From: Candidatus Woesearchaeota archaeon
Lineage (GTDB): Archaea > Nanobdellota > Nanobdellia > Woesearchaeales > 21-14-0-10-32-9
Assembly: GCA_047602735.1 (NCBI GenBank)
Contig: JBLKOK010000004.1
Coordinates: 81,033 to 145,032 of the forward strand
Length of the DNA: 64,000 bases
Direction of reading: 5' to 3'
Shown: piece by piece, positions 1 to 64,000 of the stretch
Layout of the letters: each line of letters begins with the position of its first letter
How positions within the stretch are numbered: position 1 is the first letter of the stretch
Program-made: the position numbers and the translations under genes
The notes under the pieces: model-generated
Seen by the model: only the letters and a program-made list of their open reading frames with translations
Databases searched by the model: none
What the model was told of the DNA's origin: nothing

Positions 1-1912
1 TGGTGAGCGTTCTGAAGATGATTTAACTCATAAATTAAGTGATATTGTTAGAATTAATCAAAGATTGTTTGAAAATATTAATGCTGGGGCTCCAGAAATA
101 ATAATAGAAGATCTTTGGGACTTATTACAATACCACGTTACAACATTCTTTGATAACGATGTTGCTCAACTTCCACCGGCAAGACATAGAAGTGGTCAGC
201 CTCTAAAAACACTAGTTGGGAGGATAAAAAGTAAAGAAGGTAGGATAAGAACTAATTTAATTGGTAAAAGAACTAATTTTAGTGCAAGAACTGTTATTAG
301 TCCAGATCCAAAAATTGATATTAACGAAGTTGGTGTTCCGGAAGTTATTGCTAAGAAATTAACAATTCCTGAAAGAGTAACTGAATGGAATATTGAATAC
401 TTAAAAGAATTCATTAAAAGAGGAGCAGATGAATATCCGGGCTCTAATTATATGATAAGACCTGATGGAAAAAGAAAAAAGGTTTCAGATGAAACAAAAG
501 AACAATTATTAGAAGAAATCCAACCAGGTTTCATTGTTGAAAGACATTTAATGGATGGAGATATTGCATTATTTAACAGACAGCCTTCTCTTCACAGAAT
601 GAGTATGATGTGTCACAAAGTTAAGGTTTTACCTGGTCTAACTCTAAGGTTAAATCCAGCTGTATGTGCACCTTATAACGCAGATTTCGATGGGGATGAG
701 ATGAACTTACATATTCCTCAAACAGAAGAAGCTAGAGCTGAAGCAGAAATATTAATGCAGGTTCAAACACAAATTATTAGTCCAAGATATGGATTAAGTA
801 TTATTGCTTGTGTACAAGATAGTATCTCTGGAAATTATCTTTTAACAAGGGATGGATTTGAAATATCAAGACAAGAAGCTATAGATTTACTTGCAAGTGC
901 AGGTATTGAGAACTTTGATAAGCTTCCTCAAAAGAAAAGAATTACAGGAAAAGAAATATTTAGTACTATTTTACCTGATGATTTTGACTTTGTTGGAAGA
1001 AGCAGATTATACTCTAAAGATCCAAAAGATCCTGACGCAGTTGTAAAAATTGAAAAAGGAAAATTAGTATCTGGTGTTTTAGATTCTAATAACTTAGGAG
1101 AAGGATCAGGATTACTTTTAAGAAATCTTCACAAAAAGTATGGTGCTGACGAAATTATTAAGTTCTTGAGAAATATCAATGGACTTGGTTCTGAAGTATT
1201 AATGAAGTATGGATTTTCAAGTAAGCTTTCAGATATAGATTTATCTAAAGAAGCATACAGCACTATTGATAAAGAAAAAAAGGAAGCGTATAAAGCAGTA
1301 GAATCTTTAATTGCTGAATACAAATCTGGTAAGCTTGAAAGTTTACCTGGAAGAAGCCTTGAAGAAAGCTTAGAACTTAGAATATTAGAAAAGTTAAACA
1401 AATTAAGAAATGAAGCAGGTAAAATTGTTGAAGAAACCAGTCCTCAAGATTCAAACACCATGGCTATGGTAAGATCTGGAGCGCGTGGTAATACTATTAA
1501 CTTAGCTCAAATGGCTGCAATAGTAGGACAGCAAGCTCTTCGTGGAGGAAGAATAGGTCAAGGATTTAAACAAAGATCTCTTTCTTGCTTTAAGAAAAAT
1601 GACTTGGGAGCTGATGCACGTGGATTTGTTCAGACTGGATTTAAGTTTGGTTTAAAACCTCACGAAATGTTCTTTATGGCAATGACAGGAAGAGATAGCC
1701 TGATGGATACTGCTCTAAGAACTCCAAAGTCTGGTTATCTTTATAGAAGACTTGCAAATGCTATGCAGGATTTAAAGGTAGAATATGATTTCACTGTAAG
1801 AGATGCATCTAAAAAAATAGTTCAGTTTAACTATGGTGAAGACGGACTTGATGTATCAAAAACTGAAGGTGGAAAAATCAACATTAAAAGTATTATAGAG
1901 TCAACTCAGTAG
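1..1912 (+). CDS. rpoA1: DNA-directed RNA polymerase subunit A' (5'-truncated by window edge)
   Basis: Catalytic NADFDGD motif, NRQPSLH and GKRTNFSAR; frame is open upstream to the window start (GERSEDDLTHKL). Confidence 0.98.
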   Translation, partial: GERSEDDLTHKLSDIVRINQRLFENINAGAPEIIIEDLWDLLQYHVTTFFDNDVAQLPPARHRSGQPLKTLVGRIKSKEGRIRTNLIGKRTNFSARTVISPDPKIDINEVGVPEVIAKKLTIPERVTEWNIEYLKEFIKRGADEYPGSNYMIRPDGKRKKVSDETKEQLLEEIQPGFIVERHLMDGDIALFNRQPSLHRMSMMCHKVKVLPGLTLRLNPAVCAPYNADFDGDEMNLHIPQTEEARAEAEILMQVQTQIISPRYGLSIIACVQDSISGNYLLTRDGFEISRQEAIDLLASAGIENFDKLPQKKRITGKEIFSTILPDDFDFVGRSRLYSKDPKDPDAVVKIEKGKLVSGVLDSNNLGEGSGLLLRNLHKKYGADEIIKFLRNINGLGSEVLMKYGFSSKLSDIDLSKEAYSTIDKEKKEAYKAVESLIAEYKSGKLESLPGRSLEESLELRILEKLNKLRNEAGKIVEETSPQDSNTMAMVRSGARGNTINLAQMAAIVGQQALRGGRIGQGFKQRSLSCFKKNDLGADARGFVQTGFKFGLKPHEMFFMAMTGRDSLMDTALRTPKSGYLYRRLANAMQDLKVEYDFTVRDASKKIVQFNYGEDGLDVSKTEGGKINIKSIIESTQ

Positions 1913-1922
1913 GTGTATTTAA

Positions 1923-3062
1923 ATGACAACAGATAAAATATTAGCAAAATATGAAGATAAGTTACCTCGAAGCGTATTAGAGGAGGTAAAAGAAAATTTA
2001 CCAAAAGACATAAAGGAAGATAGACTTGAGAGAATAATGCAAAAAGTGCATGAAGAATACTTATTCTGTCTTGCTGTTCCTGGAGAAAGCGTAGGGGTTA
2101 TTAGTGCTGAGAGTATTGGTGAGCCAGGTACACAGATGACATTGAACACGTTCCACTTTGCAGGAGTTAGTGAGATGAACGTTACAACTGGTCTTCCTAG
2201 ATTAATTGAGGTCTTAGATGGTAGAAAGACTATCAGTTCTGAGCTTATGCATATTTACTTAAAAGAACCTTACAATCAAGGAAAAAACATAAAAGAAGTA
2301 AGTGAAGGATTAAGAGAGTTAACACTTAACGATTTCTTAAAAGAAATAAATACTAACTTAGTAGAATCAAGACTAGAAATAGTATTAGATCCTGCTAAAT
2401 TAAAATTGTTAAGTACAACTACTGAAGCTTTAGTTGGTACTCTAAAAAAATCTGTTAAAACATTTAGCTTTGAAGCCGTAGGAAATCAAATAAATGTTGT
2501 TCAAAACGCAAAAGAAAAAGACGTTGTTGAATTATACAAATTAAAAGAAAAGCTAAAAAAAGTTTATGTACATGGAATAAAAGGTGTAACTCAAGCACTT
2601 GTTGTTAAAAAAGACGAGGAATACGTTATAATAACTGCAGGTAGCAACTTAAAAGATGCTCTTAAAAAAGAGTTTGTAGATGGTAAAAGAAGCTACACTA
2701 ACGATTTATACGAAATGGAAAAAATATATGGTATTGAAGCTGTTCGTGAACTAATAATTCGTGAATTAATGGGTGTTATTGACGGTCAAGGTCTAAACGT
2801 TGACATAAGACATATAATGCTTGTTGCAGATACTATGTGTATGTCTGGAAAATTACAAGGAATAAACAGATATGGTATCGTTAAAGAAAAACCAAGTATA
2901 CTTGCAAGAGCAAGCTTTGAAACTCCTATGACTCATTTAATTAATGCGTCACTTCAAGGAGAAAAAGATCCTCTTGGAAGCGTAATTGAAAACGTTATGT
3001 TAAACCAGCCAGTACCTATAGGAACGGGTCTGCCTGGACTTATAATTAAAACTAAGAAGTGA
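1923..3062 (+). CDS. rpoA2: RNA polymerase subunit A''
   Basis: [30 protein letters not shown] motifs; follows rpoA1. Confidence 0.98.
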
Positions 3063-3068
3063 AATTAA

Positions 3069-3320
3069 ATGGAAGAAATTAAAAAATTATTAGGAACAAA
3101 AAACCTTATAATAGGTAAAGAAGAAACTATGAAAGCTATAAGGAGTGGGGAGCTAAAAAAAGTATTTTTGGCAAGTAACGCAGATCCTAGTCTAAAAGAA
3201 GACATCGAATATTACAATAAGATAAAAGAATTCGAAGTTGTTTTATTAAAAATAAATAATGAAGATCTAGGTGTTATGTGTAAAAAACCTTTTAGTATTC
3301 AGGTACTTGGAGTAAAATGA
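3069..3320 (+). CDS. rpl30e: 50S ribosomal protein L30e (L7Ae family)
   Basis: IIGKEETMKAI...LGVMCKKPF; conserved position after rpoA2. Confidence 0.9.
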   Translation: MEEIKKLLGTKNLIIGKEETMKAIRSGELKKVFLASNADPSLKEDIEYYNKIKEFEVVLLKINNEDLGVMCKKPFSIQVLGVK

Positions 3321-3724
3321 AGTATGATGTTGAGCTTCTTCAAATAATGTCTTTATTTGAAAAGATAACCAGAACTAAGTTAAAGGATGCTCTTTTTTTC
3401 AAAGAAAAACTAGTTTTTATTGTGCCTGAAGGTAATTTAGCTAAGGCTTTAGGCAAAAATAAGGCTAACGTCGAGAAAATAGAGAAGGCTATTAATAGAA
3501 AGATTAAAATAGTCGAATTCAGTTCTGATAAGTTAAGATTCATCAAAAATGTGATGTCTCCATTAAAAATTTTGGAGATATCTGAAGTTGATGGAGTCGT
3601 AACAATTAAGGGTCCTGATCAAAAAACTAAGGGTTTGATGATTGGTAGTAGGGCTCAAAATCTTCGTGCTTACGAAGAAATCGTAAAAAAATATTATGAT
3701 TTAGAAGAAATTAAGGTGATTTAA
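3317..3724 (+). CDS. nusA: Archaeal NusA-like KH-domain transcription factor
   Basis: Two KH-like GxxG-derived motifs; rpoA2-L30e-nusA-S12 synteny. Confidence 0.9.
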
Positions 3725-3726
3725 AA

Positions 3727-4164
3727 GTGGGTAAAAAATCTTCAGGAATTAACGCTGGAAAAAAATTAAAAAGTAGAAGAAGTATAGCTAGAAAGCAAGA
3801 TAAGTGGTATGCTAAAAAAGTTTTAGGATTAAAAGTTAAAAGCGATCCTTTAGAAGGAGCAAGCCAAGGTAGTGGTATTGTTTTAGAAAAGGTTCAAAGA
3901 GAAGCTAAGCAGCCAAACTCTGCTATGAGGAAGTGTGTCAGGGTTCAACTTATCAAGAATGGTAAACAAATAACTGCTTTCTTACCTGGTGATGGGGCTC
4001 AAAAGATGGTTGACGAACACGATGAAGTAGTCGTTGAATGTATGGGTGGCTCTATGGGTAGAAGTAAAGGTGATATTCCTGGAGTTAGATGGCAAGTTAT
4101 AAAGGTTAATGACCAGTCCTTGCAAGCTTTACTTGGCGGTAAAGTTGAAAAAGCTAGAAAATAA
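3727..4164 (+). CDS. rps12: 30S ribosomal protein S12 (uS12)
   Basis: [15 protein letters not shown] and GDIPGVR motifs. Confidence 0.97.
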
Positions 4165-4184
4165 GTTCTTAGTTTTTTTTTGTT

Positions 4185-5102
4185 TTATTTTTTTTGTATT
4201 TTACACACAAAAAAGCCTTCTGTATCGTTATCTTGAGGAAGTATTCTAAGACACTTAGAAACTCTAGGGTCGTATTTTTTATTTTCAAATTCTAAAATTG
4301 CTGGCTGACGATTTATATTTAGCTCTATATCTAATACTTCTGCGTCTTCAAATTCTTTTAACAAATAATCTATAACTTCTTCGTTTTCTTCAGGCTCTAA
4401 AGTACAAGTACTATAAACAAGTATTCCTCCTTTTTTAAGAAGCTGATATGCTTTTCGTATAAGTTTTTTTTGTATGCTTTGCATCCTTTTAACAAGACCA
4501 AAACTATACATCTCTGCTATCTTAAAATTTCTTCTAATCGTTCCTGTACCGCTACATGGTGCATCAACGCTTATCTTATCGTACTCTCCTTTAACTTGTT
4601 CTCCTCTCATATGATTAATTATAGTATTACTAACACCGCACCTGGTAAGGTTTAATCCAAGAGCGCTAAGTCTTTTACCACTCTCATCATTTGCTATAAG
4701 CATTCCTTTATTATCCATATACATTGCTAGCTGAGTAGTCTTGCTACCTGGAGCGCTGCACATATCAAGTACAATATCGTGTGGCTTTGGATTTAGTACT
4801 ACTGGTGGAATCATACTGGCTGGGTCTTGAACATAAATATATCCTAGTTGATGTTCTGGTAAGTTACCAATATCAAACCTGTCTCCGTCTTTATACGTTA
4901 TCCAAAAACCTTCTTTACACCAAGGAACGGGTATAAGATTCCATCTATCTTCTAATCTTTTCTTTAAGTCTTCAACGCTTATCTTTAGAGTATTAACTCT
5001 GATAGCTTTTGTAATATACTTAGAACTATATTCTTTGAACTCTTCGTATTTATCTTTTAAAAGTTCTTGGTATCTTTCTTCAAAATCTTTTTTTAACTCC
5101 AT
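4185..5102 (-). CDS. RsmB/NOP2 family RNA m5C methyltransferase
   Basis: DMCSAPGSKT, DAPCSGTG and YSTCT motifs. Confidence 0.93.
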   Translation of the reverse strand: MELKKDFEERYQELLKDKYEEFKEYSSKYITKAIRVNTLKISVEDLKKRLEDRWNLIPVPWCKEGFWITYKDGDRFDIGNLPEHQLGYIYVQDPASMIPPVVLNPKPHDIVLDMCSAPGSKTTQLAMYMDNKGMLIANDESGKRLSALGLNLTRCGVSNTIINHMRGEQVKGEYDKISVDAPCSGTGTIRRNFKIAEMYSFGLVKRMQSIQKKLIRKAYQLLKKGGILVYSTCTLEPEENEEVIDYLLKEFEDAEVLDIELNINRQPAILEFENKKYDPRVSKCLRILPQDNDTEGFFVCKIQKK

Positions 5103-5268
5103 AGTATATAATTTAAGAATTATTTAACTTTATTTAAATCCTATTTTTTTCCGTATTCTCATGGATGATTTTCGTTTTTTACTAAGTAATTCTTATTAAA
5201 TACATATCATTTAGTTTTAATTGGGATATAAAATTAGCTTATGTCAATATTTCAAGAACTAATTGTTC

Positions 5269-5796
5269 TTAATTTTTTATTTCTTTTAATGCTATCTCAA
5301 CAGCTTCTTTAGCACTAGTTGCACTAATACATCTAACTCTTTTTCTATCATCAATAAATTCTCCTGTAAGCTTATCTGACCATCCTCCAGTTCCTTTCAT
5401 AACAATTAAAGGAATATTTGATTGATACCCAATAGCGAGTTCAGTTAATGTTCCACTTCCTCCTCCTATTGCAATAACTGCATCGCAACTATTTACTAAA
5501 ACAAACTCTCTTCCTCCTCCTCTCTCAATCCCGCAGCTAATAATTATATCTGTGCTTTCTTTATCAAATATGTCTTTACCTTTACCATATGTAACTCCGA
5601 CAGTAAGTCCTCCTGCACTTTTAGCTCCTCTTGCTGCTGCTGTTGATAGGCTATCATAATCTTTTTCTGCTCCATAAACCACTATGTTACCGCTTCTTGC
5701 AATTTCTCTTCCTATCTCTAAAGCTATACTCTCAACTTCTTTTGCATAATTTAGATCTGCTGCACTTCCCATAACTCCTATTTGATATTTTCTCAT
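5269..5796 (-). CDS. LOG/TIGR00725-like Rossmann-fold nucleotide-binding protein
   Basis: IGVMGS, GAKSAGG and AIGGGSGTLTE motifs. Confidence 0.85.
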   Translation of the reverse strand: MRKYQIGVMGSAADLNYAKEVESIALEIGREIARSGNIVVYGAEKDYDSLSTAAARGAKSAGGLTVGVTYGKGKDIFDKESTDIIISCGIERGGGREFVLVNSCDAVIAIGGGSGTLTELAIGYQSNIPLIVMKGTGGWSDKLTGEFIDDRKRVRCISATSAKEAVEIALKEIKN

Positions 5797-5809
5797 TTTT
5801 TTCCTCCAA

Positions 5810-5948
5810 TTACTTTTTGTTTATTAAAAAATTTCTAGCTTCATCTTTTGCATAATTTGCACTTTCTTTCAAATCTTTTGTTTCAAAATATTTTGTACAA
5901 AACGCAACAAAAAATGTATCTCCTGCTTCAATAAATTGTAACTTTCAT
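5810..5948 (-). pseudogene. Internally deleted remnant of a PfkB/ribokinase-family kinase
   Basis: ATG AAA GTT ACA ATT TAT TGA overlaps the upstream stop. A shifted frame reads EAGDTFFVAFCTKYFETKDLKESANYAKDEARNFLINKK*, resembling the PfkB C-terminal GAGDxF signature. Confidence 0.55.
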
Positions 5949-7012
5949 AGTAACTCAAAAACCTCTTTATATATATCTTTATATTTTTCAACTTCATTTA
6001 AGTTAACATATTCTTTTTTTGTGTGCGCAACATCTAATCTTCCTGGTCCTAAAACAATACAAGGTCCTAATTCTTTAATAATTCCTCCTTCAGACCATGC
6101 AAGAAATCGCTCAAAACGATTAATATTAAATTTTTTCAAAATATTTTTAAGATTTTTTTCAACTTCTTTATCTTTCATATTAAAATAATCTCCAAAGAAT
6201 GTAAGTTCTACATCTCCTTTGTGTTCTTCTATTTTTGTTTTATAATAATCGAACTTTTCTTTGATATTTATTCCTGGCTTAAATCTTTGTTCAAATTTTA
6301 AAACACATTCACTAGGAACTATGTTTCCAGATCCGTTTGAATTAATATATCCTATGTTTTGACTAGCCAGATCTTTGTCTTTTTCATGTACTTGATTCAA
6401 ATAATTAATTATTTGGTTCATCTTAGTTAGGGCGTTATTATTATTGTTATTAGCTATATCATTTAAGCTGCCGTGCATACTAATTCCTTTTGTTTTAACT
6501 CTATAACCTATACAACTATTTTGTGATGTATAACAAATATTTGTAGTTGGTTCAGGTAAAATAATAAGGCCAAATTGTTTATTTTTTAACTTTTCTTTAA
6601 TAAGAATAGCTCCTTTACCACTTGTTTCTTCATCACTACTAAAAGCAAGTATTATATCTTTATCATAATCTTTGTCCAAGACAGCACTAATAATTGCACT
6701 TATTCCTGCTTTCATATCACAACTTCCAAGACCTACGAGTTTATCTTCATAAATCTCTGCTTTACTAAACCAATCTCCTTTAACTGTATCTGTATGCATT
6801 AAAACAAGTATTGGTTTTCTCTTAGGATTCTTTGAAGGAATATTAATTATAAAATTATATAATTCTAATTCTCCTTTTTGTTGTTTAATAATTTCTTGTT
6901 CATATCCTTCAAAACATTGTTGTATATAATTAACTATTTCTTTATTTGTTATAGCTGGATTTGATTTTATGTTCACAAGTTCTTTTAATATAGTTTTAAC
7001 ATCTTTATTCAT
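5945..7012 (-). CDS. M20/ArgE/DapE family metallo-amidohydrolase
   Basis: HTDTV, GLGSCDMKAG, DEE and GPG..AHT..EY metal-binding motifs. Confidence 0.9.
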   Translation of the reverse strand: MNKDVKTILKELVNIKSNPAITNKEIVNYIQQCFEGYEQEIIKQQKGELELYNFIINIPSKNPKRKPILVLMHTDTVKGDWFSKAEIYEDKLVGLGSCDMKAGISAIISAVLDKDYDKDIILAFSSDEETSGKGAILIKEKLKNKQFGLIILPEPTTNICYTSQNSCIGYRVKTKGISMHGSLNDIANNNNNNALTKMNQIINYLNQVHEKDKDLASQNIGYINSNGSGNIVPSECVLKFEQRFKPGINIKEKFDYYKTKIEEHKGDVELTFFGDYFNMKDKEVEKNLKNILKKFNINRFERFLAWSEGGIIKELGPCIVLGPGRLDVAHTKKEYVNLNEVEKYKDIYKEVFELL

Positions 7013-7013
7013 C

Positions 7014-7817
7014 TTATATTGCTCCTTGGATATATTTATCTAAATTTGTTAAAATGTCATATACTCCTAAAGTATAATTATCTTTTGATACTCCGTCTGC
7101 TTTTTCTTTGACTTCTTTTTCTGCGTTATTTACTGCAAAAAAATAATCAAATTTTTTAGCCAGAACTAAATCAAATAAATCATCACCTATACATATAAAT
7201 GTACTTTTTGGATAAAAATTTTTCCTAATAAACTCTAGTCCTGTTGCTTTATCACAATCTTTTGGATTAAAAATAATATTTCCGAAATTTGAACTTTTTA
7301 TACTAAAATTTTCATTCAATTCTTTGTTTTCTTTAAATGATTGAGTTATATTTTTAATAATAGACAACTCTTTTATTAATTCGGTATCTTTTACTCTTTT
7401 TACATGTATACTAAAACTATATTTTCTGAATTTATTAATAAAAAAATAAATCTCATCTTCTAATTTTTTACTATTTTTTATTATATCGACTGTATCTAAA
7501 ATAAGTATTTTACTTTTTGGATAACTATTACTAATAATACTTTTTATTAAATCAATATATTCTTCTGATTGTTTATTATTAGTTAAAATATATTCTTTAC
7601 CTTTGTTATAAACTAAACATACATTTTCTGCAACTATGATGCTATTCAATCCGAATTCGTCTTCCACGATTTTTATATCTTCATAAGATCTATTTGAATT
7701 TAATACATAAACATTTTTTTTATCTTTTTTAAAATAATCTTTTAATTTTAAAGTATTAACACCGTATTTATAATCATAAAGTGTTCCATCAATATCTAGC
7801 ATTATTATTTTTTTCAT
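7014..7817 (-). CDS. HAD-superfamily hydrolase, Cof/IIB type (phosphoglycolate phosphatase-like)
   Basis: DIDGTL motif I, K..GL and IGDDLFD motif IV. Confidence 0.85.
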   Translation of the reverse strand: MKKIIMLDIDGTLYDYKYGVNTLKLKDYFKKDKKNVYVLNSNRSYEDIKIVEDEFGLNSIIVAENVCLVYNKGKEYILTNNKQSEEYIDLIKSIISNSYPKSKILILDTVDIIKNSKKLEDEIYFFINKFRKYSFSIHVKRVKDTELIKELSIIKNITQSFKENKELNENFSIKSSNFGNIIFNPKDCDKATGLEFIRKNFYPKSTFICIGDDLFDLVLAKKFDYFFAVNNAEKEVKEKADGVSKDNYTLGVYDILTNLDKYIQGAI

Positions 7818-8007
7818 ATTCTTATTCTATTTATACAACTCTCAAATAATCATTCTTTATAAAGTATATTTGTAGGGTTTTCTTTTTAAAGGTTTATTAA
7901 TTAATAAGATTGTTTATAGGTTATAATATATTATAATTGTTTTTTTTTTGTGTATATACAAAAAATTAAGAAGTGTTTATTATACTTCGTTGGCAGTTTT
8001 CGAATTC

Positions 8008-8027
8008 TTTCCGAGTATATTCGGAAA
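8008..8027. promoter_or_regulatory. Near-perfect 20-bp palindrome, candidate transcription-factor site
   Basis: TTTCCGAGTATATTCGGAAA in the divergent intergenic region, about 35 nt upstream of a TTTATAAA box for slyD. Confidence 0.4.
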
Positions 8028-8149
8028 TCTTTCATTAACACCTAAGTTTACTTATAGAAACATTTATAAAAAATATGGTCCTTCTTTAATGCATAGTTCT
8101 TCTCTACAATTCATAAGTCAAGTAGAGTTAGAAGGAGAAATAACTTAAA

Positions 8150-8812
8150 ATGTTAAAGAAAAATGATTTTATAGAGCTCGATTATACAGGATATAATTCA
8201 AATAACGTTGTATTTGATACTACAAAACAAGATGTTGCTAAAAAACATGATTTAAAAGACGGTAATTATAAGCCTCTAGTTATCGCTGTTGGAAGAAGAC
8301 ATATTCTTCCTGGCTTAGACCAAAAATTAATTGGTTTAACTATTGGAAAACATGAAATAAACTTATCAGAAAACGAGGCTTTTGGACCAAAAGATCCAAA
8401 GAACTTAAAGCTTATGCCTATGAAACTCTTTAAAAAAGAAAACATAAGGCCTTTTGTTGGACTTGAGTTAAACATAGATGATCGCTTAGGTGTTGTAAGA
8501 AATGTAAGTGGTGGAAGAGTAATCGTAGATTTTAACCATCCTCTTGCAGGTCAATCAATTAAATACGAAGTTGAAATTAAAAGTAAAGTTGAAGATAAAC
8601 AAAAGCAAGTTGAAGGGGTGTTAAAAATATTAAACATTCCTTTCAAATCTGTTAGCGTAAAAGAAAAAGAAGCTAAAGTAATAACTCTTATGAAATTACC
8701 AGAACCAGTTACTGATATGTTAAACAAAGAATTAAACGAACTTACTGGTTTAAAAGTTATTTTCGAAGAAGAAAAAAAGGAAGAAAAAAAGACTGAAGAT
8801 AAAAAAGTTTAA
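8150..8812 (+). CDS. slyD: FKBP-type peptidyl-prolyl isomerase (archaeal SlyD)
   Basis: VFDTT, GRRHILPGLD and VDFNHPLAG motifs. Confidence 0.9.
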   Translation: MLKKNDFIELDYTGYNSNNVVFDTTKQDVAKKHDLKDGNYKPLVIAVGRRHILPGLDQKLIGLTIGKHEINLSENEAFGPKDPKNLKLMPMKLFKKENIRPFVGLELNIDDRLGVVRNVSGGRVIVDFNHPLAGQSIKYEVEIKSKVEDKQKQVEGVLKILNIPFKSVSVKEKEAKVITLMKLPEPVTDMLNKELNELTGLKVIFEEEKKEEKKTEDKKV

Positions 8813-8842
8813 ATAACTTAAATTATCAATTAATATTTAAGG

Positions 8843-9946
8843 GTGGATAAACAAATGAATTATACTATAAAAGATGTGAAGGGATCAGATGTAAAGCCTA
8901 AGTCAAATGCTTTAGATGCGGAGTTAGAAGAGTTATTATCTAAACAAAAAGCAAAGATAAAAGTTTTTGGCTGTGGAGGTGGAGGAAACAACACTATAAA
9001 CAGAATTACTGAAATAGGTATTGTCGGAGCAGAAACTATTGCTTTAAACACTGATGCTCAAGATCTTTTATACACAAGTGCAGATAAAAAAATTCTTATC
9101 GGGCGTGATTTAACAAAAGGACTTGGAGCTGGTAGCATACCTAAGATTGGTGAAGAATCTGCAAGAGAGTCCGAACAAGAAATCAAACAATCTCTTCAAG
9201 GAGCAGACATGATATTCATAACATGTGGTATGGGTGGGGGAACTGGTACTGGGGCTGCACCTGTAGTAGCAGAATTATCAAAAAAATCAGGGGCGTTAAC
9301 TGTTGGAGTGGTAACTGTGCCTTTCAAGATGGAAGGTCAAAGAAGATATGAAAACGCGATTGTAGGTCTTGATTCTCTTCAAAAAAATGTTGATACATTA
9401 ATAGTTATACCAAATGATAAATTATTAGAATTAGCACCTGACTTACCTCTTCATACAGCTTTTAAGATTGCAGATGAAATATTAACTAATGCAGTTAAAG
9501 GAATAGCTGAACTTGTAACAAAAGCAGGTCTTGTAAACTTAGATTTTGCTGACATAAGAGCAGTTATGGGTGATGGTGGAGTTGCACTTATTGGTGTTGG
9601 AGAATCTGACTCTGAACAAAGAGCAACTGATGCTGTTGACAAAGCAATAAATAATCCTTTGCTAGATGTAGATATTGAAGGTGCTAATGGTGCTTTGATA
9701 AATGTATCTGGGGGATCAGATATGACTTTGGAAGAAGCAAGAAAGGTTGTTGAAAAAATATCTGAAAAATTAGATCAGGATGCAAGAATGATTTGGGGAG
9801 CTCAAATACTTGATGATTTGAAAGGCGCAGTAAGAGTGATGCTTGTTGTTACTGGTGTTAAAAGCAGTCAGATAGTTGGGAAAACAAATCTAAAAGACAG
9901 AAAAAAAGAAGCTGAATCTGAGCTTGGAATTCAGTTTGTAGATTAA
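8843..9946 (+). CDS. ftsZ: Cell division protein FtsZ
   Basis: GGGTGTG tubulin signature, NLDFAD; adjacent to secE-spt5. Confidence 0.98.
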
Positions 9947-9950
9947 TAAA

Positions 9951-10187
9951 ATGGCGTTTGAAAAATTTAAAACATTTATGGGGGAGTGCTCAAGAGTACT
10001 CAGAGTTACAAGAAAACCAAATAAGGAAGAATACAAAGTTATATCAAAAGTATCGGCTATAGGTATAGTTTTAATTGGGGCTATAGGTTTCATTTTAAGA
10101 CTTGTTGAAGATTTTTCAACATTGTTTATAGCTTCAGGTGTTGTTATAGCGATTGTATTTGCATTATTATATTTGATTAAAGAGTGA
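9951..10187 (+). CDS. secE: Protein translocase SecE/Sec61-gamma (with an extra C-terminal hydrophobic helix)
   Basis: RVLRVTRKP..EEY followed by a TM helix; ftsZ-secE-spt5 synteny. Confidence 0.9.
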   Translation: MAFEKFKTFMGECSRVLRVTRKPNKEEYKVISKVSAIGIVLIGAIGFILRLVEDFSTLFIASGVVIAIVFALLYLIKE

Positions 10188-10753
10188 TATATATGGAAGA
10201 AAACATCTTAAAAAGCAATAAACCTTCAAAAGAAGAATTAGACAAAATAAAAGAATTAGATCAAGAACCAGAAGAGGAGCAAGAAGAAAAAAAGCAAGAA
10301 GAAATTTCTACTCACTTATTTGGTTTAAGAACAACAGCAAACAGAGAAGATCAGGTTATGAGTTTTCTTGCAAGTAATGTTCCAAGAAAAAAAGTTGATG
10401 TTTTTAGTGTTATAAGACCACATGGTATGAGGGGATACATATTCGTTGAAGCGGCTACAAGGCAAGACGTTGAGCAAGCTGCTTATGGTATTCCTTATAG
10501 TAGGGGTGTTTTACCGAGTGAGATTGGTTATAAAGAAATAGAGCATATGCTTGAACAGGCTAAAAAAGAAGTTAATATTAAGAAAAATGATATTGCTGAA
10601 ATTATTAGTGGTCCGTTCAAAAGACAGCAATGTAAGATTACAAGGGTTGATAAAGCAAAAGAAGAAGTCGTTGTCGAGCTTTTAGAAGCTGCGGTACCTA
10701 TTCCGATAACGTTAAAGATGGATGCTGTAAAAGTTGTAAGAAGAGATTCTTAA
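10184..10753 (+). CDS. spt5: Transcription elongation factor Spt5/NusG
   Basis: GYIFVEA NGN domain, KOW IISGPFK, AVPIPIT. Confidence 0.95.
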   Translation: MIYMEENILKSNKPSKEELDKIKELDQEPEEEQEEKKQEEISTHLFGLRTTANREDQVMSFLASNVPRKKVDVFSVIRPHGMRGYIFVEAATRQDVEQAAYGIPYSRGVLPSEIGYKEIEHMLEQAKKEVNIKKNDIAEIISGPFKRQQCKITRVDKAKEEVVVELLEAAVPIPITLKMDAVKVVRRDS

Positions 10754-10798
10754 AGGTAACTTTTATAAAGCAAACTATATTCTTCAAGGTGTGATAAA

Positions 10799-11530
10799 AT
10801 GGCATCAAGTTCAGTTGAAGTATTAATAGAAGGTGGAAAAGCAACGGCTGCTCCTCCATTAGGTCCAGCTCTAGGTCCTATGGGTGTAAATATTGGGCAA
10901 GTAGTTGCGGATATAAATAAAAAAACCGCGGATTTTAAAGGAATGCAAGTTCCTGTTAAAGTTACAGTAGATTCAGATACAAAGGAATATGAGATATCTA
11001 TAGGTACGCCTCCTGCTAGCGCTTTAGTGAAGCAAGAAGCTAAGGTAAAAAAGGCGAGTGGTAATCCTCAAAAAGAATTTGTAGGAAACTTAAAGATTGA
11101 GCAAATAATAAAGATTGCTAAGATGAAGGAAGATTCTTTATCTGGTAAGGATTTAAAACAAAAAGTAAAAGAAATCATAGGTACTTGTAGGAGTATGGGT
11201 GTTAAGGTTGAAGACGTAATTGCATCTGAGGCAATAGCAGCTGTAAATGAAGGTAAGTATGATGCTGAAATCAAAGCAGAAAAAACTGAGATTTCAGAGG
11301 AGGAACTAAAAGCTTTAGAAGAAGAACGTAAAAAGCTTAATGCTGAAATTGAGGCAAAAAGAGCTCAGTATGAGGCTAAAGCTAAAAAGTTAATTGAAGA
11401 AAATAAGGATAAGGCTATAGAAGAAATAAGGGAAGTCTTATTAGAAGAAGGTATTCCTGAAATTATAATTAATAAATTAGCACCTAGAACAGGCGATAAG
11501 AAAAAGTCTGCTGGTGGAAAAGGTAAGTAA
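10799..11530 (+). CDS. rpl11: 50S ribosomal protein L11 with charged C-terminal extension
   Basis: GGKATAAPPLGPALGP and GTCRSMGV, then about 80 extra residues. Confidence 0.95.
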   Translation: MASSSVEVLIEGGKATAAPPLGPALGPMGVNIGQVVADINKKTADFKGMQVPVKVTVDSDTKEYEISIGTPPASALVKQEAKVKKASGNPQKEFVGNLKIEQIIKIAKMKEDSLSGKDLKQKVKEIIGTCRSMGVKVEDVIASEAIAAVNEGKYDAEIKAEKTEISEEELKALEEERKKLNAEIEAKRAQYEAKAKKLIEENKDKAIEEIREVLLEEGIPEIIINKLAPRTGDKKKSAGGKGK

Positions 11531-11532
11531 AA

Positions 11533-11820
11533 ATGGCAAGGAAAGGCGGTTTAAGAAGAAGTAAAAGAGCAACATACTCTAAGAATATTAAAACTAAGGG
11601 AAAGATTAGTTTAAAGAATTTTTTAAGGGAGTTTAAACAAGGTGAAAAAGTAAATCTTACTTTAGAGCCTGCTGTTCTTGGTGGTCAATATCATCCTAGG
11701 TTTTTAGGTAAATCTGGTGTTGTTATTGGAAAACAAGGTAGCTGTTACAAAGTTAAAATAAAAGATTTTGATAAAGAAAAGGAGTTAATTGTTCATCCTA
11801 TTCATATGAGGCGAGCTTAA
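11533..11820 (+). CDS. rpl21e: 50S ribosomal protein L21e
   Basis: HPRFLGKSG and IVHPIHM; L21e-rpoF-DUF655 synteny. Confidence 0.93.
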   Translation: MARKGGLRRSKRATYSKNIKTKGKISLKNFLREFKQGEKVNLTLEPAVLGGQYHPRFLGKSGVVIGKQGSCYKVKIKDFDKEKELIVHPIHMRRA

Positions 11821-12171
11821 ATGTTAAATGTTAATGTTATTGATAAAGAACCTCTTGGTTTAGCTGAGTTAAAAGAAGAATTAGCTAAAATTCAAAAAAG
11901 AGATGAAGAACTTGGTTTTAGAAGTGGTAAGACTATGGAGTATGTAAATAGTTTTAGCACGTTAGATATTAAAACTTTTAATGAGGTAAAAGATGCTCTT
12001 AAGGCTTTAGATATTCCTAGGTTGAAAGATGAACACATCGTTAAAATAGTGGATTTAATGCCTATTAATGTGGCTGATTTAGATGTTATACTTCAAGGTT
12101 ATCCTATTACTATTTCTAAGGAAAATCAGGCCAAGATCGTTGAGACGGTTTCTGGTTTTAGAAAAGCTTAA
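11821..12171 (+). CDS. rpoF: RNA polymerase subunit F (Rpo4)
   Basis: KIVDLMP HRDC-like motif and conserved synteny. Confidence 0.85.
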   Translation: MLNVNVIDKEPLGLAELKEELAKIQKRDEELGFRSGKTMEYVNSFSTLDIKTFNEVKDALKALDIPRLKDEHIVKIVDLMPINVADLDVILQGYPITISKENQAKIVETVSGFRKA

Positions 12172-12249
12172 CTTTTTTTTTTAAACAAAACCATTAAATA
12201 CTTGTTTTCTATTATTTTTATTATATGAAGATTGGAGGAGTGATGAATT

Positions 12250-12804
12250 ATGCAAAAAAAATATGAAGAAAATGTCGTTGTACTAGACTTTTTAGCGAAT
12301 GGTTATGTTAGAGATAAGAGTCCTATTCATTTAAAAACTCCTATAGTTCAAGGTATTGGTACTAATAATTTTACTTTACTTGAGCTTGTTCCTAAGAAAG
12401 GTGTTTTTTTACAGCTTCATGATAATGTTTATATTGGTGAAAATAAAAGGGATAAAATTCATCATATTAATGGTAAGTTATCTTATCAAAAGCTTACAAG
12501 TACTGCTAAAGCGGAGTTAGAGCATGCTATAATTGATATAATAAGGGGTGATGAGCAAAGATTTGTTAAGTTTTTTAATACGGCTCAGCCTTTAAATACC
12601 AGGATTCATTTAATTGAGTTATTGCCGGGTGTTGGTAAAAAGCATATGCTTGAGATTATTGATAAAAGAAGGGATGCTTTATTTGAGGATTTTGCAGATC
12701 TTAAAGCTAGGGTTAAGCTTATGCCTGATCCTGAGAAGGTTATTACTAAGAGGATTATTCAAGAGCTTCAAGGTTTAGAAAAGTATAATTTGTTTGTTCG
12801 TTAA
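12250..12804 (+). CDS. DUF655 family nucleic-acid-binding protein
   Basis: FTLLEL, HhH ELLPGVGKK, KYNLFV. Confidence 0.9.
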   Translation: MQKKYEENVVVLDFLANGYVRDKSPIHLKTPIVQGIGTNNFTLLELVPKKGVFLQLHDNVYIGENKRDKIHHINGKLSYQKLTSTAKAELEHAIIDIIRGDEQRFVKFFNTAQPLNTRIHLIELLPGVGKKHMLEIIDKRRDALFEDFADLKARVKLMPDPEKVITKRIIQELQGLEKYNLFVR

Positions 12805-12870
12805 ATTATTCTTTTTTTTAAAAGATTTAAGTTCTATATAGAAGTTATTTATTATAAAAAAAAATAAAAA

Positions 12871-13425
12871 TTATTTTTTATTCTTTTGTCTTGTTTTTTC
12901 GCTTCCAAGTCCTTTATGTCTAAGTCCTCTGCTCTTTTTACCTGAGCTTGTAAGTCCTCTAAACACTCTTCCTTTGGTTAAAAAAGTCCAATAAACATTC
13001 TTATCGCTTAGTACTCTTGGATGGGTTGCATCAACTAAGATTACTTCGTACCAGGCTGATTGTCCGTCTTGATCTACATAGTAGCTGTTTAGAACTTCGC
13101 AGTTAACATATTTTCTTTGTACTCTCTCTTCTGCTATTCTTTGGTAGTTTTTATCAACGACTTTATTTCTCCCACTAGCACCAGGTCTTCTTCCTCCTGC
13201 TACTTTCTCGGTCATTCTACCTCCTCTTTTAACTCTTTGTCTAACAACTAAGAATCCTTGTTTAGCTTTATATCCTAAACTTTTTGCTCTATCAAGTCTT
13301 GTTGGATGATCAACTCTTACTGTGGCTGGTTGTTTTCTCCATTCAATCTTTCTTTGTTTTTTTTGTTCTAAGAGTTCTTTACTTGGTTTTTTCCAAGCGT
13401 CTCTTAAATATTTTAAATATCCCAT
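12871..13425 (-). CDS. rpl15e: 50S ribosomal protein L15e
   Basis: PTRLDRAKSLGYKAKQG, VLNSYYV, RGLTSSG. Confidence 0.96.
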   Translation of the reverse strand: MGYLKYLRDAWKKPSKELLEQKKQRKIEWRKQPATVRVDHPTRLDRAKSLGYKAKQGFLVVRQRVKRGGRMTEKVAGGRRPGASGRNKVVDKNYQRIAEERVQRKYVNCEVLNSYYVDQDGQSAWYEVILVDATHPRVLSDKNVYWTFLTKGRVFRGLTSSGKKSRGLRHKGLGSEKTRQKNKK

Positions 13426-13459
13426 TTTATTTGTCCTCCAAATTTTTTACTAGTTTTTA

Positions 13460-13497
13460 TTAGATTTTCAGGGAAGACACTCCCCACATCAATCTAA
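13460..13497 (-). promoter_or_regulatory. Candidate r-protein leader hairpin in the rpl15e 5' region
   Basis: Minus strand TTAGATT-gatgt-GGGGAG-tgt-CTTCCC-tgaa-AATCTAA, a GC-rich two-stem hairpin in AT-rich DNA upstream of the GGAGG RBS. Confidence 0.5.
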
Positions 13498-13516
13498 CTT
13501 ATTATAAGACAAAAAA

Positions 13517-13948
13517 TTATTTGTCTTCTTTTTTATCGTTCTTTTCTTCTGATTTTGTTTTAGTTTCAGCCTTCTTATCTTCTTCTTTTGGCTCTTCTTC
13601 TTTATTATTTGTTTTTAGAGCTTCTTGAAGTTTTCCTTTAAGACCTGTTGGTTGTTCGTTAACTTCTGTTTGAACTTGTTCAACTTTGTATTCTTTTCCT
13701 GCAATTTCAGCTGTAACAAAATCATCGTGTTTTATTGCAATAACGCTTACTTTTCCTGGTGGATTTTTTATTCCATTTTGCCAAACATATTCATTTAAGT
13801 GTTTTCCAAGTCTTACATCTTCTGATTTCATATGTTTACTTAGATATGACTTAATAGTTGATATTGCTCTTTTAGCTCTTCTATATTTTGGTACTTTAAC
13901 AAAATCTCTTCTCAGGGGAATTGTGTAATTTCTTTCTAATTTACTCAT
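13517..13948 (-). CDS. rpl31e: 50S ribosomal protein L31e with charged tail
   Basis: ERNYTIPLR, RAKRAI, LNEYVW..GI..PP. Confidence 0.95.
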   Translation of the reverse strand: MSKLERNYTIPLRRDFVKVPKYRRAKRAISTIKSYLSKHMKSEDVRLGKHLNEYVWQNGIKNPPGKVSVIAIKHDDFVTAEIAGKEYKVEQVQTEVNEQPTGLKGKLQEALKTNNKEEEPKEEDKKAETKTKSEEKNDKKEDK

Positions 13949-13960
13949 TTTAATTTACCT

Positions 13961-14137
13961 TTATGCTGTTTTAGTTTTATTTCTCTTCCAGCTTCTTTTA
14001 ACTTCTGTATGTCTTCCTGGGTGAACTTGTCTTCCTGCTCCATACATCTTTGGAACTGTCCAAAAAGGCGCCCATCTTGTTTGTTTTCCTTTCTTAGCAA
14101 GTCTTAATTTCTTGCTAACATGTGTGAATCTACTCAT
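13961..14137 (-). CDS. rpl39e: 50S ribosomal protein L39e (58 aa; absent from the ORF track)
   Basis: Hand translation MSRFTHVSKKLRLAKKGKQTRWAPFWTVPK...KRSWKRNKTKTA; ATGA overlap with rps19e; S19e-L39e-L31e synteny. Confidence 0.88.
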   Translation of the reverse strand: MSRFTHVSKKLRLAKKGKQTRWAPFWTVPKMYGAGRQVHPGRHTEVKRSWKRNKTKTA

Positions 14138-14559
14138 TTTTTGTCACCTTTAATTGCTTCTTTTGAAGCTTCTATGATTAATCTATTACCTTCGTTGGTT
14201 AAGATTTTTCCTTTATGAACTCCAATTTCTGCTTTTTGAATAAGTTTTTGTGATTCTAATTGTTGAGCAATTTTTCTAATATGATTTCTGCTTCCTGCAG
14301 TAAACTTTTCAGGTCTTACTCCTCTATTTTTTCTAGTTCCGTACTTAACACTTAGTTTATTAACGCCTATAGGTCCTAGTTTTTGTATTTTAAGTAACAT
14401 ACTAGCAGCTCTTGTATACCACCAGTCTTTATCTGTAGGTGGTCTTTGTTTACCATGTCCTGTTTTAACAAATTGTGCCCATTCAGGAGGACTGATTTTT
14501 CCATTTAGCTTTTTTGCTAATTTTTCTATTATTTTTTGACTTTCAATTTCTTGTTTCAT
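14134..14559 (-). CDS. rps19e: 30S ribosomal protein S19e
   Basis: PEWAQFVKTG, DWWYTRAAS, GPIGV. Confidence 0.96.
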   Translation of the reverse strand: MKQEIESQKIIEKLAKKLNGKISPPEWAQFVKTGHGKQRPPTDKDWWYTRAASMLLKIQKLGPIGVNKLSVKYGTRKNRGVRPEKFTAGSRNHIRKIAQQLESQKLIQKAEIGVHKGKILTNEGNRLIIEASKEAIKGDKK

Positions 14560-14643
14560 TATTATCTACCTTTTTATGTTCTGCTAGAACCTCTAAAACC
14601 CAATTAAAAGGATTGCCAAGACATTTAAAAAGGTTATGCTTTT

Positions 14644-14976
14644 TTACTGGTTAATTCGTTCTAAAATTAGTTTTATTTTGTTAATTGTTTTTTGTTGATC
14701 GTTTTTTGTTGATAATGCTATAAATTTTACTAATAATTCTTCTATTTCTTCTTTTTTAAAAAGTATTAGTTTATTTTCATCAATTAAGTAATACAATCTA
14801 AAATTTTTATACTTTAACTCTTTTATTATTAGGGTGCTGACTTTTCCTAGATATTTGCCTTTATAAGGATTTTCTCTAACAGTTTCTATTAAATTATATA
14901 TCTTAAGACTTTCTTTTTTAAATTTCTTATAAATATCATTTCTTAATGATTTAGAAATAATTATTTTAACGTTCAT
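14644..14976 (-). CDS. Putative RelE/ParE-like toxin
   Basis: ENPYKGK...IKELKYKNFRLYY RelE-like pattern; overlaps a small upstream antitoxin-like gene. Confidence 0.6.
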   Translation of the reverse strand: MNVKIIISKSLRNDIYKKFKKESLKIYNLIETVRENPYKGKYLGKVSTLIIKELKYKNFRLYYLIDENKLILFKKEEIEELLVKFIALSTKNDQQKTINKIKLILERINQ

Positions 14977-15175
14977 TTTTTATTTTAAGCTCGGTCCATT
15001 CTTTTGCATCTTCCAAACTTATAAACCTAGTTTCATCCATATATTCTCTAACTTCTTCTCTAATTAAAAGTTCTGAGTGCATTCTTTTAATTATGTCATC
15101 GTAGTTTTCGGACTTTTTTCCGTAATTTTTTAACAAATCTCTTGTTTTTTTACTAATAGATATAGTGGTATTCAT
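14966..15175 (-). CDS. Putative RHH-type antitoxin
   Basis: MNTTISISKKTRDLL...ENYDDII N-terminus shared with the other two antitoxins in the window. Confidence 0.65.
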   Translation of the reverse strand: MNTTISISKKTRDLLKNYGKKSENYDDIIKRMHSELLIREEVREYMDETRFISLEDAKEWTELKIKNER

Positions 15176-15254
15176 ATATTTATTATAATTATATATAATA
15201 TTTATATTTTTTTATTAGATAACTTTTATATTCTAACTATTATTATCTTATTTT

Positions 15255-17183
15255 ATGAATTTTGATTTAAAAGCTCCTTTTAAGCCAACTATTGCTCAGC
15301 AAGAAGTAATAGACAATTTATCTTCTGGCTTAAAAACTAGTTCTAAACAAACTCTTCTTGGAATAACAGGTAGTGGAAAAACTTTTGTTATGGCTAACAT
15401 AATAAAAAATTACGGAAAGCCTACACTTGTGCTTGCTCACAACAAGACTTTAGCAGCTCAATTATATCAAGAATTAAAAGAATTTTTCCCAAATAACGCA
15501 GTTGAGTACTTCATATCTTACTATGATTATTATCAGCCTGAGAGTTATCTTCCAACAACTGATACTTACATTGAAAAAGATGCTTCTATAAATGATCAAA
15601 TAGACATTTTAAGAAAAAGAGCAACTGCTTCGCTGCTTTCAAGAAAAGATGTAATAATAGTTGCTTCTGTTAGCTGTATTTATGGTCTTGGAGATCCAAG
15701 TATATACAAAAAGCTTAGTTTACAACTAAAACTAGGTCAAAAAACTAATCGTGAAGAACTAATAGCGTCTCTTATAAAAATGCAGTATGAGAGAAATGAT
15801 AATTATTTAGAGCCTGGAAATTTTAGGGTTAGAGCAGATGTCATTGACATAATTCCAAGCTATCAAGACGATATAATAAGAATAGAATTATTTGGTGATG
15901 AAATAGATAAAATAGCTAGGCTCAATGCTATATCTCATGAAAAACTTCAAGATCTAAATGAAGCCAAAATATTTCCTTCAAAACACTACGTGGTAGAAGA
16001 AAATGACTTAGAAGACGCTATAGTTAGTATAAGAGAAGAATTAGAAGAAACTCTTCCTTCATTAGATGATTTGGAAGCTCATAGATTAAAAAAAAGAGTG
16101 AATTACGACATAGAAATGCTTCAAGAGGTAGGTTATTGTTCAGGTATAGAAAATTATTCGAGGCATTTTGAAAAAAGAAAAAAAGGCTCAAGGCCTTACG
16201 TTTTATTAGATTTTTTTGATGAAGACTTCTTATTTTTAATAGATGAAAGCCACCAAACTCTTCCTCAAGTAAGAGGAATGTACAACGGAGATTATGCTAG
16301 GAAAAAAAACTTAGTAGACTTTGGCTTTAGACTTCCAAGTGCTTTTGATAACAGACCTTTAAAATTTAATGAGTTTGAGTCATTTCTAAATAAAGCAATA
16401 TTTGTATCTGCAACTCCTGCTGAATACGAACAAAAGAACAGCCAAAACATAGCTAAGCTAATAATTAGGCCAACTGGTCTTTTAGATCCTGAAGTTGAAG
16501 TACTTCCAACAAAAAACCAAATACCTGTTCTTGTAAAAAAAATAAAAGAAATAACAAAAAAAGGAAGGGTTCTAATAACAACGCTTACAAAAAAAATGGC
16601 AGAAGACCTAACAGAATTCTTAGCAAAAAAAGACATAAAAGTAAGATATATGCACTCTGATATTAACAGCTTGGACAGAATAGAGCTTGTAAGAAGTCTT
16701 AGAGCAAAAGACTTTGATGTGCTTGTTGGAATAAACTTACTAAGAGAAGGATTAGACTTGCCAGAAGTTGCATTAGTAGCAATACTTGATGCTGACAAAG
16801 AAGGATTTTTACGTGATGAAAGAAGCTTAATTCAAACCATGGGAAGAGCTGCAAGAAATAAAGACGGTAAAGTGATAATGTTTGCTGACACTACAACAAA
16901 AAGTATGCAAAGTGCAATAAACATAACTAGGCTTAGAAGAAAAAAACAAATAGCTTACAACAAAAAACACGGTATAACTCCAAAAACAGTTATAAAAGAA
17001 GTAAAACAAAAACAAAGAGAAATAAGCTCAATAAAACATTTATCTTCAACTGACATAAAAAAGAACTTATTAGAACTTGAGTCTGAAATGAAAAAAGCAG
17101 CAGAAAATTTAGATTTTGAAAAAGCAATAAAATTAAGAGATATGATAAAAAATATAACTCAAACATTAAATAAAAAACATTAA
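15255..17183 (+). CDS. uvrB: Excinuclease ABC subunit B
   Basis: [16 protein letters not shown] beta-hairpin, DESH, C-terminal UVR domain. Confidence 0.98.
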
Positions 17184-17204
17184 TAATAACTTCTATTTTC
17201 TCTT

Positions 17205-20051
17205 GTGTTAATGTTAAAAGATATAATCATAAAAGGGGCAAGAGAACACAACTTAAAAAACATAGATGTTACAATTCCTAGAAATAAATTAACAGTTATA
17301 ACTGGACTTTCTGGCTCAGGGAAATCTTCTCTTGCTTTTGATACTATATATGCTGAGGGTCAAAGAAGATATGTTGAAAGCTTAAGTGCTTACGCAAGAC
17401 AATTCTTAGGTTTGATGCAAAAGCCTGACCTTGACTCAATTGAGGGCTTGAGTCCTGCTATATCTATTGAACAAAAGACAACAAGTAAAAATCCAAGAAG
17501 CACAGTTGGAACTGTAACAGAAATATATGATTATTTAAGATTAATATATGCGAGGATAGGAATTGCTCATTGTCCTAAATGTGATAGTAAAATACAACCT
17601 CAAAGCGCAGAAAACATAGTTAACTTATTGCTCTCTGAAGAAAAAGAAATAATGATTCTCGCTCCTTTAGTAAGAGGACTTAAAGGAACTTATGAAAAAT
17701 TATTAGATGACATAAAAAAAGAGGGGTATACTAGGATAAGAGTTGATGGTCAAATACTAAGAGTTGATGAAACAAATTCTTTAAACTTAGAACGTTACGA
17801 AAAACATTGGATAGAAATAGTAATTGACAGACTAGTTACTAATCAAGATAACAAATCAAGATTAACAGAAGCAGTAGAACATGCTTTAGCTAAAGGAAAT
17901 GAAACAATAATCGTAATAGATAAAGACACACCAAGTAAAGTAAAAGAAATAGAACGTGCTAAATATGAAACGGTTTATTCTAGTTTTGGTGCTTGTCCAA
18001 ATCATCCTGAAATAGTTTTTGAACAATTAGAACCAAGGATGTTTAGTTTTAACTCTCCTTTTGGTGCTTGTCACAGCTGTCATGGAATTGGAGAAAGATT
18101 AGTTATAAGTGAAGAATTAGTAGTGCCTGACAAATCTAAATCAATAATTGATGGCGCAATAAAAGTGTATGGTAGATTAGATCTTAAATGGAGAAGTCAA
18201 CAATTAGCTGTTGTTGGAAAAAAATTTGGATTTGACTTATTTATGCCTATTAAAGATTTTTCTAAACAACAATTAGACGTATTATTTTATGGTTCTGATA
18301 AAAAAATAGATGGCAATTGGAGTAACGGTGCATCTATGAGTATGGATTCGGGCTTTGAAGGTGTAATAAATCAAACAACTAGGCTTTATAGTCAAACTGA
18401 AAGTCCTCAAAGAAAAGAATTTTATGAAAAATTCATGGTTTCAAAACCTTGTAATTCTTGTAATGGCATGCGTCTTAGACCTAAAATGTTAGCTGTTAAA
18501 ATAAATTCCAAGTCAATAATAGATGTAACTGATATGAGTATAGCTGAATCTAAAAAGTTCTTTGAAGAATTAGAACAAAAATTATCTGATAAAGAACGTT
18601 TTATAGCAAAACAAGTATTAAAAGAAATAAAAGACCGCTTATTATTCTTGTACAACGTAGGCTTAGATTATTTAACTCTTTCAAGAACTGCAAGAACTCT
18701 CTCAGGTGGGGAGGCTCAAAGAATAAGACTTGCAACCCAAATAGGCGCAAACCTTATGGGTGTATTATATGTTTTAGATGAACCTTCAATTGGTCTGCAT
18801 CAAAGAGATAACGAAAAACTTTTAGCCACACTAAAAAGATTAAGGGATCTTGGAAACACACTAATAGTAGTGGAGCATGATGAAGATACAATGTTTGCTG
18901 CAGATCACATAATAGACATGGGTCCTGGTGCAGGAATTCACGGAGGAGAAATATGTGCTTTTGGTTCTCCTGACGAGGTTGCAAACTCAAACACCTTAAC
19001 GGGCAAGTATCTAAGTAAAAAAATTAAGATTGAAACACCAAAAAAATACAGGGAATCAAAAGAATCAATAAAATTATTTGGCGCAACTCAAAATAACTTA
19101 AAAAATATTGACGTAGAATTTCCAACAAGGATACTTTGTTCAATAACAGGAGTAAGTGGTTCTGGAAAAAGTACGCTTATGACTCAAACATTAATACCTG
19201 CTTTAAAAAAAGAACTTTCAAAATCAACTGATTTTATAGATAACTATAAATCAATAAAAATTCCGAGTTCAGTAAGAGATATACTTGTAATTGATCAAGA
19301 ACCAATAGGAAAAACTCCAAGGAGTAATCCTGCAACTTACACAAAACTATTTGATGACATAAGGGCTTTATTTGCAAAAACAAAAGAAGCAAAAACTAGG
19401 GGTTACAAACCTGGTAGGTTTTCATTTAACGTAAAAGGTGGAAGATGTGAAACTTGTAAAGGTGATGGTCAAATAAAAATAGAGATGAATTTTTTACCAG
19501 ACGTATTCGTAAAATGTGATGATTGTCAAGGAAAAAGATACAACAAAGAAACTCTGCAAGTAACATATAAATCTAAAAACATAGCTGATGTGTTAGCTAT
19601 GAGTGTTGAGGAAGCTCTAAGTTTCTTTGAAAATCATTCTTCTATGAAAAGAAAATTAAAAACACTATTTGATGTTGGACTGGGGTATATTAAGCTTGGT
19701 CAAAGCTCAACAACTCTATCTGGTGGGGAAAGCCAAAGAATAAAACTAACTCGTGAACTTGCTAAAGTAAAAAAAGGAAACACCTTATACTTATTAGATG
19801 AACCTACTACTGGTCTTCACTTTGAAGACATAAGAAAACTAATTGCTGTTTTAAACAGACTTGTAGATAAAGGAAACACAGTGTATGTTATAGAGCACAA
19901 TTTAGATGTTGTAAAAAGTTCTGATTACGTAATAGATCTAGGTCCTGAAGGTGGTCAAAAAGGAGGAAAAATAATAGCTCTTGGTTCTCCTAAAGAAATT
20001 GCAAATAACAAAAAATCAATAACTGGCAAGTTCTTAAAGTCATTAGTTTAG
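17205..20051 (+). CDS. uvrA: Excinuclease ABC subunit A (likely start ATG 17211)
   Basis: Two ABC ATPase sites ([16 protein letters not shown]), LSGGE motifs, zinc fingers. Confidence 0.98.
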
Positions 20052-20363
20052 ACTAAGAGATATCTTTAAGGATTCATCTAAATTTTTAAGTTCTTCGGCT
20101 GTTATCTTACCAATTTTTTTTATTATTCTAATTTTATCTATAGTTCTTATTTGTCCACAATCTGCTCTACTATTTCCTTCTATTAATACATCAGTTGGGT
20201 ATATCTTAGAAATATTAGTTGTTAGTGGAACTATTATAGTTGTAGATCCGAAAGTATTTCCTATATCGTTTTGAACTATTATGCAAGGTCTTGTTTTTCC
20301 TTGTTCAGATCCTTTAACTGGGTCAAGTGAAACTAGTACTTTATCTCCACGTTGTATCTGCAT
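20043..20363 (-). CDS. MazF/PemK family endoribonuclease toxin
   Basis: RGD...LDPVKGSEQGKTRPCIIVQND, QIRTIDK.R. Confidence 0.92.
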   Translation of the reverse strand: MQIQRGDKVLVSLDPVKGSEQGKTRPCIIVQNDIGNTFGSTTIIVPLTTNISKIYPTDVLIEGNSRADCGQIRTIDKIRIIKKIGKITAEELKNLDESLKISLSLN

Positions 20364-20553
20364 TTTCCCACTCTTTATTTAGCTCTTTGTGTTCTTTTGA
20401 TCTTGCGGTATATCCTTCAATTAACTCTTCTTTTAATACAAGTTCTTTAGCTAGGAGTCTATTTATTACAGTCTCGTAAGAATCTGACTTTGTTTTTTTT
20501 AACTTATTTAGTTTGTCTTTTGTTTCTTTTTTTATTTGTATAGATGTAATCAT
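20341..20553 (-). CDS. Antitoxin for the MazF toxin (RHH-like N-terminus)
   Basis: MITSIQIKKETKDKL...SYETVINRL; overlaps the toxin start. Confidence 0.75.
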   Translation of the reverse strand: MITSIQIKKETKDKLNKLKKTKSDSYETVINRLLAKELVLKEELIEGYTARSKEHKELNKEWENADTTWR

Positions 20554-20658
20554 AATTCTATAGGATATTCTATAGTTTATATATTTTTTGTTAAAAAAAT
20601 CGATAATCTTATGTATTATTTTGAAACATATTTAAACAACCACAAATTACATTAATTA

Positions 20659-22203
20659 ATGAAGAAACTACCAAAAAAGCCAGGTGTGTATTTATTTAAA
20701 GATTCTAAAGATAAAATAATATATGTGGGTAAGGCTAAAGACTTACAAAAAAGAGTATCTTCTTATTTCTCTGACAAAGTTCAAAGTCCAAAAACAAAAG
20801 TGTTGGCTAAGCAAATAAAAAACACGGATTATTTTATAACAAATAACGAAGTAGAAGCACTTCTATTAGAAAACAAGTTAATAAAAGAACACTCACCAAA
20901 ATATAATATAAACTTAAAAGATGACAAAACTTATGCTTACATAAAAATAACTGATGAAAAATTTCCAAGAATAATTTCTACTAGAAGAATAACAAAAAAA
21001 GGGGATTACTTCGGACCTTATCCTGATGGCTATAAAAGATCTTTGATAGTAAAAATATTAAACAAACACTTCAAGCTTTGCACAAAAAATTGTATGAATT
21101 CAAAATCAACACTAAGCTACGATATAGGTCTTTGCTGCGGGGCATGTATTGGAAAAGAATCTCAAAAAGACTATTTGGAAAGAATAAAAAAAGCAAAAGA
21201 AGCATTAAAAGGAAGCATAACTAGCTTAGAAAATGAAGCTAAAAAAAACTTAAAAAAATATATTGATTTACAACAATATGAACTAGCTAAACAAGAAAAA
21301 GAAGTATTAGACTCAATACAAATACTATCTTTAAAACAACAAGTAGATGAAATAAAAAATATTAACCAGGATGTAGTGGCTATACTAAAAACAAAAAACT
21401 ACTCTTATTTCTCTATTCTACATATAAAAAAAGGAACAATACTAAACAAAGAAAACTTCAAGCTAGAAAATGAGGATTTAATCTTCTCAAAATTTTTATC
21501 TGGGTATTATTATCAAAACGAGATACCTCATGAAATAATTGTATCTGAAGACTTTTGGCAAGACAAAAAAGAAAAAGAAATACTAGAAAACTACTTAGAA
21601 AGTTTAGCAAAAAGAAAAATAACTATTACTCATCCATTAAAAGGAGATAAAAAAAAGTTAATTGAACTTGCAATAAAAAACTTAGATAACTCAGATGAAG
21701 CAATATTAAAACTATTAAAAGAAAAACTAAACTTGGATGTTATACCTAAAAAAATAGAATGCTTTGACGTATCTAATCTTAAAAATAATTTCATAGTCGC
21801 AGGAATGACTAGCTTCGTAAACGCAAAGCCATACAAGCAAGGTTATAGACGGTTTAAAATAAAATCAAAGCAAACACAAGACGATTTTGCAGCAATAAAC
21901 GAAGTAGTTGGTAGAAGATACAACAAGCTCTCAAAAGAAGAACTACCTGACTTAGTAGTAATAGATGGGGGTCTTGGCCAATTAAAAGCAGCAAAACAAG
22001 CACTAAATACCCTAAACTTAGACTTAGAAATTATAAGTCTTGCAAAGCAAGAAGAAGAAATCTATGTTAAAGAAGAAGTATTAAGACTTGACAAATCAAA
22101 ACAACCATTACTATTTCTTAGAAGGGTAAGAGATGAAACGCATAGGTTTGCAATTGCGTATAACAAAAAGTTAAGATCTATGTCCTTAAAAAAAGATTTT
22201 TAA
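20659..22203 (+). CDS. uvrC: Excinuclease ABC subunit C (ends without the C-terminal HhH domain)
   Basis: GIY-YIG PGVYLF..IIYVGKAK; RNase H-like IECFDVS, IDGG.GQ, RDETHRFA. Confidence 0.96.
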   Translation: MKKLPKKPGVYLFKDSKDKIIYVGKAKDLQKRVSSYFSDKVQSPKTKVLAKQIKNTDYFITNNEVEALLLENKLIKEHSPKYNINLKDDKTYAYIKITDEKFPRIISTRRITKKGDYFGPYPDGYKRSLIVKILNKHFKLCTKNCMNSKSTLSYDIGLCCGACIGKESQKDYLERIKKAKEALKGSITSLENEAKKNLKKYIDLQQYELAKQEKEVLDSIQILSLKQQVDEIKNINQDVVAILKTKNYSYFSILHIKKGTILNKENFKLENEDLIFSKFLSGYYYQNEIPHEIIVSEDFWQDKKEKEILENYLESLAKRKITITHPLKGDKKKLIELAIKNLDNSDEAILKLLKEKLNLDVIPKKIECFDVSNLKNNFIVAGMTSFVNAKPYKQGYRRFKIKSKQTQDDFAAINEVVGRRYNKLSKEELPDLVVIDGGLGQLKAAKQALNTLNLDLEIISLAKQEEEIYVKEEVLRLDKSKQPLLFLRRVRDETHRFAIAYNKKLRSMSLKKDF

Positions 22204-22227
22204 ATACTTATTCCAATTATTAATTTT

Positions 22228-22416
22228 ATGTATGTTCAAGTAATAAAAAAAGGTTGTCCTATATGTGAAAGTGATGTTGCTGGAAACACAAGAATAAAAT
22301 ATCTTTGTCTTAATTGTAACTTATTGTTTAATTTTAAAGATTTAAATTCTAAAAAAATAGAAGAAGTAAAAACTGACAATCCAAAACTTGATTGGACAAA
22401 GAAAACTCTTAAATAA
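22228..22416 (+). CDS. Small zinc-ribbon protein
   Basis: CPIC...CLNC; TATA-like TTTAAATA upstream. Confidence 0.6.
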   Translation: MYVQVIKKGCPICESDVAGNTRIKYLCLNCNLLFNFKDLNSKKIEEVKTDNPKLDWTKKTLK

Positions 22417-22451
22417 TAAAATTGTTTTCTTATAATTTGGAGGCGATTAAT

Positions 22452-22760
22452 ATGATAGAATTAAATTCAAACAATTTTGAAAAAGAAACAACATCTGGCC
22501 AAGTAATAGTAGATTTTTGGGCTGAATGGTGTGGGCCATGTAAGATGCTTGGACCAATATACAATGAGCTTAGCACTGAAATGGATGGAATAAAGTTTGC
22601 TAAAGTAAATGTTGATGAAAACCAAGAACTAAGTGCAAAAGCAGCAGTTAGAGGAATACCTACAATGGTTTTATATAGGGATGGAAAAGAAATCTCTAGA
22701 ATAGTTGGTTTTTTACCAAAAGATCAGTTAAAATCAAAAATCGAAGAGGCATTCAATTAG
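22452..22760 (+). CDS. trxA: Thioredoxin
   Basis: DFWAEWCGPCK; GGAGG RBS before ATG 22452. Confidence 0.96.
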   Translation: MIELNSNNFEKETTSGQVIVDFWAEWCGPCKMLGPIYNELSTEMDGIKFAKVNVDENQELSAKAAVRGIPTMVLYRDGKEISRIVGFLPKDQLKSKIEEAFN

Positions 22761-23516
22761 ATGTTTATTCACAACATTAACCCTGTCTTATTTGAACTTG
22801 GACCTTTAGAAATAAGATATTATGGGTTAGTGTATTTTCTTGGATTTTTATTCTTATTCTATTTTTTAAAAAGACAAATAAATAAAAACAAAATAAAAAA
22901 TTTTGACGAAGAAAAATTAGACATATTCATAGTATATTTATTAGTAGGTATGCTTATTGGAAGTAGAATATTTGTATACTTATTTTGGTATCCACAAGCA
23001 TTATTACAAGACCCTTTAATACTCTTTAAATTATGGCTTGGTGGAATGAGTTTTCATGGAGGATTATTTGGGGCAATAATTGCGGGTTATTTATTCTCTA
23101 AAAAATATAATGTGTCTTTTTACAAATTAGCAGACTTAACAGTTATACCTGCATCATTATTTTTGTTTTTTGGAAGAATTGCAAATTTTATAAACGCGGA
23201 ACTAGTTGGAACTGTAACAAATAAGTCTTGGTGCGTAGTATTTCCTGGATACGATGATTGCAGGCATCCTTACCAAATATATGAAGGACTAAAAAATCTT
23301 GGTTTATTCTTTGGCTTATTATATGCTCAAACAAAAAAACTTCCTAGCGGATTAATGTTTTGGGGATTTGTATTTTTTTACAATTTTTTAAGATTCTTTA
23401 TTGATTTCTTTAGATACGAACCAACACTACTAATAAGTATGGGTCAACTTATATCATTAATATTTGTTGTTGTTAGTTCATATTTCTTAGTTGGTTACTA
23501 CAAAAAGTTTAAATAA
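22761..23516 (+). CDS. lgt: Prolipoprotein diacylglyceryl transferase
   Basis: GGMSFHGG, signature GRIANFINAELVG, RHPYQIYE, multiple TM helices. Confidence 0.92.
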   Translation: MFIHNINPVLFELGPLEIRYYGLVYFLGFLFLFYFLKRQINKNKIKNFDEEKLDIFIVYLLVGMLIGSRIFVYLFWYPQALLQDPLILFKLWLGGMSFHGGLFGAIIAGYLFSKKYNVSFYKLADLTVIPASLFLFFGRIANFINAELVGTVTNKSWCVVFPGYDDCRHPYQIYEGLKNLGLFFGLLYAQTKKLPSGLMFWGFVFFYNFLRFFIDFFRYEPTLLISMGQLISLIFVVVSSYFLVGYYKKFK

Positions 23517-23538
23517 CAACTAACAAATTATATTAGTT

Positions 23539-24216
23539 ATGAAACTTAAAACTCCTATCATAATAATTAATTTTAAAGCTTATCCTGAGTCCACGGGAAA
23601 AAAAGGCTTGGCGTTAGCTAAAAAAATAGAAAAAGCAGCCTTAAAAGAAAAAGCAAACGTTGCTATAGCTGTTCAATCAACAGATATACAAATGATTTCT
23701 TCAAACGTAAAAATACCTGTGTTGGCTCAACACACTGATATTGAAAAGCAAGGTGCTCATACTGGAAAGATAACTGCTGAAGCTATAAAGCAAGCAGGAG
23801 CTATAGGAACCCTTATCAATCATTCTGAATACAACATTTCAAGAGGAGAAGTAGGTGAAATTATTAGAAGATGTAAATCATTAAATCTTGACACTGTTGT
23901 TTGTGCAAAAAATAGTGATGTGGCTGCAAAGCTATCTTTGTTTAAGCCTTCATTTATCGCTGTAGAGCCTCCTGACTTAATTGGTGGTGAGGTATCTGTA
24001 ACAACTGCGAATCCAAAACTAATAAGTGAAACTGTAAAAAAAGTCTATAAGACAAGTGAGATAAGTGTTTTGTGTGGTGCTGGTGTTCATACAACAGAAG
24101 ATGTTGCTATATCTTTAAGTCTTGGTGCAAAAGGAGTTCTTGTTGCTAGTGGGGTTGTAAAAAATAAATCTCCTTACAAAGAAACTCTTAGTTTAATAAA
24201 AGGAATAAAAAAATAA
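23539..24216 (+). CDS. tpiA: Triosephosphate isomerase (archaeal type)
   Basis: INFKAY, LINHSE, AVEPPDLIG, GVLVASG. Confidence 0.95.
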   Translation: MKLKTPIIIINFKAYPESTGKKGLALAKKIEKAALKEKANVAIAVQSTDIQMISSNVKIPVLAQHTDIEKQGAHTGKITAEAIKQAGAIGTLINHSEYNISRGEVGEIIRRCKSLNLDTVVCAKNSDVAAKLSLFKPSFIAVEPPDLIGGEVSVTTANPKLISETVKKVYKTSEISVLCGAGVHTTEDVAISLSLGAKGVLVASGVVKNKSPYKETLSLIKGIKK

Positions 24217-24220
24217 TTAG

Positions 24221-24703
24221 TTAGATATTAATTGTGAAAACTCTGGCGTTTCCATAATCACTTCCTGATTCGCTTAGACGTACAGTAAAAACATATTGTC
24301 CAGGTTCTACATTTCTAAGATTTATACTTATAAGTCCTACGTCTCTAGAATTTGGATTAACCGTTATCTCATCAAAGTATTGCACTTTGTTATCAAATAT
24401 ACTATCATGAGTTATCTCTACTCCAAAAGTTGTTCTAGCAGCATTATTGTTTTGCACTGCAAAGTAAACAACTATTTCTCTTTCACGATTAATAGTTATA
24501 CTTGTTTGAGGTAAGTATAAAGGATTGGTTCCGCTAAAGCTTCTAAGAACTTGATCTTTTACGTTTTGATCTACTGTTTGTTGTGCTGATGTTGCCGCAT
24601 CATAGATATTATAAAAAATCATGGTGCCTGCTATAAACATTGCTAGACCTAATACTATGGCTACAACTGTTCCTACTGCAAACTCCATTCCTTTTTTATT
24701 CAT
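24221..24703 (-). CDS. Type IV pilin-like protein (class III signal peptide)
   Basis: MNKKG|MEFAVG plus a hydrophobic helix and beta-rich C-terminus. Confidence 0.7.
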   Translation of the reverse strand: MNKKGMEFAVGTVVAIVLGLAMFIAGTMIFYNIYDAATSAQQTVDQNVKDQVLRSFSGTNPLYLPQTSITINREREIVVYFAVQNNNAARTTFGVEITHDSIFDNKVQYFDEITVNPNSRDVGLISINLRNVEPGQYVFTVRLSESGSDYGNARVFTINI

Positions 24704-24705
24704 CT

Positions 24706-24945
24706 TTAGAACTTCCTATGTAAGTGGAATTCTCTCATAACAATTGCTGTAAACAACATTAAGATCATTGCACCAATAAATGTTATAAGTAGTCCAAACC
24801 ATATGTTTTCGTTTGTTAAAAGCATATATGTTCCTGCTGCAAGTCCTATTGTTCCAAGCCATAAGAATTTATCAAATACAAGTTTAAGTAGTTCAAATTC
24901 TTCTTCTCTTGTAAGTCTTAGTTTATCATTTTTTTTTCTTAGCAT
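24706..24945 (-). CDS. Small two-TM membrane protein
   Basis: EEFELLKLVFDKFLWLG followed by two hydrophobic helices; in operon. Confidence 0.7.
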   Translation of the reverse strand: MLRKKNDKLRLTREEEFELLKLVFDKFLWLGTIGLAAGTYMLLTNENIWFGLLITFIGAMILMLFTAIVMREFHLHRKF

Positions 24946-24953
24946 TTTTTATT

Positions 24954-25451
24954 TCACCCTTCGACATATACTATTGCTTGTTGAGCTCCTAATAAATTGC
25001 TTGCATTATCTTTTGCTTCAATATTACATATATATGTACCTGCAGACGTATTAGATTCTGTTTTGAAAATAATTTGGAATGCTGCTGCACTACTTCCAGG
25101 AATACTTTGTTTTATAGATCTTATTTCTGGATTCATACCTTCACAACTAGAAGCGGTTATTTGAACGTCGTTTGCAGTGCTGGCTTGTGAATTATAAACT
25201 CCTACTCTAACAACAGATTCTCCGCCTGTTTGTCCAACTCTTATAGTTGAACCATCAATTATTAACGGTCTTTCTCTTGTTGGTGGATTACTAAGTGTTG
25301 CTGGATCTATTATGTCTCCAGGCATTGGGACATCTGAAAATACGCTTCTAATGAAACTTACTCCTGCTCCTATAAGTACCATAGCAATAACGAGTACTAC
25401 GACTGTGCTTATTCCTAGGTTTAATGCTGCTTTTTTATTCATACTTTGCAC
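24954..25451 (-). CDS. Type IV pilin-like protein (class III signal peptide)
   Basis: NKKA|ALNLGISTVVVLVIA; two Cys in a beta-rich domain. Confidence 0.72.
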   Translation of the reverse strand: MQSMNKKAALNLGISTVVVLVIAMVLIGAGVSFIRSVFSDVPMPGDIIDPATLSNPPTRERPLIIDGSTIRVGQTGGESVVRVGVYNSQASTANDVQITASSCEGMNPEIRSIKQSIPGSSAAAFQIIFKTESNTSAGTYICNIEAKDNASNLLGAQQAIVYVEG

Positions 25452-25499
25452 CTCTTTTAAGTATTATTCTCTAGAAACTTATTTATATATTTATATAGT

Positions 25500-26753
25500 T
25501 TATGATTTTTTTGCTTGGTTATAATCTTCTATAACTATGTGGCCTAGGTCGTCGCTGCTTTTAACTTGGTAGAGTCTTCCGTTGTTTATGTTTACTATTT
25601 TTTGTGCTAGGTTATTTCCTTCTTTATCTAGGTTTATTCCTATAAGTGTTATTGTTACTTTGTTATTTGTAGCTTCGCTTATTTTTTTCAAAACCTCTTC
25701 TTCTGGTTTTTTACCGAGTGTTTGAACTGCGTCTGTTAATAAAACTAAGTGGTTGTTTCCTCTTTCATTAAACATTTTCAAAGCGTCTGTTATTCCAAGA
25801 GCTATATCTGTTTCTCCTGCAGTTCTTATCTTATTTATTCCTCTAAGAATTGAATGAAAATCTGTTGTAAGCTCTACTTTACTCTCTATCTTACTGCTAA
25901 ACACAAGCAGTCCTGCTTTATCTTTATTTAATGTTGCTTTATATGCAAGTGCTATTCCTGCTCTTTTAGCCATCTTTATTTTTTGGCCTTTCATACTTCC
26001 ACTTGCATCAAGACAATATATAACATTTAATTTTCCCTTTGCTTGTCTTGTGTTACTTGTCAAATCTTCTCTTGTAATTGTTTGTCTTCCTCTTCTAATT
26101 GCGCTTCTAACTGTTTTTCTTACAGAAATATCTCTGTACCTATCGCTTGATTCGTATTTCTTATAATCTTTTTTCTCTCCGTATACATCTGTTTTCTTAT
26201 TCTCTGTACTTCCTTGCATACCTTTACTCTCAAGATTATCTAGTTCTTCTTGGAGCATACTAAGTGCGCTATATTCGTATCCTTCATCACTAATACTTCC
26301 ATCCTTTTCAAGAAGTCCGTCTTTTTTTAGTCTTTCAATGTTTTGTTGTAGACGATTCTTAAGCTCTCTTTGAAATTCAGGAACATTAATATTTCTATCA
26401 ATATATCCTGGGTCGTATTGTGTTAGTTCACGAATCATAGTATCGCCGTAGATACTTCTGGCGGTCTTATAATCTTTAACCATTTGTTCAAAACTAAAAT
26501 CGGGGGTGAAGCTGCTAATATTATTATTAATTGCATCTGTTAAAACTCTTGCATCATCAACTTTTTTTTCATCTACGGGTAGAACTGTATGATTTAGCTT
26601 ATCGTCTCTGTGGTCCTTTGAAAGTTTTCCTGTAAGTTCTTCTGCTTCTTCTGCTTGCTCTACTTTTGTCTCAGAATCACCTATTTCTTGCTCGGATATA
26701 TCGCTATTAGGGACCTTGGCCTGAAATACTGATTTCGTCTTTAAAATATTCAT
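25500..26753 (-). CDS. VWA-domain protein (ChlD-like partner)
   Basis: MIDAS DASGSM, T and LLTD motifs. Confidence 0.88.
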   Translation of the reverse strand: MNILKTKSVFQAKVPNSDISEQEIGDSETKVEQAEEAEELTGKLSKDHRDDKLNHTVLPVDEKKVDDARVLTDAINNNISSFTPDFSFEQMVKDYKTARSIYGDTMIRELTQYDPGYIDRNINVPEFQRELKNRLQQNIERLKKDGLLEKDGSISDEGYEYSALSMLQEELDNLESKGMQGSTENKKTDVYGEKKDYKKYESSDRYRDISVRKTVRSAIRRGRQTITREDLTSNTRQAKGKLNVIYCLDASGSMKGQKIKMAKRAGIALAYKATLNKDKAGLLVFSSKIESKVELTTDFHSILRGINKIRTAGETDIALGITDALKMFNERGNNHLVLLTDAVQTLGKKPEEEVLKKISEATNNKVTITLIGINLDKEGNNLAQKIVNINNGRLYQVKSSDDLGHIVIEDYNQAKKS

Positions 26754-27663
26754 TAAATTCTTCTTTTAAGAATTCATTTGTACTTTTCATATATTTCAAG
26801 CTTGGTTTTAATCTAATTCTATGACTCAAAACACTAATCATAGCATCTAATATGTCTTTTGCATCTACACTTTTGTTATTATTAAGGTAAGCATTACTTT
26901 GACTTCGCTCATATATTCCTAGTGTTGCTCTAACACTTGGGTGTTTTTCTAAATCATTGCTATTTCTCAATAGTCTTATGAATTGTATTGTTTTTGTTAA
27001 TAATTCATCTGGAAACTCTGCAAGTTTTTTTCCGTGTTTTTTAATTATTTCTCGCTCGATATCTAGGGTTTCTGGAGGTTTCATATATATTAAGTCAAAT
27101 CTATCTAAAAATACGTCGCTAAGAGGCTCTGTGCTTGCTTCTTCTGGGTTCATAGTGCCTATGAATATGAAGTCTGCATCAAAATCTATATCGTAACTTC
27201 CAATAGTAACTCTTCCTTCTTCTAAAACTTGAAGCAAAGTATTTTGAAGTTTCTCTGAACAACGATTAACTTCGTCAAAGAAAAGAATTCCTTTATCTGC
27301 TTTAAAGATTTTTCCTGGAATAAATGCTTCTTGGCTTGTAGCTCCATGTTTTAATGCTTTAACTGGGTCTATATCTCCAATTAAGTCTTCTGCTGTAAGA
27401 TCTGGACTTCCTTGAACTCTAATAAATGGTGCTTTAACTTTTTTATTTTCGCCTTCTGTTGTAACGTCTGGTAATATGTTTGCAAATCCTTTTACAAGCG
27501 TTGTTTTTCCAATACCTGGTGGTCCTACAAGTATTACGTGTCTTCTCATTAAAATCGCAGATTTTAATTGTTTTTTAACTTCTTCTTGTCCAAGTACTTC
27601 TTTTATATCTTTTTTAACCAGTGTTTTTTCAAAATCGTCGTTCATAAAAACCTGGGAAGACAA
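26707..27663 (-). CDS. MoxR/ChlI-like AAA+ ATPase
   Basis: GPPGIGKT, FFDEVNR, GTMNP, LDRF; coupled to the VWA gene. Confidence 0.88.
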   Translation of the reverse strand: MSSQVFMNDDFEKTLVKKDIKEVLGQEEVKKQLKSAILMRRHVILVGPPGIGKTTLVKGFANILPDVTTEGENKKVKAPFIRVQGSPDLTAEDLIGDIDPVKALKHGATSQEAFIPGKIFKADKGILFFDEVNRCSEKLQNTLLQVLEEGRVTIGSYDIDFDADFIFIGTMNPEEASTEPLSDVFLDRFDLIYMKPPETLDIEREIIKKHGKKLAEFPDELLTKTIQFIRLLRNSNDLEKHPSVRATLGIYERSQSNAYLNNNKSVDAKDILDAMISVLSHRIRLKPSLKYMKSTNEFLKEEFNEYFKDEISISGQGP

Positions 27664-27813
27664 TACTCTTTTTAAGGGTTTTCATTGAAATAAAGCTCTT
27701 TAGAGATAAAGGAAGATTTTATTTCCAAAAAGTTTAAATAGGGCTTAAGTTATTTATAAATAGAAAAAACATCAAATATTTAATTATTTAATGTCTGAGG
27801 TGATTATAAAAAA

Positions 27814-28362
27814 ATGGTTTTGAATAAAAAAAGAGGACAAGCTGCCTTAGAATTTTTAACAACTTATGGTTGGGCTTTCCTAGTTATATTAGTTATGATT
27901 TCAGCACTTGGTTATTTTGGTATTTTAAATCCTGATAGATTCTTGCCTGAAAGATGTAATGTTGGTCCAGAATTTGCATGTGTAGAATATGCTATATTTG
28001 ATAATGGTACATTAGATTTAATTATATCTAATAGTATTGGTTTAACGTTAACTAATTTTACAATTAACAGGGTGCAAGTAAGAAATGCGGTTGAAGATGA
28101 TCGTTCGGGACATAGCTGTATAGCATATACTACTGAAGCTGGATCTGATGAACCATCTGAGGATGAAGTTAGTTCTGATGAGTCTGTTAGGGCATCTGAA
28201 AATATTTGGATTAGATGTAATGCTTTAAGTACTGATTTACAGGGTCAGTTTGGTTCTATTGGTTCTAAAGTTAGAGTTGATTTAGATGCAACTTATAGGG
28301 CTCTTGGTAGAAGTTTAGATAGACCTGTGGCTATACAAGTTTATGCTACTTTACAAGAATAA
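27814..28362 (+). CDS. Archaeal type IV pilin-like protein
   Basis: KKRG|QAALEFLTTYGWAFLVILV class III signal typical of DPANN pilins; GAGGTGA RBS. Confidence 0.82.
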   Translation: MVLNKKRGQAALEFLTTYGWAFLVILVMISALGYFGILNPDRFLPERCNVGPEFACVEYAIFDNGTLDLIISNSIGLTLTNFTINRVQVRNAVEDDRSGHSCIAYTTEAGSDEPSEDEVSSDESVRASENIWIRCNALSTDLQGQFGSIGSKVRVDLDATYRALGRSLDRPVAIQVYATLQE

Positions 28363-28422
28363 ATATTTTTTTTCTTTTTTTTTTCGTAATGTTTTTATAA
28401 TATTTCTTTATCTCATATAATT

Positions 28423-31248
28423 ATGTCTAATAAGATAGTTCAAAAAGAGCTTGAAATAGTTGAGCTTTGGGAAAAAAATAATGTTTTCAAAAAATCTATA
28501 GATCAAAGACCAAGTGATAAACAATATGTTTTCTTTGATGGTCCGCCGTTTGCAACAGGTACTCCTCATTATGGTCACATACTTGGTCTTACAAGTAAAG
28601 ATGTGTATCCTAGATATTTTACTATGAAAGGATACAAAGTTCTAAGGAGGTGGGGTTGGGATTGTCATGGTCTTCCAATTGAAAGTATTGGCGAAAACGA
28701 TTTGGGTCTTAATGGTAAACAAGAAATTGAAGCTTATGGTGTTGGCAAGTTTAATAATTATTGTAGGTCTAAAGTTTTAAGTTATGCTAATGAATGGGGT
28801 AAAACTGTAAAAAGAATGGGTAAGTGGATTGACTTTGAAAATTCCTATAAAACCATGGATAACACTTATATTGAAAGTGTTTGGTGGGCTTTCAAAAAAT
28901 TATATGATGAAGGATACATATATGAGGGTAGAAAAGTACTTTGGTATTGTCCAAAGAGTCAAACTCCTATAAGTAACTTTGAGATCCAAATGGATAACTC
29001 GTACAAAGACGTAACTGATACTTCTTGTTATGTTTCTTTTAAAGTTAAAAACCAGGAGTTGTACTTGCTTGCTTGGACAACTACTCCTTGGACGCTATTG
29101 GCAAACGTCGCGGTTGCTATAAATCCTAAGTTAGAATACGTTAAGTTAACAAAGAACTCAAAGACTTATATTCTTGCAAAAGATAGAGTAGAAGAAGTTT
29201 TTGAGTCTTATGATAAAATAGAAAAAATATCTTCAAAAGACGTACTTGGATTAGAATACGAACGGCTTTATGATTTAGAAGTTGAAGATCCTTCAAAGAA
29301 AGGCTGGTATGTAATTGATGCAGGTGATGAGGTAACTAGTACTGATGGTTCTGGCTTAGTTCACATGGCTCCTTATGGTGAGTTTGATTATGAAATGATA
29401 AAAAAGTATGACTTGCCGTTCTTAGAGCATCTTGATAACAAAGGTCATTTTACCTATGAGCTTAATGGTTGGAAAGATTTCTACTTCAAAAAATTAGACA
29501 AAGTAGTTCTTGAAGACTTAGAAGCAAGAGGACTTTTAACAAAAGAAGAAGATTACACTCACAGCTATCCTTTCAGTCCAAGGTACGATGTTCCTTTAAT
29601 AAACAAACCTGTACCTAGTTGGTTTGTTGACATACAAAAAATAAAGCCTAAACTCTTAGAAAAAAATAAGGAGATAAACTGGATTCCTTCTCATCTAAAA
29701 AATGGGAGGTTTCATAACAACTTATTAACTGCTCCTGATTGGAACATATCAAGAAACAGGTTTTGGGCTTCTGCTCTTCCTGTTTGGAAAAGTGATGACG
29801 GAGAAATACTAAAAGTAATTGGAAGTGTTAAAGAGCTTCAAGAGCTTGCTACAACTAATGTATCTGATGATGTTGATCTTCATAAAGATGCTTTGGATAA
29901 AATAAAATTAAAAGATCCTAAGACTGGTAAAGTTCTAACAAGAGTACCTGAGGTTTTTGATTGTTGGTTTGAAAGTGCAAGTATGCCTTTTGCATCTAAT
30001 CATTATCCTTTTGAAAACAAAGAATTAGTAGAAAACAACTTACCTGCGGATTTCATATCTGAATATATTGGTCAGGTAAGAGCTTGGTTTTACGTAATGC
30101 ATGTTCTAGGTGTATTATTATTTGATAAACCTTCTTATAAAAACGTAGTAACTACAGGTACAATACTTGCTGAAGACGGAAGTAAGATGTCAAAATCAAG
30201 AGGTAATTTCCCAGATCCAATGTTAATATTTGAAAAATATGGAGCTGATGCTTTAAGATTTTACTTAATGGGCAGCAACCTTATGAGAGCTCGTGACTTA
30301 AACTTTAATGAAACTCACTTAAAAGACGTATACAGAAAAATAATAGTTATATTAAGCAACGTTAAAAGCTTTTTTGAATTATACGCTGACAAAGTCAATC
30401 TTAAACCTGACACCTCAGACGTTTTGAATGCGTGGATAGTTAGTAAAACTGAGTCTTTAAACAAGAAGTTAACAAAACACTACGATGAATATGATAGTGT
30501 TCAAGTATGTTTATTATTACAAGACTTCATAGAAGATCTAAGCACTTGGTATGTTAGAAGAAGTAGAGATAATTTCAAGGTTGATGGTCCAAATAAAGAC
30601 AAATCAAGAGAAACATTAGCTTACGTATTACACAAGTTATCTTTAATGATGGCTCCAATAACTCCGTTCATAGCTGAAGACATACACCAATCATTAGCTA
30701 AACATGTATCTTTAAATGAAAGCGTTCACTTAGAAGCATGGCCAAATCCTGTTGTTAAAAACATAGATGAAAAATTAGAAGAAGACATGGTAAAGGTTAG
30801 AGAAGTTGTATCTTTAATACTTGATCAAAGAGAAAAAGTAAAAATTCCTATAAGGCAAGCACTTCTAAGCGCAAAGGTATCTGGATATGACTTATCAGAT
30901 AAACTTTCAAAACTAATACTGGATGAAACAAATATCAAGAAAATAGAATACGTAAAAGGAGAGCCTAGTGCTTCACTTGACACAACTATGACTCCTGAGC
31001 TTGAAAAAGAAGGTATGATTAGGGACTTGATAAGAAAGTTAAATCAGCAAAGAAAAAATATGGGTTTAACAATAGATGATAAGATAACCCTTCATATTTC
31101 TTCAAATTCTAAGCTTTTTAATGAAGCAATTAGTGATTTTGAAGATGAATTAAAAAATAGTATTCAAGCAACAAAAATAGTTAGCAGTGGTGGAAAAGAA
31201 GCTATTACTATAAAAGATGTTGAAGTAAGCTTTGAAATAAAGCTTTAA
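28423..31248 (+). CDS. ileS: Isoleucine-tRNA ligase (type 2)
   Basis: DGPPFATGTPHYGH, WTTTPWT, SRNRFW, KMSKS. Confidence 0.97.
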   Translation: MSNKIVQKELEIVELWEKNNVFKKSIDQRPSDKQYVFFDGPPFATGTPHYGHILGLTSKDVYPRYFTMKGYKVLRRWGWDCHGLPIESIGENDLGLNGKQEIEAYGVGKFNNYCRSKVLSYANEWGKTVKRMGKWIDFENSYKTMDNTYIESVWWAFKKLYDEGYIYEGRKVLWYCPKSQTPISNFEIQMDNSYKDVTDTSCYVSFKVKNQELYLLAWTTTPWTLLANVAVAINPKLEYVKLTKNSKTYILAKDRVEEVFESYDKIEKISSKDVLGLEYERLYDLEVEDPSKKGWYVIDAGDEVTSTDGSGLVHMAPYGEFDYEMIKKYDLPFLEHLDNKGHFTYELNGWKDFYFKKLDKVVLEDLEARGLLTKEEDYTHSYPFSPRYDVPLINKPVPSWFVDIQKIKPKLLEKNKEINWIPSHLKNGRFHNNLLTAPDWNISRNRFWASALPVWKSDDGEILKVIGSVKELQELATTNVSDDVDLHKDALDKIKLKDPKTGKVLTRVPEVFDCWFESASMPFASNHYPFENKELVENNLPADFISEYIGQVRAWFYVMHVLGVLLFDKPSYKNVVTTGTILAEDGSKMSKSRGNFPDPMLIFEKYGADALRFYLMGSNLMRARDLNFNETHLKDVYRKIIVILSNVKSFFELYADKVNLKPDTSDVLNAWIVSKTESLNKKLTKHYDEYDSVQVCLLLQDFIEDLSTWYVRRSRDNFKVDGPNKDKSRETLAYVLHKLSLMMAPITPFIAEDIHQSLAKHVSLNESVHLEAWPNPVVKNIDEKLEEDMVKVREVVSLILDQREKVKIPIRQALLSAKVSGYDLSDKLSKLILDETNIKKIEYVKGEPSASLDTTMTPELEKEGMIRDLIRKLNQQRKNMGLTIDDKITLHISSNSKLFNEAISDFEDELKNSIQATKIVSSGGKEAITIKDVEVSFEIKL

Positions 31249-33443
31249 CTAATCACACGTTTAATTATATTATAAACTTCTGGATACCTATTTGGATTTA
31301 AGAGTTGTGTGTGAAGACTAAAAGGAGTTTGACATTCTCCTGTAATCAAATAATTATTTTGTCCTTCTAAAAATACGCTTTCGCTATGCACGATTCCATC
31401 TCCGTCTCCTTCGACCATCTCACATCCTTCTCCTCTAATAACGTGCATTCTGTCATTTGGAGGGGAGTTCCTTGGATCGTTTAAGTTTCTAATAAATAAG
31501 CTATCGTGTTTCATATCTTCGCATTCTTTATTTGTTCCAAAAAAGTTACAATAACTATATATTCTATCGCTAATACCTTGGTTAGGTGTTCCTATTAGTA
31601 TTATTTCTCTAATATTTGAGTCTCCAAATATTTGTATGTATCTTCTAGTAACAAGTCCTCCCATGCTATGAGCTACTATGTCTACTCTGTCTTTTCCTGT
31701 AATAAGTTTAACTTGGTTTATCATCTCGTTTAATCTTATTGCATAGCTATCTATGTTTTCTGTCTTACTAATACTAGTAATATATCCAAATTCATCAAAG
31801 TAAGTAATACTATAATATGTGCTTTTAAAAACAAAGCTATTATTTATTCTTCCAAGATCATTAAACTGATTAGTGTTTAAGCTATCTCCTGGACTAATAA
31901 TGTATCCTGCTAAGTAGCCATCACTCATAAGTTTATTCTTTAAATTATTAAAACTATCAGTACTATAATCAGGGTGGTTTCTTGTAAAAAAGCTATGGCC
32001 GTGTAAAAGTATAACGGGGTATTTATCTAAACACTCACCACTCTGGCAGCACTCCATACAGTTATTATTATAACAACAAATGCTCCTGGGTTCACCTAGT
32101 TCTAAAACACTAACGTTTTCAACACTTTTCTCTTCTAACAAATCAAAACTTGTTTTATTAAAACTAAGTTCTTGATTACAACTCAAATTAATAAGCAAAA
32201 GTTCATCTAAAATAGTTTGATTAACTCCTGTTGTTTGATTAGAAAAATAAACTACTTCATTAAAACTAATATCTTCTAAATATTTCTCACTCTTAGTATT
32301 ATTAAATTCTTGACTAACATTAAAAACAATGCTTTCAAATAATTCTTCGTTAAAACTAAGATTTTGAACCTCGTAAATCAGTGATTCTATTTCTAAACAC
32401 ATATCTTCTCTTAAAACCTCACAATCTCTACTTGGACAAACACCAAGACTTGCTATCTTAAAATCTATGAATCTGTCTTCTTCTCTATTATAACTACTAT
32501 TAACAAGCTCCTTAACCTCTAAGTATCTATTTCTTATTAGAGCTATACTATTTTTTAACTCAAGCTCTTGTTCTAATAACATCGATGTTTGAACAAGATT
32601 CTCTCTGTTATTTAGCTCGCCGTATCTTTTTGTTTCATTTAATACAAGCTCTACGTCCAACTTGTTATAATTAGTAACAACTTCGTTATAATATTCTATG
32701 GTACTTCTTATCTCTTCTTTTCTAATAGTTGCATTAGTTGAAAAATTAAATAATTCTACGTAGTCAAAAGTTTGATTTCTCCAAAACTCAACGTTTTCTT
32801 CTAATCTACTTTTAACAGAATCTAAATATTGAATTAGTGTCTCTGTATTTGTTCTAAGCATAGGCGTTTCGTATTCTTTTAAAGAATTCAAAGTATTATA
32901 TTCTAAATTAAATAAGTCTATACTAAAACTAAGATTTTGTGCTAGCTCTTCTCTAATACTTCTTCCTAACTCATTTAACTTATAATTAACTGTCACCACA
33001 CTATTTCTAATCAAGGGATTCTCGCTACTAACACAAATATTTGTAGCAATATTATTACAAGATGCTTTAAAATTATATATTTCTTGACCTTCACCTTCTC
33101 TAGTCGGACTAAATTCATATAATTTCTTGTATTCTTTAAAATTACTAACACTAAATTCTTCTTCAAAAATAACCTCTCCGCTTGCTACATTTGTAAGCTC
33201 AACATAACAAGAACTACTACAAAGCCAATGATTATTAACATTAACTAAAAACTCCACTTCTTTTGTTTCTCCTTGTTCTAAAAACAAACTAGTAAATTTG
33301 GGCTCTGTTCTAACAACAAGCTCTTCAGCTATAGCAAAATTATAATTTACATAAAAATAAAATACTACGGCACTACAAATTAAAAGAGTTATAATTATTG
33401 CTAAGAATTTATACTTCAAGCTTATACTTGGAAAAATCTTCAT
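31245..33443 (-). CDS. Membrane-anchored extracellular alpha/beta hydrolase (lipase-like)
   Basis: N-terminal TM, Cys-rich linker, LLHGH, AHSMGG nucleophile elbow, GTPNQG, DGIV, C-terminal His. Confidence 0.8.
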   Translation of the reverse strand: MKIFPSISLKYKFLAIIITLLICSAVVFYFYVNYNFAIAEELVVRTEPKFTSLFLEQGETKEVEFLVNVNNHWLCSSSCYVELTNVASGEVIFEEEFSVSNFKEYKKLYEFSPTREGEGQEIYNFKASCNNIATNICVSSENPLIRNSVVTVNYKLNELGRSIREELAQNLSFSIDLFNLEYNTLNSLKEYETPMLRTNTETLIQYLDSVKSRLEENVEFWRNQTFDYVELFNFSTNATIRKEEIRSTIEYYNEVVTNYNKLDVELVLNETKRYGELNNRENLVQTSMLLEQELELKNSIALIRNRYLEVKELVNSSYNREEDRFIDFKIASLGVCPSRDCEVLREDMCLEIESLIYEVQNLSFNEELFESIVFNVSQEFNNTKSEKYLEDISFNEVVYFSNQTTGVNQTILDELLLINLSCNQELSFNKTSFDLLEEKSVENVSVLELGEPRSICCYNNNCMECCQSGECLDKYPVILLHGHSFFTRNHPDYSTDSFNNLKNKLMSDGYLAGYIISPGDSLNTNQFNDLGRINNSFVFKSTYYSITYFDEFGYITSISKTENIDSYAIRLNEMINQVKLITGKDRVDIVAHSMGGLVTRRYIQIFGDSNIREIILIGTPNQGISDRIYSYCNFFGTNKECEDMKHDSLFIRNLNDPRNSPPNDRMHVIRGEGCEMVEGDGDGIVHSESVFLEGQNNYLITGECQTPFSLHTQLLNPNRYPEVYNIIKRVIS

Positions 33444-33497
33444 TTCATTTATGCAATAAACAAATATTTATATATTTTTGTTAAAACTTTTAATTAC

Positions 33498-33956
33498 ATG
33501 GCAAAAATTTCAAGAGATACACCGCTAGCAGAGTTAACACTTAGAAAATATGAAAACCCGAAAGGTTTAGAAGACAGAGAACTTGTAAGAAAACTCTGTT
33601 TAAGCCTAGGATTACTACAACCTGGAGATTCTAGGGATGTAATAGTAGACGTTTTCATGGTTATATTAAAATCAAAACAAGAACTAACAAGCACTGAAAT
33701 AGAAAAACTAACTATTACTCAAAGAGAAGAATATAACTTAGAAATACTAGGTGTGGCTCCAAGCAATATAAGAAGACAAATACTTAGACTTAGAGATCTT
33801 TTCTTAGTTGAAAGAGTTGGAAATAATTATAGGATAAATGAATCTACGAATCTTTCTGAATTATTTGCAGAAAAACTTGAGAAATACTATTTAAATAGCA
33901 TTGTTTCAAGAGTAAAAGAGTATATAAAAGAGACTGATAAGAAGTTTTTAAAATAA
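33498..33956 (+). CDS. Conserved winged-helix-like protein
   Basis: LTLRKYE.P, CLSLGLLQPGDSRD, SNIRRQILRLRDLFLVE. Confidence 0.65.
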   Translation: MAKISRDTPLAELTLRKYENPKGLEDRELVRKLCLSLGLLQPGDSRDVIVDVFMVILKSKQELTSTEIEKLTITQREEYNLEILGVAPSNIRRQILRLRDLFLVERVGNNYRINESTNLSELFAEKLEKYYLNSIVSRVKEYIKETDKKFLK

Positions 33957-33957
33957 A

Positions 33958-34485
33958 ATGTATGAACCTTCTGATGATAGTTATTTCTTTGAAAAGTACA
34001 TAAATTCTTTAAATGATAAATATGATTTAGCTCTTGATATGGGTACGGGTAGTGGTATACTAGCTAAGGCTTTATTAAAAAAATCAAAAAAAGTACTGGC
34101 AGTAGATATACAACAAGATGTAATAGAAAAATTAGATTTAGATGTTGAAAAACATCAAAGCAACTTATTTTTTGATCTTCCTAAGAATTATTTAAAAAAA
34201 ATTGATTTAATCGTTTTCAATCCTCCTTATCTTCCCTTAGGTGAAGATGAGTTTGACGTTGAGGTTCATGGGGGTATACTTGGTGTTGAAACCACTATAA
34301 AATTCTTAAAACAAGCTAAAAAATTCTTATCTCCTAAAGGAAAAATACTATTTATTGCAAGTAACAATGCTAACTTAGAATTTTTAAACTTAAAACTCTT
34401 AGAATTCAACTACAAATACGAAATAAAGGATGAATTAAAACTATTCTTTGAAAAACTCTACATTTACGAAGCTAAAAAAGTTTAA
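33958..34485 (+). CDS. HemK2/N6AMT1-like SAM methyltransferase
   Basis: YEPSDDS, DMGTGSG, FNPPY. Confidence 0.9.
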   Translation: MYEPSDDSYFFEKYINSLNDKYDLALDMGTGSGILAKALLKKSKKVLAVDIQQDVIEKLDLDVEKHQSNLFFDLPKNYLKKIDLIVFNPPYLPLGEDEFDVEVHGGILGVETTIKFLKQAKKFLSPKGKILFIASNNANLEFLNLKLLEFNYKYEIKDELKLFFEKLYIYEAKKV

Positions 34486-34545
34486 CAACTAATAAGTAGT
34501 AATTAATAGAAAAATATTTAAATGATTTTTAACATCAAGTATTGT

Positions 34546-35490
34546 ATGGATAAAAATAATGCTTCGGACTACAAAAAAAATTTTGAAGAAGTAAAAAGAA
34601 TAAGTAAAGATAGAACTGATTATATAACTAATCTTATAACTGTTAAGAATCCTGAAAAAATAGCTCTTGGTTTAGTGGGTAGTGATGCTAGATTTGAAAA
34701 TGCGATTCATAAAGACTTAATAGTTAGTCCTTTAGAGTTCATATTGCTTGGGCATAAAGAAAATGCTAGTGTTGATAATATTGAATTATCTAATGAATTA
34801 AAAGAACATTCTTATTCTAAAATAGATAGAATTGATTTATCTAACGATGATTTATTTTACATTAAAATAAATGGTGCTAATAGATTATTTTCTCCTTCAA
34901 GATTACTTGATTATTTACATATTGTTGGAAATAAAGATTTATATGATGAAAGATTAGAAAATGCTGTTAATGTTTTGCTTTCTCCTAAAGGTAAAAAAAT
35001 TGTATCTAGTTCGAGAAAACAAGTATCTGATTATGAAGCTAATATGGTGACTGGTTCTCAAACTTTTGGACCTTTAAGTCTTGATCATTATGATTTAGAT
35101 AAAGGAGAAGCTATTTATGATCCTAAAAAAAAACTCTGGAGTTTTAAACAAGGACCTAATAGGTTTATTCAGTTTGCGACTACAAGAGATATATTAAAAT
35201 TAGTAAGAGATGGGTATTTAGATAAAGATGGCTTAAATGAATTGCCTAAAAATATTGTTGATAAAATTGATTTTTTAGAAGATAATGGACTTTATAGTAT
35301 ATCTAAAGATCAAATTAATAATTTAGCTGATAATTATATGTTTTTTTTAAATTTATATCAAAATAGTCAAAAAGCATACTTGGAGGGGGATGTTAAGTTA
35401 TCTTTTGATTCAAAAGAGGTAAAAGAAAGAATAAATTATTTGGCTAATTTAAGTAGAGATAATGCTTACTTTGTAAAAACAAAGAATTAA
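34546..35490 (+). CDS. Hypothetical protein, nucleotidyltransferase-like
   Basis: LVGSDARFE..SPLE resembles the pol-beta NTase GS motif; FKQGPNRFIQF resembles a GlnD/GlnE substrate-binding helix. Confidence 0.45.
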   Translation: MDKNNASDYKKNFEEVKRISKDRTDYITNLITVKNPEKIALGLVGSDARFENAIHKDLIVSPLEFILLGHKENASVDNIELSNELKEHSYSKIDRIDLSNDDLFYIKINGANRLFSPSRLLDYLHIVGNKDLYDERLENAVNVLLSPKGKKIVSSSRKQVSDYEANMVTGSQTFGPLSLDHYDLDKGEAIYDPKKKLWSFKQGPNRFIQFATTRDILKLVRDGYLDKDGLNELPKNIVDKIDFLEDNGLYSISKDQINNLADNYMFFLNLYQNSQKAYLEGDVKLSFDSKEVKERINYLANLSRDNAYFVKTKN

Positions 35491-35491
35491 A

Positions 35492-35845
35492 ATGGAAAGA
35501 AAATCAGTATATGAATTACTTGAAGAATTAGACTTAATTAAAAATAAAAGTGATGAAGCTTCAAATTATTTAAGGTATTCTGGTAATAAAAAAAAATCAA
35601 GAAATTTTAAAGATCCTTATAAGATAAATGCGTTAGAGAGGTACATAAAAAAATCTTTATCTCCTTTAGAGGCAGATATTATTACTAATCATTATGGTCT
35701 TTCTAATCCTATTCAGTCTCTTTCTGAAATAGCAGATGATTTATTATTAACAACTAAACGTATAGAATTATTAAAAGATGAATCTTTATATAAGTTAAAA
35801 AAAGATGAAATCACAATTAAAAGCATTAAAGATTTAATTTACTAA
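35492..35845 (+). CDS. Protein with sigma-70 region-4-like HTH
   Basis: LSPLEADIITNHYGL...SLSEIADDLLLTTKRIELLKDESLYKLKK matches the sigma region 4 pattern. Confidence 0.7.
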   Translation: MERKSVYELLEELDLIKNKSDEASNYLRYSGNKKKSRNFKDPYKINALERYIKKSLSPLEADIITNHYGLSNPIQSLSEIADDLLLTTKRIELLKDESLYKLKKDEITIKSIKDLIY

Positions 35846-35857
35846 ATATTTATTTAG

Positions 35858-36520
35858 TTGCTAGTATTTTATTTTATTATGGAAAAAGAATTATCAAAGT
35901 TATTATTTCAAAAAAAAGAATTATTTAATGAAGGAAAAAGAGGAATGGTTTATACTTCAAAACATAAAGATAAGCTTTATCTAATAAAAAAAAGAAAACC
36001 TGAAAGTACGAGTCCAGGTACTATTAAAAATGAGTATGAGTATAACAAAAAATTAAACAAGATAAATGTGGGTCCTAAAATATATTATTATGACGATGAA
36101 AAAGATTTTTTAATAAGAGATTTTGTAGATGGAATAAAAATTGAGGAATGGGTTAAAAATCATGGTGAAGACATAGATTTTAAATACAAACTACTAGGAA
36201 TATTAAAAGAAATATTGTTACAGTGTCGATCTATGGATATTTTAAAAATAAATAAGCAAGAACTCACAAATCCTCACAAAGACATACTAATAACAAAGAA
36301 AGGCCCTGTAATAATAGATTTTGAGCGTTGTCGCTTCACTGCTAATCCTAAAAATGTAACTCAGTTCTTACAATATTTAACCAGGCCTTTTATGTCTAAG
36401 GTTTTAACAAATAAAGGTGTAATTATATCTAAACAAAAAGTTATTTCGCTTGGTGAAAAATATAAATCTGATAATTCAGCTAATAATTTCTTAGAAATAT
36501 TAGATTATTTAAAACAATAA
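35858..36520 (+). CDS. RIO/Bud32-like Ser/Thr kinase-fold protein
   Basis: EGKRGMVY, K, E helix, GPKI, IIDFE. Confidence 0.75.
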   Translation: MLVFYFIMEKELSKLLFQKKELFNEGKRGMVYTSKHKDKLYLIKKRKPESTSPGTIKNEYEYNKKLNKINVGPKIYYYDDEKDFLIRDFVDGIKIEEWVKNHGEDIDFKYKLLGILKEILLQCRSMDILKINKQELTNPHKDILITKKGPVIIDFERCRFTANPKNVTQFLQYLTRPFMSKVLTNKGVIISKQKVISLGEKYKSDNSANNFLEILDYLKQ

Positions 36521-36552
36521 CTTTTAATAATTAACATTTTTTATTAACAGTT

Positions 36553-38220
36553 ATGTTTGATGATAAATTAGCAAGTTTAATTGCAAAAAAGTTTGGTTTA
36601 GACAAAGACGAAGTAAAAGACTTATTAGAAGTTCCTCCAAATCCTAGTCTTGGAGATTTTGCTTTTCCTTGTTTTAGTCTTGCTAAAAAACTAAAAAAGA
36701 GTCCTGCTCAAATAGCTTCTGAAAACACTGATATAAATGCTAGTTTTTTAAAAGAAGTAAAAGCAGTAGGTCCTTACTTAAACTTTTTTTTAAATAATTT
36801 TTCTGTATCTTTAAAACTAAAAGACTTAGGCTTTGATTTCAAACAATCATTTGAAACTATACTTATTGAAAGCCCAAGCCCAAACACAAACAAGCCTCTA
36901 CACCTAGGTCATGTAAGAAACATGTTACTTGGAGTAAGCACTGCTAACATATTCAAAAAGTTAGGTAATAATGTCTTATTAACAGAAGTTGTAAATGATA
37001 AAGGAACTCATATATGTAAATCTATGCTTGCATACAAACTCTATGGAGAAGGTGAAACTCCTAAGAGTTCAGGTATAAAAGGTGATTTTTTTGCTGGAAA
37101 ATACTATGTCTTATTCAATGAAAAACTAAAAGAAAACCCTGAGTTAGAACAAAAAGCTCAGCAAATGCTAGTTGACTGGGAAAACGGAGATACTGAAGTA
37201 CTAAAGCTTTGGGATAAGATGAGGGAGTGGTGTCTTGATGGATTTAGAGAATCTTACAAAGATTTTGGTATGAAAATAGATGTTGCTTATTTTGAAAGTG
37301 ACTTATATTTAGAAGGTAAAAAAATAGTTGAACAAGGCCTAGCTCAAAATAAGTTCAAAAAAGAAGAAGACGGTGCTATATACGTTGATTTAGAGCATAA
37401 AGGTCTTGGAAAAAAATATCTTCAAAGAAAAGACGGAACTTCTATTTATATAACTCAAGATATATATCTTGCAAAAAAAAGGTTTAACGAATTCAAAATG
37501 GATAAAATGGTATATGTTGTTGCTAGTGAGCAAGATTATCATTTCAAAGTATTATTTGAAATCTTTAACATATTAGAATATGAGTTTGCTCAAAAATGTC
37601 ATCATTTAAGCTATGGTATGGTTCATCTCCCTGAGGGTAGAATGAAGAGCCGTGAGGGTAATGTTGTTGACGCTGATAAGTTCAGATTAGAATTAATTGA
37701 AGATGCTAAAAGCGAATTAAAAGAACGCTATAGTTTAGATGAATCTGAGTTAAATAGAAGAGCTGAGATTATTGGTATGGGTGCTTTAAAGTTCTTTATA
37801 TTAAAGCATGATTCAAAAAAAGATATGACTTATAACCCTAAAGAATCATTAAGCTTTAGTGGTGAAACTGGTCCTTATATTCAGTATACTTATGCTCGTA
37901 TTTGTAGTATATTCAAAAAATCTAGTTCAAAACCTAGTCTTTCTGATAACTTAGCTCATGATTTAGAAAAACAACTAACTTTCAAATTATTTGATTTTGA
38001 AGGGGTTATTTTAAAGAGTGCTCAAGATTATAAGCCTAGTTTGATTTGTAATTATTTATTAGAGCTCTCTCAGCTAACAACTAAGTATTATCACGAGGTT
38101 CAAATAATAAGTGATGATAAAGAATTAGAACAATCAAGACTATTCTTGCTTGATAAAGTAAGAGTTACATTAAAAGAGGGTCTAGCTATTCTAGGAATTG
38201 ATGTCTTATACGAAATGTAG
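36553..38220 (+). CDS. argS: Arginine-tRNA ligase
   Basis: SPNTNKPLHLGH, MKSREG, GETGPYIQY, C-terminal EM. Confidence 0.97.
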   Translation: MFDDKLASLIAKKFGLDKDEVKDLLEVPPNPSLGDFAFPCFSLAKKLKKSPAQIASENTDINASFLKEVKAVGPYLNFFLNNFSVSLKLKDLGFDFKQSFETILIESPSPNTNKPLHLGHVRNMLLGVSTANIFKKLGNNVLLTEVVNDKGTHICKSMLAYKLYGEGETPKSSGIKGDFFAGKYYVLFNEKLKENPELEQKAQQMLVDWENGDTEVLKLWDKMREWCLDGFRESYKDFGMKIDVAYFESDLYLEGKKIVEQGLAQNKFKKEEDGAIYVDLEHKGLGKKYLQRKDGTSIYITQDIYLAKKRFNEFKMDKMVYVVASEQDYHFKVLFEIFNILEYEFAQKCHHLSYGMVHLPEGRMKSREGNVVDADKFRLELIEDAKSELKERYSLDESELNRRAEIIGMGALKFFILKHDSKKDMTYNPKESLSFSGETGPYIQYTYARICSIFKKSSSKPSLSDNLAHDLEKQLTFKLFDFEGVILKSAQDYKPSLICNYLLELSQLTTKYYHEVQIISDDKELEQSRLFLLDKVRVTLKEGLAILGIDVLYEM

Positions 38221-38228
38221 AGAAATTA

Positions 38229-38696
38229 TTATATTAATTCAACCATGTCGTCATATTTTATTTCTTCTATTATGCTTGATGTATTGTAGTCTTTTATGGT
38301 TGAACTAAACTTCATACGTATGTCTACTAGTATTTGGTCGAATTCTTTAAGATTTTTAGCTACTACGTTTATTATTAAGTCCCATTTACCGCTTGTTTTT
38401 GCTATGTAGCTTATGTTTTTTAGTGATTTTAAGTATGAGATGAATTTGTTTTTTTCTTGTTCTGATGAGTAGTTAAGTTCGAAGTTTACAAAGGAGTAAA
38501 TGGGGTTTTCTAATATTATGGGGTCTAGGACGGCGTGGTAGTGGAGTATTAGGTTGTTTTCTTCCATTCTTTTTATTCTGTATAGTACGCTGTCTCTTTG
38601 TATTCCTGTGGCTCTTGATATGTCTGCTATGCTTTTCCTGGCGTTTTTATTAAGTATTGTTAATATTTTTTTATCTTTCTCATCTAATTTTAACAT
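38229..38696 (-). CDS. Lrp/AsnC family transcriptional regulator
   Basis: LDEKDKKILTIL..NARKS HTH, TSGKWDL RAM domain. Confidence 0.93.
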   Translation of the reverse strand: MLKLDEKDKKILTILNKNARKSIADISRATGIQRDSVLYRIKRMEENNLILHYHAVLDPIILENPIYSFVNFELNYSSEQEKNKFISYLKSLKNISYIAKTSGKWDLIINVVAKNLKEFDQILVDIRMKFSSTIKDYNTSSIIEEIKYDDMVELI

Positions 38697-38831
38697 ATTA
38701 TTACTTATATTAAGTAATTTGTATATAAATGTTTCTTAAAATAAGTAAAAAATTAAAGTAACTTTATTAAATCATATAATATTACTTACAAGTAGTAAAA
38801 AACACGAATAGTGTGTTTGGGGGTAAATAAA

Positions 38832-39467
38832 ATGGAAGAAAATGAAAATGGCTCTTTTTTTGCAAATCAAAATAGAGTATTAGTGGTAGATGATTTAGCT
38901 CATATCAGAGAAGAGTTAAGTGATTTATTGTATTCTATAAATGTAAAAGAAGTAGTAGAGGCATCAACATTAAAAGAAGCAGTATCTGCTGTTCAACAAG
39001 GAGGAATAGATAGTATAATTAGTGATTTATTGTATCCTGTTGGTGAATTTAGTGGTGCAAATGAATTGACAAATACGTTTACTGGCGAAATGTATGATGC
39101 AATATTTAGAATTGTTGAAAAAGGCGGTATTTACACTGAACAAGGTGCTAAAAAAATTTTAAACTATGTATGTAGTTTAAAAAACGGTGAATTTGAACCT
39201 GAAGATATACCTTCTGGAACATTATTAACATTTTACGCTGCCAAAAGAGATATACCTATAGTCATAAATACTGACTTGGGTCATCATAATATAAAAGTAG
39301 AACCAATAGCATATGGTGGTGCTTTTTATTTAACTAATGTTAATAGTGGTAAAAATGCTGAGAATATAATTAATATTGATGAAGTAAAGCTAAATAGAAG
39401 GGAGTTATATAATAACCAGTTTCCTAGCACAAAGAGATTAGCGGAGCTTGATTCAACTTATGAATAA
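38832..39467 (+). CDS. Response-regulator receiver-domain protein
   Basis: VLVVDD, IISD (phospho-acceptor Asp), IPIVINT; has an insertion. Confidence 0.7.
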   Translation: MEENENGSFFANQNRVLVVDDLAHIREELSDLLYSINVKEVVEASTLKEAVSAVQQGGIDSIISDLLYPVGEFSGANELTNTFTGEMYDAIFRIVEKGGIYTEQGAKKILNYVCSLKNGEFEPEDIPSGTLLTFYAAKRDIPIVINTDLGHHNIKVEPIAYGGAFYLTNVNSGKNAENIINIDEVKLNRRELYNNQFPSTKRLAELDSTYE

Positions 39468-39478
39468 TTTTTTTTTTT

Positions 39479-40063
39479 TTATTTGATTTTACATCTAATA
39501 TTATTTAAAACTTTTAATTTATTATTAATATATTCTATTTCAAGATAAGCACAATCTTCATAATTTATTTCTCCCAGATTTAATATTTCTCTAACCAGTA
39601 CAAACATAAATCCTCCATGACTAAAAATGGCAAATGTATTTTTATTTTCTTTTAAAATATTGAAAAAACAATTTTTAACTCTTAAAGTAAAGTCTTCGTA
39701 GCTCTCGCTTCTTAAAATATCGTGAAACATCTTATTGCCTTTTACTTTAGCAGTTTCTAAAGGATATTTACTTTTAGCTTCTATTTTAGTAAGTCCTGTT
39801 AAAACACCATAATTATTTCTCTCCCTTAAATCTATAACTTCTATTAAATTAGCTTTAATAAAATCATTAGCAATAAAAGCTGTTTCTTTAGCTCTAAGTT
39901 TTGGGCTGTGATAAATTTTTTCAATACCTTTGTTTTTAAGTTCTAATCCTAATTTTTTAGCTTGTTCTTTTCCTTTATTTGTGAGTGGATCATCATAATC
40001 TCCTCCGTATTTATCTTCTATATCTGATGTGCTTTCTGCATGCCGTATAAAATAAAATTTCAT
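39479..40063 (-). CDS. Histidine phosphatase (phosphoglycerate mutase-like) family
   Basis: RHAES, SPKLRAKETA, LRE, SHGG. Confidence 0.9.
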   Translation of the reverse strand: MKFYFIRHAESTSDIEDKYGGDYDDPLTNKGKEQAKKLGLELKNKGIEKIYHSPKLRAKETAFIANDFIKANLIEVIDLRERNNYGVLTGLTKIEAKSKYPLETAKVKGNKMFHDILRSESYEDFTLRVKNCFFNILKENKNTFAIFSHGGFMFVLVREILNLGEINYEDCAYLEIEYINNKLKVLNNIRCKIK

Positions 40064-40084
40064 ATTAGTTAAATCCTCTTTTTT

Positions 40085-40333
40085 TTATTTGTAAATATTT
40101 TTTCTGTGTCCTATTTTTATAACAAGTATTCTAAGCTCGCTCTTATAAATGTCTGCTATTATTCTGTATTGTCCTGCTCTTAATTTGTAAGATTTGTCTC
40201 CTACTAATCTTTCAAAATGTTTTTCAGGTCTTATTCTTGCTCTTTCTAAAACTGATACTATGTGTTCTTGTTTGTCTTTAGAAAGTTTTTTTAAAAACTT
40301 TACTGCGCTTTTTGAATAAGTCAATTCAAACAA
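40085..40333 (-). CDS. RelE/StbE family toxin
   Basis: YKLRAGQYRII...IKIGHRKNIY. Confidence 0.92.
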   Translation of the reverse strand: MFELTYSKSAVKFLKKLSKDKQEHIVSVLERARIRPEKHFERLVGDKSYKLRAGQYRIIADIYKSELRILVIKIGHRKNIYK

Positions 40334-40342
40334 TTTACACCT

Positions 40343-40561
40343 CTAAAGATCTAAGTCTTTTTTTAATTGTGCATGCGTTATATATTCTCCTTTTTCAAAT
40401 TCTTTTCTAGCTAGTTCTATTTCTTTTTTGGTTTGTTCACTAAGTTCTAAAGTATCTTCTAGCAAATCCCAAATTATTTCTTCGTAACTATCTTTAGGAG
40501 AAATTTTTCTTTTACTAAGTTTTTCTTTTAATTCTTTACTTACTTGTATAGTTGTAACCAT
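40343..40561 (-). CDS. RHH-type antitoxin
   Basis: MVTTIQVSKELKEKL...SYEEIIWDLLE; directly upstream of relE. Confidence 0.8.
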   Translation of the reverse strand: MVTTIQVSKELKEKLSKRKISPKDSYEEIIWDLLEDTLELSEQTKKEIELARKEFEKGEYITHAQLKKDLDL

Positions 40562-40645
40562 AGTATAACTATAACTCATCTATGGTTTATATATTTTGTT
40601 GTTTAATTACGAAATTATTTAAATTAAAGTGTTATTAATCGTTAT

Positions 40646-41434
40646 ATGCATAAATCTTTTAAAAATAAAAAAGAAATAATGGATTTATATGAAAAAAGAA
40701 ATAAGGTGCTCCAACCATTTATTAATTTATATAAAAAATTAGTAATTTCCCATAGCACGCCAAACAAAAAAGATTTTATTAGTATTTTAAATCAAGCTAA
40801 GATAATTCTTCCAACAAATAAGACTGATAAAAAATCTAGTTATATGGAAAAACTTCTTGGTATGGATAAAGCAATATTTTATGCTATTGGTTTTCCTTAT
40901 GTATTATCATATAATTGGAAATACTCATTAGTATTTGACATAGAATACATAAAAAAATGTGAGTACTACAAAAAATCAGTAGGGTATCAAGCATACAAAA
41001 ATATATTTAATTATTGGTATAAAAAAGACGATACGATAAAAAAGATTGCTAGTAAAAATAAAAGATGTGAAGAAGTAATAGATGAATATTTGAACAAAGA
41101 GTTATTTGGAGAAAAAAGAAAAATCTTAAGGTTTTGGGAAATAGAAAAAGAGATTTATGAAGAAATTTTATATCATCCAAAAAAAGATTATTTGATTTTT
41201 TTAGCAAAAAAAGCAAAAAAGGAATTGTTATTAGAGTCTGCTAAAGCGATTACTGATGCTCCAAAAATAATTGAGGACTTTAGAGTTCCTGAAATAATAA
41301 GCTTTAAAGAAAAAAACTTAAAGAAAAACAAACACTTCTTAGGAATAGCTCTTATAAAAAAAGATAGAGAAATAGAAACATTGTTTAAAAAACTTTATCC
41401 TGAAAAAGAAATATTTTTTATAGATGATCTCTAA
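40646..41434 (+). CDS. Hypothetical protein
   Basis: 262-aa ORF with TATA-like TTTAAA upstream; no recognised family. Confidence 0.6.
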   Translation: MHKSFKNKKEIMDLYEKRNKVLQPFINLYKKLVISHSTPNKKDFISILNQAKIILPTNKTDKKSSYMEKLLGMDKAIFYAIGFPYVLSYNWKYSLVFDIEYIKKCEYYKKSVGYQAYKNIFNYWYKKDDTIKKIASKNKRCEEVIDEYLNKELFGEKRKILRFWEIEKEIYEEILYHPKKDYLIFLAKKAKKELLLESAKAITDAPKIIEDFRVPEIISFKEKNLKKNKHFLGIALIKKDREIETLFKKLYPEKEIFFIDDL

Positions 41435-41958
41435 TTAATTTATTTAAGCTCTCGAATGCTAAAGAAACGTCTTTTTCTTTAATTATAAATGTCATTTTTG
41501 TAAGAGTAGACACTATTTCTACGATATTTATGTTGTTCCAATTAAGTGTTTTTGTAACTAAGTAAAACAACCCTACTGTCTCTATAGATTCTAAAGGTAT
41601 GTTTATAGTTAAACTACTCAAACTTTTTATTTCGTATTTTATTTCTTGTTTAGAGAAAATATTTTTAATATCTTTCAAAAATTTCTCATCACTCATAATC
41701 ATTATTTCATTTAATCCTTGAGTTATAACTAAGTAGTCTCCCTTACTATAATCTACTAACTCGTACAACTTTGAAAGTTTTTTTTTCTAAAGATTTATTT
41801 TTATATAGGGTTATCTCTATTATTTTGCTTCTAATTATTATGTTAGTACTATTGTCAAATTTTATTTTAGAAAGTTTTGTATCTTTTATTTTTTCGCTAT
41901 ATCTTCTTATTGCAAGATTAACTGCGCTGAACTTAATTTCTTTATTGATTTCTTTTTG
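41418..41958 (-). pseudogene. ACT-domain regulator pseudogene (5'-truncated and frameshifted)
   Basis: Upstream frame QKEINKEIKFSAVNLAIRRYSEK...NKSLEKK joins LSKLYELVDY...NINIVEIVSTLT if one base is removed from the T9 tract at 41778-41786; no start codon. Confidence 0.65.
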
Positions 41959-42358
41959 TTAAATTTGTAGTTATCAAAACTATGTTTTCTAGTTCTTCTA
42001 CTTTTTTAAATCTTCCATAAAGTTCAACCAGTAAATTTGTTTTTTCGTATAAGTCATTTATTATTTCGTACAGGTCTTGCATTATATTGAGTTCTTTCTC
42101 AACTACTTTTTCGCTGCTTGTTTCTATGTCGTTTTTTTTATTTTTTATTTGCGCATATATTGCACTAAAGTTAGGTCCTGTTATGTTGCCTGGTTCTCTG
42201 ACAATTCCGAGTAGAAGTTTTAATTTTTTGTTAAATGAATCTAGTTCTTGAATATCTTTCCATAATTCTTTTGTTGCGTTGTTTAGGTCTCCGTAAGGGT
42301 TTTTATCTTTTTGAATTAAATCTTTTAGTTCTCCTATGATTGTGCTTAATAGTCCCAT
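41942..42358 (-). CDS. Hypothetical coiled-coil protein (possibly 3'-truncated)
   Basis: ORF whose 3' end runs into the ACT pseudogene. Confidence 0.5.
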   Translation of the reverse strand: MGLLSTIIGELKDLIQKDKNPYGDLNNATKELWKDIQELDSFNKKLKLLLGIVREPGNITGPNFSAIYAQIKNKKNDIETSSEKVVEKELNIMQDLYEIINDLYEKTNLLVELYGRFKKVEELENIVLITTNLTKRNQ

Positions 42359-42363
42359 TTTTT

Positions 42364-42801
42364 TTATTTTAATTTTTTCATATAAAGAAGTTGTTTTTTT
42401 CTATGATTAAAATAATCAAACACTTCTCCTTTCTTTTCAAAGCCTAGCTTTTCATACATCTTTCTTGCAACAAAATTATCTTCAGATGTATTAACAATAA
42501 CTGATTCGCACTTTCTTTCTAGTCCATACTCAAAAGCTTTCTCAATTAAAGATCTTCCAACTCTTCTTCCTCTATAATTATTAGCTACAAAAATATGGTT
42601 TATTTCAAGCACATAAAGCCTAATACTTAAAGAAATACTTCCAACAACTTCGCTATCATTCAAACACAAAAAACTCATAAAATAACTATTTTCAAATAAC
42701 TCAATATTATAACTTTCATTAGTTGAAGGATCGATATCTTCTTCTCTTAAGAGAAGCTTAATATCTTTTAGGTAAGATTCATTAAATTCAATTATTTTCA
42801 T
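42364..42801 (-). CDS. GNAT family acetyltransferase
   Basis: IFVANNYRGRRVGRSL motif A, N..A..MYEKLGF. Confidence 0.9.
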   Translation of the reverse strand: MKIIEFNESYLKDIKLLLREEDIDPSTNESYNIELFENSYFMSFLCLNDSEVVGSISLSIRLYVLEINHIFVANNYRGRRVGRSLIEKAFEYGLERKCESVIVNTSEDNFVARKMYEKLGFEKKGEVFDYFNHRKKQLLYMKKLK

Positions 42802-42845
42802 TACTATAAAACTTTAAATAATCCTTTAAATAATTATTTGTTTAG

Positions 42846-43754
42846 ATGTTTAAAAAAGTAAATTTAACTAAAAAAGATATTGAGAGTATTTTACAAAATT
42901 ATGACTTGGGTTATTTAGATAAAGCTGAAAAGATAAAAGAAGGAGAAGTAAATACATCATATTACATAAAAACAAATAAGAAAGAAGCGCTCTTAAGAGT
43001 GTACAGACCTAAATTCTCCAAAGAAGAAATAAACTTAGAACACAAACTAATAAAAAAGTTAAAACAAATAAAACAAGTACCAAAGCTATACGAAAACAAA
43101 CAAGGACTTACACTCACAGAATACAAGGAACATAAAATAAGCATATTTGAATACAAAAAAGGAGAAAAAATAGAAGCTAACAACATAAACACTTCACAAT
43201 TAAAAAACTTGGCAAAACTAACTGCAAACATGCATAAAGTATTAGAAGGTTTCAAACCAAAAGAAGCAATAGACAAAGAAGCTATAACAAAAGAATCAGT
43301 AAAACATCACTTAAACAAAATAAAAAATCTTCCAAAAACTAAAAAAGAATATGTTTTAAACGTTTTAAGCGATATAAAATATCCAAAAAACCTCTCGAAA
43401 AGAATAGTCCACGCAGACATGCACCTAGGAAACATGGTTTTTGACGAAAAACAAGTAACGGGTCTATTTGATTTCGATGATTGTTTTTATGGTCCAAAAC
43501 TAATGGACATAGCCTCAATAATAAGATATGTTTGTTTTTATGACAAAAAACTAGATAAAAAAAGAGTAAACATATTCTTAGAAGAATACCAAAAACATAT
43601 AACTCTTTCAAAAACAGAAAAAGCAAACCTTTGGCAAATAACAAGACTATTCAACATAACACACTACGTATACAACTTATACGATGAAAAAAATTGGAAT
43701 AAGAAGCTAAATCATGAGTATTTTGAAGAAGAAATGGAAAATTATATAAATTAA
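42846..43754 (+). CDS. APH/homoserine kinase type II family phosphotransferase
   Basis: EGEVNTSY, LRVY, VHADMHLGN, FDFDD. Confidence 0.88.
   Translation: MFKKVNLTKKDIESILQNYDLGYLDKAEKIKEGEVNTSYYIKTNKKEALLRVYRPKFSKEEINLEHKLIKKLKQIKQVPKLYENKQGLTLTEYKEHKISIFEYKKGEKIEANNINTSQLKNLAKLTANMHKVLEGFKPKEAIDKEAITKESVKHHLNKIKNLPKTKKEYVLNVLSDIKYPKNLSKRIVHADMHLGNMVFDEKQVTGLFDFDDCFYGPKLMDIASIIRYVCFYDKKLDKKRVNIFLEEYQKHITLSKTEKANLWQITRLFNITHYVYNLYDEKNWNKKLNHEYFEEEMENYIN
43258..43735 (+). repeat. Direct repeat copy 1 (about 478 bp; partner at 50186-50663)
   Basis: Colinear with constant offset 6928; identical core with substitutions near both ends. Confidence 0.95.
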
Positions 43755-43771
43755 GTTTATTTAAAAATCCT

Positions 43772-44938
43772 ATGAAATTTATAGATTGGTTATTTAATAA
43801 AACTAGTGAAGATAAATATATAGAAAACGTTTGTCAACTGAACTGGTTTTTTGAAAAGGTTTCTGAATTACTTTTTTTTCTGAAAAAGCAGATAGATGAA
43901 CTGGAAAAAAAAGAGTCTGATGTGCTGGATGAGTTGGAAAAACGCAATCTTAGTCCTGCTCAATTTGAGGAGTCTTATTATGAAGAAATATTTAAACATT
44001 ATCTTCCGGTATTAAAAAAAAATGTTTCTAGAAATAATAAATACATAGGAAATGTTTCTGGAGACTTATTAGCTTTAATAAAATCTATAAAAAAGTTACA
44101 TGACGAACTTGAATCGGAAAACCTCGATGAACTGGTTAGACTAAGAAGAGAACGAAGAGAAGAACACATATTTTTTAAAAGATTTATTGATTGTTGTGAG
44201 AAGGAAGGTTTAAATGATTTATTAGCTGATTTAAAAAAGTGTATTTCGAACCTTATTAATCATTCTAATACAGATAATTATGAGAATAATGTACTGATTA
44301 TAGAAGCTCTGTTGAAAGAATTGCATTCTACGCTAGAAAAATTAAAAGAAAAATTGGTGAAGTTAATGAATTTATGTAGACCGGAAATTGCTGCACTGAA
44401 TAATTTAGAAGTTCGTTTGAAGAAAAAGTATGAAGAAAAAAATATTGATGTGACTGTTGATAATGTGTCTATAGAATATTATAGAGTATTTGAAATTTTG
44501 AAAAATAGCGATAAAAAAGAATTAAGTGATGAGAATTTACTATCTATCTTATTACTTTTAGGTAAATTAAAAAAAGTTCAATTTGAGCCATGTACTCAAC
44601 AAGAAATTGAGGCTCTAGGTTTAATTGCTCATGGAAATCAGGTGAAATTTGGACATAACTATTTATTTTTATATAAAGGCGACTTTGGAAAGGGTAAAAA
44701 ATACTTTACCATTGATAGAGATGCTCATTTATACTACTTAAGGTTTAATTATACAGAGAATCAACAAACAATAAACTGTTACGTATCCTCAATCCCTAGT
44801 CATGTAGATATTCAGATTGGAGGACACAGACATAAAAAGGAAGATATAAAAGGTGTGTTTGACGATTTTTTAAAAGATATTAGGTCTTCTTTGCTGGTTA
44901 AAGTAGATGGAGTGAGTTATGAGTTTGAGCAGCAATAG
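43772..44938 (+). CDS. Hypothetical protein, coiled-coil plus globular C-terminus
   Basis: 388-aa ORF starting MKFIDWLFNK. Confidence 0.65.
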   Translation: MKFIDWLFNKTSEDKYIENVCQLNWFFEKVSELLFFLKKQIDELEKKESDVLDELEKRNLSPAQFEESYYEEIFKHYLPVLKKNVSRNNKYIGNVSGDLLALIKSIKKLHDELESENLDELVRLRRERREEHIFFKRFIDCCEKEGLNDLLADLKKCISNLINHSNTDNYENNVLIIEALLKELHSTLEKLKEKLVKLMNLCRPEIAALNNLEVRLKKKYEEKNIDVTVDNVSIEYYRVFEILKNSDKKELSDENLLSILLLLGKLKKVQFEPCTQQEIEALGLIAHGNQVKFGHNYLFLYKGDFGKGKKYFTIDRDAHLYYLRFNYTENQQTINCYVSSIPSHVDIQIGGHRHKKEDIKGVFDDFLKDIRSSLLVKVDGVSYEFEQQ

Positions 44939-44961
44939 TTTAATATATTTCTGATAGGGCG

Positions 44962-45798
44962 TTAATGAGTGTGATTTTTAATAATGTTAACAAGATCATC
45001 ATTAATTTTGTTGAACCTCATTTTAAATCCTTCGTTTGGGTTTGATATTGAAAATAAAGATAGTTTACTGAATTGTAGTTCTGTTCTCAAAAATAGTTTT
45101 TCTAGGTTGGCTGTGTTTATTATATTGTCTGAATCAAAAATGTGGGTGAAAAAGTATGGTTCTTGACCTCTAAGATGAGCAGGTTGTCTTTTATATATGT
45201 CAACTTGCCAATATGCATCAAAAAAATTAATGGCTTGTTTGTAATCTCCTACTAAATGTAAAGAATGTCTATCTTTAGACTTATTTTTATATTTAATATC
45301 GGCTATTATGTTTTCTTCGTCATAAATCAGTTCTTTGTTTTTTGATTCAGGGAATATTATTGAATGAATTATTTGTTCCTCTTTGTAAAAATCTAGTATC
45401 TCTTCAAATAAATTTCTGAATTTGTTAATATTCTTTTTTAAAGCCGTGTCATCTCTTTCTAATTTGTTGTCTTCGTATTTGTCATTTAATATCAGTCCTG
45501 CATTTCTAGTGCACAATTTTTCTCTGTGATATAAATTTACATCGTATCCTTTGAAAGATTCAGACGGATTTTGCTGAGCAAAAACATATTCCTTTTTATA
45601 TATTGATTTATGGTTTATAGGATTATCAATGTCTTTTGCGTTTTCAAAGAATAAATGATATCCTTCTGGATGTGGTTTATAATTTGATTCTTCTCTACCT
45701 ATTCTATATATATTTGGTTTAATTTCGGATGATTCTTTTTTATCTGAACTGTTTATCCTTGATTTTGATTCTAAACGATATATTTTATCTGATTCCAT
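44962..45798 (-). CDS. Hypothetical protein
   Basis: 278-aa ORF 4 nt downstream of the RtcB-like gene. Confidence 0.6.
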   Translation of the reverse strand: MESDKIYRLESKSRINSSDKKESSEIKPNIYRIGREESNYKPHPEGYHLFFENAKDIDNPINHKSIYKKEYVFAQQNPSESFKGYDVNLYHREKLCTRNAGLILNDKYEDNKLERDDTALKKNINKFRNLFEEILDFYKEEQIIHSIIFPESKNKELIYDEENIIADIKYKNKSKDRHSLHLVGDYKQAINFFDAYWQVDIYKRQPAHLRGQEPYFFTHIFDSDNIINTANLEKLFLRTELQFSKLSLFSISNPNEGFKMRFNKINDDLVNIIKNHTH

Positions 45799-45802
45799 TT
45801 TA

Positions 45803-46834
45803 TCAATTTTCCATTATCACTGATATAGGTTTTAATCTTGCAACTTTTTTTACCAGTCCTTGTTCTTGTAAATAGTTTACTATAGGTGTTGAACTTCTAT
45901 ATGCTGCAGGAGCTTGCTCTATTGCATTAGAGTAAGGTACGTTTAATGAAACATCTCTAAACATTTTTTCTACATCTTTTTTTCCAAATCTTCTTTTAGT
46001 TTTGCTCGTATCCATTAATCTTCCGCATCCGTGATTAATCGTGTCTAAACTTTCGTGTAGTTCTCTGCCTGGTGATACTATATAGCTAAAATCTGTAGGA
46101 TTGCCTGCAATTATTGCTAAGCCATTTTCAAATTCTTGAGTTCCTTTTTGAACTCTATAATAATCGCCAAATTCCACGATTTGATTATGTGGTGTGTTTA
46201 TTAGCTCTTCATATGAAATATTGTGCTCGTACTTGGATTTAAAATATTGTAGGGCTGTTTGTGTAAGATTATCTCTATTTTTTTTAGCTAAATCAACCTT
46301 TCTTTTAAAATCTTTAATATATGCTGAATTATTAATTGATTGGTTTTTGTGTTTTAAAAACGTTTTATAACCTTCTTCTCCACTACCGCTATGAACAAAA
46401 ATAAAAATATTATTTTTAAAATGTTTATGTTGTTTTGAGTAAACTATATCTGGAATCATTATATCTACAAAATGATTTCCTTTTCCTATGAAATGGTTAT
46501 AATTAGTCGTTATTAAGTCACTAAGCTCTTTAGTAAGCCTATCTGTTTTTTTTTTATTAATACTTTTCTTTTTTTGAAAAGTTTCGGGGTTTATCTTCAC
46601 GCTGGTAAGTTTATACCCGCAACCTATATCGTGGCCAATAAAACTAGGATCTAGAAATTCTGATGTGCTTATAATACTTGTCGAGCCTGTTGGCAAGCCT
46701 ATATTTGGATTTATATCTGGAAAGAATATTTGATAATCTATTTTGTGTTTTCTTTTTATATCTTCGTTAATACCAAGTGCTTTTCTGGCGCCTACTGATT
46801 TAATTATGTCTTCGGGTATGAAATATTTTTCCAT
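45803..46834 (-). CDS. Compact RtcB-family RNA ligase
   Basis: FPD, GHDIGCG, GNHF, VHSGS, HN, NHGCGR, EQAPAAYR; ATG 46834 lies 30 nt from TTTATAAA. Confidence 0.85.
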   Translation of the reverse strand: MEKYFIPEDIIKSVGARKALGINEDIKRKHKIDYQIFFPDINPNIGLPTGSTSIISTSEFLDPSFIGHDIGCGYKLTSVKINPETFQKKKSINKKKTDRLTKELSDLITTNYNHFIGKGNHFVDIMIPDIVYSKQHKHFKNNIFIFVHSGSGEEGYKTFLKHKNQSINNSAYIKDFKRKVDLAKKNRDNLTQTALQYFKSKYEHNISYEELINTPHNQIVEFGDYYRVQKGTQEFENGLAIIAGNPTDFSYIVSPGRELHESLDTINHGCGRLMDTSKTKRRFGKKDVEKMFRDVSLNVPYSNAIEQAPAAYRSSTPIVNYLQEQGLVKKVARLKPISVIMEN

Positions 46835-46919
46835 GCAAAAAAGTATTACTTCTTTTTTTATAAACATTACTATTTTCACAACCAACTAGTAGTGTTAAAA
46901 AATAAAAAAATAAAAAAAG

Positions 46920-48158
46920 TTAATTTCTAAACGAATCTTTCACCATTTGACTGATTTCATTTACAGAGTATCTATCTGCAGGGCTTTTGCCTTCATCAAG
47001 TATTCTGTATACAGGTCTCAAAGCATCGTCAACGCTTCTAGCATCGTATCCAAGACTAATAAGACCTTCTCTAGCATTTAAAGCCTTATCTTTAGCCACA
47101 TCTAAAGTAGATCTAAATCTGCCTCCTTCATCAATCATAACGCCTTCAAGTCCATCTTTTAGAGCTGATTCTCTATTAAACCTAAGGTTTTCCATTGATT
47201 GAAGCTTTGATTCGTACTCTAAAAGCCCTATGTACATTAAAGTCGCTGCAACATCTTCCTTCGCGCTTTGCTGAGAGCTCAAACTCCTCATCTCCACAAG
47301 TGGTAAGTAGCCATTTGACTTTTCAACAAACTTAATTCTTGCATCATGCCAATTAAGACCTATACCTATCTCAAAAGCTGCAGGCTCATGATCCAAAATA
47401 AATGGATGTGAGCTAACTCTTGTAAAGTAATCTTCTATACTACTAAAGTACCTTTTTGGAAGACCTATTCTAGTTTCTTTATCTTCATTTCTTTCAACAC
47501 TATTTCTAGTATCGTGAGTCTCTTCCCAAACCTTTACTCTACAGTCTTTAAAACCACTTTCTTTGGAATTTATGTACTTTGCATTTCCAAAAATAGCTAC
47601 AAGGTATGGACTTATACTCAAACTTTTATTCAACTTATCTACAGCATCATCAACTGACTTGCAATCAACATTAAGCTGCAGAGCGTTAAACAGTCCTACG
47701 TGCCTTGCATCAAGCTCAGGAAACAAAGTCTTAAACTCCTTAGACACTCTTTCATTGTTAAAAGAAGGCACTTTCTCGTACTTGTCTTCGTTTGGAGTTA
47801 TTGCAAAATCTTTCAAGTTCAGATTTGGTATGCTTCCAACACTAGATACTTTTTGCTTTATCTTGCTAAGCGTATTGCCAAGATCTGTTAAGTAAGAATC
47901 TTTAAAGCCTTCTAAACTTCTAATTAAAAGAGGATCAGTTACAACCTCTATTTGATGATGTCCAAGCTCTTTTGCAATCTTTCTATCCTTAACGTCTTGT
48001 CTAGTGGCAGGTTTTGCATTTTCATCAAACACTCCAAGTTCAAGCTCTATTCCAACTTTTGGAACAGACTCTTTAGATCCTACAACTCTTGACAAAACTT
48101 TTTTTGACTTCTCATCAAAAGCCTTTTTCATTCTCTTCTCAAGATCTAAAGATGTCAT
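46920..48158 (-). CDS. Glutamate-cysteine ligase family 2 (GCS2/YbdK-like) carboxylate-amine ligase
   Basis: GIELE, ELGHHQIEV, LQLN, WHDARIK, VEMR. Confidence 0.78.
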   Translation of the reverse strand: MTSLDLEKRMKKAFDEKSKKVLSRVVGSKESVPKVGIELELGVFDENAKPATRQDVKDRKIAKELGHHQIEVVTDPLLIRSLEGFKDSYLTDLGNTLSKIKQKVSSVGSIPNLNLKDFAITPNEDKYEKVPSFNNERVSKEFKTLFPELDARHVGLFNALQLNVDCKSVDDAVDKLNKSLSISPYLVAIFGNAKYINSKESGFKDCRVKVWEETHDTRNSVERNEDKETRIGLPKRYFSSIEDYFTRVSSHPFILDHEPAAFEIGIGLNWHDARIKFVEKSNGYLPLVEMRSLSSQQSAKEDVAATLMYIGLLEYESKLQSMENLRFNRESALKDGLEGVMIDEGGRFRSTLDVAKDKALNAREGLISLGYDARSVDDALRPVYRILDEGKSPADRYSVNEISQMVKDSFRN

Positions 48159-48955
48159 TTTCGCTCACCTACTCCTACTAAGAAATCATCTTTTTTACAG
48201 ACCTTACAGTTACTAACTTGCATAACTTCTCCACTTAAAGGCGATTTAACTGCAACCTTTCTACTGCCTACTAATACGTGGCCTAAGACTTCTCCTTTAA
48301 TAACGCTCTTACTAGGACTTACCCTTGCAACAAACAGTCCTTTACTTGGAGAAACTACTTTAATTCTGCTCAAAGTCTTCCTCAAAGTCTTAACAGCCAA
48401 CCCATTTTTAATTAGCACCGCAACAACTCTTTTTGCAACTAAGCTTACTTCTCCTTGCCTTAAATTACTAAGACAATTCATCTCAACTGCAAAATTGCTA
48501 ATTCCAATCTTACTTAAATTAACACCAATTGAGCCATCAAACTCGCTACTAATTTGCCAAATTTGCTCAGGTCCAAAAACTTCAACGTTTTCATCAAAAT
48601 CTTTAAACTGTATGCAAGTAAGCTTTGTCTTTGAATGAAAACAATGCAAATCAATAACTAAATCTGCTCCTTTCAAAAAACTAGCCAACTTAAAAGCTAA
48701 CCTTTCTTCGTGATCTCCACTTTCTTTGCCGGGAAACACCCTATTTAAATCGCTGTCAACAAACCTTTTATTTTGTTTTAAAGCCAAATTGTTAACTTTA
48801 ACTATTTCAAGTGTTCCTTTACTTACTTTACTTTCCTTAATTTTTTCTGCTACAAGTAAAGGGCTATGCTCATCTCCATGAACTCCAACTAGCAAAACAA
48901 CTCTTGGGTTGCCTTTGCCTAAACTTGTAATTTGCAGACTATCGTCTATATTCAT
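48155..48955 (-). CDS. Succinylglutamate desuccinylase/aspartoacylase (M14-like) with C-terminal barrel-sandwich domain
   Basis: GVHGDE, RFVDSDLNRVFPG, DLH, VE; AGGTGA RBS before ATG 48955; ATGA overlap with the GCS2 gene. Confidence 0.88.
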   Translation of the reverse strand: MNIDDSLQITSLGKGNPRVVLLVGVHGDEHSPLLVAEKIKESKVSKGTLEIVKVNNLALKQNKRFVDSDLNRVFPGKESGDHEERLAFKLASFLKGADLVIDLHCFHSKTKLTCIQFKDFDENVEVFGPEQIWQISSEFDGSIGVNLSKIGISNFAVEMNCLSNLRQGEVSLVAKRVVAVLIKNGLAVKTLRKTLSRIKVVSPSKGLFVARVSPSKSVIKGEVLGHVLVGSRKVAVKSPLSGEVMQVSNCKVCKKDDFLVGVGERK

Positions 48956-49008
48956 ATTAATCACCTATATATCATCTAAATTTTGTTGTAATAACCTTAC
49001 TTTAAAGA

Positions 49009-49083
49009 AAAAATAGCTTTTCGCGAGCACAAATTAAACTGTCTACTCCAGATTTAATTGTTTTCTCACTTAACACTATTTTT
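49009..49083 (-). promoter_or_regulatory. Long multi-stem hairpin downstream of leader peptide 1
   Basis: AAAAATAG/CTATTTTT, GTGAG/CTCGC, AATTAAA/TTTAATT, CTG/CAG with a 7-nt loop; 3' arm runs into a T-rich tract. Confidence 0.6.
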
Positions 49084-49087
49084 AGCA

Positions 49088-49159
49088 TTAAGCAAAATAG
49101 AAATAATCATAGCTAAAGCTAACTAATTGGTCTGTGTCATTTAATTTTTTAGCTATCAT
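49088..49159 (-). CDS. 23-aa leader/precursor peptide 1: MIAKKLNDTDQLVSFSYDYFYFA
   Basis: TATA box about 30 nt upstream of the ATG; paralog of identical length at 51762-51833. Confidence 0.65.
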   Translation of the reverse strand: MIAKKLNDTDQLVSFSYDYFYFA

Positions 49160-49195
49160 AAAAATAGTGAAATGACTAACCATTTATATATTTTG

Positions 49196-49215
49196 TTATT
49201 ACTAAAAAGTAATTA
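49196..49215. promoter_or_regulatory. Palindromic operator-like site (TTATTACT-aaaa-AGTAATTA)
   Basis: Lies between divergent TATA boxes; related sites occur at five other promoters. Confidence 0.55.
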
Positions 49216-49257
49216 AATAATAGAAAAGTATATAAATTATTGTCACTATCTAGTAGT

Positions 49258-50673
49258 ATGGATGATTTGGAAAGTAGATTAAAACAAGAATTTGATGACT
49301 CGCCTGTTGTCAGATCCCTTGTCAAAGACAAAAAACTCTTCTTAATAGATAGCAATATAAACAATTCAAACAAAAAAACAGATGAAAACATAAAAAAAAT
49401 AAAACAATACACAAAAGAAACCTACGACAAAGAACCTGAAGTTGAAATAATGGATTACTATTCATTTATTGAATCAAGTTTAGGAATGAGTTTTTCAGAA
49501 TATTTGCAAAAAACAAAAGACTTATCTGCTCATGAAACAGCAAAATTTGCAAAAGAGCAACTAGAAAAATCAAACTTTAACCCAGATGATGGAGTATACT
49601 TAGTAAACCAAAACTCAATAGTAAATGGAGTTTCTAAAAACAAACACGAGCTCACTAAAGATGCCATACTAAACAAAGTACTAGCATCATATTTAGCAAA
49701 AAAAGGTGCTGACTCAACACTTTTAACGCTTGACGAAGAATCAGCACTTACAAATTCTAATGTTTCGCTATCAAAACCTTTTAATGCAGATATATATACT
49801 ATAAATAAATTTTACAAAATAGGGTTATACAACTCATTAGACATGCTAAGGGATAACTCTGCAAAAGCTCACCACGATCTTTTAGCTTACAAAAATAGCA
49901 GATTTATAGAAAACTTAGCAGGATCATTTAGCACAACAAACCTGCAGAGCACAATCCCAAAAAAATTCGCATTTATAACTAACAAAATAAAAAAAACAGG
50001 AAAATTTGACGTTATATCTTTAAACGAAAGATTAGAAAATATAGATTTTAGTAAATACTCTGCTCTGTTCATAGATAACACTTGGAATTCTGATGAAAAC
50101 AATGATTCGAAAATAGGAGGTGGGTTTGAATTCTTAAAAAAACTAGGAATAGAAATAATACTTTGTGCAAACACACCAAGAAAAGCAAAAGAAGCAATAA
50201 ACAAAGAAGCCATAACAAAAGAATCAGTAAAACACCACCTAAACAAAATAAAAAATCTTCCAAAAACTAAAAAAGAATATGTTTTAAACGTTTTAAGCGA
50301 TATAAAATATCCAAAAAACCTCTCGAAAAGAATAGTCCACGCAGACATGCACCTAGGAAACATGGTTTTTGACGAAAAACAAGTAACGGGTCTATTTGAT
50401 TTCGATGATTGTTTTTATGGTCCAAAACTAATGGACATAGCCTCAATAATAAGATATGTTTGTTTTTATGACAAAAAACTAGATAAAAAAAGAGTAAACA
50501 TATTCTTAGAAGAATACCAAAAATACGCGGCGCTTTCAAAAACAGAAAAAGCAAACCTTTGGCAAATAACAAGACTATTCAACATAATACACTACGTATA
50601 CAACTTATATGATGAAAATAATTGGAAAATAAAGAAAAACCACGAGTATTTTGAAGAAGAAATAAAAAAATAA
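49258..50673 (+). CDS. Chimeric protein: N-terminus paralogous to 51936 ORF (partial REC-like) fused to duplicated APH-kinase C-lobe
   Basis: NLQSTIP..FAFIT.K...GKF.VI and ALFIDN are shared with the 51936 ORF; C-terminal about 160 aa is nearly identical to 42846-43754. Confidence 0.75.
   Translation: MDDLESRLKQEFDDSPVVRSLVKDKKLFLIDSNINNSNKKTDENIKKIKQYTKETYDKEPEVEIMDYYSFIESSLGMSFSEYLQKTKDLSAHETAKFAKEQLEKSNFNPDDGVYLVNQNSIVNGVSKNKHELTKDAILNKVLASYLAKKGADSTLLTLDEESALTNSNVSLSKPFNADIYTINKFYKIGLYNSLDMLRDNSAKAHHDLLAYKNSRFIENLAGSFSTTNLQSTIPKKFAFITNKIKKTGKFDVISLNERLENIDFSKYSALFIDNTWNSDENNDSKIGGGFEFLKKLGIEIILCANTPRKAKEAINKEAITKESVKHHLNKIKNLPKTKKEYVLNVLSDIKYPKNLSKRIVHADMHLGNMVFDEKQVTGLFDFDDCFYGPKLMDIASIIRYVCFYDKKLDKKRVNIFLEEYQKYAALSKTEKANLWQITRLFNIIHYVYNLYDENNWKIKKNHEYFEEEIKK
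50186..50663 (+). repeat. Direct repeat copy 2
   Basis: Matches 43258-43735. Confidence 0.95.
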
Positions 50674-50677
50674 AAAA

Positions 50678-51632
50678 TTATTCCTTGAAGTAACTTGGTC
50701 TATTATTCTCATAAACAAGCTCTAAGTGTTTTGCAAACTTTTTTTTAACTAATTTAAATTTGCCTGTTTTTGTTTTGACTGCTACGTTATGCCAAGGAGT
50801 TCCCCAATTATCATTTGTACCTATAAGATTAATTCCGAATTTATTATTTGCTGTACTATGTGGATGTATTGATAATCTTATATGGTTTGGGTACTTATCT
50901 TTTATGAGTGAGTCGTAAGCTCGACTTCTTTGAACCATTTTTAAAGCTATGTTTTTACATCTTGCTATAAACTTCTTATTAGATTCGTATTTAGTCAAAT
51001 CGTCTATCATAAATCTGGTAAGTCCTAAGTATAAATTCTTAGTATCAACAGATTCTTTTATCTCTGATTTGACTTCGCTTAAAGACATTCCGTATTTATC
51101 AATTAAGTTGTATCTTAACTTATCGAAGTTTTTCTCTTGCATAAGATCTTCTAAGTTAACAAAAGAAACGTATTTGTTTAAATTCATACGTTTAAGTTCT
51201 TCGTGGTAGTTTGTTATATCTTCATCACTTACATTAATAAGATCTGAAAATACTCTTCCGTCGGATACAATTAAAACGTTAGCTCCTTCATCATATATAT
51301 TTTTTATTTCTTCACATATATTATTCAAATTTTCAAGAGCTAACTCTTCTCCTTTATCTGGAAGTCTACCTAGTACTTTTGTCTTCGTATTTGAAGATTT
51401 GCAGGGAAAACCTGGCAAAACAAAATTTATTGGTTCATTTAATAATATTTTGTTGATTATTTGTTCTTGTAGCAAAAATTTGCCTTTGCTCTCGAATAAA
51501 TCTGGTTTTCCTTTTCTTCTATGCTTATCTATTATATTTGTTATTTTATTTGTTTTTTCAGCTAAAAAGATATTTATCTTGTGCTGAACCTCTATCTAGT
51601 TTAATACTATCTTCTATTATGTTTTCTATCAT
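50678..51632 (-). CDS. Isocyanide (isonitrile) synthase, PvcA/Dit1/IsnA family; 5' part out of frame by one base
   Basis: LPGFPCKSSN..KVLG.LPD.GEELAL, SDGRVFSD, IRLSIHPH, KFGI.L, WGTPWH. The RBS-led ATG at 51632 hits TGA after 24 codons, while the main frame is open from about 51595. Confidence 0.88.
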
Positions 51633-51666
51633 TTTAATTTACCTCGCTTCTTCGTTGTTTTTATTG

Positions 51667-51761
51667 ACTTTATAATTAAGAAGTGATGGTTCACAAAAAC
51701 ATGAAAAATTAGCTTATATCTAAAAATTCGTGTTTATTTGCTTTAAATCACTTTTTAAAGT
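51667..51761 (-). promoter_or_regulatory. Long multi-stem hairpin downstream of leader peptide 2
   Basis: AAGTGAT/ATCACTT, AAACAcGAA/TTCaTGTTT, TTAG/CTAA with a 7-nt loop; outer ACTTTA/TAAAGT. Confidence 0.6.
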
Positions 51762-51833
51762 TTAAGCAAAGTAGAAATATTCATAGCTAAAGCTAAATAA
51801 AGAGTTTTTTTGTTTTCTATTTTTAGCTATCAT
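51762..51833 (-). CDS. 23-aa leader/precursor peptide 2: MIAKNRKQKNSLFSFSYEYFYFA
   Basis: TTTAAATA 29 nt upstream of the ATG; conserved ends with synonymous (TAT/TAC) and conservative (D/E) changes versus copy 1. Confidence 0.65.
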   Translation of the reverse strand: MIAKNRKQKNSLFSFSYEYFYFA

Positions 51834-51874
51834 AAATCTTAAGAAATAACTTTTTATTTAAATAAATTACTATT

Positions 51875-51894
51875 TTACTACTATTAAGTAACTA
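51875..51894. promoter_or_regulatory. Palindromic operator-like site (TTACTACT-atta-AGTAACTA)
   Basis: About 12 nt from each of the two divergent TATA boxes. Confidence 0.55.
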
Positions 51895-51935
51895 AAAAAC
51901 ACAATATTTATAAATGTGTGGTGTTTAATAAAAAT

Positions 51936-53813
51936 ATGTCGCTAGAGAACACAGTAGGTGAATTATTTGATATAGAGAACGATGTTGTAGCTAGAAGTAT
52001 GGCTAAAAACACGTCTTTGATAGTCTTAACAAATGAAATTGTCAACAGCGATCAACACAATGAATTTGCAAAAGCTTGGCAAAACATAGAATCTTTTTCA
52101 GAAAATAGTGTGGTTACTCATTTCTCTTATGATTTAATGCTAAAAGACTTATTAGGTATGGATAAATATGGGTTTATTGAACACACAAAAAATCTTGACA
52201 GCTTTGATAAAATAAAAAGCTATTTTGATATATTGGCTGATGATAAAAAACCAAATATACTTGGACAAAAAGAAAACTACTTGATAACTGTAAAGGGGGT
52301 TGACTTTTTAAATAAAGAAAACTTTGAACAAGAAGTGGCTAGATATCAAAGGGAAAAAATGCTTGCAGATCTCTTTTCAGAATACATAAATACTAAAACG
52401 GACAGTACAGCTCAAGTAATAGAGAGAAAAAATAGGGTTGTAGGAAATACTATAGAGTTTCCAGAATCAGATAATGAATTCACAATTGATTATTTACATG
52501 ATAAATTAAATAAATTAAGACATGATGTGGGGGATAAATTAAACGAGGAATTTATGACGGGTTTATCTAAAAAATATCAAGAATTTAATTTGCAAAGTAC
52601 TGTTCCAAACGGTTTTACATTTATAACTGATAAAAGAAATATAGATGGAAAGTTTAATATAATAGATTACACGGAAATTCCAAGCACTGAAGAATTAAAC
52701 AAAAACGGGGCTTTATTCATAGATAATATGTATAGTTTTGTGTGGGTAAAACCAAACACTAAGTTGGGACATGGAATAAATATACTTGATAAAGTAAAAG
52801 ATAAATTTAACGGACCTATATTTTATCAAACAGCACATAACTTAGAAGATTTAACTGAAGATGAAATAAATGAAATAGAATCTAGGGGGGCTTTAATACT
52901 TCCAAAAAATGTAGCTCCTAAGCTAAATAAAAGTAAAATTGCTGCCTTAAAAGAAGTGGCATTATCTAGCTTCTTATCAAAAGATGAAATAGTTGGTCAG
53001 TATTATACCAAAGCAGAATTACCGAGAGGACAAAATCAACCGGTTAGAACAATTATTGAAGATAAAGAATACTTCATAACATTTACAAAGGCAGTAAATC
53101 AACTACACAAAACAAATAATGTTATTAGAGATGTTATTACTAAAAATCAAGATTTAGATGAAGAATTAGTCCATAAGATGTATGTTTTAAGTGATTTTCA
53201 TTCAAAAACAAGACGGGCATTATGGTTTAGAGAAATAGATTCTAATCTATTTTATGAAAAAAGCACAGAGGACTACATAGAATATGAAAATTTAGAAAAA
53301 AATATCAGGGGATACTTATCTGAAAACTTTAAAGAATTATATGATTCTATTGTTGATAAGCATAGCGGTTTTGATTTAACGGTTTTATCTCATAATGATA
53401 CTAAATGGGATAATTGGTTTGAAGATAAAATATTGGGTGATTTTGGTCATGCAGCAGCTGGAACAGAATATAAAGATATATCAAGAGCTCTGATAACTAA
53501 AAATTCATTAGAAAATAAAGCTTTAGATTTAGATCAAGTAGACAAAGCAATAGAATCTTACATAGAACTTAGAAAATCAACGGATTACGGATTCTTTGAA
53601 AATATTCATGGAGATTTCAAAAAAAGAGTTTATGAGTCTTTATTTATTGAAAGTTTAAGACTTGCTAGTTATGAATCTGATAAATCAAAAGAGTTAACGG
53701 ATGGATTACTAGGTATTGCTAATCAGATGTATGATGTCTTATATGATTCAATGGTCGAAGAGGTTGAGCCTGTTTACGCAAGCGAGGTAGAGATGTCTGG
53801 AAGCTTCTCCTAG
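51936..53813 (+). CDS. Multidomain protein: unknown N-domain, REC-like domain and APH/choline-kinase-like domain
   Basis: ALFIDN...GHGINIL...PIFYQTA...RGALILPK (receiver-like); SHNDTKWDNW and LGDFG (kinase catalytic motifs). Confidence 0.65.
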   Translation: MSLENTVGELFDIENDVVARSMAKNTSLIVLTNEIVNSDQHNEFAKAWQNIESFSENSVVTHFSYDLMLKDLLGMDKYGFIEHTKNLDSFDKIKSYFDILADDKKPNILGQKENYLITVKGVDFLNKENFEQEVARYQREKMLADLFSEYINTKTDSTAQVIERKNRVVGNTIEFPESDNEFTIDYLHDKLNKLRHDVGDKLNEEFMTGLSKKYQEFNLQSTVPNGFTFITDKRNIDGKFNIIDYTEIPSTEELNKNGALFIDNMYSFVWVKPNTKLGHGINILDKVKDKFNGPIFYQTAHNLEDLTEDEINEIESRGALILPKNVAPKLNKSKIAALKEVALSSFLSKDEIVGQYYTKAELPRGQNQPVRTIIEDKEYFITFTKAVNQLHKTNNVIRDVITKNQDLDEELVHKMYVLSDFHSKTRRALWFREIDSNLFYEKSTEDYIEYENLEKNIRGYLSENFKELYDSIVDKHSGFDLTVLSHNDTKWDNWFEDKILGDFGHAAAGTEYKDISRALITKNSLENKALDLDQVDKAIESYIELRKSTDYGFFENIHGDFKKRVYESLFIESLRLASYESDKSKELTDGLLGIANQMYDVLYDSMVEEVEPVYASEVEMSGSFS

Positions 53814-54596
53814 ATAATAAAGGTCTAATGCTTCTTTTGGCTTACAATTACTCAATTTATTAGGTAATATTTTATGAATTAGCTTGGCGCTTTCATCGTG
53901 ACTTTTTCTTAATTTTTCTAGTTCATTAGAAAAGTAGGCTTTATGAAACTCTTCAAATACTATTAATAGTTCGTCTTTAAATTCATGTTTTTTATTAGTT
54001 CTACAAAGTGCGTGTTGTAAAAGTATAAGTCTTGATATTATACTATATTTATAAAAATTTTTTTCCGGATTTTCTTGGTTTTGTGTGTTAATTATTACTC
54101 GCATACAATAATTTCCATAATTATTTAACTTATCTTTCAAATAATCTTTATTTGATTCTTCATCAAATGTTTGTTTTATTATAAAAAACATTTTTCTAAT
54201 TATTTGATCTAAATTGTTTTGTTGAGGTTCTGCTATACTTGAAATAATTATTTTGTCTTTTTTTACTTCTGTAACTTCAAATCCTAGTAATCTATTGCTA
54301 ACTATTTGTTCTATAAATTCTAATTTATTTGTTTCTCCTTCTAAAATTATTTTTGTACATCCTGATCTATATCTATTATTTAATATAACTCTTAAGCTTC
54401 TATCATCAAATCCAGATATATTTATCTTTGATATTTTTTCTTTTATGTCTAGAGGGTTTGTTTTTAATACTAATTCATTATTTTTTTGTTCTAAGAATAT
54501 TTCTGAACTCTCGTCTATATTGTTTGATCTTATCCATTTTATGGGGAGAGTTATGGTGAAACTATTATTTCCTTGTTTTATTATTTTTCTTTGCAT
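53748..54596 (-). CDS. AbrB-domain phosphate-uptake-regulator (PhoU-like) protein
   Basis: RKIIKQGNNSFTITLPIKWI AbrB domain, LLGFEV, helical C-terminus. Confidence 0.8.
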   Translation of the reverse strand: MQRKIIKQGNNSFTITLPIKWIRSNNIDESSEIFLEQKNNELVLKTNPLDIKEKISKINISGFDDRSLRVILNNRYRSGCTKIILEGETNKLEFIEQIVSNRLLGFEVTEVKKDKIIISSIAEPQQNNLDQIIRKMFFIIKQTFDEESNKDYLKDKLNNYGNYCMRVIINTQNQENPEKNFYKYSIISRLILLQHALCRTNKKHEFKDELLIVFEEFHKAYFSNELEKLRKSHDESAKLIHKILPNKLSNCKPKEALDLYYLGEASRHLYLACVNRLNLFDH

Positions 54597-54740
54597 GTAA
54601 AAAGAGTAATACTTATTTATATATAAAATTAACTATTTTTATGTTAAAAACATATTCTTTATATTTTTTATATTGATTAAATATATATTTTTAGATTTAT
54701 TTACTACTATTAAGTTTTAAAAAAACATTTGGTGGTTGAA

Positions 54741-55070
54741 ATGGATGAAGGAAAACTTGAAAGAATGATAAGAAAAACAGTAGGAAGAGGAAGAATAACT
54801 GTACAACAAGCAAGAGATGATATAGATAAAGCTAAACAATACGGTATGCGATCTATAGCAAACCGTTCTGAGAGCTACTCTGATACTCATAAAGTTAAAA
54901 CAGGTAGATTCAAAGGCGTTTTTTCTGTTGATCTTGACTTAATAAACAGAGCTTCAAACAATACGGGTAGAGGAAACTACAGGTTAGGTATGGATAAGCA
55001 TGGAAATGAGCTTTACATATTTGCTCATAACTCTGATGGATCATACAAACCAATAGTTTCTTTTAACTAA
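54741..55070 (+). CDS. Hypothetical basic protein (possible RNase/toxin fold)
   Basis: GGTGG RBS; GRGNYRL...YIFAH. Confidence 0.6.
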   Translation: MDEGKLERMIRKTVGRGRITVQQARDDIDKAKQYGMRSIANRSESYSDTHKVKTGRFKGVFSVDLDLINRASNNTGRGNYRLGMDKHGNELYIFAHNSDGSYKPIVSFN

Positions 55071-55083
55071 TAGGTGAAATAAA

Positions 55084-55911
55084 ATGGAAAAAAACAATTC
55101 AAAAAAAATAAACTCGGATAACAAAATATTGAATAAAATTGTAGTGGGGGGTGGACCTTGTTGGCCTCCACACATTCTAAATCCGTTAGAAGATGTACTA
55201 AGACAACCAGAAGAAAGCCCTTTTAGACCTCTTGTTGTTGGCTTTGATTTTCCTGAAGAAAATGGACTGCCAGGAGGATCTGGAAGTGGTGGAAATGGAC
55301 CTCCTGGAGGAGATGATTTTCTAGGTTTAGAATATTATGTGAATAGGCCTTCTGTTGATCCTAGACTAATAAATTTAGCTAAAAAAGTTTATAACTCAAA
55401 CAATAAAGAAAGAGCTAAACATTTAGTGAGAGTTATAGCAAATCACTATGAAAGTATGCCTGGAAATGCTATGGCTAATCTTAGCTCTTTTGCAGATGAT
55501 AGCTTTAATGGTTTTGGAGAAGACTCAGATATTGTAAGAGGGCTCGCTAAAGGAGCAATAAGTTATTTGGCAGATAAATTACCATATAAAATAAGTAATC
55601 CTTCAAATAAAGGTTATGGTGATTATTTAACATCACAAAATAAAGACTTTGAATCTAATGAAAAAATTGAGCTTTATACAAACCACGAGGTTGACCTAAA
55701 TATTAATTCAAAATCATTAGGTTTAGAAAAAAATAGTGTTTACAAAAATATAGTTGGTAATGAATATATTACAAAGAAAGAAGAAATATCTTTGAGTAAT
55801 ATGGTCAATTCTGATTATGTATTGAATTATAACAAAGAGTCTAGAGAAGATTTTTTTGCTAATTCAAAAAGAAAGCAGTCAATAAAGAATATGTCATACA
55901 CGAATAGGTGA
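55084..55911 (+). CDS. Hypothetical protein with Gly/Pro-rich segment
   Basis: AGGTGA RBS; LPGGSGSGGNGPPGG. Confidence 0.65.
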   Translation: MEKNNSKKINSDNKILNKIVVGGGPCWPPHILNPLEDVLRQPEESPFRPLVVGFDFPEENGLPGGSGSGGNGPPGGDDFLGLEYYVNRPSVDPRLINLAKKVYNSNNKERAKHLVRVIANHYESMPGNAMANLSSFADDSFNGFGEDSDIVRGLAKGAISYLADKLPYKISNPSNKGYGDYLTSQNKDFESNEKIELYTNHEVDLNINSKSLGLEKNSVYKNIVGNEYITKKEEISLSNMVNSDYVLNYNKESREDFFANSKRKQSIKNMSYTNR

Positions 55912-55912
55912 A

Positions 55913-56488
55913 ATGAAAATGAAACAAGATAATATGTTAAATGAAATCGTGGAGAGTTTAGTAAATGATAGTCTTGACTTTAAAGAGAATAAGATACAAT
56001 TATTCAAAAATTATGGTCAAATGGATCCATTCTATTTACTAGGTGATGATTTTATAGTAGAAGATGATGACGAAAATATAATGAACTTTTTAACTAATAG
56101 AATGAGGGGTTACTCTGCAAATATAATCCAAGAAAAATCAGAAAATAACAGGATTTATTGGAGAGATAACGATGAAGTAACTCAAAACAAAACTCATTAC
56201 TTAGGAAAAACAATAGTGGATACATTAGCAATAGAAATAGATGATGGGATTCAAATTTACAATAGTTTTGGAAGACCAATAAATAGTTCGGACAGACCTA
56301 AATTAATAACGGATAAAACTTTTGAAGAAAGTTTGCATGATCTAAAAAATGTAAGTGAAAGTTTAGTAAAAAAAGTATTGAATTTATACAACGACAAATT
56401 ACAACAAAGAAATAAAACTAGGTATGTTCCTTTAATATTAAAGGATAATGTGGTAGAACAAAATAGGAATTACAACATACTTAAATAG
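55913..56488 (+). CDS. Hypothetical protein
   Basis: AGGTGA RBS; in tandem array. Confidence 0.65.
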   Translation: MKMKQDNMLNEIVESLVNDSLDFKENKIQLFKNYGQMDPFYLLGDDFIVEDDDENIMNFLTNRMRGYSANIIQEKSENNRIYWRDNDEVTQNKTHYLGKTIVDTLAIEIDDGIQIYNSFGRPINSSDRPKLITDKTFEESLHDLKNVSESLVKKVLNLYNDKLQQRNKTRYVPLILKDNVVEQNRNYNILK

Positions 56489-56494
56489 GTGAAA

Positions 56495-57121
56495 ATGAAA
56501 ATGAAACAAGAATTATTAAAAGAATATGAAGGAATTCAAAATAGATTAAAAGAGTTACCAAAAGAATATTTATCTACGATAAATCAAGATGATTATAATT
56601 TAGTAATTGGAAACAGTCTTGTAAATAGATTATATGATGGTCCTTCTTTTGAAAAAATAAACCAAACTATAGGTGGTAACAGATCAGAAAATGCGCTTCA
56701 TAAGCCAATAAAAAATAATATTGATAAAATAATTATTTTGGAATCTTCTGATTTACTTAAATATAGAAATATTAGTGTAGAAGATAAAGTAAGGGAATTT
56801 TATTCAACTCAAGGATTAAATCCTGAAGTTAAACTAATAGATGACACTATATTAAGTGATGCTTTTGGTTATAGGGGGAGTTTTATTCCAGAGCATATTA
56901 AAGAAAAACAAGATTTAGCACACAATAAATTGTTAAAAGAATTTGATAAAGAATATGTTGAATTTGCAGGATTTTCAAATTCTTCTCCTTTTTATAGTGG
57001 TTATGGTGTTGCTACAAAAATTGCGGATTTATTAAAAGATCATGGCAAGGTTTCAAAGATATATATTGCAAGACAGGTTGATTTAATCACTCCTGTAGGT
57101 GAAAGTGTTGAATATAATTAG
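56495..57121 (+). CDS. Hypothetical protein
   Basis: AGGTGA RBS; in tandem array. Confidence 0.65.
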   Translation: MKMKQELLKEYEGIQNRLKELPKEYLSTINQDDYNLVIGNSLVNRLYDGPSFEKINQTIGGNRSENALHKPIKNNIDKIIILESSDLLKYRNISVEDKVREFYSTQGLNPEVKLIDDTILSDAFGYRGSFIPEHIKEKQDLAHNKLLKEFDKEYVEFAGFSNSSPFYSGYGVATKIADLLKDHGKVSKIYIARQVDLITPVGESVEYN

Positions 57122-57133
57122 GTGAAAATTAAA

Positions 57134-57862
57134 ATGAAAATAACGAATCTGGAAAATAAAGAAATAGAATTAAAACAAATAACTGATAAGTTAAAAAACT
57201 TTGATGAATCTGGTTTAAACCAATCTGAAGCGTTAGTGTTAAACAAAGAAACAGACTCGGGAAAAATATATTTGCCCGTAAGAATTTTTGCTGAAGATAA
57301 TGAAAAAACTTATGGATATAAAGACGTAGATATAAGTGTTTATAGTGTAATAGATCCAATATTTTTTAAAACAGGAGAAATATTAGAATTAACGGATGTG
57401 TTAAACATAAATAATACTTCTAGTTCTGATGCTGATTTATATGAATCTAGTTTTTCAATAAGGATTTATGATACTGTAAACAAAATAAAGCAAGAAGATT
57501 TACAAAACCTAGTTATGACTCAGCTAGACTTATTTGAAACACAACACTATATAATAAATCAAGCTTATAATAAAATTACGCGTGGAGGCGATTTAAATAA
57601 TTATAAAGCAGAAAATCTAAGTTCGGATGATTTTTTTAAATTATCTAAAAACTTAAGGAATTATGTTGACACTGGAAGTTCGAGAAAAGATTGGAAAGAT
57701 GTTTGGAAAGGAAAAAGTTTTACTTTGCTAGCTGATTTTGCAAAGCTAAGTGATGCAATATTTTTACATGAAAACAAAATATATTCTGATGCGCCAAGCC
57801 CGGCAAGAGAATTATTTGATACAAAGATAGCAGTACTAAATGGTATGTACAAAAAGGAGTAA
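57134..57862 (+). CDS. Hypothetical protein
   Basis: AGGTGA RBS; in tandem array. Confidence 0.65.
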   Translation: MKITNLENKEIELKQITDKLKNFDESGLNQSEALVLNKETDSGKIYLPVRIFAEDNEKTYGYKDVDISVYSVIDPIFFKTGEILELTDVLNINNTSSSDADLYESSFSIRIYDTVNKIKQEDLQNLVMTQLDLFETQHYIINQAYNKITRGGDLNNYKAENLSSDDFFKLSKNLRNYVDTGSSRKDWKDVWKGKSFTLLADFAKLSDAIFLHENKIYSDAPSPARELFDTKIAVLNGMYKKE

Positions 57863-57869
57863 AATAAAA

Positions 57870-58256
57870 ATGAAAAATAAAATAAAACAAGGACTGGCAG
57901 GACTATTATTAACGGGAGCTTTAGCTACAACTAATTATGATTCTGCTCTAGCTCAAGATAAGAACCAAGATTTTTGGAGAAGCCACTATCAATCAACAGC
58001 GGATTGGATAATGAATATGTGGGAAAATGATAAAAAAATTACAGATAAAAAAATATCTTTTTATCAAAACAAACTTGAAGAAAACAAAGGCGATGAATTA
58101 AAAGAAATAAAGTATGGTTTGGCAGTCGTATTATATGAAAATCATAAACTAAATCTTGATTTGTTAATGTGTAAGCCTTATCTTTGCAGTAGTTTAGAAG
58201 AAGATAACACGCCTTTAGTTAATTATTTCATGGAAAGATTCCAAAGAAAAGATTAA
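57870..58256 (+). CDS. Hypothetical secreted protein
   Basis: MKNKIKQGLAGLLLTGALA Sec-type signal; AAGGAG RBS. Confidence 0.65.
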   Translation: MKNKIKQGLAGLLLTGALATTNYDSALAQDKNQDFWRSHYQSTADWIMNMWENDKKITDKKISFYQNKLEENKGDELKEIKYGLAVVLYENHKLNLDLLMCKPYLCSSLEEDNTPLVNYFMERFQRKD

Positions 58257-58294
58257 TTGAGCAACTTATTAAGAGTTAGAGGTAATATAAAAAA

Positions 58295-58696
58295 ATGGAA
58301 TTTGATGAAGTAAAAAAATTATTAAAAAAAAATGATGTACATATTAAATATGAAAAGACAGATATGACTATAAGAGATAAATCTTTGCAAAATTATATTG
58401 AATCAGAAAATTATGTGTTTGCAAAAGTAAATGATTTCACATCTCATCAAACCTGGAAAACAAGGGTGTGGGATGAATATTCAAGTCTGTATTTGTTAAG
58501 AAAAGATGGTTCTAAAAACATATGTGTTGAGAATGGTTTTTTAAAATCTTATACTTTCTCTATGGATGAAGATATTGATGTAAAAGACATACAAGAAGAT
58601 CAAAACATAGTAACTATAGAGTATCAAAGATATTCTAAGGTTAAAAAAGAAAGTTATGAGTTTGATGGTGTTTCTTTAAACAAATTAGAAGAATGA
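58295..58696 (+). CDS. Hypothetical protein
   Basis: GAGGT RBS; last gene of the array. Confidence 0.65.
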   Translation: MEFDEVKKLLKKNDVHIKYEKTDMTIRDKSLQNYIESENYVFAKVNDFTSHQTWKTRVWDEYSSLYLLRKDGSKNICVENGFLKSYTFSMDEDIDVKDIQEDQNIVTIEYQRYSKVKKESYEFDGVSLNKLEE

Positions 58697-58804
58697 AAGA
58701 GACATTTGCACAACTATATAATTAGTGGTTATAGTTTATTCTCCTGATTTGGATAGGTTTCATTTAAGGAATATTTATAAAGTTGAATAATTATTTTTTT
58801 ATTT

Positions 58805-59869
58805 GTGACTCAAAAAAAATCTTTATATGAAGAGGAACTAAATAATAGTAATTATGAGTTTCAATTTAAAATAAAATCTAGTGTTGATCCTAAAAAAATT
58901 TATGATTTGGGAGCAAAGAAAATCGGTAGTATAATACAAGAAGATAAATATTTTGTTCAAAAACTTAAGCATGTTTCTGAGAGCGATGAACTTATAAGGA
59001 TAAGGAAAGAAGGAGGAGAAGATTTTTTATTTACGTATTTCAAAAACAATAACTTGAAAGATGAAGATAATTATGAATATGGCTCTATAAGAAAATATAA
59101 ATCTGTAGTTAAACCTATAGATGAGAATGAATTATTATTGCTTAAGAAAAGCTATTCTGATGTAGTTAGTGTTAATAAAAAAAGAACTATGTTTTTGTTA
59201 GGTTCTATACTTATAAATGTTGATGAAGTAGAGAAACTAGGTAATTTTATAGAGTTTAAAGTTCAATCTGAAAAAGATTCAAAACTTATTTTTGATTTAG
59301 TTTCTAAATTAGGTTTAAATAAAAAAGATGTTATCAGGAAGTCTTATTTTGAGCTATCTTTAGTAAATTTAAGACCTATTCAAAGATTAGCATTACGAGT
59401 TCATGAAAAGTTAGGAGGTTTTAGTTTTGGTATTTCTTCTGCTGTTCTTACAACACTTGGTATAATTGTGGGGTTGAATTCTGCTACGGATTCTTTTATA
59501 GCGGTAATAGGTGGTATTGCTAGTGTTGCTGTAGCTGATTCTCTTAGTGATTCTATGGGTATGTATGCTGAAAAAATGAGTCAAAGAGGTACTTCTAAAA
59601 GTATGGCCTTTAAAAGTTCCTTGAATGTTTTTCTAGGAAAATTGATTTTCACATTATCTTTTATCATTCCTTTTTTATTATTTGATATGAACACAGCTAT
59701 GATTATATCTGTTATCTGGGGGGCGTTTTTACTATCTTTTGTGAATGCTCAAATTGCTTTTATTCAGGAAACATCTATATTAAAACAAATATCAACTAAT
59801 TTGTCTTTTGCTGTTGTTATAATATTTGTATCTCACATTGTTGGTTTAATTATAGTGAGCTTACTTTAG
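58805..59869 (+). CDS. CYTH (class IV adenylyl cyclase/triphosphatase-like) domain fused to VIT1/CCC1-like membrane domain
   Basis: QEDKYF, IRIRKE, VNKKR, DEVEKLGNFIEF, SY; then SFGISSAVLTTLG...VADSLSDSMGMY and TM helices. Confidence 0.78.
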   Translation: MTQKKSLYEEELNNSNYEFQFKIKSSVDPKKIYDLGAKKIGSIIQEDKYFVQKLKHVSESDELIRIRKEGGEDFLFTYFKNNNLKDEDNYEYGSIRKYKSVVKPIDENELLLLKKSYSDVVSVNKKRTMFLLGSILINVDEVEKLGNFIEFKVQSEKDSKLIFDLVSKLGLNKKDVIRKSYFELSLVNLRPIQRLALRVHEKLGGFSFGISSAVLTTLGIIVGLNSATDSFIAVIGGIASVAVADSLSDSMGMYAEKMSQRGTSKSMAFKSSLNVFLGKLIFTLSFIIPFLLFDMNTAMIISVIWGAFLLSFVNAQIAFIQETSILKQISTNLSFAVVIIFVSHIVGLIIVSLL

Positions 59870-60321
59870 AAAAGGGGGATTATTCCTCCGAAGAATATTA
59901 TTGAAAAGAAGATTATATCTTTTAAAAGTCTTTTCTTGATATCCGTTCCATCTAATATGCTTATCGCAGAATATATTGCTTCCGTTATTATATTTATTAA
60001 GAAAAATATGGTGCTTGCAAGCATGCTAACTTTGTCAAATAGTATTATGCCTATTATGTTTATTAAGAAACTATATCCTACTATGAATCCTATATAGCTC
60101 AAACCTTCCCATAAGTGAGGTTTTCTCGAACCTGAAACTTTAGATCTTGAAAATATGGAAACAATTAGTAGTGGTATTGTTGCTGGTAATTGTATAGTTA
60201 AGTAAATATTTTCTTTTAGTAAGTTTGCATCTAGAGTTATTATTAGCACGAATATAGTGAAAGTTACTGCTAGAAGACTTCTATTTATATCTATTTTAGT
60301 TTTTATTTCTTCAAAACCCAT
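59866..60321 (-). CDS. Membrane protein
   Basis: Four to five hydrophobic helices. Confidence 0.7.
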   Translation of the reverse strand: MGFEEIKTKIDINRSLLAVTFTIFVLIITLDANLLKENIYLTIQLPATIPLLIVSIFSRSKVSGSRKPHLWEGLSYIGFIVGYSFLINIIGIILFDKVSMLASTIFFLINIITEAIYSAISILDGTDIKKRLLKDIIFFSIIFFGGIIPLF

Positions 60322-60378
60322 ATTGTTTTTTAATTTTTATTAGAAATATTTAAATTTTTATCTTTTTTCAATACTTTT

Positions 60379-61011
60379 ATGAAGATAATATTATTGGGAA
60401 AGCCAGGGGCGGGGAAAGGGACGCAAGCACAAAAGCTAGTAGAAGAAGAAAAATTTAAGATAATATCTACTGGAGACATAATAAGGAGCGAGATAAAGAA
60501 GGGGACTGAGATTGGTAGACAAATTCAAGGATATGTGTCTAAAGGAGAATTAGTTCCTGATGAATTTGTTGTGGACTTAGTTATATCCAAGCTTAATGAA
60601 GAAAGAATTTTGTTTGATGGATTTCCAAGAACATTAAGTCAAGCAAAATTTTTAGATCAGAAACTAAAGATAGATAAAGTAATATTTCTGCATGTTGATG
60701 ATGAAATAGTTATAAAAAGGATTATGGGGAGAGTCACTGTTTCTAAAGGTGAAAAGTCTTATAGTTTCAAAAGCTTGGAAGAAGCAAATAAATTTGTTAA
60801 ACAAAACGGAGGAGAGATTAAGCAAAGAAAAGATGACACTCTCGAGACGATAAAAAAAAGGTTAGAAGTTTATCAAGAAAACACGAAGCCATTAATAGAT
60901 TATTATAAATCATCAAACAAGTTTGAAAGTGTGGATAGCAATCAAAGCATACAAGAAGTCCACGATGAAATTATAAAAAAAATTAATTCTAAATTTTATA
61001 AAAGACTTTAG
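60379..61011 (+). CDS. adk: Adenylate kinase (bacterial-type)
   Basis: GKPGAGKGTQA, STGD, GELVPD, DGFPRT, QRKDD. Confidence 0.95.
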   Translation: MKIILLGKPGAGKGTQAQKLVEEEKFKIISTGDIIRSEIKKGTEIGRQIQGYVSKGELVPDEFVVDLVISKLNEERILFDGFPRTLSQAKFLDQKLKIDKVIFLHVDDEIVIKRIMGRVTVSKGEKSYSFKSLEEANKFVKQNGGEIKQRKDDTLETIKKRLEVYQENTKPLIDYYKSSNKFESVDSNQSIQEVHDEIIKKINSKFYKRL

Positions 61012-61136
61012 GTGGAAGGTAAGGTCCTCTGTCCTCCATAACTCCTCCTCCGCTCGCGTAGGGAACAAACAAATATTTATCAGGATAATACTTTAACATA
61101 ATTTTTTTACAATGACCAATTAAGATGCATGGGTTT

Positions 61137-63251
61137 TCATCCTGTTTTTTTATAATCATTGGTAGTTATTTGTTTATAACTATACATTTTCCAATTTTTG
61201 GTGTTTTCATCAATGATGTAAAGATCTATTTTATATTTAATTACTAGTTCCTCAACTTCTCTTTTGATTTTTTCAGGAGTATTTTTAGTGTAAAATAATG
61301 CATTACAGGACCAATTTTGTGGGATTAGTTCGTTATAGTTTTTGCTAAAATATCTTATATTACTTATAATTGCTTCTTTTACAGATACATGTCTATAGTT
61401 ACTTTCTCTGAAGAAAGGTAATTCTTTTTTTAAATAAACTTTATTCTTTGTTGATGCATCAGTTACATATGCACGAACTATTTTTCCTTTATTAAGAACA
61501 TTTCCGACAGCATATCATCGGGGGATACATAAGCTCGGACTATAATTAGGACTTAAACTAAAACAAGAAATAGTATATTTTTTGTTATTGCCTATGTTAT
61601 TTTCCATAGATTTTAAATAATTATGATATGTGTAAGATGATGATGCACCTCCTCCTCCGTAGGCATCTGTATTATGTAAAACTAATACTGAATACTTTTT
61701 ATAAAGGATTTCTATATATTCCCAATATTTATTATCGTCTTTTTTTAATTGATTGTAAGTGTAAGGACCTTTAACTTTATAATCTTGACTTTGATATTCT
61801 ATATAATAGCCTTGTAAGTCAATCTTTACAACTTTACATATATGTCCTTCTTGTGTTGTTACTATATCTCCTATGTCTATATTTCCTAGTGTATTTATTT
61901 TTTTTATTGATTTATATAGCTCTTTAATTGTTAAATCATTGATATTTTTGTGTGTTTCAATTATATTTTTTGTTATATGTGGTAATTTTTTAAGGTAAAA
62001 TTTTTTATTCCAAAAAGATAATCCGTTCATTATTTTAAGATTGTGATAAATATACTTTGAGAAATTTAATTTTTTATTTAAGTTTTTTTGGCATATTAAT
62101 AATTGTTCAAAGAATATTTCAAACTCATTGTATGAGTATTTATATAAGAAACATATATATTCTTGTATTATGTCTTTGTTATTTAAATAAGATAATTCTC
62201 TTATATAATCGTATATTTCTATTTCGTTCGATTTTTCTTTTATTAAAATTTTTACTAATTTTTTTAGGGTCTTTTTATCGAGATATTTCAAGATATGGTT
62301 TATTTTTGAAAGATTTTCAATATCATTTTCAATTAGATTAGATAATTCGCCAACAGAAAGTATCCTTTCAAATTTAGTATATATTTCAAAATGTTTTTTA
62401 TCATATTTTAAACCTGTACTCTTGTAATCTTTATTAAATGATTTTAAATTTGTTATTAAACTTAAATATTCAAATTCTCGTTCAGATACATGGTATTTTT
62501 TTCCTAAGATGTTAAGTATATAATAAAATAAATTGTTGTTTTCTTTGTTAATAGTTATGCATAGCAGTTCTAGTATTTTTATTTCTTCATAATCTAATGT
62601 TATCCTATATGATTTTAATAATTCAACAACTCTTTTGAGGGGAGAGATGGGGAGTTTAAGTGAATCTATCTTTATTATGGATTCGGACAGAGTTTTATAA
62701 TCTATGACTTTGTATAAATTTATTAATATGTTTAAAGGTAAATTTTCTATGTTTTTTAATGTGTTTCCATACATTCTAAATGTGTTATTTATATCATCAA
62801 TATTTTCATTAAACTTGATGAATTTAAGACATTCTATGTAGGCAATAGCATCATCGTGATTCATTTTTTTAATCATATGAATTATTTCTAAAAATATGTT
62901 TTCAATATTGTGTTTGTTTAATATAGAATCTATTTTTATTGTGTATTCTAATGATCTTTCATAATCTATTTTATTGTCATAAATGAATTGTTGATAAAAT
63001 TAGAGGCTTAGTTTTATGTTTTTAGTTTTTTTTAATATTAAATCTATATTGTTTAAACTGTGTTTGTTTAATTTATCTATATAAAATAAAGTACTAATTA
63101 TATTGTCTTCTTCAATTTCTTCTAAAGATTCTATTGTTTTTCTATATTCCCAAATTAAGTTCTTAAATTCAGGTCCAATATATAGGTGGGACCATTTATC
63201 ATTTAAATTATCTAAATATTTTTTTTTTTTTTTTTTTTTTCTAAAAAACAT
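61137..63251 (-). pseudogene. Large (about 700-codon) gene broken by two in-frame stops; C-terminal domain ART-like
   Basis: 63251-63003, 62999-61518 and 61514-61140 are in one frame, separated by TAA (63000-63002) and TGA (61515-61517); A22 tract near the 5' end. Confidence 0.7.
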
Positions 63252-63254
63252 TTT

Positions 63255-63968
63255 CTATTTCTCCCAGATCATGTCAAAGTAGTCTTTGAAGCTTTCTGCT
63301 AATCCTTTGTTTTTTATTACTACTGCTTCTGGTGTTTCGCTCCACAGCATTATGCATACTTTATCTGAGTATATGTCTATTACTCCTTGGCTTTTTTCTG
63401 TGTATTTTTTATCTACGTGTTTTACAGTTGTCGTTTTTGAACCTTTTATTTTCACTCCTTTTCTTGCTAAGTGTTTTATTTCTATTTTGTTTTTTTCAAC
63501 TTCTTTTTTGAATCTCTCTGAATACCATGTCATTCTTTCGCTGAACTGTCCTTCGCTATCGAATACTCTTATGGTTTGTTTTTCTCTTATTTTATCTTCG
63601 AAGGCGCTTTTTATTCCTTTGTATCCTTTGAATACTAATATTTCCGATTCTTCTGTTTTTTTGTTATGTATTTTTTTTATTTCGGGAAGTATGTTTTGTA
63701 TTATTGTTTCTTTTTCTTTTATGAATGAAAAAAGATCTTCGGGGTTATTTACTTGGTAATGTTTTGTGTTTTCTTTTATTACGAAGCTTATTACTCCTCT
63801 TTCTGTTAATTTTCTTAATGCGTCGTATGTTGAACTTCTGTCTAGGTTTGTTTTTGTTGCTAGGTTTCCTGCTTTTGTTGTTCCTGTTTGGAGTAGTGCT
63901 TTGTATGTTTTTGCTTCGTTGTTTGTAAATCCTATTCGTTCTAAGGCTTCTATTATGTCTTTTCCCAT
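63255..63968 (-). CDS. TrmB family transcriptional regulator
   Basis: LERIGFTNNEAKTY.ALL wHTH, VFKGYKGIK, IYSDKV, YFDMIW. Confidence 0.9.
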   Translation of the reverse strand: MGKDIIEALERIGFTNNEAKTYKALLQTGTTKAGNLATKTNLDRSSTYDALRKLTERGVISFVIKENTKHYQVNNPEDLFSFIKEKETIIQNILPEIKKIHNKKTEESEILVFKGYKGIKSAFEDKIREKQTIRVFDSEGQFSERMTWYSERFKKEVEKNKIEIKHLARKGVKIKGSKTTTVKHVDKKYTEKSQGVIDIYSDKVCIMLWSETPEAVVIKNKGLAESFKDYFDMIWEK

Positions 63969-64000
63969 ATTGTTTTTATTTGAAAATCATTATTTAAATG

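Follow-up and report, generated by a model that had tools for sequence, protein, structure and literature searches.

The DNA under study belongs to a Woesearchaeota archaeon, consistent with a preliminary description that had placed it in a DPANN host, and all positions below refer to the window, i.e., the whole stretch of 64,000 nt that was analyzed. Its minus strand carries two ORFs of 72 nt, both running from ATG to TAA (23 codons plus the stop) as reported in that description: mini-ORF 1 (MIAKKLNDTDQLVSFSYDYFYFA; 49088..49159) and mini-ORF 2 (MIAKNRKQKNSLFSFSYEYFYFA; 51762..51833). A duplicated conserved element heads two transcription units at this locus.

Genes and copy number

Mini-ORF 1 is predicted to be a leaderless uORF of the AstE-like/GCS2 transcript. 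Downstream of it lies an AstE/aspartoacylase-like gene (48155..48966 including the SD, minus strand; SD AGGUGA at 48966-48961, ATG at 48955), the product of which matches Pfam PF24827 (E = 6.8e-17), its NCBIfam matches falling under the cut-off. The stop of this gene overlaps by 4 nt the gene for a GCS2-family carboxylate-amine ligase (46920..48158, minus strand; Pfam PF04107, E = 2.1e-08), which is a member of a small family of 23 proteins. Mini-ORF 2 is followed by the body of a PvcA/DIT1-like isonitrile synthase (50678..51577, minus strand; Pfam PF05141 [DIT1_PvcA], E = 6.8e-83; 194 bits against NF045653, where the cut-off is 600), and by family annotation PvcA enzymes use Tyr/Trp. The downstream enzymes named in the preliminary description were thus identified for both copies. 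The spacing it described between stop and SD-led ATG is confirmed, at 132 nt to ATG 48955 and 129 nt to ATG 51632, but the latter ATG does not share a frame with the PvcA-like body. Preceded by an SD (GAGGU, 51645-51641), it opens a 24-codon ORF (MIENIIEDSIKLDRGSAQDKYLFS; 51558..51632, minus strand) that terminates at TGA 51558-51560 and gave no alignment with the N-termini of PvcA homologs. The PvcA-like body is in the +1 frame relative to ATG 51632 and has no ATG, GTG, or TTG before TTG 51475.

On the plus strand, an APH-family kinase gene (49258..50673; Pfam PF01636, E = 3.7e-13) diverges from copy 1, and a 625-aa ORF with no family match (51936..53813) diverges from copy 2. An ORF for an AbrB/MazE-domain protein (PF04014, E = 3.2e-08) is located at 53748-54596. 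Pfam and NCBIfam scans of 10 neighboring proteins returned AstE_AspA, GCS2, RtcB, APH, DIT1_PvcA, and MazE only.

The conserved 3′ block of the mini-ORFs (35 nt) has two matches in the window at three or fewer mismatches, compared with 0.00 expected from 100 shuffles, and exactly two across the whole 817,310-bp genome. A genome-wide motif search had been proposed as a check; it returns the mini-ORF pair as the sole copies in the genome and one ortholog beyond it. The ortholog is a 25-codon ORF in a same-genus Woesearchaeota MAG (G001, L004:935-1012, minus strand) with the same layout, being short, co-directional, and upstream of an AstE-like gene, whose product is 64% identical to the one in the window. 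Hence, there are two copies in the genome and one in the MAG, all three co-directional with enzyme genes downstream, and all comparative statements below rest on these three sequences, two of them from one genome.

Could the pair be a neutral remnant, in which the promoter region was copied with the insertion of the PvcA/kinase segment and the copies are alike because they duplicated recently, not because they have a function? The PvcA-like gene is indeed accessory (0/400 genomes in a sample of the order, 0/4 of the same genus, and 1/400 in a sample of the phylum), and the repeats directly flank the inserted segment. This explanation is nevertheless barely plausible, given that conservation is patchy, with 100% blocks beside a 50% middle, and that the blocks are kept in another species in which the flanking protein is just 64% identical.

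Promoters and leaderless geometry

Each mini-ORF has a TATA box on the minus strand. In copy 1, TATATAAA (49183..49190) is followed by 23 nt and the ATG, and in copy 2, TTTAAATA (51855..51862) by 21 nt and the ATG, which agrees with the TATA-to-ATG geometry claimed earlier. All three sequences, including the G001 ortholog, have a spacing of 21-23 nt, which matches the genome-wide leaderless peak (for 685 long ORFs, TATA-like hexamers are most frequent between -31 and -27 relative to the first ATG), both divergent neighbor genes, and the promoter of one long ORF in the relative G012. The two neighbors are themselves leaderless: the APH kinase gene has TATATAAA at 49229-49236 and the 625-aa ORF has TTTATAAA at 51907-51914, in both cases followed by 21 nt and the ATG. 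The earlier proposal of a leaderless transcript agrees with this spacing, which is that of leaderless genes in this genome; the TSS itself is deduced from geometry. Transcription would accordingly start at or adjoining the mini-ORF AUG. Copy 1 has an additional in-frame ATG at 49183, giving 31 aa when ORFs are listed from it; it lies inside the TATA box region, and the other copies lack it.

The region just downstream of both promoters might instead act as DNA, with TAGCTA-type palindromes (ATAGCTAAA; TAGCTTTAGCTA) forming an operator that is bound by a shared transcription factor. These palindromic blocks, which lie at +4 and +40 relative to the two promoters, are perfectly conserved, and the AbrB/MazE-domain protein encoded nearby is a candidate factor. 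However, the orthologs differ by 6 bp in the distance separating the blocks, which would alter the helical phasing, the motifs are found nowhere else in the genome, and an operator leaves the kept frame, the stop, and hairpin 2 (see below) unexplained. We consider an operator very unlikely.

Conservation and reading frame

The paralogs align without gaps within the ORF and are identical at 14/14 positions over the 5′ 14 nt and at 32/34 over the 3′ 34 nt, compared with 12/24 in the ORF middle. This corroborates the earlier observation of indel-free copies with a diverged middle, and the synonymous TAT/TAC change and the GAT/GAA (D/E) difference between the copies are present as described. Over the three sequences, the middle is 8/24 to 12/24 identical, which is no better than random for such composition. 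The orthologs agree at 14/14 and 31/34 positions of the ORF blocks, versus 57.1% identity for the third codon positions of the neighboring gene, and the post-ORF leader (77/119, 65%) is slightly above this neutral proxy. Moreover, the third positions of the conserved codons are 13/14 identical between orthologs, compared with 66.9% at identical residues in the neighboring gene. The preliminary description had ascribed the conserved ends to selection on a peptide. This view is not sustained: the ORF ends are frozen at synonymous sites too and are each other's reverse complement, and therefore the observed constraint is at the nucleotide level.

With respect to the mini-ORF, the G001 ortholog has indels with a net change of +6 nt, the same start and stop, and a frame that is kept open over its 25 codons, in line with the expectation that the ORF stays open in homologs. 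Frames +1 and +2 are closed. For the 29 variable codons by themselves, staying open has P ~0.11.

An open frame with an SFSY...FYFA C-terminus that is invariant in all three peptides could point to a functional small peptide. Such a peptide might be a RiPP-like precursor or carrier, the C-terminus of which is processed by the GCS2 ligase, the AstE/M14-like hydrolase, the APH kinase, or the PvcA-like enzyme, or it might be a small modulator of a GS-fold ligase. RiPP clusters commonly have a hairpin following the precursor gene, which counts in favor of this reading. Ligase, hydrolase, and kinase genes adjoin, and sP26, a 23-aa protein of Methanosarcina mazei reported to act on a GS-type enzyme, provides an archaeal precedent (10.1101/2020.05.06.080432). 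However, selection on a peptide does not explain the frozen synonymous sites, the middle third of the ORF is unconstrained, and the peptides are absent from a collection of 15 billion proteins. In addition, 0/10 neighboring proteins match a RiPP class-defining family (Pfam, NCBIfam), and no RiPP maturase (RRE-containing enzyme, YcaO, LanB/C/M, radical SAM, ATP-grasp, etc.) was found among them. In PvcA-type enzymes, catalysis takes place at a free alpha-amine, which fits poorly with a C-terminally tethered amino acid. The earlier suggestion that the peptide is a substrate or signal for the neighboring enzymes is thus left without positive evidence, and a functional peptide appears distinctly unlikely.

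Predicted RNA structures

The conserved ends of the ORF pair mutually to form hairpin 1 (9 bp). In copy 1 (49109..49156, minus strand) its arms are AUAGCUAAA (49156-49148) and UUUAGCUAU (49117-49109), and the 30-nt loop is the diverged ORF middle; in copy 2 (51783..51830, minus strand) the arms are at 51830-51822 and 51791-51783. The pair probabilities are 0.83-0.89 in copy 1 and 0.78-0.91 in copy 2, and 25/27 pair cells over the three sequences lie at 0.78-0.95, the weakest two (0.65 and 0.36) both being in G001. All nine pairs are invariant in the three sequences. Since hairpin 1 never varies, its conservation cannot tell selection on pairing from selection on sequence. Between orthologs, the loop grows from 30 to 36 nt with the stem retained. 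TTATG ahead of hairpin 1 is invariant despite being unpaired, and the 18-nt tail separating hairpins 1 and 2 is conserved.

Hairpin 2 involves the last codons and the stop. In copy 1 (49064..49097, minus strand) these residues (UUUUGCUUAA) pair with the downstream UUAAGUGAGA, and in copy 2 (51737..51771, minus strand) the partners are CUUUGCUUAA and UUUAAAGCAAA, and the helix has one bulge. Among its 13 pairs, six are changed on one side and one on both sides, and 94.7% of the cells are paired versus 31-50% in slid controls. A shuffle control for the pairing, in which 170/500 shuffles reach the observed score, has no power with three sequences. Unconstrained folding of the 217-nt leader of copy 2 gives an MFE structure that lacks hairpin 2.

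When the ORF is held single-stranded in folding, an analogous long helix that rivals hairpin 2 is predicted in 3/3 sequences. The predicted long hairpin in copy 1 (49009..49083, minus strand) is closed by AAAAAUAGU:GCUAUUUUU, contains the T6 run 49013-49008, and excludes hairpin 2; that in copy 2 (51676..51758, minus strand) has AAGUGAU:AUCACUU and inner helices. The A-run and U-run of the long helix lengthen jointly between orthologs, from A5:U5 to A7:U7. Compared with mononucleotide shuffles, each of the three full leaders folds better than 99/100 (z = -2.3, -3.1, and -2.8), and the first 140 nt of copy 2 fold no better than dinucleotide shuffles (z -1.16). In an Rfam search of 44000-56000, neither the mini-ORFs nor the leaders gave a match at E<=10. 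A chance match to mir-1898 (plus strand, 51681-51753, E = 4.9) falls within leader 2.

Taken as RNA alone, a 5′-terminal stem-loop and a second hairpin might protect the mRNA from 5′ exonucleases or serve as a protein-binding site, with the open frame being incidental. Just 3 unpaired nt precede the 9-bp stem, and the conserved blocks are mutually complementary with invariant synonymous sites. The loop is random-like and shifts in length while the stem is kept, and the openness of the variable codons has only the P value given above. However, the AUG is positioned exactly at the predicted TSS in 3/3 sequences, leaderless initiation is the common mode in this genome, the indels total a multiple of 3 with the stop unchanged, and the inter-hairpin tail is likewise conserved; nor does any Rfam family match. 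An RNA-only element is on balance unlikely, and would amount to a modestly interesting 5′ structure restricted to the genus.

As for regulatory output, terminator-like sites were not found in either leader by bacterial-type scans, which may miss an archaeal signal; this result lends no support to the attenuation-like system proposed earlier. T-runs of at least 6 are not depleted on the sense strand of long ORFs (T/A ratio 0.29 versus 0.21 expected from composition); therefore, the leader T-run is not evidently a terminator. An SD-sequestering helix is not predicted in the leader folds, which leave most of the SD unpaired (its paired probability averages 0.34, 0.56, and 0.14).

A proposed model for the duplicated leader

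Tyr/Phe account for 6/9 of the last codons in all three sequences, a level of aromatic richness that is seen in 38/5562 comparable ORFs (0.68%) and that was noticed post hoc. The count behind the earlier idea of an aromatic sensor is correct, but the T/A-rich sequence accounts for part of this richness. Neither chorismate synthase nor prephenate dehydratase (PDT) was found in the genome, which is 76.5% complete.

We favor, at a probability of roughly 45%, a leaderless uORF in a structured 5′ leader that was duplicated for co-regulation of two transcription units. Each copy would be a cis-regulatory 5′ leader of ~200 nt. From an archaeal TATA promoter, the transcript would begin at or beside the AUG, such that ribosomes load directly on the 23-codon uORF (25 codons in the ortholog). 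The conserved end blocks of the uORF would form hairpin 1, and its Tyr/Phe-rich final codons together with the stop would provide the 5′ arm of hairpin 2. With the ORF end occupied, the freed downstream arm could close the longer helix ~60-70 nt further on, while the SD-led enzyme gene start is located ~130 nt past the uORF stop. Ribosome progress over the Tyr/Phe codons might then pick between the folds, and the choice of fold might tune the AstE-like/GCS2 operon and the PvcA-like gene jointly. We infer uORF translation, the fold switch, its sign, and the sensed signal alike.

A bolder version, which we regard as doubtful, is that this would be the first case in Archaea of a leader-peptide regulon that senses amino acids through the ribosome. 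Here, the duplicated leaderless Tyr/Phe-codon uORF would read the supply of charged tRNA-Tyr/Phe in a DPANN cell auxotrophic for aromatic amino acids and place both a tyrosine isonitrile synthase gained by horizontal transfer and the amide ligase/deacylase operon under its joint control, a "Tyr/Phe ribulon" that arose as the sensor cassette was copied before a newly acquired gene. If true, leaderless translation and transcription-translation coupling would suffice for amino-acid sensors outside Bacteria, and copying such a sensor as a cassette would be a way to connect a gene gained by horizontal transfer to host physiology. In addition, a rare archaeal isonitrile-synthase gene is marked by this locus.

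Comparison with known systems

Leader-peptide attenuation is a textbook bacterial mechanism, and no description of it in an archaeon was found in the literature searched. The E. coli pheL/trpL attenuators and the TnaC-type arrest peptide are SD-led and need a GC-rich terminator or Rho. They resemble the present element in having a short leader ORF, regulatory codons (putative here) near the 3′ end, and an ORF end that overlaps a hairpin arm with an alternative partner, whereas neither an SD-led leader ORF nor dependence on a GC-rich terminator/Rho is seen here. GCS2 is related to the GS-like amidoligase fold class. The M. mazei sP26, described as interacting with glutamine synthetase (10.1101/2020.05.06.080432), is likewise archaeal, 23 aa long, and has a partner enzyme of this class; it is a stand-alone gene, and the likeness is one of size and enzyme class, without sequence comparison. 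In archaeal Ribo-seq work, the passages on 5′-UTR sORFs mention them merely as potential uORFs (PMC11456600).

The aroR leader peptide upstream of aroF in C. glutamicum has a Phe-Tyr-Phe motif with ribosome stalling at Phe/Tyr codons, as proposed here (PMC11802643). According to that account, it controls a biosynthetic gene that is switched on by starvation via transcription attenuation. In contrast, the genes downstream of the mini-ORFs are not aromatic-biosynthetic, one of them probably consumes Tyr, and a terminator is not evident.

In mycobacteria, leaderless sORF attenuators control several operons, the "Cys ribulon", as described by Canestrari et al. (10.1101/834739). These polycysteine LL-sORFs share with the present element a leaderless sORF that comes first with its AUG at the 5′ end (here putative), a run of codons of one amino-acid class, and pairing within the leader RNA (here predicted), and several operons each have their own copy and respond together (here proposed). 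They are bacterial, experimentally shown, and free a sequestered SD; here, the element is archaeal, has Tyr/Phe codons, is known from sequence alone, and SD sequestration is not predicted. Furthermore, the copies here are paralogs that arose by duplication, whereas the mycobacterial LL-sORFs are considered independent inventions. If real, the element at this locus would be an archaeal variant of a known bacterial mechanism.

Two mini-ORFs and their promoters

Two mini-ORFs of 72 nt, each running from ATG to TAA, are present on the minus strand of the window, at 49088-49159 (MIAKKLNDTDQLVSFSYDYFYFA) and 51762-51833 (MIAKNRKQKNSLFSFSYEYFYFA), as the preliminary description had reported. Their gapless alignment has 14/14 identical positions in the 5′ part and 32/34 in the 3′ part, with 12/24 between them, which bears out its observation that the middles have diverged without indels. 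The 35-nt block at their 3′ end, allowing up to three mismatches, is found at two sites in the window (0.00 expected from 100 shuffles), and the complete genome (G000; 817,310 bp in 7 contigs, ~30% G+C) also carries two sites. Downstream of the first mini-ORF and its leader (copy 1) lies an AstE/aspartoacylase-like gene (ATG at 48955, with the SD AGGUGA 6 nt 5′ of the ATG), which is overlapped by a gene for a GCS2-family ligase. Positioned 3′ of the GCS2 gene, on the same minus strand, are an RtcB-family ORF of 360 aa (45803-46885), whose matches to the RtcB models fall well below the cut-offs, and a 278-aa ORF without family match (44962-45798); both may belong to the same operon. The second copy is followed by a DIT1/PvcA-like gene. 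The divergent partners are an APH-family kinase gene (copy 1) and a 625-aa ORF without family match (copy 2).

The TATA 8-mer is separated from the mini-ORF ATG by 23 nt in copy 1, 21 nt in copy 2 and 23 nt in the ortholog discussed below. In a set of 685 G000 ORFs with 120 codons or more, TATA-like hexamers peak at -31 to -27 before the first ATG and GGTG is concentrated at -12 to -10, so that leaderless starts are common in this genome. The mini-ORFs have exactly the geometry of leaderless G000 genes, and the earlier claim of a TATA box at leaderless distance from each ATG agrees with this genome-wide peak. Because the spacing matches that of leaderless genes, we infer that transcription would start at the mini-ORF ATG. 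The APH kinase gene and the 625-aa ORF have the same arrangement (TATA 8-mer, 21 nt, ATG), as does one long ORF in a relative (G012), with a spacing of 23 nt. A loose scan of G000 returned 45 TATA-plus-ATG mini-ORFs before long ORFs, and these are surely mostly noise.

Both cassettes are bidirectional (49160-49258 and 51834-51936). Adjoining the mini-ORF promoter in each is a second TATA box of opposite orientation, which serves the divergent leaderless gene (APH kinase or 625-aa ORF), and the similarity between the copies seems to extend into this second TATA region.

Relatives and distribution

A degenerate DNA pattern for MIAK...SFSY...FYFA* gave one match among genome contigs, in a MAG placed by taxonomy in the same genus (G001), and none in metagenome contigs or viral contigs. 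The G001 ortholog (MIAKKLLKNVIFNSSFSYVFYFYFA; 25 codons, with indels totalling +6 nt) is located 5′ of the AstE-like gene and keeps the start block, SFSY and the FYFA-stop of the G000 mini-ORFs; the AstE-like proteins of the two genomes are 64% identical. A BLASTN search with copy 1 against 41 genomes likewise gave one homologous match, G001. Two of the other short matches, L005 and L007, were inspected and have only generic promoter sequence in common with copy 1. With one mismatch allowed, the mini-ORF tail pattern had no match outside the own genome among 401 genomes of the order. A covariance model searched against 151 genomes of the order recovered the two own copies and no further real match, a match at E=0.026 being unrelated on inspection. 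The search for related loci in metagenomes with the AstE alignment gave 203 pattern matches, none of them confirmed. Pattern searching, which the preliminary description had proposed for this genome and others, thus added one copy, that in G001, and none elsewhere in the sets searched.

The AstE-like gene is present in 2/17 other genomes of the family, with a close ortholog only in G001. Relatives of the GCS2 protein (P0122-P0126) range from 90 to 50% identity, and those of the PvcA-like protein have 67% (P0002) and 50% (P0003). The aromatic mini-ORF is absent from the locus of an AstE paralog, from that of the homolog in G017, from four GCS2 homolog loci (37-45% identity) and from one PvcA homolog locus (35% identity).

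In G001, the cassette comes after two co-directional ORFs resembling, by eye, an ABC-2 permease and an ABC ATPase, and not after a divergent kinase gene. The kinase/PvcA segment therefore looks like a G000-specific insertion, with the cassette copies flanking it as direct repeats. The genome itself is present in lake-water samples (runs X1-X8), and other lake metagenome runs (X9 and X10) contain related sequences, including an X9 contig of 849 nt that aligns gaplessly over 51018-51866 with 20 differences. One X9 match ends at 51823, 10 nt into mini-ORF 2, and an X10 match ends at 51761, at the mini-ORF 2 stop. In addition, a contig of X10 links 48966 directly to 49079, so that it omits the copy 1 post-ORF leader. 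Such breaks may represent strain variants without cassette parts, or low-complexity sequence matching by chance at 80% likeness.

Constraint on the nucleotides and possible constraint on the reading frame

Between the orthologs, identity is 14/14 in the ORF 5′ block, 31/34 in the 3′ block with its tail, 77/119 in the post-ORF leader and 19/31 in the TATA-to-ATG spacer. The ORF middles (49118-49145 and 51792-51819), with 8/24, are well below the 57% third-position identity of the adjacent gene; they may be free of all constraint, with indels, or else evolve fast. That the element is a neutral remnant of a duplication is very improbable, in view of this patchy conservation and of the ortholog in G001.

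The AstE-like genes of G000 and G001 are 67.8% identical as DNA; the figure is 57.1% when third codon positions alone are counted, and 66.9% (113/169) when these are limited to codons whose residue is identical. In the conserved mini-ORF codons, 13/14 third positions are identical between the orthologs. This indicates that constraint acts on the nucleotides and that the peptide alone would be an insufficient explanation, and the earlier claim of selection on a peptide is not borne out. The frozen synonymous sites also oppose pure peptide selection where the peptide is taken to be functional, either as a precursor or carrier for the ligase, hydrolase and kinase set or as a small enzyme modulator like sP26 of M. 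mazei, which is reported to be a 23-aa protein of that kind (10.1101/2020.05.06.080432). Moreover, no class-defining maturase, as expected for a precursor, is found among ten neighbor proteins, and we consider a functional peptide unlikely. A complex prediction with the GCS2 protein, the AstE-like protein and a 31-aa form of the peptide had a score of 0.00 ("no answer"), which is evidence neither way. A role as operator DNA, with the TAGCTA palindromes as the sites, is less probable again, given the 6-bp change in spacing between the orthologs.

A 5′ stem-loop acting as RNA only is the best fit to the nucleotide-level conservation. It leaves unexplained, however, that AUG is found at the predicted start in 3/3 sequences, where the TTATG 5′ of the stem is invariant yet unpaired, and that the frame and the stop codon are kept, with indels that total a multiple of three across the orthologs; we regard it as possible, if doubtful. 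Stops or frameshifts in a homologous locus had been named as evidence against the mini-ORF, and the G001 ORF is open and in frame. Frames +1 and +2 are shut by the conserved blocks. Set against these points, the openness of the 29 variable codons has P of only ~0.11 given 7.3% stop trinucleotides; by our own estimate an open frame together with in-frame indels would arise without coding constraint with a chance of a few per cent.

The Tyr/Phe-rich tail, which the preliminary description took to be telling, is kept in G001 as FYFA. Aromatic richness is nevertheless weaker evidence than its appearance suggests: tails with at least six F/Y/W in the last nine residues are found in 38/5562 ATG-ORFs of 15-45 codons in G000 (0.68%), their frequency being due to T/A-rich DNA reading as Phe/Tyr.

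The best reading of these patterns would be that a structured leader exerts regulation through a leaderless uORF, and we give it a probability of roughly 45%.

Predicted hairpins and a possible switch

In hairpin 1, AUAGCUAAA at +4 pairs with UUUAGCUAU, the two blocks being reverse complements, and the loop is the diverged ORF middle, which measures 36 nt in G001 as against 30 nt in the two copies of G000. The predicted pair probabilities are 0.78-0.95 in 25/27 pair cells; the weakest two, 0.65 and 0.36, are in G001. All nine pairs are invariant in the three sequences, and hairpin 1 pairing is therefore neither proved nor disproved. Hairpin 2 is formed between the ORF end, from the last codons through the stop (UUUUGCUUAA), and a UUAAGYGAR or UUUAAAGCAAA segment further downstream. 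Here, 94.7% of the cells are paired over 13 pairs, compared with 31-50% in slid controls, and six pairs have a one-sided and one a two-sided change; in a shuffle control, which is powerless with three sequences, 170/500 shuffles reach the score. Two compensatory changes in a third hairpin depend on the alignment register and were dropped.

When the ORF plus 3 nt was kept single-stranded, imitating ribosome occupancy, the post-stop segment was predicted to close a long helix 60-70 nt downstream in 3/3 leaders (AAAAAUAGU:GCUAUUUUU in copy 1, AAGUGAU:AUCACUU in copy 2 and AAAAAAAUAGU:ACUAUUUUUUU in G001). The A-run and the U-run of this helix grow together between the orthologs. Since their nucleotides overlap, the long helix and hairpin 2 are alternatives, and a ribosome on the mini-ORF would block hairpin 2 and let the long helix form. 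The full leaders fold better than 99/100 mononucleotide shuffles in 3/3 cases (z -2.3, -3.1 and -2.8). With dinucleotide shuffles, copy 1 has z -3.52 over its first 136 nt, but copy 2 only -1.16 over its first 140 nt.

As modeled, the layout of the leader is that of an attenuator with the output step missing. A bacterial-type terminator scan found no terminator-like site in the leaders, and such a terminator was rejected as the output. In long ORFs, the sense strand is not depleted of runs of at least six T (1.16/kb, with A-runs at 3.98/kb; ratio 0.29, expected 0.21). As these runs are as frequent as composition predicts, the T6/T7 run of the leader is not evidently a terminator, and oligo-T alone is unlikely to be an efficient one in G000. 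Sequestration of the SD was set aside, the SD being mostly unpaired in the predicted folds, as was a pairing of AUCGUC with the AstE coding start, which is seen in the G001 fold only and is not conserved in copy 1. A C/D-box sRNA was also rejected, with no CUGA box by eye and no Rfam match. Of the preliminary description, the observation itself stands, a duplicated element that has an ortholog in G001; the interpretation is supported in part, with selection on the peptide and an attenuation output as the unsupported points.

The PvcA-like gene and its start

The body of the PvcA/DIT1-like isonitrile synthase gene occupies 50678-51577 on the minus strand of this Woesearchaeota genome. An RBS-led start had been assigned to it earlier. 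The SD-led ATG at 51632 instead opens a frame of 24 codons (MIENIIEDSIKLDRGSAQDKYLFS*, minus strand, within 51475-51645) that ends with TGA at 51558-51560. Relative to this ATG, the frame of the PvcA-like body is +1; it has no ATG, GTG or TTG upstream of TTG 51475, and the closest homolog (P0002) begins where it reads KITNIIDKHR. A frameshift in the T5 run, a lost start codon and a second uORF are possible causes of the mismatch. A contig of a different run, with 97.6% identity, has no gap at this place.

The gene was found in 0/400 other genomes sampled in the order, in 0/4 genomes of the same genus and in 1/400 in a sample of the phylum (G514, 35% identity), and its named relatives are bacterial, with one fungal. 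This patchy distribution and these relatives suggest that it is an accessory gene, probably acquired, that was given a copy of the cassette; the acquisition looks horizontal. According to the family annotation, PvcA enzymes use Tyr or Trp as the substrate. Our literature search for isonitrile synthases and archaea returned fungal work only, with no mention of archaea.

Comparison with known systems

The physiological logic of control by aromatic amino acids is plausible. Neither chorismate synthase nor prephenate dehydratase was detected in the 76.5%-complete genome, both families being detected in 14/14 control genomes, in keeping with the earlier proposal of a probably auxotrophic cell. A Tyr-consuming PvcA enzyme would require a sign opposite to that of biosynthetic attenuators. 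Specific sensing of aromatic amino acids by the mini-ORF leaders is a tentative suggestion. In C. glutamicum, the leader peptide aroR has a comparable motif: it is described as containing Phe-Tyr-Phe and reacting to Phe limitation (PMC11802643).

In the literature searched, we found no description of ribosome-mediated attenuation in an archaeon, and the account of M. mazei Ribo-seq data consulted names 5′-UTR sORFs only as potential uORFs (PMC11456600). If the uORF reading is true, the mini-ORF leaders would represent an archaeal variant, so far new, of a mechanism known from bacteria. Their closest match is the leaderless polycysteine sORFs of mycobacteria, where a ribosome stalled at the Cys codons is reported to open a structure masking the SD of the next gene, and where several operons, each with its own sensor sORF, make up a "ribulon" (10.1101/834739).
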